A stretch of 62,704 nucleotides of DNA, the filler included, from Collodictyon triciliatum (taxonomy: Eukaryota), in assembly GCA_043381765.1 (NCBI GenBank). It is 12 parts of 12 records of this genome, joined end to end, with 100 filler letters (N's around TTAATTAATTAA, not from the genome) between each part and the next. Parts side by side here need not be neighbours in the genome. Positions count along the whole stretch, not along the records: positions 4,928 to 10,316 come from JBHJMP010005246.1; 11 more parts are not named here. One strand, given 5' to 3'. The position numbers and the translations under genes are program-made. Below are positions 1-62,704 of this stretch, one piece after another. The notes under the pieces were generated by a model, which made no database searches, was not told where the DNA came from, and saw only the letters and a program-made list of their open reading frames with translations. Numbering within the stretch: the stretch's first letter is position 1; each line of letters opens with the position of its first letter.

Positions 1-790
1 AAAAGCTAAGTCTGTCGTGAAAAAAAAAAAAAAAAAAAAAAAATACGTGCAAGCTTGATCATTTGATTGAGTTGTGTGGTATCCTACTTTTGTGAGTTTA
101 TGGGGGTGAAAATTTGCAAACTCTGAATTTGTCCGCATCGAAAGTTCCGGTTGTGTTGGTCAACAAATCAAGAAACAAATAAACAAATCAAGGAACAAAT
201 CGCGAGCGGCTTTCGCAACAACCGCCCCTGCGATGCTCTAAAAGTTCATCGACACAAAAGGGCCGAGTACTCAAGGGAAGATGAAAACAAACATCGCAGC
301 AAATACGGAGTACATTCATCTCAAACACAAAGGCATTTCCGTAATCTCTTGCCCAATCACCAACGACGAAACGAAATTACTCAACTTTGAAATGAAAAAG
401 AAAGCAGCGTGATATCTCTCCTCCTCGCTATGAACCTGCCATGGACCCTGATGCAGACTCCTAGTACAACATACAGGATAATAGATGATAAAACATGATA
501 AAATTGATGCATGTGTGGCTGCTCTGTAAGTGTGATACCCATTGCTTCCCACCGTCTTCGAGGGCAAAGAAGTAAATGATAATAGGACATGACCATTCTC
601 GCGATGGCACATAAGTGTGAAGGTGGTATTGTTTGCTTTAGTTGGGTAGTGGCATTTCTTAGAGTTTGAAGGAAATGGTGGAAGATGGGGTAAGAATGAA
701 ACTAAGAGTGAAAAGTTATGGTGTTGTGGTGTTGTGGGCCAATGTGGCTATATTAATGCATCTTGGAAGAGACAACCACTTAAACACCGC

Positions 791-3700
791 TCACACCGCT
801 GCTGTCATTCTCTGTCGCTTTGCTCTCTTCGGTTCATGGGCTTCCTCTTCGTCATCATGCTACTCATAAGATGATGCAGATCTTATTACTTGAGGATTTC
901 TCATGTCAAGGGAAGAGGGATAATCGGTAGAATAAAAAGTTTAGTCCACTATGTTTCATCGGTTTAACGAGTTAAGTTACACAATTATGGTGAATGAGAG
1001 GCAGAAAGTGGAAAGTGAGTGGCAGATGACGTTTGTATCTTAAAACGGACGGTTTTTTTATTTAAAATGATTGAATAAAAGTTAATTGTGCATGAACTCT
1101 GCATCATAGCAATTTTCGCTAAGTCACTAGATTCAAAAGGATAGTGATGATAAACTTTCAAATGCTTAGATTTCTTAACATTGTACCTGGTCATCGCTTC
1201 CATCGCCTCTAGGGGATGCACCTTTTCGACTACTACCCGAACTTTTGTCCTTTTTTGGTGCCTAATTAATCATTATTGCATAAATTGAGAAACCACTCAT
1301 TTACTTATTCTTCTTCAGTTATGAGAAAGCCATCAGTCGAAAGTTGACATTTACTATGGCATGTAGTTTTTCCTTCCTTTTATCTCTCTATCTCTCTCTC
1401 TTAAAGAGAACTTAATATATGAAGGGGAAAAAGCTCTGCAATTTCTCAAGAAAAATTGGATAAACACACTTGGCTCGCCGATGGACCTGCCTGCTCCACA
1501 TTCTCCGATTTTCCCTAGGTGTATATATGATAAGAAATGCTGTCTGGCTTTATGTATTAGACTATATATTATGGTATTGTTGCATGTTTGGCATACATGA
1601 GAGGTAAGGGCGTGACTGTTCTCAGGAGCAGGGGAGCCCTCGCTCGGTGAAGTTTGACTACTCGATGTACTTGGCTGCGGGGTTGTCTGTTCTTGTGTCT
1701 GGATATTTGATTTTTCACTAGATTGTTCCTCCTTCTTTGGTTGCTCATTTGCTGGTGGTGATGAGATAGGTGACACGTGTGGAGGCAAATGCGGCTGGGT
1801 AGATTCAGCTGTTGAGTCATTCGCTTTCTATTGGGGACACAAAAAAAGTATTTAACCGTCTATATGGCCACCATTAAAAAAAAATGGAGATGGAAGAGAA
1901 GGCGAAAAATATTCACGTGAAAGATAGAGTGAATTATATATCTATGTCCACCTCCTGTGGAACTTCTGTTGAATCTACACTGCTCAGTTTCAAAGATGGA
2001 ATGGATACGGACTGATTCTAAATGTTGATGTCGTGAAGAGTTACACATGTAGGGGAAATGTATTCGACGAGACATTTTAAATTTTGTTCGAATGGACACG
2101 AATAATAAAAATCTATTTAATCGGGTGTACTTCGTAAAGGCCACTACCCATCTAGAAATAGTTCATTCGCATGCAAGGAATTACCAAAGGGGCTGTGCTT
2201 GGTGCTGGGCTCGAAGTCTCCGTCGGTGTGTTAAGCTTTTGGGGTGGATTTCCATACGTGATAATCTTCAAATAGTTGCGGTCAGGTTGTTTAAATAGAA
2301 ATATCGCAAATAGTATGGCGGGATAAAGGTAAATAGAATGAATACTGGTCGTAAAGATGTGAAATTACTTGGTTGTCTTCTGGGAAAGAGCTTTTGGAAC
2401 CCTTGAGGCAGAGATTTTAAGGGGGAAAAGTGATTAATCCTGGGCTTCATTTTGCGTATGGCACGTCCAAATTTCTTCAAAATATGAAACTTGATAGTCT
2501 TGATAAGCATATTTACCCCATCCCAGTAAGCAATCATATTTTCATGGGCACCAATAAAAGAGCTCCATGCAGCTGGTTTAACTAGCAATAATTTACAGAG
2601 TCTTTTTTTACCAGTTTACCAGGAGCATAATTGTAAACAAGAATGATAATGACATTATCTATTTTTCTTTCTTTTTTTTCTTTTAACCTTCCTTCTCCTT
2701 AAAGCTATTATATGCGTGTTCAGCAATCTTCGAGAAAAAGACAGCAAATTCAGAGCGCGCATGCGTCGTTGTTCTAAGAGAAAACAAAGAACGGGGTGAT
2801 AAAATGAATATAGTGATGTGTTGTATTAAGTTTTAGAAATTGATTAGTAATTTTTCACTATCGAGTAACAATTTAAACCAGATAAACACAAATATTCGGC
2901 GCATATTAGTTCATATTTTTTGACCAAAATTTACATATGTTGGGTGGAACTTACCGAACTTTACGATACTCGGTTAGTCTTTCCAGTAACTCAACAGACT
3001 CAAACTAATCATGAACAGTTAAGTATAGTTTCTTGATAAGAAAGAACACATGCAAAATTTAAAATATATAGGTTCTTTTCAATTAGTGCTTAAATGGTTG
3101 AGTAGATGGTACGTAATTGTCGGCCAAGGGATTTGATTTCCCATAGGTCGATTTGATCATATCGCACACAGCTGCATGCAGTATGCTGTTCCTGCTATAG
3201 TGAACACAACTTATCTAGATTGTGAATGTAATTGAAAATAAGTTGTGTGTACGATTATAGGTTTTCGGCTGACGATTTTCAGAGTGATATCGTTTAAATT
3301 TTCTATTATTAGGTAATACGAAGGAAATATTTAAATTTTAGTGTGGATAGTGAAGGGAACCCAAATTGCGTCAAATATTTTCTCTGATGTGGCATTCTTG
3401 TAAACAGTCTCTGATTTGCTCTGGAGCAAAAACTCAATGATTGGTATAACAGCTGACCGAATTTGGCCACACTTTTGGTCCTATTTGGGCGAGGAATATG
3501 AGAATAACAAAGAGGTAGTTTTGATGTGTTCGTGGATTCCCAAACTCTACCAAAAAAAAAAGTATATGAAAGTGGCTTTACAAGTAAAAAAAAAAAAATA
3601 TTCATAATTGGGTAATAAGTCAAATGATGCAGGGAAAATGTGACATTCCTGCGTATGCAGCTTTGTGAATGTAGCAAGGCTAATGTAAAGGAGCGAAAAT

Positions 3701-4640
3701 TAAGTGACTCGTCAGCGAAACCCTAACCTGTCCTTTTTCGATGACTTTCTTGAAAAGTGGCATAAAGTTGGCCAGAATATTGACAAATTGCTCTTCAGTC
3801 ATAGACTCGACTTTGGTGTTCCCTTTAAAGTAGTTTATTGTCTCGACCACAATTGCAAATGCATAAGGAAGGTGCTCACTTTTCTACATATTCAATTTAT
3901 TAGAAAAAGGAATGTCCTAAAATAAAAGTATAAAAATAGTATCAAAGAATATAGTATTGTTTTAAGTTTTTCCATGAGGAAGTATAAATGTGACATTAAG
4001 ACAGATTTTGGGAAAGTTTAGAGGCTATGGATTTTGCTTAGCATTACAATATAAAGATATATCTGAGTGTTTTTTTTTTCAGTGTTGCTAAGGCTATTCA
4101 ACATACAACTGCGAGCATTCTATTGTAGATTTCCGCGAGCTTCTCAGCTTGGAAATATTCATCAAATAGAATGACAATAAGATTTGATGACCTTGAGTTT
4201 CCGATAAAGTCACATATGGTTTTGCTCGTGATAGATGCTTCCTAAGTAAGAAAAAGAATCCAAAGTAATATTTGTTAAAGTCAGCTAAAGTCAACAGCTG
4301 AATAACTCGAGTATAAGAAAGTTCACCAAAGATGAATATGATAGAGATTAAGATATTTATCTTTGAATAACACCAGCCTTTCATTTTTTATTTCTATCTC
4401 GTGGAGAAAAATGTACAAAAAATGGAATAGATAGGGTTGGAAACGTACCTTGACGCTCGCAGCGCCAACAAACTTGTTGAATAACACTTCCTGAATTTTC
4501 TCGTCGTATAAGACCTGCGCGCCAGTGCCATCCTCAAGCGATGTTGCAATTCTAATGAGAACTTGATATAACTCCGTGCTATCGCTTCTAGATAAAATGT
4601 CTCGGACTTTTGACGGGTTTTCAACCAAGTATCCAATTAG
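791..4640 (-). CDS. SAPS-domain protein (SIT4-associated / PP6 regulatory subunit-like), multi-exon, 5' end probably missing
   Basis: About 14 GT-AG exons splice in phase: LIGYLVENPSKVRDILSRSDSTELYQVLIRI...; EASITSKTICDFIGNSR...; DQKCGQIRSAVIPIIEFLLQSKSETVYKNATSEKIFDAIW|ISCVHYSRNSILHAAVCDMI, which resembles the SAPS 'LGxxRLKIVE..LL...LDLFF.YP.NN.LH..V' segments. These are followed by an S/P/E-rich tail ending HDDEEEAHEPKRAKRQRMTAAV-TGA (791-793). The family call is by motif recall. Confidence 0.6.
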
Positions 4641-4827
4641 CTATATTGAGGAAAGCTCTTTTAAACACCATAACACATAACATCAAGCTAGTCGATAGTT
4701 GCATACGTATTCATGATTCGGTGCAAATACTTTGAATCAAATAAAGGGGGGGGGGGGGGGGGGGGAATTATTTGGTGAAAAAAAAAATTCATTTTCGGCG
4801 GGTTTGGCTGGATGGCAACAAGGGAAA

Positions 4828-4927
4828 NNNNNNNNNNNNNNNNNNNNNNNNNNNNNNNNNNNNNNNNNNNNTTAATTAATTAANNNNNNNNNNNNNNNNN
4901 NNNNNNNNNNNNNNNNNNNNNNNNNNN
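4828..4927. other. Artificial contig linker (44 N + TTAATTAATTAA + 44 N), first of 11
   Basis: Identical 100-nt spacers also occur at 10317-10416, 15802-15901, 21284-21383, 26764-26863, 32241-32340, 37718-37817, 43193-43292, 48667-48766, 54141-54240 and 59612-59711. TTAATTAATTAA places stops in all six frames. Confidence 0.99.
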
Positions 4928-7900
4928 AAAGTGGACTGGAGCCGATTCCTGTCGCCAAGTTGACCGAGGGCGAAATTAAGGATGGTGTCGAATCCTTCCT
5001 CATCCGCTATGACAAGACCCTGAACGAAAGGCAAGTTGGAATGATTCTGACTCACATTGAAGATACTGGTGAGACATTTTTTTAAAAGAATATATTTTGA
5101 TTAAATTTTTTTCAGGGAATGATTTAGTTATTCTTATCTGATTTTTTTTTATAGGCCATCCGCTCTATCTCCGCATCATTCTCGATGAAGTCAGGGTGTT
5201 TGGTGTCTATGAGAAGCTTGACGATGAACTGTTTACCTTGCTTTCGGCCAATGATGTCATTGAGCTTTACACTTTCATTATCAAACGCTGGCAACTGAAG
5301 TTTGACAGGAAAGGTGAGTACAGATTGTACATATTTCATAAAAAAAAAAAATAATAAAAAAGTGCAAATTATAATTGCTATTTTTGTTGAATACTTTTTT
5401 TTAATTGTACAGTCTCCTCTTCTGATGGAAAAGAGACGATGCATGTCGAGTATGTCTCCCTCTCGATGAAGGTTCTCTTCGTCTCTCGCATAGGCCTGAG
5501 TGAAGGTGACCTGGACAAGTACATGAAAGATGCGATTGGCACAGGATTCGAGCTTGCTGAATGGTTTGCTTATTCTTGAATTTTAACAAAATCAATAGGT
5601 TAACCCTTTCTCATTTTCTTTTTTATTTAATTTATCTTTTTATCCATTAAAATAGGACATCCTTCTTCTTTACCCTCATCGAGTCGCTTTTCGTTCGCAA
5701 TGGAAGGTTGGTGTTATTTCTCATCCTTTTCGTTCGTTAATCGGTGCTTTCGGTACAATTTTATTTTGATATAAAGCCTTAATTATTGTTTATCATAGAT
5801 ACATGTACTTCCACCAGCTGCTACTGGAGACCACTGAAATAGTTTACTTCTCCGAAAACCAGGAGATGGAAAAACCCACGAAAAATACGGAAGATGGTTG
5901 TTTGGCCAATATTCTGAGTCTGCTGACGCGGATGAGGAGCTTACTGCTGAGATATGCTACCAGCTCCTGAAGGGCAATTCGCTTGACTTGCTTGTGGAAT
6001 ACATGAAGCAAAGACATGTAATTTCTTAATTTTTATTTTTTAATCGAGTATTCTATACGTAATGAAACGATTTTCACTGATTAATTTTGAATATCTCATA
6101 GATTATCAGCATCATGCTTGGTGGTCGCTATCGCTACGAGTTCTTTACATGCTGGAGAGCAATCAACGCAAGCGGAGCGGCAAACTACAAAGATACTTTT
6201 GGAAGCTTGGCTAAGGTATTTTATTATTTAATTTTAATTTGTTGAAGGTTACTACTCACAAATTTAATTATCAACCATGATATATCTATTAATTTTTTTT
6301 TGTTTTTTTCAGTCTTTGAATTAAGTGGGAGACCTGCTGGTTGAATTTTTCTTGGAGTCTTTTGAGAACTCGTTCTTGTTGTCTGTTCTGAATGTGCGTC
6401 TTGGAAAGCATCAGACAGAAAGCATGCAATTTATTTTGAATTTATGTCGTGAAGATTAGATATATATGGGGGCATTAAATAATGTATTAATTCATAGATG
6501 CAAAGGCTGTTGATTACCTGAATCTTGGTCGTGTCTACAAGAACCTCCAAAAGTAAAAAAATAAATAAATGCAATGATTATAAATAGGACATGACATGAT
6601 GATTATTTATGATAACTCTCTAAAATAAAAATAATGAAACACACAGCTGGGCTGAGTCCATGGTCTACTACAAGAGATGCCTCGATTCAGTTGAGAAAAA
6701 TGCCGATGATTCCCTGCGTATTGCTACCATTCATGAAGATATGGGAATCATCTACCAGCAACAGGATAAGTAAGGCTCGCTTTCAACTGTAAAATAAATT
6801 ATGAATAATGTTTCAAAAAGGAAGTGTTCTGATTTTCTTATGAAATAGAATTGATGAAGCTCTTGATGAATACAAGAAATCGCTGGAACTGAGAGTCAAA
6901 CAACTGGGCGAGAACGACTTGCAAGTGGCCCAATCACATGACCGCTTCGGAGACATCTATTTGAAGCAGTCAAAGTAATATTTGATCATTTATATACGTT
7001 AATATTCTGCTTTTTATTTTTGTAAATATGTGCATGCTGACCAATTTTTTTATGATAGGAATGAGCAAGCTCTGGTTGAATACAAAAAGGCCATGGAAAT
7101 CCGCCAAAAGAAAGTCGGAAACGAGCATCCTCTTGTCGCAACATCGTACCAGAACTATGGCCATGTCTCCCTGGCTGGGAAAAAGTAGCACATATTCACC
7201 CATTAAAGACAGTTTTTAATCCAGTTATAATTTTTGAGAAATATTAATATGATTGAATCACCAAGGTATGAAGAGTCTATTGAAAACTTCGAGAAGGCGA
7301 AATCTATCCTTGAAAAATCATTAGGAGCTAAGCATGCATCTGTTGCCTCGACAATCCAGTTTATTGCAAGCGTTCATCTTGCCAGTGGAAAGTTTGGAAT
7401 TACTAAATTTTAGATTTTTTGTATACTACAATGATATTCTATACTTTCAATTTTTGCAAAATGAGTTTGGCTTCATTTCTTTCATTTGTATCCTATTTAG
7501 GGTTAAAATTTTACATCATATAATTCTAATTAATAAATATCAAATTACTTTTACCTTATGTAGGAAAACTGAGGCCTTATCCTCATTAAAGCAATCGCTG
7601 GACATTTTCATGTCTGCCCTTGGTGAAAATCATCCGAATGTCGTGGCCTGCTATGAGATGATTGGAGACATCAGCCATGATTTGAAGGAGTATCTCTTTC
7701 TATAAATTATTTTTATATTTTTAATCGGAAAGAATAACGTATTTACCCTTTTTATTATCCTAGCTTTAAGGGTGCTTTGGAGGCCTATACAAAGACAATA
7801 GATATTCGTGAGAGGACACTGGGCGAAAAACATGCTGACTATGCAACTGCCCTGGAGAATATTGGCCGAACAAACTTTGAGCTTCAAAGGTAAATTTCTG

Positions 7901-9917
7901 TATTATATCACAAAAATTAAATATAATTGTAGTGTTTGCAAAAAATTCATAAATATTAACTAATATGCATGCATCTAGATTGGACCAAGTCGTTGAATAC
8001 TTCCAGAAGGCAGCCGCTATTAGAAAGGAGACAAAGACCATCATGTTAATGAAAGATGGTTCACATATTGATAATATTATTCGCCTCATGAAAGACAAGA
8101 AAGAGCATGAAGCCGTCATTCATCTTTACAAAACACTAATTCATTTATTCAGCAAGCTTTATTCCTTGGATTATCTTGGAATATGGAACAGCTGCGAAGA
8201 AATCGACAAGATTTACAAGGAACTGAAGCAGCATAACGAAGCAGTGGAATTTTGGTCTGATATAAGAGACAAATTCGCTGATAAACTGGGATGGATTAAT
8301 CCTAGTACATTAAAGTCATGCGAATACTTGTCCGTCCATTCAAAAGAAATCGGAATCAACCATGAGCTTGTCGAGTTTACAAGAGTCAAGAAATTCATTT
8401 GTGAAACTCTTGATGATGCAAAACTAGATGAGGAATGGAATCGTGAGCAAATCGTTACATCTTTATTCAGAATTGTGTACATGTCAAAGACTGATGAAAG
8501 TAAATCAAAGGCTGCATCTGATGCAATCACACTTTTGAATTTCATGAATGTTTCGTTTAGTGGAATGGATTTATCAAATATTAGAATTCCACGTGCGAAT
8601 CTCAGTAACTCAATCCTTGATGGTGCAAATCTCACTGGTGCCAACTTGGATGGCACTGATTTCACGAATTCGATGCTTGGTGATTGTATTTTTGATAATG
8701 CAAATATGAATGATGTGAAATTCGGAATTCCTCATGATAAATTGGAAGGTCATACATATTCTGTCTATAGTGTTTGCGCTATTCAAGGACCGAATGGTGA
8801 AAAGTGGCTGGCTTCTGGAAGTGGTGATAACACAATACGTATTTGGGATGTGGCCACAGGAAACCAAATCAAAATACTAGAAGGTCATGCAGGTTTTGTC
8901 ATGAGTGTTTGCAGCATTCAAGGGCCGAATGGTGAAAAGTGGTTGTCTTCTGGAAGTTATGATACAATTCGCATTTGGGATGTAGCCACAGTAAACCAGA
9001 TCAAAACATTTAAAGGACATACAAAACCTGTCAATAGTGTTTGCAGCATTCAAGGGCCGAATGGTGAAAAGTGGCTGGCTTCAGGGAGTGATGATAAAAC
9101 AATACATATTTGGGATGTATCCATAGGGAATCAAATCAAAATATTGAAAGGTCATACAAGAGGTGTCAATAGTGTTTGCAGTATTCAAGGGCCGAATGGT
9201 GAAAACTGGTTGGCATCCGGAAGTAGTGATAAAATAATACGTATTTGGGATGTAGCCACAGGAAACCAAATACACAGTCTGCAAAAACCAGAAGTGACTT
9301 ACACCCAAGGAAAATACCTTGTCAACAAAGAGAAGCCAGACGAAGTCATCGCAGTATTCAACAGGACAAGTGATACGATGAACATGATTGACACCAACAG
9401 AATCCAAGACGCAAAGACAGTCCAGATTATCGGCCCAAGAAAGCTGCAATGTGGAAACATCCAAATCAGAAATGTCGCAGGATTGAGTCAATTCAACATA
9501 ACCCTCCTACTTTCTATCGGTGCTGCTTCCTTTGATGCGGACTTTGCTGCCTATTGTGAGCAGGGTAAGTTCACAAAGTTCCAGGCTCAAATGATGGCTG
9601 AATGCTATGAGAATGGATGGGGTGTCGGGAAGGACACCGAGAAGGCTTATTATTGGAGATTCGTCGCTCCTTTAAAATCATCATTGGATTTTCATGAATT
9701 GAAACATGTAGCACAACAAGGCTCAAAGGATGCATTCAATGTTTTGAAAGAAATGGCTGAAATCAAGAAAGACATCCTGCAGTATGGAAGAAAAATTGGT
9801 GAAAAACACATATACCTGCAAGCTTTTTCTATTGTTGCCGAATGCTATGAGAATGGGTGGGGTGTTGGGAAGGACACCGTGAAAGCAGCTGAGTGGAGAC
9901 AGAAAGCCACAGCTTAA
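4928..9917 (+). CDS. NLR-like gene: NACHT-associated region (NPHP3/TEP1 type), TPR array, pentapeptide, 4x WD40, 2x Sel1-like; 5'-truncated and carrying lesions (possible pseudogene)
   Basis: Spliced exons give GHPLYLRIILDEVRVFG, SRIGLSEGDL and RNGRYMYFHQLL (post-P-loop NACHT motifs), then 42-aa TPRs. The last exon, 7979-9917, matches the 650-aa ORF and ends in TAA. Lesions: a frameshift near 5870, an in-frame TAA at 6322-6324 and a GC donor at 6422. Confidence 0.8.
6647..7889 (+). repeat. Array of single-TPR exons (one of 123 nt, five of 126 nt; all phase 2)
   Basis: Exons 6647-6769, 6849-6974, 7059-7184, 7266-7391, 7564-7689 and 7764-7889, each bounded by AG and GT. Example product: NEQALVEYKKAMEIRQKKVGNEHPLVATSYQNYGHVSLAGKK. 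Confidence 0.9.
8742..9275 (+). repeat. Four near-identical WD40 repeats (period 135/132/135 nt)
   Basis: Consensus LxGHxxxVxSVCxIQGPNGExWLxSGSxDxxIxIWDVxxxNQI; the codon before each GH starts at 8745, 8880, 9012 and 9147. Confidence 0.95.
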
Positions 9918-10204
9918 CAAGGTAAGTGGTATAGTAAATGCATATTAATACATGTTCGTTAATTATAATCATTTTAGATGGAGAGATTCTCTGAGTTTTT
10001 TTCAAGACCTCCGCTTTTTTCCACAAGGATGCTCCATGAAAACAGAATAAAACCAAAAAAAATGAAAGCAAAGCTGATCGATCTCTGTTGCAACCATTTT
10101 ATTTCTTTTTCTTTTTTTCTTTCTCTTTTTCTTTTTCTTATCTTTTTTTCTATCTTTTTTTCTTATCTTTTTTTCTTATCTTTTTTTCTATCGTTTTCTA
10201 TCTT

Positions 10205-10316
10205 TTTTCCATCTTTTCTTTTTCTTTTCTTTTTCTTTTTCTTTTCTTTTTCTTTTCTTTTTCTTTTCTTTTTCTTTTCTTTTTCTTTTCTTTTTCTTTT
10301 CTTTTTCTTTTCTTTT
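10205..10316. repeat. (TTTTC/TTTTTC)n microsatellite at contig end
   Basis: Direct reading. Confidence 0.9.
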
Positions 10317-10416
10317 NNNNNNNNNNNNNNNNNNNNNNNNNNNNNNNNNNNNNNNNNNNNTTAATTAATTAANNNNNNNNNNNNNNNNNNNNNNNNNNNN
10401 NNNNNNNNNNNNNNNN

Positions 10417-10523
10417 AATACAATACAATACAATACAATACAATACAATACAATACAATACAATACAATACAATACAATACAATACAATACAATACAATA
10501 CAATACAATACAATACAATACAA
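10417..10523. repeat. (AATAC)n microsatellite
   Basis: Direct reading; at contig start. Confidence 0.95.
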
Positions 10524-10579
10524 ATAATAAATGATTTTGTAAACATACGAGAAAAATATAATACTTACTGTTACCAAAG

Positions 10580-12120
10580 AGAAGAATCCGCTTATCCTTC
10601 CGTCACTTTTGGACTCCGAGTCCACCACGGAAACATATGGCACCCGTGGGAATGAATCCAAAAGGAAACAAATCGCGTCTGATATCTTGAGGGTTGACTT
10701 TGTCTGGAAAAACGTCACAAAGATCATTCCAGCCAACAAAGAAACACCCGAGAAAATCGTTCTGAATGTATGATACGCTCCACAGATATTCTGTCCACAT
10801 GTTTTTTTTCTTTGTGCATTTATTTCACTGAGATAGATCAGATACTCGATAAGCCCTGAAAAATGATTGTACCTCAATTTTATTTTTGCAGATATTTCGG
10901 GGCACAGCCTCACACAGAATGATGACTATAATTCATTATACTTTAATACCTTAGAATGTGTCTGGATACTCGAGACCAGGGCAAATGTGCGCGCTCATGG
11001 GGAGCTCTGGAGCTGGAAAAACAACACTTCTAGATGTTCTGGCAGGGCGTATTGCGTTTCAGATGGGCCAGCTCATGATCAACAACATTCAAGTCCAGAC
11101 TGATATGATAAGAAAGGTTTTTTTTTTATTTTGAAGTAACTCGATCAAGAAATGAAGCATTCCAGGCCAATTGGCTACAATCATACCATGAACGATGAAT
11201 TAATAATATGACTTTTGGGAAACGATTGCGTGGTAAGAAAAATCATTATATTCTTGCGTATATATTTGTCAAGATATCATCATATGTCATGCAAGAAGAC
11301 AGACTAAGCATCTCCTTTACCGTGCGAGAGACGCTTCTGTTCTACACGAATCTGAAAATGTCTATGGTGGTTATTATCCTTATTCACTTTAAACAGATAG
11401 AATACATCGCCTGTTAGATCAATTTCACCAAGTCGTGCTTGCATAATATCTTTATCATTGGAAACAGGACACTTCAGACGAAGCCAAAAATGCTATCGTC
11501 GACTCTATCATCAAGAGCCTAAAATTAGAGAAGGTTAGTCCCCTTTTATTTTTTCTTTCATTGACCACTGACTAGTTTATTCACCGAAATGCGTCTTATG
11601 GTAAACAAAAAAATCACATTTAATATATAAGTATATATCCTTACCACATAGGCTAAAGATACGATGATTGGAGGAAAGAATCTTCGAGGTATTTCTGGGG
11701 GCGAGAAGCGCAGAGTCAGCATAGGAATCGAGTTGATTACCAGCCCAAGCATTATTTTCTTGGATGAACCTACCTCTGGACTTGATAGCTCGAATGCCTT
11801 CACCATCATGTCGATTTTGAGAAAGCTTGCTGATGGAGGAAGAATCATCATCTCGTCCATACATCAACCTAGGTAAATTTATCACGCACCAGCTCGAAAT
11901 CATACAAATGTTTCGTTTTAAAACAGCAAACACAACACATCCAATTGGCCAAAAATTACTCTGTCTTCACCACTCTAAAAATTCACATACTTACAGACCC
12001 GACATCTTCTATTTGAATGATAACGTATTACTCCTCTCTGAGGGGTCAACATTCTACTTTGGATCAACATCCATGTGGACGAATTACACATCATATCTTG
12101 GGTTGGAACTCGTTTTTCAT

Positions 12121-12190
<70 letters not shown>

Positions 12191-14419
12191 TGAATTTTTT
12201 TGGCCAAAACTTTTATGCTTTGCAGCCAGTTATTGGCACCCAATATGAGAACAACCTTCCTATCCACTCTTTTGTAGGAACATTTTTTTTCTGAAATATT
12301 TTGGCCATGTAGATTTGAATGCCCAGAAACTATGAACCCTGCCGATCACATGCTCGACCTTGTGACACCAGGCTCAGTCATTCGTGGACACGGCAAGGCT
12401 CTTGAAAGGAGTGATATCCAGATGCTCCAGCGGGTAAATTTTTCAATAGAGATGGTAGTAATTGAAGAAGACATGTGCATCATTATTATCATTATTATTC
12501 ACACAAATGCTGAACCCTGCTTTAGAAATATGGCAGTAGCGAAATATGCAAGAAAATGGAAACTTACATCAGATCGCCCAGTGCGTATGAGCCACTATCG
12601 GACGTAGATTTAGAAACGCAAAAGAAAAGGTGAATTGTACCATTTTGTTATTGTTCACATATAGTGAGTCTTTTCTAAAACCCAATGTCAAGAAAATTTT
12701 GTTGTCTTTGAACCATGAAAACAAGACAAAAAATGTAATCTACCCACATTTCCCCCTCAATTCTGGGATTTTTCATCCTAAAGCATTTGTATATAGGCCA
12801 TCTATTTTACATCAGATTAGGATGCTGATTTGGAGAAATGTTACTGGTTTGCAAAGAAATAGCGCAGAAGGGAAAGCACGTGGTTTTGGTATTTTTATCC
12901 AAGTAAACTAATTTCCTTTTTTTTTTCAGGTTTCATATACAGGAGGATAAATGTATCTATAAAAAAACATGAATCCTAACGGATGAATAAATCGCGATCA
13001 CTTTTAGTAAACAGAGTTAGGTATATGAGTTGAAACACAGCTGACCTTTCGGTTTTATTCACATAGTCGCTTCTCTGTGGTCTGGTCTTCTTCAACTTAT
13101 CAACCAGTCCCACTGGATTTCGCGCACGCATAGGAGTTCTCTTCTTCACTATGACAAGCTCTCTTGTTGCTTCCGTTACACACACGATGCCTGTGTTTCC
13201 TTTAGAAAGAGAGTTGGTTATGCACGAAAGGAGAAATGGATACTATAGCCTAGTATCTTACTATCTAGCTCGTTTAATCACTGATAGAATACCTTTATGC
13301 ATTTACCCTATAATCGTGGCAGTCATGGTCTATCCTTTCGTCGGGCTGCGAAGCGGATTTGACCATGTCTGCAAGTTCTTTCTGGCTTACTTGATGCTTT
13401 TTAATACAGGACACGTAATTTCATATGTCACTTTTACATAATAAATTAACAGAATTATTAATATATTTCCTCTAGTTTTATCATTTCCCTTATTCCTCTG
13501 TCTCCTTTTCCCTTCTTTTGATGGTAATGGTGACCGTCGAGCTATTGTTCAAATTCTAAAATCGTATTCTGTTAGGCTATGGGGCTATTTGTTGGGTCCA
13601 TCGTTCCAACTGTCACCGTTGGTGCGATATTTGGCCCACTTTTAGCATACTTTTTCACACTATTCTCAGGATATAGCGTCGCCTTTAGCGTAATTTATCC
13701 ATGCCTTTTATTTATTTTATTTTTTTTTTTTTAAAAAAAACGAGAAACAAAACAAATGTTATTTCCATCTAATCTCTTAAAGGGCGTAATCACCTTTTGT
13801 CTCATCCTGTTTATTGAGATACTGAATCAAACCAAACAAAAATCACTGGAATATATGATATTTCGTTGGATAACGTGTTGATGCCTCTATTATTCTAGGA
13901 AATGCCATCAAGTTTGAAGTGGGTGTCAAAAATCTCGCCCACTCGCTGGGCTTTGGAAGCTGCTGCGATTAATGAGTTTAACGTATGCTTTCAAAACTTT
14001 AAATGACAGAAATAGACAAATAAAACAAGGTATCCTGCTTTGAATGTCACTGCATCTAATAAGACACCTTGAATAAAAGAATGGTCCCATTCACCAGCTA
14101 TTCAATACCTCGACTACTTTCACAGGACGCGTATGACCATTCCCAAAGCACTGCAAATTCAACATACTGTGGCGTTGTGACTGGAGATGTGAGTGCAGAA
14201 CTCCTTTGAATCGCTCATCTTTTTCACCTTGAAGGCTGAGGTCATTCCGCTAAAATGTAGTTGTTGTTTTCCCCCTAGGATGTCCTTGAATACTATGAGT
14301 ACACTGAATACTCTTACAGCGAATGCATATCTATATGCTTCACTCTATTCATCGCATTCAACGTTCTCCTTTATCTATCACTCTATCTCCGCGACAAGTA
14401 CAAGAACAGCGCGCGCTAA
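10580..14419 (+). CDS. ABCG (White-family) half transporter, NBD then TMD; start not resolved, probably 5'-truncated
   Basis: Exons encode Walker [10 protein letters not shown] (~11000), YVMQED, signature ISGGEKRR, Walker [18 protein letters not shown] and NPADHMLD. The TMD includes [17 protein letters not shown], and the gene ends ...[11 protein letters not shown] (14417-14419). Confidence 0.92.
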
Positions 14420-15270
14420 AACCTTTCATTAAAGAGACCGATATACGAATTACATCTGCGTCGTAGAATTCGTTTGATACATTTTATTTTTATTTTATTT
14501 TATTTTTATTTTATTTTTATTTATTTTTTTTATTTTTTTTTTATTTTTTTTGATGAAAGAAACGCATATCTTCGCAGTTGGACATTTTATTGGGCCGCTG
14601 CTTGATGAGATATTAAAATATCGAGTGTCACAATTAGACAGCAGGCACAGTTCAAAAAAAAAAAAGAAGTAAAATATAGATTCACCAAATGTCTGCGACA
14701 ATAATGAGAGATAAAAATGATGTGGATACTGAATTCCCCACTTTTGCTGCCCTGCGCTCTCAGATAACTTTCGAACCGTGTTGAGTTGTCATTGTTATAT
14801 GGGGGAGTGGCGCGCCCACGTTACAGATGTAGTCTTACAAAGCTCCTAAACCGAAGGTAGCGAGGCTACGACCCATTTCGCTGTTAAGCATTGAAAAACA
14901 CCCACTGGAGTCTCAACATCGCACAGCGGTGGCCACAGAAGCCGGCCAACTCGAGGAAGGAAAATTCAAAGCGATTGTCTCGGGTTTTACATCTCCACGC
15001 TTCAAGAAGCGCCCATACCCGTGCTGGCACAAAGAAACCTGCCGAATTTCTTCGTAAGGCCGGAGAAAATAATGGACAAAATTATTACATCCGAAAGTGA
15101 GAGATGTGAAACAGTATCCCTAAAACTCAGCGATTGGTTACAGCAGGAATGGAGAAGGGTGTTTTTTCTTGAGAAATTTAACAAAACTCTGGCGTCTCGT
15201 CGAAGAGAATATACAGAATAAGTTAGCCTTTATCGCAATTGAAGGCCACGAGAGAAGAAAGTAGAAATAA

Positions 15271-15801
15271 AAGATTAAGCTTGCAATCCATTTCAGAAAC
15301 AACGACAAAATCCGCAACCAATTTCTCCTGCAATATGCCGACGATACAGCCTTCATCCTACGCTCCCCTGAAGGCGCCATCCTGGCAAATAAGTGCATGC
15401 AAGAATACACACTTGCAGTCGGAGGAAAAATCAACTTCAACAAAACAGACGGTATCCTATTCGGCCTACAGGATGGTGGAATCCTACCAGAAAACACCGA
15501 CCGGAAATATCCAAACCACGCACTCAGATACCTGGGTATAATGTTTGGGAGCGGCTGCACAGTAAAGTGGGACAAGCTGGTCAACAATATCAAGTCCATA
15601 ATCGCCTCTTGGAAAAGGTTCCATCTGTCGGACATCGGAAAAGCGAGGCTATGGAACCAACTCATGCTATCGACCCTCATCCATAACATGAAGGGCTCTC
15701 ACCTACCACAAAAGCATCTCGACACACTGGAGAGCATATGCCGCACCTTCATCACAACAAAGAGACAGCAATACAAAATCAAAACACTGATTAAGCCACC
15801 T
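15271..15801 (+). mobile_element. Non-LTR retrotransposon (L1/Tx1-like) reverse transcriptase fragment, 5'-truncated and cut by the contig end
   Basis: An open frame from 15271 reads ...FLLQYADDTAFIL...GGKINFNKT...LRYLGIMFG...WKRFHLSDIGKARL, i.e. YADD plus the downstream LINE RT motifs. There is a sharp shift to A/C-rich, intronless sequence. Confidence 0.88.
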
Positions 15802-15901
15802 NNNNNNNNNNNNNNNNNNNNNNNNNNNNNNNNNNNNNNNNNNNNTTAATTAATTAANNNNNNNNNNNNNNNNNNNNNNNNNNNNNNNNNNNNNNNNNNN
15901 N

Positions 15902-16125
<224 letters not shown>

Positions 16126-16278
16126 AGTCTGTAATTGTTTGGGCAAATCCCCGTTCTTTTCGTTACGTTTTCGTACAATTTTATTGCATTTTCTTCTTCA
16201 AAGTCACAGGTCAAAGACACAGGCAGTCTTCATTAAAACTTATACTACTAGAGTTTTTTTGGAGGATAGTGTATTCGA

Positions 16279-19200
16279 ATGGGCTGTTCTGTTTCAAATC
16301 AACGAAATAGAAGAAGAATCATTTCAATTGAAGCGAAGAAGGTGGAATCTTGGTCGATTATACCGGAAGCACACATGAGAGACGTGGATAAATCTACATC
16401 TGAGATAAGTTCGGTTAACATTTTTATTTTAATTACTCTCAAAAAAATTTCAATGTAACCAAACAATAAATAGGATCGATTTACAATAATATCTATCTCA
16501 GAAGTTAAATAATAAATCATAATAAAATTGATACTCAATCATTTGGGAAAAAAAATATCCAGTGCAAACCTGTTCGTCAGAAATGATTTAATAAAGAGAA
16601 TCATGACCATAATTTTTAGGTTGCTCAAGGCCTCTCTGGACCAACCCTCCTGTTGTCCCTGATGAAGTCGAAAGCGAGGCTGCTGTTACAGATTTTGTAC
16701 AAGTTCATTCACCGGAGGTAATTAAAATGTTGTATATATTCACATTTTTTGATTGTATAATTGTTTACGAAATGCACAATTATTTGGTGTGAGTGAATCA
16801 TACTTTCCATTTCACAATAATTAATTATTGGATAGACTCCTTCGCATCAAAGAATTACTAAAAGAAGAGGAAATTCTGTTACTTCTGTGGGCGATCTTAA
16901 TGGCCTTGAGCTAATTCAACTTCAAGAGGTTTCTGATGAACTAGAGCGCCCTGATTCAACCGGAGCAGATTGTGAGATCCAATCAAAAACTGAAGAGGAC
17001 AGTTATGATGTATCCATTAGAAAAGGATCCATTAACCAGCACAGTCGCTCTCTCACTCAACAATTGACGGTGACAATGGAATCGTCCACCCTTGAAACAT
17101 CGATACCCGAACATGATGATTTTGACCAATCGGATAGTACTTCATTCATATCAGCCAGAAGAAGGGCTTCTTCCATGAAAAGTGGTAGTTTTTCCTCAAG
17201 TAAAAAAAACAAACCTGCCTTATTACGAAGGAGATCAAGTACTTTTGAGAAAATGGAACCCTTCTTATCTAAAATCAATCGAAAAAGTGCAGATGAGCAA
17301 CTACCCATCGAATTACTCGAAATAGATGTAAATGTATCATTTAACTCTCTTTGTAGATTTTCGTTGTCGCAACCCCTTAAAATGAAAAGTGTCACAACCG
17401 TTTTACAATTTTTCCCAGAACCTAAAGTAAAGCTTTGTATCATCGCCCCTCCTAAAGGGGTTACTCGGGAAAGAAAACACTTATATAAACATATTGCTGA
17501 TTTGGAGCTATTTTGTTCTGATAGAAGAATATTCCTTAATGTTGTTGATTGTCATGCATTCACGGAAGTACCTCCTTTACAAAACCAAATCAGTCTTGAA
17601 GCTTGTCTGAAGGAAGTTAGAAGTTCGAGCTATTTCTTGTTTTTCATAGGAAATAAATATGGTTGGGTTCCTGATTCATCAGACGAAAATGTCTTTTCTT
17701 TACGAGTTCAAGCAGAATATCCCGTCATTTTGTCATATCCCAATTCCAGTGATGTTACGTTTGAGGTATGTTTAGCATCTCTAATTTATCAGTCAAATTA
17801 AAAAGAAAATACCCACTAAATTTAATTTAATTCAAAGTAGAATCATACTATTTTAATATAAGCTACTTCCAAATACCTTTTTGGTGGATTTTTTGAGATG
17901 ATAATGGTATTTAATCGTTTACAGTTACGCACTGCCTTTATAAAATCTGATCTAATGAAAAGAGGATACGCTTTCTTCAAAGCAATCGATTGTTCTTCGG
18001 AAGACCTCAGTGAAGTCAAAAAAATCTTAGAATTGAAATCATTTGTATGCTCAGAGACCCCTTCACATCCTGTTCACTGCTTTGAATATAAAACCCGCTC
18101 TGATTTTCTCCACAAATTTGTCGAGAGGTTCAAAAGTGACCTAAGCGAAGATTTTCCTCTAAACATTACTCCGATTGAATTTGATGCTTTAATGAACAAA
18201 ATTAATTCGCAATATTGCCAGAAAATGGCAAAAAAATATCGTGGCAGAGCTCAACTCTTACAGGAATTGTTTTCCGAACTTGAACTGAACCATAGAATAC
18301 CTATATTATATTCTGGTCCTCCTGGGATAGGAAAAACTGCCTTGGTGTCCAAGCTACATTCTCTTCTCGACAAAGAGAGGTCATTCATTCATTACACAGG
18401 ACAAGCACTCGAATCGAGAAACATAGAGGTTATGTTGTCTAGAATATTAATTGCCATTGGAATCAATCACTCAACAGAAGAACAAAATATACTAGCAGAA
18501 TTTTCGGATTTAATTAAATCACACTTTAAATCCGATAGCCCTTTTATCATAATTATTGACAGTATAGACAAACTTGATGCATCTGCATCAAAAACAAACT
18601 GGATGGATTGGATTCCATGCCCCCTTCCAACGAATCTCAATATTGTAATGACCTGCTCACACGAATTCACAGATTTTCGGGAGTTCGAATCAACCCGGTT
18701 TCTGTACCTCGAAGCAAAATGCCTAGAATTTTCTGATTTTGAAAAAATAATACAGGATCGAATATCATTTTATAATTTGGAGTTGTCTTTTGATTATTCA
18801 ATAATTTTAGCCAAAAATGTATTCTCTGAAAATCCCTTATTTCTGGAGATATTATTGATTAAGATAAAAGTGGCTTGTGTAAATCATGATGAAAGTATCG
18901 TCTCAGAATATGTGAATAGAGAATGGGACATAATATCTCTCATTCGTTCGCTATTGGAAGATTTCGTACACTACTACACAAAACCACATTACACTGATTT
19001 CGTCTTGGAGGCAATATCCGTTCTTTGCCTCTCAAAGACCGGCTTTCGAGAACGAGACTTACAATTCATGCTTGAGGTTCCTTATTGCATTTGGAGCCCG
19101 TTCTTCTCCGCCATAAGTCTGATACTATGTCAAAATGATGATAAATATGTTTTTCTCAACCAAATACTCACAGAGACTGCTTATTCTTGGTGTTTCCAGG

Positions 19201-20807
19201 AACTGAGTGCCAGACGCGATTCTGTTACAAAAATTTGCTCAAAGATACAAGATTACTTTTTCCCTCTGCTAACTTATCTGGATTCTCGCTCAATCATGAA
19301 TATTATTGATGTACATATAACAAATAACCAGCTCCATTACGCCAGAGATATTTTACTTCATAAAGATGCCAGCGCAAAGATATTAGAATTTCCCGTAAAA
19401 AAACTTGTTCAAAAAGCATGGACAACGCTCAAGAACAGTCCGATGATGATTGATGGCGAATATGAAAGCCTGTTGGATGCTAATTGGGATGGGCTGTTTG
19501 CATTAAAAGTGGCTCGCTTATACATCTCGATTAACAGTTTCGAAGCAGCCATCAAGCTATTGGAGAAAGTTGTTATTGATCAAAACATTATTATAAGCGA
19601 TGACTATATATTTGCATTAATAGATCTAGCCAAACTATATCTCCAGCAAGAGTTGTATTTGAAAAGTATAGTTAACTATGAAAAAGTCATTGAATTAATC
19701 CCCGATACCTATTTGCCGAATCAGGTCGATTATGAGTCATCTTGCCTTGACAATTATGCTCTGGCTTTAGGGAACTTGGGAAGACACACAGAATCATACC
19801 AAGTGCTTGAAAAATCATTGAACATCAGGGTAGAGAGCTATGGAGAATCAAATATATCCATAGGTTATTCCTACAATAACCTGGGACTTCATTTCACTCG
19901 GTGCGGCAAATATGAGGAATCAGCCAAGGCTCATCAAAAATCGGTAGAAATATTGTCTCAGTTGCTCCACAAAGAACATCCAGATATTGCTCTCGTTCAG
20001 TCAAATCTGGCATCAGCTCTTTTGAAAAATGACAAGTTGAAAGAATCGGATGCAATTTTTAAGCAAGCTTTGAAGGTTTTAGAAGCAAAAAGAGGCCAAA
20101 GTCATCCCGAAGTTGCAGCTATTTTGGATAATTTAGGTGTTATATGCACAAGGAGCGGAAAGCCGCACCAAAGTTTTGATTATCACTTGAAGGCTATATC
20201 CATCTATCAAGAAATTTACGGTCACCGTCACCCATGCCTGTCTGGTGTGTTTGTTAATTTGGCTATAGCATCGAAAGAGGTAGCAAACTACCAAAAGTGT
20301 GAGGGGTTTCTCATTCTCGCATTGGAGATAGAGAGATATCGCTCCAGTGAGGAAAATGAAGCGATTGCATCAATCATATTCAATATGGGGCTTCTCTACC
20401 TAGCACAAAGACAAGTGGAAAAGGCTCTGCCACAGTTTCAAGACTCTATGAGAATCCAAGAGAAAGTACTTGGTGAACGCTCACCCTCATTTCTACTATC
20501 ACTCCGATATGTTGCGTGCACTCTGAATGAGATTGGGCAAGTCGATGCAACCATCGATCTCTTTATTCGTCTGGCAGAGATTCAAAAGGAGCACTTTTCA
20601 GATGAACCTCTTCCTTTGGCAACCACCTACTTTAACATCGGAGTGCTTTACTACGACCAAGAGCAAGATAAGAAGTCGTTGGAATATTTCACAAGAGCAT
20701 ACGAAATACAAATTACAAAACTAAGTGAATCCGATCAGGATCTCAAAGAAACACAAGGTTATATTACTGAATTGACATTAGGAAGGGCCGAAGGTTTGTT
20801 GAAATGA
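16279..20807 (+). CDS. DUF4062-like, NACHT and TPR protein (nephrocystin-3-like STAND NTPase) with an N-terminal MGCSVS acylation motif; complete, 4 exons
   Basis: Exons at about 16279-16408, 16620-16717, 16836-17765 and 17925-20807 splice in phase. Motifs: DUF4062-like CLKEVRSSSYFLFFIGNKYGWVP, Walker A GPPGIGKT, Walker B IIIIDSID, NPLFL, SKTGFRERDL, then about nine TPRs (HPDIALVQSNLA, HPEVAAILDNLG). Confidence 0.88.
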
Positions 20808-21383
20808 ACTATTTAGTAACCCCTCGACTCGTCATCGCGCACAAACCGTGGTAATACGGAAATCGCACCTGTTTCTTGGGCTTAGATATTTGCGTGGGCA
20901 AATATTGAATTACTCAACAGAAGGAAACCATAAAACTGCAATTATTTTATTTATTTTTAATGTCTGCTTCACATTCAGAATATTTGCAGGTTTTGGCTGA
21001 ACTATGAAACGATTTTTAGCGTATATCATACCAATCAAGGCATGGATGGCAGTGTGAGACCTTATTATTATTATTTTTTTTTTTTTTAAGTGCATGCTCG
21101 CGTTTTTCCCGTTAGGAGATACTTTTTTTCAGAAAAGGAAGAAATGTAAAAGTACAGGTTAAGTAGGGTGGGGGTAAATGCACCAACCACACAAATAGTT
21201 TATTACCAGACTCAACGCCACTTTGCTCGGTAGAAACCTTTCTTGCCTGCTGCTGCGCTCGAAAGAGGAAACTTCGGTCGACCNNNNNNNNNNNNNNNNN
21301 NNNNNNNNNNNNNNNNNNNNNNNNNNNTTAATTAATTAANNNNNNNNNNNNNNNNNNNNNNNNNNNNNNNNNNNNNNNNNNNN

Positions 21384-21504
21384 TAGTATTAGTATTATTA
21401 GTATTAGTATTAGTATTAGTATTAGTATTAGTATTAGTATTAGTATTAGTATTAGTATTAGTATTAGTATTAGTATTAGTATTAGTATTAGTATTAGTAT
21501 TAGT
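21384..21504. repeat. (TAGTAT)n microsatellite
   Basis: Direct reading. Confidence 0.95.
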
Positions 21505-21540
21505 AATATTTAAAAGAAGGAAAGGAAGCAAGAACGGTAC

Positions 21541-23500
21541 TCTCTGAGCTGGTTGTGGGCGATAGCCATATTGTTATACAACATCGCAACATCGCAACCC
21601 CGAGATGCGTTTCTCCGACTACTCGCAATCGAATTTCAAGAGATTTGTTATAGAATTACAGTGCTTCTTTTTACCTGCATGCGTACTCTTTTAATTTTTT
21701 AATCATTATTTCTTACTTTCAATTCGTGCGTGATGGTCTGTTACATAATTTTGTAATGACAACTACACGTTGCATGTCATTCAGCATAAATACTTTCCAA
21801 GGCGACTGTGGGCAATTCCAAAATTATCATATGAAGCTGCTACATCTGGATATGTCTCCAAACACTTACTGTCTGATTTCAAGTGATTTTTTGTGATAAT
21901 CGAGTGCTTCCTTATTTTTATCAGTCAAGAAATACATTTGATTAGTAGGACACCAAAGATAAATTCACCCCATTCCTTAAAAGAAAAACCCTGCACCTAT
22001 GTCTTGAATGATTTTTGGAAGAATGCATACATCCCGAGATAAATCTTGATTATTGCAATATTGTTGTACGAGTCTGCAACACGGATGAATTTCTCCCACG
22101 AATTTCAGTCGAATTTTCAGTGACTATTCGTAGTATTCCAGAGCCTTTTGACATCTCTTGTGGGATAAACGTTCATCTGATTAACTACATAGGCTGTTAT
22201 AGTCACGAGTTATCTATGGCAGAGTGCTCTAAATAAGCATACTCTCCAAGTTTTTGATGCACAGCCTCGATGTTATTATATGACTCGGCGGCTTCGGGGT
22301 GCAGTTCTCCGTGGGCTTTTTTTTCTTATTTCGAGAGATTTTTTTGTGGTATTCTAGAGCTTTCTGGCTAGTACAGTATTTTTTGGGTGGTCAAAGAGAT
22401 AAAAATATGAAAAGTGATTAAGGAAATGAAAAAATTTATAGCTGCTTATATAGAAATCCCTTGAACCTACTTTCCGAGTTGCAAGTGAACAACTCCCAAA
22501 AGCTGTAGATTCTTGCTTTGAGCCCCTATGATATGAATGTGATGAGTTTAGCAAATATACAATCACTGATCATATTTAATTAGCTAACCTTCCTCGATTT
22601 CCGCAGATATCCTGTGTTCTAGTATTGGAATCAGAAAATTGTTTTCTTGGACTCCTCAAAAGTAAGCCACCAAAGCAAAGCCAATTGGGTTTGATTGCTA
22701 TCAATTAACTCTTCACTGAACTGCATCGGTCTGCAACTGATTATCGAGATAAAAGGAGGAGAAAAAAAACCGTCGCCATGACCCTATAAATAGCCTTTTG
22801 ATCGTATCCATTTTCATTTAACTCCCTCCAGCATTTAAAAAAACTCGAAGCGATACCTTGTCAACATAATTTCTACAACCTAACCAACAAAAGCATAATT
22901 AATTATTTGGAAACTGCAGAAGAATCCCATCCTTCATATATTTTCATAAACTCCGCAAGCTTCCTGTTTTCCTTTGAAACCCTCAAGTTGTGGTATATTT
23001 CTGCTACGACATCCTTGTCCTCCGTACTAGAGCCATACTCGTTGAATAACCACAATCCTTATTCATGGGCTTCGGTGACTGTACATTCATCTTTATCAAA
23101 GTATCGTTCCTCGATGGATTTTGATAGAAGCTGATGGGAAAAAGCGTATCTGGACATTGTAATTAAGTCTGAATAACGTATTTATTTAAGCTTTCAAAAC
23201 ACCTTCCGCTTCTCACAAAGAGTGAATCCAGCAAAAAAAAAAAAAGGAATAATTTCCTAATGATAATAAGGTGTAAATAGGTATAGGCTAATGTTACCAA
23301 TAAATCAAAATATATCGGGCTGGAGACCTGAATCGTGCCAACAAAAAAAAGGACTGTATGCCAGGTTGTATACTCGAATTTCTGGTGTATTTGTGTAAGT
23401 CTGTGTTCCATATATTTATCTAGTTCATTTTCGTCCAGGCGAATTCGCGATACATGAATGACACTAACCGAAACACAGACGACATACTTTCCTTTATCAA
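21541..23500 (-). pseudogene. NACHT-TPR pseudogene, paralog of the 4928-9917 gene with the same exon structure
   Basis: Exons read VSRIRLDENELDKYM, LDSLFVRSGR, YAFSHQLL...HE*GLWLF and IMLTRYRFEFF/KCWR. Next come a 109-nt exon (22589-22697) and a 55-nt exon (22471-22525) equal in length to 6313-6421 and 6498-6552. Four decayed TPR exons follow (22243-~22370, 22031-22154, 21794-21917, 21541-21674), with stops, indels and a mutated acceptor. Confidence 0.88.
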
Positions 23501-23876
23501 TAATACGAGGTATTGAAATTGATACGGAGCTTTCTCAAGTGTTTCCAGATAATATGCTCATGAGGGGCAATCCGTCTCTTTTAAACATCAGATTTTTCTG
23601 CGTTTGGAACCGGATGGGCCCAATTCTTTTACTCTTCAAAAAACCGTTGTTTCTATAAGTCTTTTGTTACGGTATATACTAAATGTTACGTATATATTGA
23701 TATTATCTTGCCTTTTGTTTGTTTTTTATTTTTATTTTGTGGTTTTTTATTTCAGGATTTACGATGATAACGCACGAATTCGAAAAGAGGGTTTATGGGT
23801 AAGGAATCAATGTGTTATATCGAACGATGAAGGTAGGGAAGTGGACTAAGAACCAATACAAGAATAGTCGGCTTCT

Positions 23877-24719
23877 CTAAACAATCATTGGTGCATCCTC
23901 TGAAAGCAAATTAGTGGGTAAGAACCATGCAGAAAAATCTTTCAAACTCTTCTTTCCTTGTTGCAACAATTCTTGAGCCCTTCCAGTCCTCTCCCCGCGG
24001 TAGCAATCACTCAAAAACACCCAGATAAGATTTAATGACATCAGAAATAGGAAAAATATGGCGAAGAGAATAAATAACATTGGTGGATTGAACAAAGCCC
24101 TAATCATGTCAAGGATACTACTTGTCCCTTCTTTCAGATCACCATATACTTGCTCTTCATCAGCCATGAGATTCTCGGCCTTCAATATTTTTGTAACTGA
24201 AAGAGCAATGGTAACAGCCTCTTTGGAAAGTGCCTTTTCAGCGACCCCAAACCCAACGAAATTAAATATTGATTGCACTAATCCTGCCAGAAACTCGCTC
24301 AGCTCTTCGTTGATCGTTTTTAATTTGAAAGTAGGATGATATTTTCGATAAATTAGGTAGATTGTGGTTATTACGCAGAACAACAAGGCCAGAACACCCC
24401 CCACAAAAACCAAAATTGAACCAACCCTTCCAGCTTCACAGGCTTTCTTGCTAATCGGTAGGTCCTCAGAATCACAACTGTTGTAACTCCAGTACTCGGT
24501 TTCACGGCCCGTTATCTCGAGGTGAATTCCAAAGTATCCGTACCTAACTTGGACAGTACCTTCTCCCGCCTCAAGAGTTGAGTCTTTCGGTGTGGTGAGA
24601 GGAAAGCTACCAGAGAAGGTAAATAAGTCATCATAAATGTAAGAGACTATGGCGGTGGATACTTGGACCACGAAGCACAGCGAGACCAAGCAGCGCCGGC
24701 ATAAGTCGGAATTGGACAT
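23877..24719 (-). CDS. Intronless multi-pass membrane protein, possibly claudin/PMP22-like tetraspan
   Basis: About 280-aa ORF from ATG 24719 (MSNSDLC). It has an N-terminal hydrophobic helix, a loop with YGYFG and two Cys, then 2-3 further hydrophobic helices. The fold call is tentative. Confidence 0.6.
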   Translation of the reverse strand: MSNSDLCRRCLVSLCFVVQVSTAIVSYIYDDLFTFSGSFPLTTPKDSTLEAGEGTVQVRYGYFGIHLEITGRETEYWSYNSCDSEDLPISKKACEAGRVGSILVFVGGVLALLFCVITTIYLIYRKYHPTFKLKTINEELSEFLAGLVQSIFNFVGFGVAEKALSKEAVTIALSVTKILKAENLMADEEQVYGDLKEGTSSILDMIRALFNPPMLFILFAIFFLFLMSLNLIWVFLSDCYRGERTGRAQELLQQGKKSLKDFSAWFLPTNLLSEDAPMIV

Positions 24720-25999
24720 CTTGCGAAGGGTACCTATTGCATGACAGTTAGAACAAGAACTGCAACACCATGCCCACAGGCGAGGCAATCGTTGCACAGA
24801 ATAGTTATTTCTTTGAAATCCTTGTGGACAACCTCACTGTCCATTAAGCCTCTTGAGGAGAACACTTCTCCCCCGACACAGTGCTGTGAAGGGCGCATAG
24901 ATTTCCTTCGGTCAAGGGTTTCGTGCCCGAGTGTAAGGAGAGGATATCGGGGTCTCAAAAGACTAAGACGTTTACTGTTCTCGCCAGGAGAAAGGAAAAA
25001 GGCAGGTGCAGTCAAGCGCAGGAGGAGTCCCAAAAACTTGCCCAAGGGACTTTCGCACCGCAAACCCGAACCGCGTTCTGTTGGGCGATCTGCTCGACTA
25101 TGCTCTGCTGGTTCGAGCCGGCCTTGACTCCCATGGTTTGCACTCCCACGCGGCCACCTTCGGCATCATGAAGTACCTTTGGCAAAATATTTTGCGGATG
25201 GTGCAGAAAAAGATACATTTTTGGATTAATTATTTGACATTTCAATCACCCAAGGGAAATTTTCAACGAATGTTATACAGAATCTTCTATTCTCTGCAAC
25301 CCAAACCGTATATTCTCCCACGCACCATTACATATTCGGAATATTGAAAGTGAGAATTATTTTATTGTGTATATGCATCATTTATTATAATTTTTCAACA
25401 ATTATTATTCAATTTTATGACGCATTACTACAACATAGACTCCAATATATATTTTTCCACTTTTGAATATACCTAATCCTTTTCTATTCTGTTCTGGCTT
25501 TGGTGCACCGGAGGTTGCAACGCGGCTTTGATGCTTTCACTCTTTCTACTTGATTGAATTACACTGCGACCACGATGGTTGGTTTAAATGGTTACTTTTG
25601 ACTTCAGTTTCGTTACTTTTAAGTGATTGGGGGTTCTTGCCTTGTTATTCTTCTGGGTCAAGCATTTCCGTTTACGTGCGTGGATAGAGCCTGGCAAGAT
25701 TCAAACACGCTTTCCACTCGAACTATAATGAAACATGCGTATTTTTTTTTTTTTGAATGTTGATTGTGCAAACCCATCTCCTGGCACCAATATTTTAATA
25801 TCGTTTTCATGATTCATTTCTGAGTCTCATTGGAAGCTATCAACAAATAAAATCGGTATATATTATTATTTTTTTGCTAGGTAATATCTGATGTCTAAGT
25901 ACCTCCTGTAATGCGAGAAAGATCACAAATATTTCATAAAATGATGTTTACAGGATTCCATAAAAAAAACCAATACAAAAACCATCTGATGCCAGAGTC

Positions 26000-54336: not shown

Positions 54337-57300
54337 GGAGACGCACAGCTTCCATCAATTTTGTGATTGAATGCTCCAACGCGGGTGGATACAGCGCAGG
54401 AGGCGGAATCATGGATTCATCTCTGCTCGTATAGAAAATATGAGGAAACAATACCTTTGAAAGAAAGTCATTTTCTGCGTTACATCAAGAGATTCTCATC
54501 AACAACACACATTTCATATGGGTCGTAAGCATCAGAGCCGTCTCCAATAATCTCTTCTGGGTTCGTTGGAAGTGCTTCAACAAACAGATTTTGTATGTCT
54601 GCTATTTTCTGCTTCTCTGGGACCATGCCGTCTAATAAACGAGAAAGTCAGCCACCAATAGTTAAAGTTGATAATTTGAGTTATTCAGGTAAACGCTCTT
54701 GGATTATCCTTTCATTAGGTAAATTTATGAACATAAAAGCATGCCGATGAATTTCCAAAGAATTAATCGAATTATCGAATTTTTTCAAACTTTTTGTGGA
54801 TATTACAATATCATCACCCAGAGTGTACAAACCATAGTATCTTGCATATTTCCTCATTAGATCATTTAATGGTACGGAGAGCCCATCCCTGGATATTGCA
54901 TTTTGCGCAATTTCTTTTGGATTCTCTCCTATTTTGTTTTTATTTTAAGGATTATTTACCAGGGCTATTCACAATCATCTTCATTTTTTGACGGCTAAGC
55001 TTTCAAGCGGGTAGACTTTTACAAAGTTGAAATGTGAATCGCAATAACAAATAGTTGGGTTCTTCTGTTCCCCTTTTCAAATGTTACACATTATACCAGG
55101 TTGTGGTTTTCTGAGATAAACAGTTCTCTTTTTCCCTTTATCGTCTATATTCAATCGATAAACCTCCGGACTGGTCGACCTGTCAAGTTTAAGTATTTTC
55201 GTTCCGTAAAAAATCAACAATTAATAATAAATGTGATTACGCCATCAGTGTTGATCTTTTGTCTTTATTTTTATCATGATTGCTTCTATTACCGTAGAAA
55301 AAATTCAATACATTTTTTTTGTCAAAAAAAACGAGTATATAGAGTTGACTTACAAGTCATCGATCACTTCGTCATATTTCTTTAAAATAATATCGGCTAA
55401 AAAGCGGACAAAGGCAGAATCCATTCTCCTCTTATCAAGCGGTATCAGATTCATTTGTTTCTTGTTATCGGGATGGTCAAATATCCTAGATATCACCTCC
55501 TATTATATTTAAGTTAACTTTTTTCCCTTTTTTTTATCCAACTTCTCTTCCCCTCAACTTGCCCAACCTATTATATTCCTAAAACAAAGCACATTTTTAA
55601 TTTGTTAATATTGTTATTTTACCGAAACGTGGTCGATTCTTGGATACACAGCAGGAACTCCAAGGACGATGTGTTTTCCTTCAAAATCAGTAGATATCCA
55701 GAACGGTTCAAATCTGTGAGATATTTTAGGGGGAGGGGTAGGTCTTTCGCGTTCTGCCTATTTGGTCGAAAAGTGTTTAAGAAGTACTTATCTATATAAT
55801 AATTTGACATAGAAACTAAAATCGAGATGCGTAAGAATTACATTTGTAAGCCACACTCCCTTTACTTCTGGCTAGCAATCGATTTACCTTATGTTTCCTA
55901 GCGAATTTCCGAAGGGTAGATACATATTGAATCCAATGGATGACCATTTGAGAGTACTCTTTTAGACCTGGACGTAGAAAATAAACTTTAATTTTTTTGT
56001 ACCGTTTAGCTCCTAAACTTGAGTTAGAGGATTGGAATGACAAATTTTAAGTGAACAATAGATACGAAAAATAGCGGATCGTATTCCGAATCTAACTTCT
56101 TTTGATTTTGACAGGGAGCTTCTTTTTTGGTGGTGGCTCAGGGGTGGGAATAGTTGGAGTCTTTGCAGGAGGTACCACAACATCATTTTTATCAAAATCA
56201 CTGCAATTTAAGAGGCGTTACATTAAATGGATTTCCTTAGATGTGTGGGTATTTTTGTGCCTGACACATTCAGTATGCTCAAAGAAATGCAAACATGATT
56301 CTTTCCCCTTCGAATGGATCATAATCATCCTCCTAAATTTAAGGAGCCCTTCTCAGTCAAGAAAAAAAAAAAAGGAAGAGGAAAAAATATAAAGGAAAAG
56401 TAACACAAATAATATTTCGAATTGTGGAAAGGAATGCAATATAATAAAATAAATTACCTCAGAATAGTCAAACGGATCCACTCTCTCGACAAAAGAAGTC
56501 GGTTTCAACGGTTTGAATTCTTCACGGTTGTTATAATCTGTGAAGTAATATATGTTTTTTTTTTAACCCTCTTTATTTTATTCAGAAAGATGATTTTGCA
56601 TAATATTTGAAAAGTAAACACATAGAGCAAATGCCGTTGTCCTATTAGTCTCTTTTGAACATAAATATTTTATTCTGAATGACTTAGAAAGAATGGTACT
56701 TTACGCACATAAACTGAATGTTGTCTTGATTGGTTGCCGGTCTTTTGTTGTTTCGAGGTAGATATCACCAAACTTTCTCAAAAAAGCCTCTCTAATCATA
56801 ATCGGTGTAATTTTGGTGTGCTTTCTGTTAATTACAGATCGAAGTTCTCTTTCCTGTGATAATGAGACTGACATAAGCATTTGTAATAAAGATGTGCTGA
56901 TATGAGTAAAAGCGTGATTATATATGCGTGTTTACGCTTTTCATCTATGGTTGCACGGCCTAGTCGATGTGCATTAAATATCCAAGGGATAAAAAAAAAT
57001 ACCGATTGACAAGCAAAAATGTCTTTCTGAATTATATCCAATATGCAGCATAGAAATTGTGGCCAAAGCTTAAAGCTTTTCAAAAGAATAAACTGGTCCC
57101 ATATGTATACAACAGATGGCAACGAGAGTATATCTAATCGAAATTTGACAAAATCTTGTCAAAATCTTGATTGGCTAAAGAGGTCTGGATTGTTTATTTG
57201 ATTGGATATCTTGAAAAGAAATATTTATACAAGAGATTAAAATTAAGGACATACTACAAAACAAAGTTCGAATACAAAGTCCAAGAGCCTTCATGAGAGA

Positions 57301-58922
57301 AAAGTCATAAGACATGTCTTCTCTGAAATCAATAGGTATTTGATCTTTTTTATATATGTTTAATTTTATTGATACGATATTGAGTTAGTATTTGGTAATG
57401 AAAAGTTGGAATAATATTAAGAATAAATGTGAAAAATTAATTAATCGAGAGTAAGATAAAATGAATCAATAAAAATTTAGGAATGGTTTACGTATTTGCT
57501 CTGGTCTTTGATGCAAAATGTCAAGCATGTGTCTGTAGAGGGTCGTGTCTGATGATGTTGCAACAATTTTGAAGTCTTTCAAGCACAATAACGACTTATG
57601 TATCAGATCCTTATCGATTGCCTGAGAACAAAAAAAAGAGAAGATATTTCATAAGCATCGCATATTCAAGCAGGAGAGAAGGCAGCCTTGTTGGTGCGGT
57701 AAATGACATGAACAGGATTTCATACCTCTGGATAAAAATTAGGGGGTGACAATTTAGTAAAAGCAATAAGCGTTTCGTATACACTTCCTCGGCTAGGTGA
57801 TCCCAACGCAAATATTACCGGAACAATCAAATAATATAATTCATCAGGTAATATTCTGGTAACTTTGTGATAATAAGAAAGGAGTGAACGCATGCAGTCA
57901 TAGAAATTCGGGTCACTCGCATGCTCAGGGAAATCACTGGAGAGAACGAGATGACATCTGAAAGAATTTATGAGAAATAAATTGAGAAGAATATCAAAAT
58001 TTTAATCATTATGATAATTTCGCATAGTGTCACAGAAATTTGTGATTAATAAATATGTACAGAAGAGAATAAATTGGCATCCCACTTCCTTGCTATTTCG
58101 GTGTCTAGGTGCGACTGTGCCTCGAAAGGATTTGCCTTTACTAAAGTCTCATAGTCACGCTTTTCTTTTGGGTCCCGGAGATTTATTGACCATATTTGAA
58201 ACCTAACCTGAGGAGATAAATGCTCAAGAAAGACACAGGAAAGTCTCTCTGATAGATCGGGCCATTTTTGAAGAATCCCAATGGTCCAATCGATTGAATC
58301 GTGGGTGATGATATCAGACTATTCATAAGAAAAGTGTCATATTTTTAACTTGTGCTAAGCTCTCGAGAGATTTATGGGTTGTCAGATATATACTTTTCAA
58401 ATATCAAATATCAATTACCAAATATCAAATAAATAAATAAAAAATTAAAAAAGAAACAAGAAACAAACTAAACTAGACTAAAATATATTGATTTAGATTA
58501 CAACATAAAGAAAAAAAAAAGGAGAGAACGATTTCTCTGGAAAAAATTCAATACTTTGGATCGATTTTCATTCGGGTTATTCGAAACCATATCTAAATAC
58601 TAACAGGTGAAAATAAACATTAAAATAATGCACACTACAAAATATTACTGTTGATATTATCAAGGTATTGTATGAGGCGAAATCAAGGTTTCCCCCTCAT
58701 CAATATCTGATATTTATAATCGTAGTTACTAGCAATTTTTACATCAGACATGACTCTATCCATAGCATCGGTTGCTGACTGATAAAAGCGAGAATACTCT
58801 GCGGAATAATAATCTCCTGCTCGCCCGACTGAGTCTTTCCTCTTCAACACTGCCCGAGGATGTATGACAGATTTTTCAATCTAGGAGCGCGAGAAGAGTT
58901 TTTTTTTAAAAATTATCTGGCG

Positions 58923-58985
<63 letters not shown>

Positions 58986-59395
58986 CTCCTTGAATCCACG
59001 ATCTACTGGATAGCTGTAATGAATGTAACAAATTCTGACATAAAGTAAATTTTATAATAGCAAAATAAATGTAAATAAAAATATATAATAGAGTCGGATA
59101 ACAGAGAAGCGATAATCGACGACCGCTCTTTGCGAGAGGCACATATCATTTGAGAATGCACTTATAAGTACAGTCGAAAATGAATAAATAAAAAAAAAAA
59201 GGACGAAATAAACACCTCGTTCATAAGCCTCCTTTGCTCTTGTTTTGATAGTTGAGAGAAGTTTGTTATCCTCAACTCTTTCAGCCGGATCTTGAGTTGT
59301 TCGTGCATCTGCCTCGCAAGGGACTTCCACTCGGGCGTCTCGCGTATTTGAGCTCTGAACTTTTCTAGTACATCCCCCGATCTCTGGGCTTCCAT
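54337..59395 (-). CDS. Multi-exon TBC (Rab-GAP)-like domain protein with several apparent frameshifts
   Basis: ATG 59395 MEAQRSGDVLEKFR. Exons give LEHLSPQVRFQIWSINL...Y...LDTEIARK|CHLVL...MRSLLSYYHKVTRILPDELYYLIVPVIFAL, then AIDKDLIHK and LSLPSVVYIWDQFILL...FLCCILDII, which follow TBC motif order. Not every junction could be resolved. Confidence 0.55.
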
Positions 59396-59489
59396 CTGTA
59401 CTCCCCAATATTTCAATTGCTATTAACGCCGCGCGATTTGTTCATTGGGGTTATTAAGTTTTTTTTTTTTTTTCATACATGGGTATTGT

Positions 59490-59611
59490 TTTTATAGTTT
59501 TAGTTTTAGTTGTAGTTTTAGTTTTAGTTTTAGTTTTAGTTTTAGTTTTAGTTTTAGTTTTAGTTTTAGTTTTAGTTTTAGTTTTAGTTTTAGTTTTAGT
59601 TTTAGTTTTAG
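59490..59611. repeat. (TTTTAG)n microsatellite
   Basis: Direct reading; contig end. Confidence 0.9.
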
Positions 59612-59754
59612 NNNNNNNNNNNNNNNNNNNNNNNNNNNNNNNNNNNNNNNNNNNNTTAATTAATTAANNNNNNNNNNNNNNNNNNNNNNNNNNNNNNNNN
59701 NNNNNNNNNNNAAAAAAAAAAAAAGAAATAGAAAAAAAAAAAATAAAAATATAG

Positions 59755-59791
<37 letters not shown>

Positions 59792-59890
59792 AAAACCAAC
59801 AAAGAAAGGAAAGAGCCGCAAACAAAAGTGCCTCGCGGCCCATGGATACCACATATGGCATGCATGCGCGAGCAGAGCCGCACAACATAC

Positions 59891-60254
59891 CCATCTCAAA
59901 GTCTGCGCACTCATAAATGGGGACGTAGAAGACGGTTGCCTTGTCGGGGTCCTTCCCGCTGTGCGGGTTCGCAGCTGCGAGAGCGTCCCACTCGGCCGGA
60001 GGCAGCGGCACATCAGGCAGAGTCAGCGCATCAAGGGCCGAACAGACGTCGCCGACACGCTCGCGATAGTGTGCGAAGCGGGCGTGGGATTCCTGCCGCT
60101 CCTCGGCCGCAGTCTGGAATGCGCGTTGACAGGCCCGCACAAGTGTCTCGAGACGCGATGGCTCCTGCGTGAGGGGCGAAGACTCTGCATCGGCGTCGCC
60201 CGGGATGTGCAGACTCTGCTCGAGTGCTGTGTCTTCGATTGCCACTGATGCCAT
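59891..60254 (-). CDS. ADO: First exon of a cysteamine dioxygenase / plant cysteine oxidase (ADO/PCO)-like protein
   Basis: ATG 60254 ...LDALTLPDV...ATVFYVPIYECADFEMG|gtatgt matches the ADO/PCO 'L..l...D.....v.Y..IYE...FsmG.F' segment. The metal-binding His motif lies beyond the contig end. Confidence 0.6.
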
Positions 60255-61220
60255 ATCTGTGCGGGGTTTGATTGTAAGCATGGCCCTGGTGTTTCTTTGC
60301 TTCTTGATTTCTTTTCTGTCCTTTTCTTTCTTTCATGGAATCAGCCGGCGGGTGGTGGATTTATCTGGTGTTGGGTGCAGGCTGCGTTGTGATGAATCCT
60401 GTAGCGTGTGATGATTGGCACTGCTTTGTTTTTTCTTTCTTCTTTATCTTTTTGGTTCTATCAGGCCCGTGATTGTCTGGTTGTGGGTTAATATGAGCCT
60501 GCTGTGATGAGGGGCGCGGCGGGTTGTGATCCGGTCGGTGATTCGGTTGTCGTCGCCGTGTCGTCGATTTACATGGTGCCGAAGACTCGTGACGACATTC
60601 AGCAGTCGTGTGCCGGATACCTCCCTTTCTTGGTTAATCCAAATCTGGACAAAGCGGTGCGTGTGGCGGTTGTCTGCAGGAAGTCGTGACGGAGACTGGC
60701 GTGGAATTTGCGTCACCACACGATGATACCCTCCTCATTTGGCAAAGCGCGGCACTGTGTATCATATGCGGAAATTGTGTTCCGTATTTATTATTCCACA
60801 TCTGTATTTTCGAATTGGGCAGGAATCTGTGACTGATGTTGTTGTCACGCTTTGTCATTGTGTGCGGCGAAGTCGACAGCTCTCGGACAGCACCTTTCCA
60901 GATGGGGCTCATATGACATCATCACCCGTAATTTAGCCGAAAGCGTGAATTATCTCGCTGTTTTTGGAAGCTCTTGTGGACGAGAATGGTAGTTCTTAAC
61001 CAAGTCTCCATGTGTGGAATAGTAATAATGGTATCAACGCGCTGAATTGTTCCCGTTGTGACATATCTGGAAACTATCCTTTCTAAGGGGAGAGAGGCAA
61101 TCACACATATTTCGATGCATCTAGGGTTTGCTTTATTCTCTGGCGTTTCTTTTACTTTTTCTTGCTTCTCCCAACCCGGCGGTGCGATGCGGCAGGCAGG
61201 AGCAAACGTCATGGGCTAAC

Positions 61221-62599
<1,379 letters not shown>

Positions 62600-62606
62600 C
62601 TACAAT

Positions 62607-62642
<36 letters not shown>

Positions 62643-62704
62643 CCCAAAAAAAAACAAAAAAAAAAAAAGGAAAAAAGAAAAAAAAAAAAAAAAAAAAAAA
62701 AAAA

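What the first reader, a model, noticed from the sequence alone, without database searches (positions are those of the whole stretch)
6647..7889. NLR-like NACHT-TPR gene with one TPR per symmetric 126-nt exon: candidate exon-shuffling or alternative-splicing receptor system
Seen: five consecutive exons of exactly 126 nt, plus one of 123 nt, all phase 2-2 and each encoding one 42-aa TPR unit. Any of them can be skipped, duplicated or swapped without losing frame. Established: STAND NTPase + TPR is an NLR-type layout, and repeat-per-exon sensor domains in Ectocarpus NB-ARC-TPR and ROCO-LRR genes were proposed to diversify by exon shuffling. Inference: this organism has a comparable modular receptor family built on an NPHP3-type NACHT. 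The decayed paralog at 21541-23500 and the LRR and Kelch genes show the design is recurrent here.
Basis: partly seen in the sequence, partly recalled or inferred. Interest (0 to 1): 0.8.

Follow-up and report, generated by a model that had tools for sequence, protein, structure and literature searches.

The report
Old one-repeat-per-exon TPR array
The six equal-sized exons are real and are spliced as predicted, but they look like an old, stable repeat array in a large NACHT-TPR-WD40 gene (this copy probably broken), not a device for shuffling receptor modules.

Summary
Observation confirmed. Exons 6647-6769 (123 nt) and 6849-6974, 7059-7184, 7266-7391, 7564-7689 and 7764-7889 (126 nt each) are all AG|..|GT and phase 2-2. 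Spliced contigs of RNA-type runs join four of their seven junctions exactly.

- The window is a chain of unrelated ~5.4-kb contigs joined by linkers, so the "paralog, LRR and Kelch genes" are not neighbours.
- The gene is 5'-truncated, with no P-loop in the contig. It also carries a frameshift, an in-frame TAA and a GC donor.
- Its spliced translation aligns collinearly, at 47-48% identity over 907-1033 residues, with two Diphylleia rotans transcriptome proteins. Their layout is CH-DUF4062-NACHT-TPR-pentapeptide-WD40.
- Every TPR unit is most like the unit at the same position in these proteins: 6 of 6 and 6 of 6, with one tie.
- Exons are only 37-52% identical to each other, the introns are unrelated, and no dead exons lie in the introns.
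- No exon-skipping joint is among the 15 best-supported joints (42 others not shown).

Verdict: a relic of ancient tandem exon duplication, and an ordinary new member of a known kind. The nearly identical WD40 repeats are the more dynamic part.

The parts
4928..5068 (+). First exon in the contig, cut by the contig start. It corresponds to the last residues of the NACHT region of homologue P0195 (its residue 800 onward).
5155..5313 (+). Exon of the post-NACHT helical region.
   Evidence: X7 contig joins 5311>5411 (table 8)
5413..5563 (+). Exon.
   Evidence: joint 5562>5655, GT..AG, in X1, X2, X7
5656..5706 (+). Exon (51 nt).
   Evidence: joints 5562>5655 and 5704>5797
5799..6017 (+). Exon with a 1-nt frameshift at about 5867-5869, in a short G/A homopolymer. 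Relatives' spliced contigs carry one extra base there.
   Evidence: (table 4)
6102..6215 (+). Exon.
   Evidence: joints 6018>6103 and 6213>6311
6313..6421 (+). Exon with an in-frame TAA at 6322-6324, where the homologues have K or R. It is followed by a GC (not GT) donor at 6422.
   Evidence: joint 6419>6496
6498..6552 (+). 55-nt exon holding helix A of the first TPR. It ends in phase 2.
   Evidence: joint 6552>6647
6647..6769 (+). TPR exon T1, 123 nt, phase 2-2.
6849..6974 (+). TPR exon T2, 126 nt, phase 2-2.
7059..7184 (+). TPR exon T3, 126 nt, phase 2-2.
7266..7391 (+). TPR exon T4, 126 nt, phase 2-2.
7564..7689 (+). TPR exon T5, 126 nt, phase 2-2.
7764..7889 (+). TPR exon T6, 126 nt, phase 2-2.
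   Evidence: (loose ends)
7979..9917 (+). Last exon (645 codons plus a TAA stop). It holds helix B of the last TPR, a ~185-residue helical TPR-like linker, pentapeptide repeats (about 8538-8654), four WD40 units (8746-9271) and Sel1 repeats (about 9591-9656).
21541..23534 (-). Decayed member of the same subfamily on another contig. It has the same 55-nt + ~126-nt exon design, with many stops and frameshifts.
16836..20804 (+). A different DUF4062-NACHT-TPR gene on another contig. Its whole TPR array lies in one 981-codon ORF, so it serves as a contrast case.

Best explanation
The region is the TPR array of a very large STAND-NTPase gene of a freshwater microbial eukaryote. By homology the family layout is CH-DUF4062-NACHT-helical-TPR-linker-pentapeptide-WD40; this copy ends in Sel1 repeats.

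The 42-residue (kinesin-light-chain / NPHP3-type) TPR was multiplied long ago by tandem duplication of an exon together with its phase-2 intron. That left one repeat period per 126-nt exon, with the intron always in the turn between helices A and B. Since then the array has behaved as a fixed, constitutively spliced structure. Each position has its own conserved sequence. Unit number and order are the same in homologues only 47-48% identical.

Shown: the exon anatomy, splicing at the predicted sites in close relatives, positional conservation, and the age of the exons.

Inferred: the duplication origin, and a function as a scaffold or sensor arm of an NLR-like ATPase.

This particular copy is probably a young pseudogene or an error-laden assembly. 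It has a frameshift, a nonsense codon, a GC donor and only four WD40 blades.
For: Exon anatomy and age
- Exon coordinates, phases and GT..AG sites.
- Pfam register of each exon (TPR_10 positions 18/19-42, TPR_12 positions ~20-58).
- Pairwise exon identity is 37-52% nt and 12-37% aa, against 26.3 ± 3.7% nt for shuffled sequence. The maximum with gapped alignment is 62%.
- Intron against intron gives only 8-13-nt matches at E >= 0.13, and the 172-nt intron holds no TPR-like frame.

Splicing
- Spliced joints appear in X1, X2 and X7 but not in the DNA run X3.

Conservation of the design
- The same exon design is present in a diverged, decayed copy.
- The same last intron is present in an ~80%-identical relative, P0001, whose ORF reads through the end of T6, the intron and the last exon.

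Positional conservation
- The spliced translation aligns with P0195 (48.4% over 1033 columns, 13 gaps) and P0194 (46.6% over 907 columns, 3 gaps). Both are named as Diphylleia rotans transcriptome ORFs.
- Unit-by-unit matrix: the best match is on the diagonal in 6 of 6 rows for P0195 and 6 of 6 for P0194 (one tie, T5). The diagonal mean is 41.5 / 41.6% against 22.0 / 21.7% off the diagonal.
- Two Trinity isoforms of that gene (P0195, P0225) are 2609/2619 identical without gaps. Their TPR region is identical in the part of the output I could see, up to about residue 1512.

Selection
- Of 35 listed coding differences to relatives, I counted about 21 synonymous and 14 not. In the TPR exons, 4 of 4 are synonymous.
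Against: - Only 15 of 57 joints and 40 of 315 base differences were shown, so rare exon-skipping isoforms or variable sites cannot be excluded.
- One listed joint (7174>7294, CT..AG, 3 letters between; 2 contigs in X1 and 1 in X2) is unexplained. It could be a divergent paralog or an alternative form.
- In X2, record 13 has 55 letters beyond exon T5 that are not listed as laid on T6.
- For the more distant P0193 (30% identity), only 3 of 6 units are best on the diagonal.
- The family is large: 449 and 407 contigs of X1 and X2 were laid on 5 kb, most of them 90-95% alike. I could not obtain the paralogs' exon structures, because no genome is held and two metagenome scans found nothing related.
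- The positional test used proteins of another organism, not paralogs within this genome.
Confidence: 0.75

Rival explanations
1. The symmetric 126-nt exons are cassettes that this organism shuffles between genes, duplicates, or skips by alternative splicing, to diversify an NLR-like receptor repertoire as proposed for brown-algal NB-ARC-TPR genes.
For: - All six exons are phase 2-2, so any of them can be removed or duplicated in frame.
- The exon length is the same as in Ectocarpus (PMC3341825, sections 16 and 19).
- The family is large and transcribed.
- Gene birth and death are visible: one decayed copy and one damaged copy among 11 contigs.
- One odd joint, 7174>7294, is unexplained.
Against: - Units group by position against homologues 47-48% identical: 6 of 6 and 6 of 6.
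- Exons are only 37-52% identical to each other.
- Introns are unrelated and hold no dead exons.
- The 4 listed differences in TPR exons are all synonymous.
- None of the 15 joints shown skips a whole exon.
- Two Trinity isoforms of the homologue have the same TPR array in the part I could see.
Confidence: 0.08
2. If any part of this protein is a fast-evolving sensor, it is the WD40 array in the last exon and not the TPR exons. The WD40 units are nearly identical to each other. They could expand, contract and homogenise by unequal recombination, as recalled for fungal NACHT-WD40 (HET-E/NWD-type) genes. This is not exclusive of the best explanation.
For: - Tandem Repeats Finder reports a 135-nt period, 3.9 copies and 81% matches at 8746-9271, against 37-52% identity for the TPR exons.
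- A 'goes back 525' joint, and an extra AAA at 8963, occur in relatives' contigs.
- The homologues carry many more WD40 units (10-14 Pfam stretches) than the 4 found here.
Against: - Copy-number differences could be assembly collapse of a repeat.
- No per-position variability or selection test was done.
- The fungal parallel is recalled, not tested.
Confidence: 0.3
3. The introns were gained independently at the same place in each repeat (for example at a recurring proto-splice site), not inherited through exon-plus-intron duplication.
For: The introns share no sequence. The exon ends are A/G-rich just before the GT.
Against: Seven introns lie at the identical codon position and phase in consecutive repeats. 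The same positions are used in a diverged paralog. Another TPR gene of the same assembly has no introns in its array. Duplication explains this with one event type.
Confidence: 0.03

Closest known systems
[quoted passage not shown] Teng et al. 2023, Plant J, seen only as a citation in PMC11378527.)
   Same: A STAND NTPase followed by a TPR array. The TPR domain is built of 126-nt, 42-aa exons whose length is a multiple of three. Pseudogenes occur in the family.
   Different: - The NTPase here is NACHT/NPHP3_N-type by homology, with no NB-ARC hit.
- Exons here are old and positionally conserved, whereas the paper reports shuffling that obscures paralogy.
- No inactivated exons lie in the introns.
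- Pentapeptide, WD40 and Sel1 repeats follow the TPRs.
- I could not compare intron position and phase with Ectocarpus.
Diphylleia rotans transcriptome proteins P0195 (2619 aa) and P0194 (1219 aa), named in EukProt
   Same: They are collinear with the spliced model over 907-1033 columns at 47-48% identity. They have the same number and order of TPR units, the same linker, the same pentapeptide motif and WD40 repeats.
   Different: They carry many more WD40 units. They have intact reading frames where the window has a stop and a frameshift. Their gene structure is unknown because they are transcripts only.
NPHP3-like DUF4062-NACHT-TPR proteins (Pfam NPHP3_N, TPR_NPHP3, TPR_12, TPR_10)
   Same: The TPRs are of the 42-residue kinesin-light-chain type. 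Weak TPR_NPHP3 hits occur on single exons and stronger ones in homologue P0194 (2.6e-25, under the curated cut-off). DUF4062 and NACHT/NPHP3_N are present in homologue P0195.
   Different: A C-terminal pentapeptide-WD40-Sel1 extension and an N-terminal CH domain (in the homologue). No function is known in this lineage.
NACHT-pentapeptide-WD40 proteins of Reticulomyxa filosa (P0165 = RFI_32426, P0191; names)
   Same: The linker end, pentapeptide and WD40 module. P0165 residues 782-1165 match window 8085-9284 at 33.6% over 408 columns.
   Different: Their N-terminal NACHT and helical parts do not match this gene at E <= 1e-3.

Membership tests
Exon-shuffled STAND-TPR receptors of the brown-algal type | NB-ARC nucleotide-binding domain | tested here: not met
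   The contig lacks the NTPase core. The N-terminal 900 residues of the collinear homologue P0195 hit NACHT (25.7 bits, cut-off 26.7), nSTAND1 and NPHP3_N (each just under its curated cut-off). There is no NB-ARC hit at E <= 0.01.
Exon-shuffled STAND-TPR receptors of the brown-algal type | TPR domain encoded by serial 126-nt (42-aa) exons | tested here: met
   Five exons of 126 nt and one of 123 nt, all phase 2-2. Splicing is seen in RNA-type contigs.
Exon-shuffled STAND-TPR receptors of the brown-algal type | Exon shuffling: exons mixed across positions and genes, paralogy obscured | tested here: not met
   Units are best matched by position in 6 of 6 (P0195) and 6 of 6 (P0194, one tie) rows. 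Exon pairs are 37-52% identical. The test used homologues of another organism, not paralogs within this genome.
Exon-shuffled STAND-TPR receptors of the brown-algal type | Inactivated repeat exons inside the introns | tested here: not met
   Six of the seven introns (74-94 nt) are shorter than an exon. The 172-nt intron has stops in all three forward frames and no TPR-like stretch.
Exon-shuffled STAND-TPR receptors of the brown-algal type | Diversifying selection on the repeat exons | tested here: inconclusive
   Only 4 differences in TPR exons were listed, all synonymous. 275 further differences were not shown.
Exon-shuffled STAND-TPR receptors of the brown-algal type | Alternative splicing of repeat exons | tested here: inconclusive
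   None of the 15 joints shown skips a whole exon, and 42 joints were not shown. The data are contigs, not reads.
NPHP3-like NACHT-TPR STAND NTPases | P-loop NTPase (NACHT / NPHP3_N) domain | tested here: inconclusive
   Not in the contig, which starts at the equivalent of P0195 residue 800. It is inferred from 48% identity over 1033 columns to P0195, whose NACHT and NPHP3_N scores lie just under the curated cut-offs. Exons 4930-5070 and 5157-5312 alone give no Pfam hit.
NPHP3-like NACHT-TPR STAND NTPases | 42-residue TPR_12/TPR_10-type repeats | tested here: met
   Each single exon hits TPR_12, at E 7.8e-07 to 0.042 (single exons score under the cut-off). Homologues P0194 and P0195 score 4.5e-40 and 3.5e-40.
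NACHT-WD40 NLR-like proteins with highly similar internal repeats (fungal HET-E/NWD type; recalled) | WD40 repeats after a NACHT domain | tested here: met
   WD40 E 1.2e-35 with 4 stretches in the last exon. The NACHT domain is known only by homology.
NACHT-WD40 NLR-like proteins with highly similar internal repeats (fungal HET-E/NWD type; recalled) | High internal conservation of the repeat units | tested here: met
   135-nt period, 3.9 copies, 81% matches.
NACHT-WD40 NLR-like proteins with highly similar internal repeats (fungal HET-E/NWD type; recalled) | Variation concentrated at surface positions under positive selection | not tested
   A column-by-column count of the four units was not completed.

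The most novel reading that the evidence does not exclude
A little-studied freshwater protist lineage carries a large, transcribed family of giant NLR-like proteins (NACHT-TPR-pentapeptide-WD40-Sel1). In this family the frame-neutral 126-nt TPR exons are used as cassettes, by rare exon skipping or exchange among the many 90-99%-identical paralogs. Together with an unstable WD40 array, this would be a second, independent case of the brown-algal 'repeat-per-exon' receptor diversification.
Probability: 0.08. Interest if true: 0.6.

Novelty: new member of a known kind. Interest (0 to 1): 0.25.

Why it matters
If the cassette idea were right, this would be a second eukaryotic lineage that diversifies intracellular receptors by exon combinatorics. 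The evidence instead shows that a striking run of symmetric, equal-length exons can simply be the fossil of an old tandem duplication in a conserved repeat array. That is a useful caution for genome scans. What remains of modest interest is the family itself. It is a giant STAND protein that strings TPR, pentapeptide, WD40 and Sel1 repeats together. It is abundant and transcribed in freshwater protists, and its WD40 units are nearly identical to each other.

Tried and rejected
- No genome is held for the window, so the genome-wide scan for 126-nt TPR exons could not be run.
- The first protein search, with the whole last exon, was swamped by WD40 proteins. Only P0001 was a close relative.
- A 'longer' search on residues 1-250 was swamped by bacterial pentapeptide proteins, but it gave two Reticulomyxa filosa NACHT-WD40 proteins.
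- A 'near' search on residues 1-190 found P0001 alone.
- Metagenome scans: the protein-pattern scan confirmed none of its 57 pattern matches. The 20-nt DNA pattern gave 3 contigs of 64-71% GC with no BLASTN similarity to the contig, so these are chance matches.
- Nucleotide BLAST of the target exons against the decayed copy gave one weak 47-nt match. The two copies are too diverged for an exon-by-exon nucleotide tree.
- tblastn of the 981-residue NACHT-TPR ORF against the target contig gave no significant match, so it belongs to a different subfamily.
- AlphaFold of residues 1-250 of the last exon, without an alignment, gave mean pLDDT 39.8. The model is unusable beyond 'helical', and no fold search was made.
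- The Atlas look-up called the linker TPR-like (score 0.96), but recognition was 2070, under the 2300 mark, so this is weak.
- The possibility that TAA is read as a sense codon was rejected. The 645-codon last exon has no in-frame stop and ends with TAA.
- Earlier findings of the scan: three look-ups, nothing.
- Parts of the stretch with low or no depth in X7 and X3 are not evidence of anything.
- Library searches for 'Reticulomyxa filosa' + 'NACHT' found 0 papers. Searches gave no paper on repeat-per-exon TPR genes outside brown algae. These four searches are the only basis for saying I found none. Supplementary tables of PMC3341825 were not seen.
Full report
**What the window is.** The 62.7-kb window is not one locus. 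Eleven linkers (44 N, a 12-base all-frame stop linker, 44 N) join contigs of about 5.4 kb each, and no genome is held for it. The finding lies in the contig 4928-10316.

**The observation.**
- A scan for AG|open frame|GT exons recovers exactly the six exons described: 6647-6769 (123 nt), then 6849-6974, 7059-7184, 7266-7391, 7564-7689 and 7764-7889 (126 nt each). All are phase 2-2 with GT..AG introns of 74-172 nt.
- The array is preceded by a 55-nt exon (6498-6552) and followed by a 1939-nt last exon (7979-9917).
- Pfam places the first residue of each exon at position 18-19 of the 42-residue TPR_10 model and about position 20 of TPR_12. The intron therefore always splits a codon in the turn between helices A and B. 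One exon equals helix B, the linker, and the next helix A: one repeat period, but not one self-contained repeat.
- Contigs of two runs guessed to be RNA (X1, X2) and of a metatranscriptome (X7) join 6552>6647, 6769>6849, 7184>7266 and 7391>7564 exactly, as well as four upstream junctions.
- Loose ends and two approximate joints fit 6974>7059 and 7889>7979. The junction 7689>7764 is not among the rows shown.
- The DNA run X3 has none of these joints and covers intron sequence.
- Most laid contigs are 90-95% alike, so they come from paralogs or close relatives. X1 and X2 also contain unspliced pieces across intron 6770-6848 (table 8).

**The gene.**
- The corrected model has 15 exons in the contig and is cut at its 5' end, so the P-loop is absent.
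- The last exon carries pentapeptide repeats, four WD40 units and Sel1 repeats.
- The copy is damaged. Reading through needs one extra base at about 5867-5869, where relatives' contigs have one (table 4).
- There is an in-frame TAA at 6322-6324, where homologues have K or R.
- The donor at 6422 is GC.
- One WD40 unit lacks a codon that a relative has (place 8963).
- The frameshift sits in a homopolymer and could be an assembly error. The stop is harder to explain that way.

**Relatives.**
- An all-against-all HMMER search with the 186-residue linker gave three full-length matches, which EukProt names as Diphylleia rotans transcriptome ORFs.
- The spliced translation (X at the two defects, built only inside a script) aligns with P0195 at 48.4% over 1033 columns with 13 gaps (its residues 800-1821). 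It aligns with P0194 at 46.6% over 907 columns with 3 gaps.
- The N-terminal 900 residues of P0195 hit CH and DUF4062. They also hit NACHT, nSTAND1 and NPHP3_N, each just under its curated cut-off.
- The family layout is therefore CH-DUF4062-NACHT-helical-TPR-linker-pentapeptide-WD40. The 'NACHT-TPR, NLR-like' label holds by homology.
- Two Reticulomyxa filosa NACHT-WD40 proteins share only the linker-pentapeptide-WD40 part, at about 33% identity.
- The source organism is not identified. Holders of near-identical DNA are freshwater metagenomes.

**Testing the shuffling idea.**
1. Exons within the gene are 37-52% identical in nucleotides and 12-37% in residues (26% nt expected for shuffled sequence). 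No pair exceeds 62% with gapped alignment, even when the exons of the decayed copy are included.
2. The introns share nothing but 8-13-mers. Six of the seven are too short to hide an exon, and the 172-nt one has no TPR-like frame.
3. The unit-by-unit matrix against P0195 and P0194 has its row maximum on the diagonal in 6 of 6 and 6 of 6 rows (one tie). The means are 41.5 / 41.6% on the diagonal against 22.0 / 21.7% off it. For the distant P0193 the figure is 3 of 6. Number and order of units have thus been stable since a divergence of about 50% in protein sequence.
4. The decayed copy on the contig 21384-26763 keeps the same design: exons of 55, 125, 126, 117 or 126, and 134 nt, the last holding a small internal duplication. 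P0001, an ~80%-identical relative, is an ORF that reads through the end of T6, the intron and the last exon. The introns are therefore inherited family features.
5. Of 35 listed coding differences to relatives, I counted about 21 synonymous. All 4 in TPR exons are synonymous. This is a small sample, 40 of 315 differences.
6. None of the 15 joints shown skips an exon, although 42 joints were not shown. One joint (7174>7294) is unexplained.
7. Two Trinity isoforms of the homologue are 2609/2619 identical without gaps, and identical across the TPR array in the part of the output I could see.

**'Recurrent design'.** The design is shared by the two members of this subfamily. It is not shared by the DUF4062-NACHT-TPR gene at 16836-20804, whose six or more TPR_12 stretches lie in one 981-codon ORF. 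It is not shared by the LRR ORF 28247-28627 (-), which by eye holds four to five repeats in one ORF. Nor is it shared by the Kelch ORFs, whose matches span about two repeats each.

**Comparison with what is known.** In Ectocarpus, 13 of 24 NB-ARC-TPR genes have 42-aa, 126-nt TPR exons, with dead exons in the introns and shuffling that obscures paralogy (PMC3341825, sections 11, 16, 19 and passages). Brown-algal ROCO genes have 72-bp phase-2 LRR exons with alternative splicing (PMC11378527, passages). The present gene shares the exon length and the STAND + TPR logic. It fails the tests for shuffling and has a NACHT-type rather than an NB-ARC module. The equal exon length follows from the 42-residue repeat and need not mean common descent.

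**What is more dynamic.** The four WD40 units form a 135-nt tandem array with 81% matches, far more alike than the TPR exons. Relatives' contigs show a 'goes back 525' joint there, and homologues have many more units. This may be repeat instability or assembly collapse. A per-column variability count was not completed, so that question is open.

**Verdict.** It is not supported for exon shuffling, alternative splicing, or recurrence across repeat families. The best reading (0.75) is an old tandem exon duplication preserved as a fixed array in a large STAND family, with this copy probably non-functional. The cassette reading keeps about 0.08.

Noticed in passing
window 4828-4927 and ten further places (10317, 15802, 21284, 26764, 32241, 37718, 43193, 48667, 54141, 59612): The window is an artificial chain of ~5.4-kb contigs joined by N44 + a 12-base stop linker + N44. 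Neighbouring genes in the window are not neighbours in the genome.
   Followed up: yes
window 8746-9271: The WD40 array is a 135-nt tandem repeat with 3.9 copies and 81% matches. Relatives' contigs show a 'goes back 525' joint and an extra codon. Four blades are too few for a propeller, so the array is either collapsed in assembly or deleted.
   Followed up: partly
window 16836-20804 (+): A second STAND gene (DUF4062, P-loop NACHT/NPHP3_N/AAA_16, at least 6 TPR_12 stretches) has its TPR array in one 981-codon ORF. It shows no detectable similarity to the target outside the TPRs.
   Followed up: partly
window 6422-6497: A probable GC-AG intron. Relatives' spliced contigs join at the same place, with a one-base difference at the junction.
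   Followed up: partly
window 9591-9914: Sel1 repeats lie at the C-terminus after the WD40 units. TPR, pentapeptide, WD40 and Sel1 in one STAND protein is an unusual combination.
   Followed up: no
window 21384-21500, 10000-10316, 27755-28122, 38000-39100: Long microsatellite-like and low-complexity runs sit at contig ends and between genes: a hexamer array after the decayed copy, and T/C-rich and A/C-rich runs elsewhere. They probably explain why the assembly breaks there.
   Followed up: no
window 4737-4765: A run of about 25 G lies close to the end of the preceding contig. It may be a sequencing artefact.
   Followed up: no
window 60001-62000: The last contig has 51% GC against 31-42% elsewhere. 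It may be a different genomic compartment or a contaminant.
   Followed up: no
window 50548-51090 (+), 40307-40639 (+), 13067-13438 (+), 44547-45329 (-): Ordinary eukaryotic gene fragments lie on other contigs: topoisomerase I DNA-binding part, OBG GTPase, ABC-2 transporter and an RRM protein.
   Followed up: no
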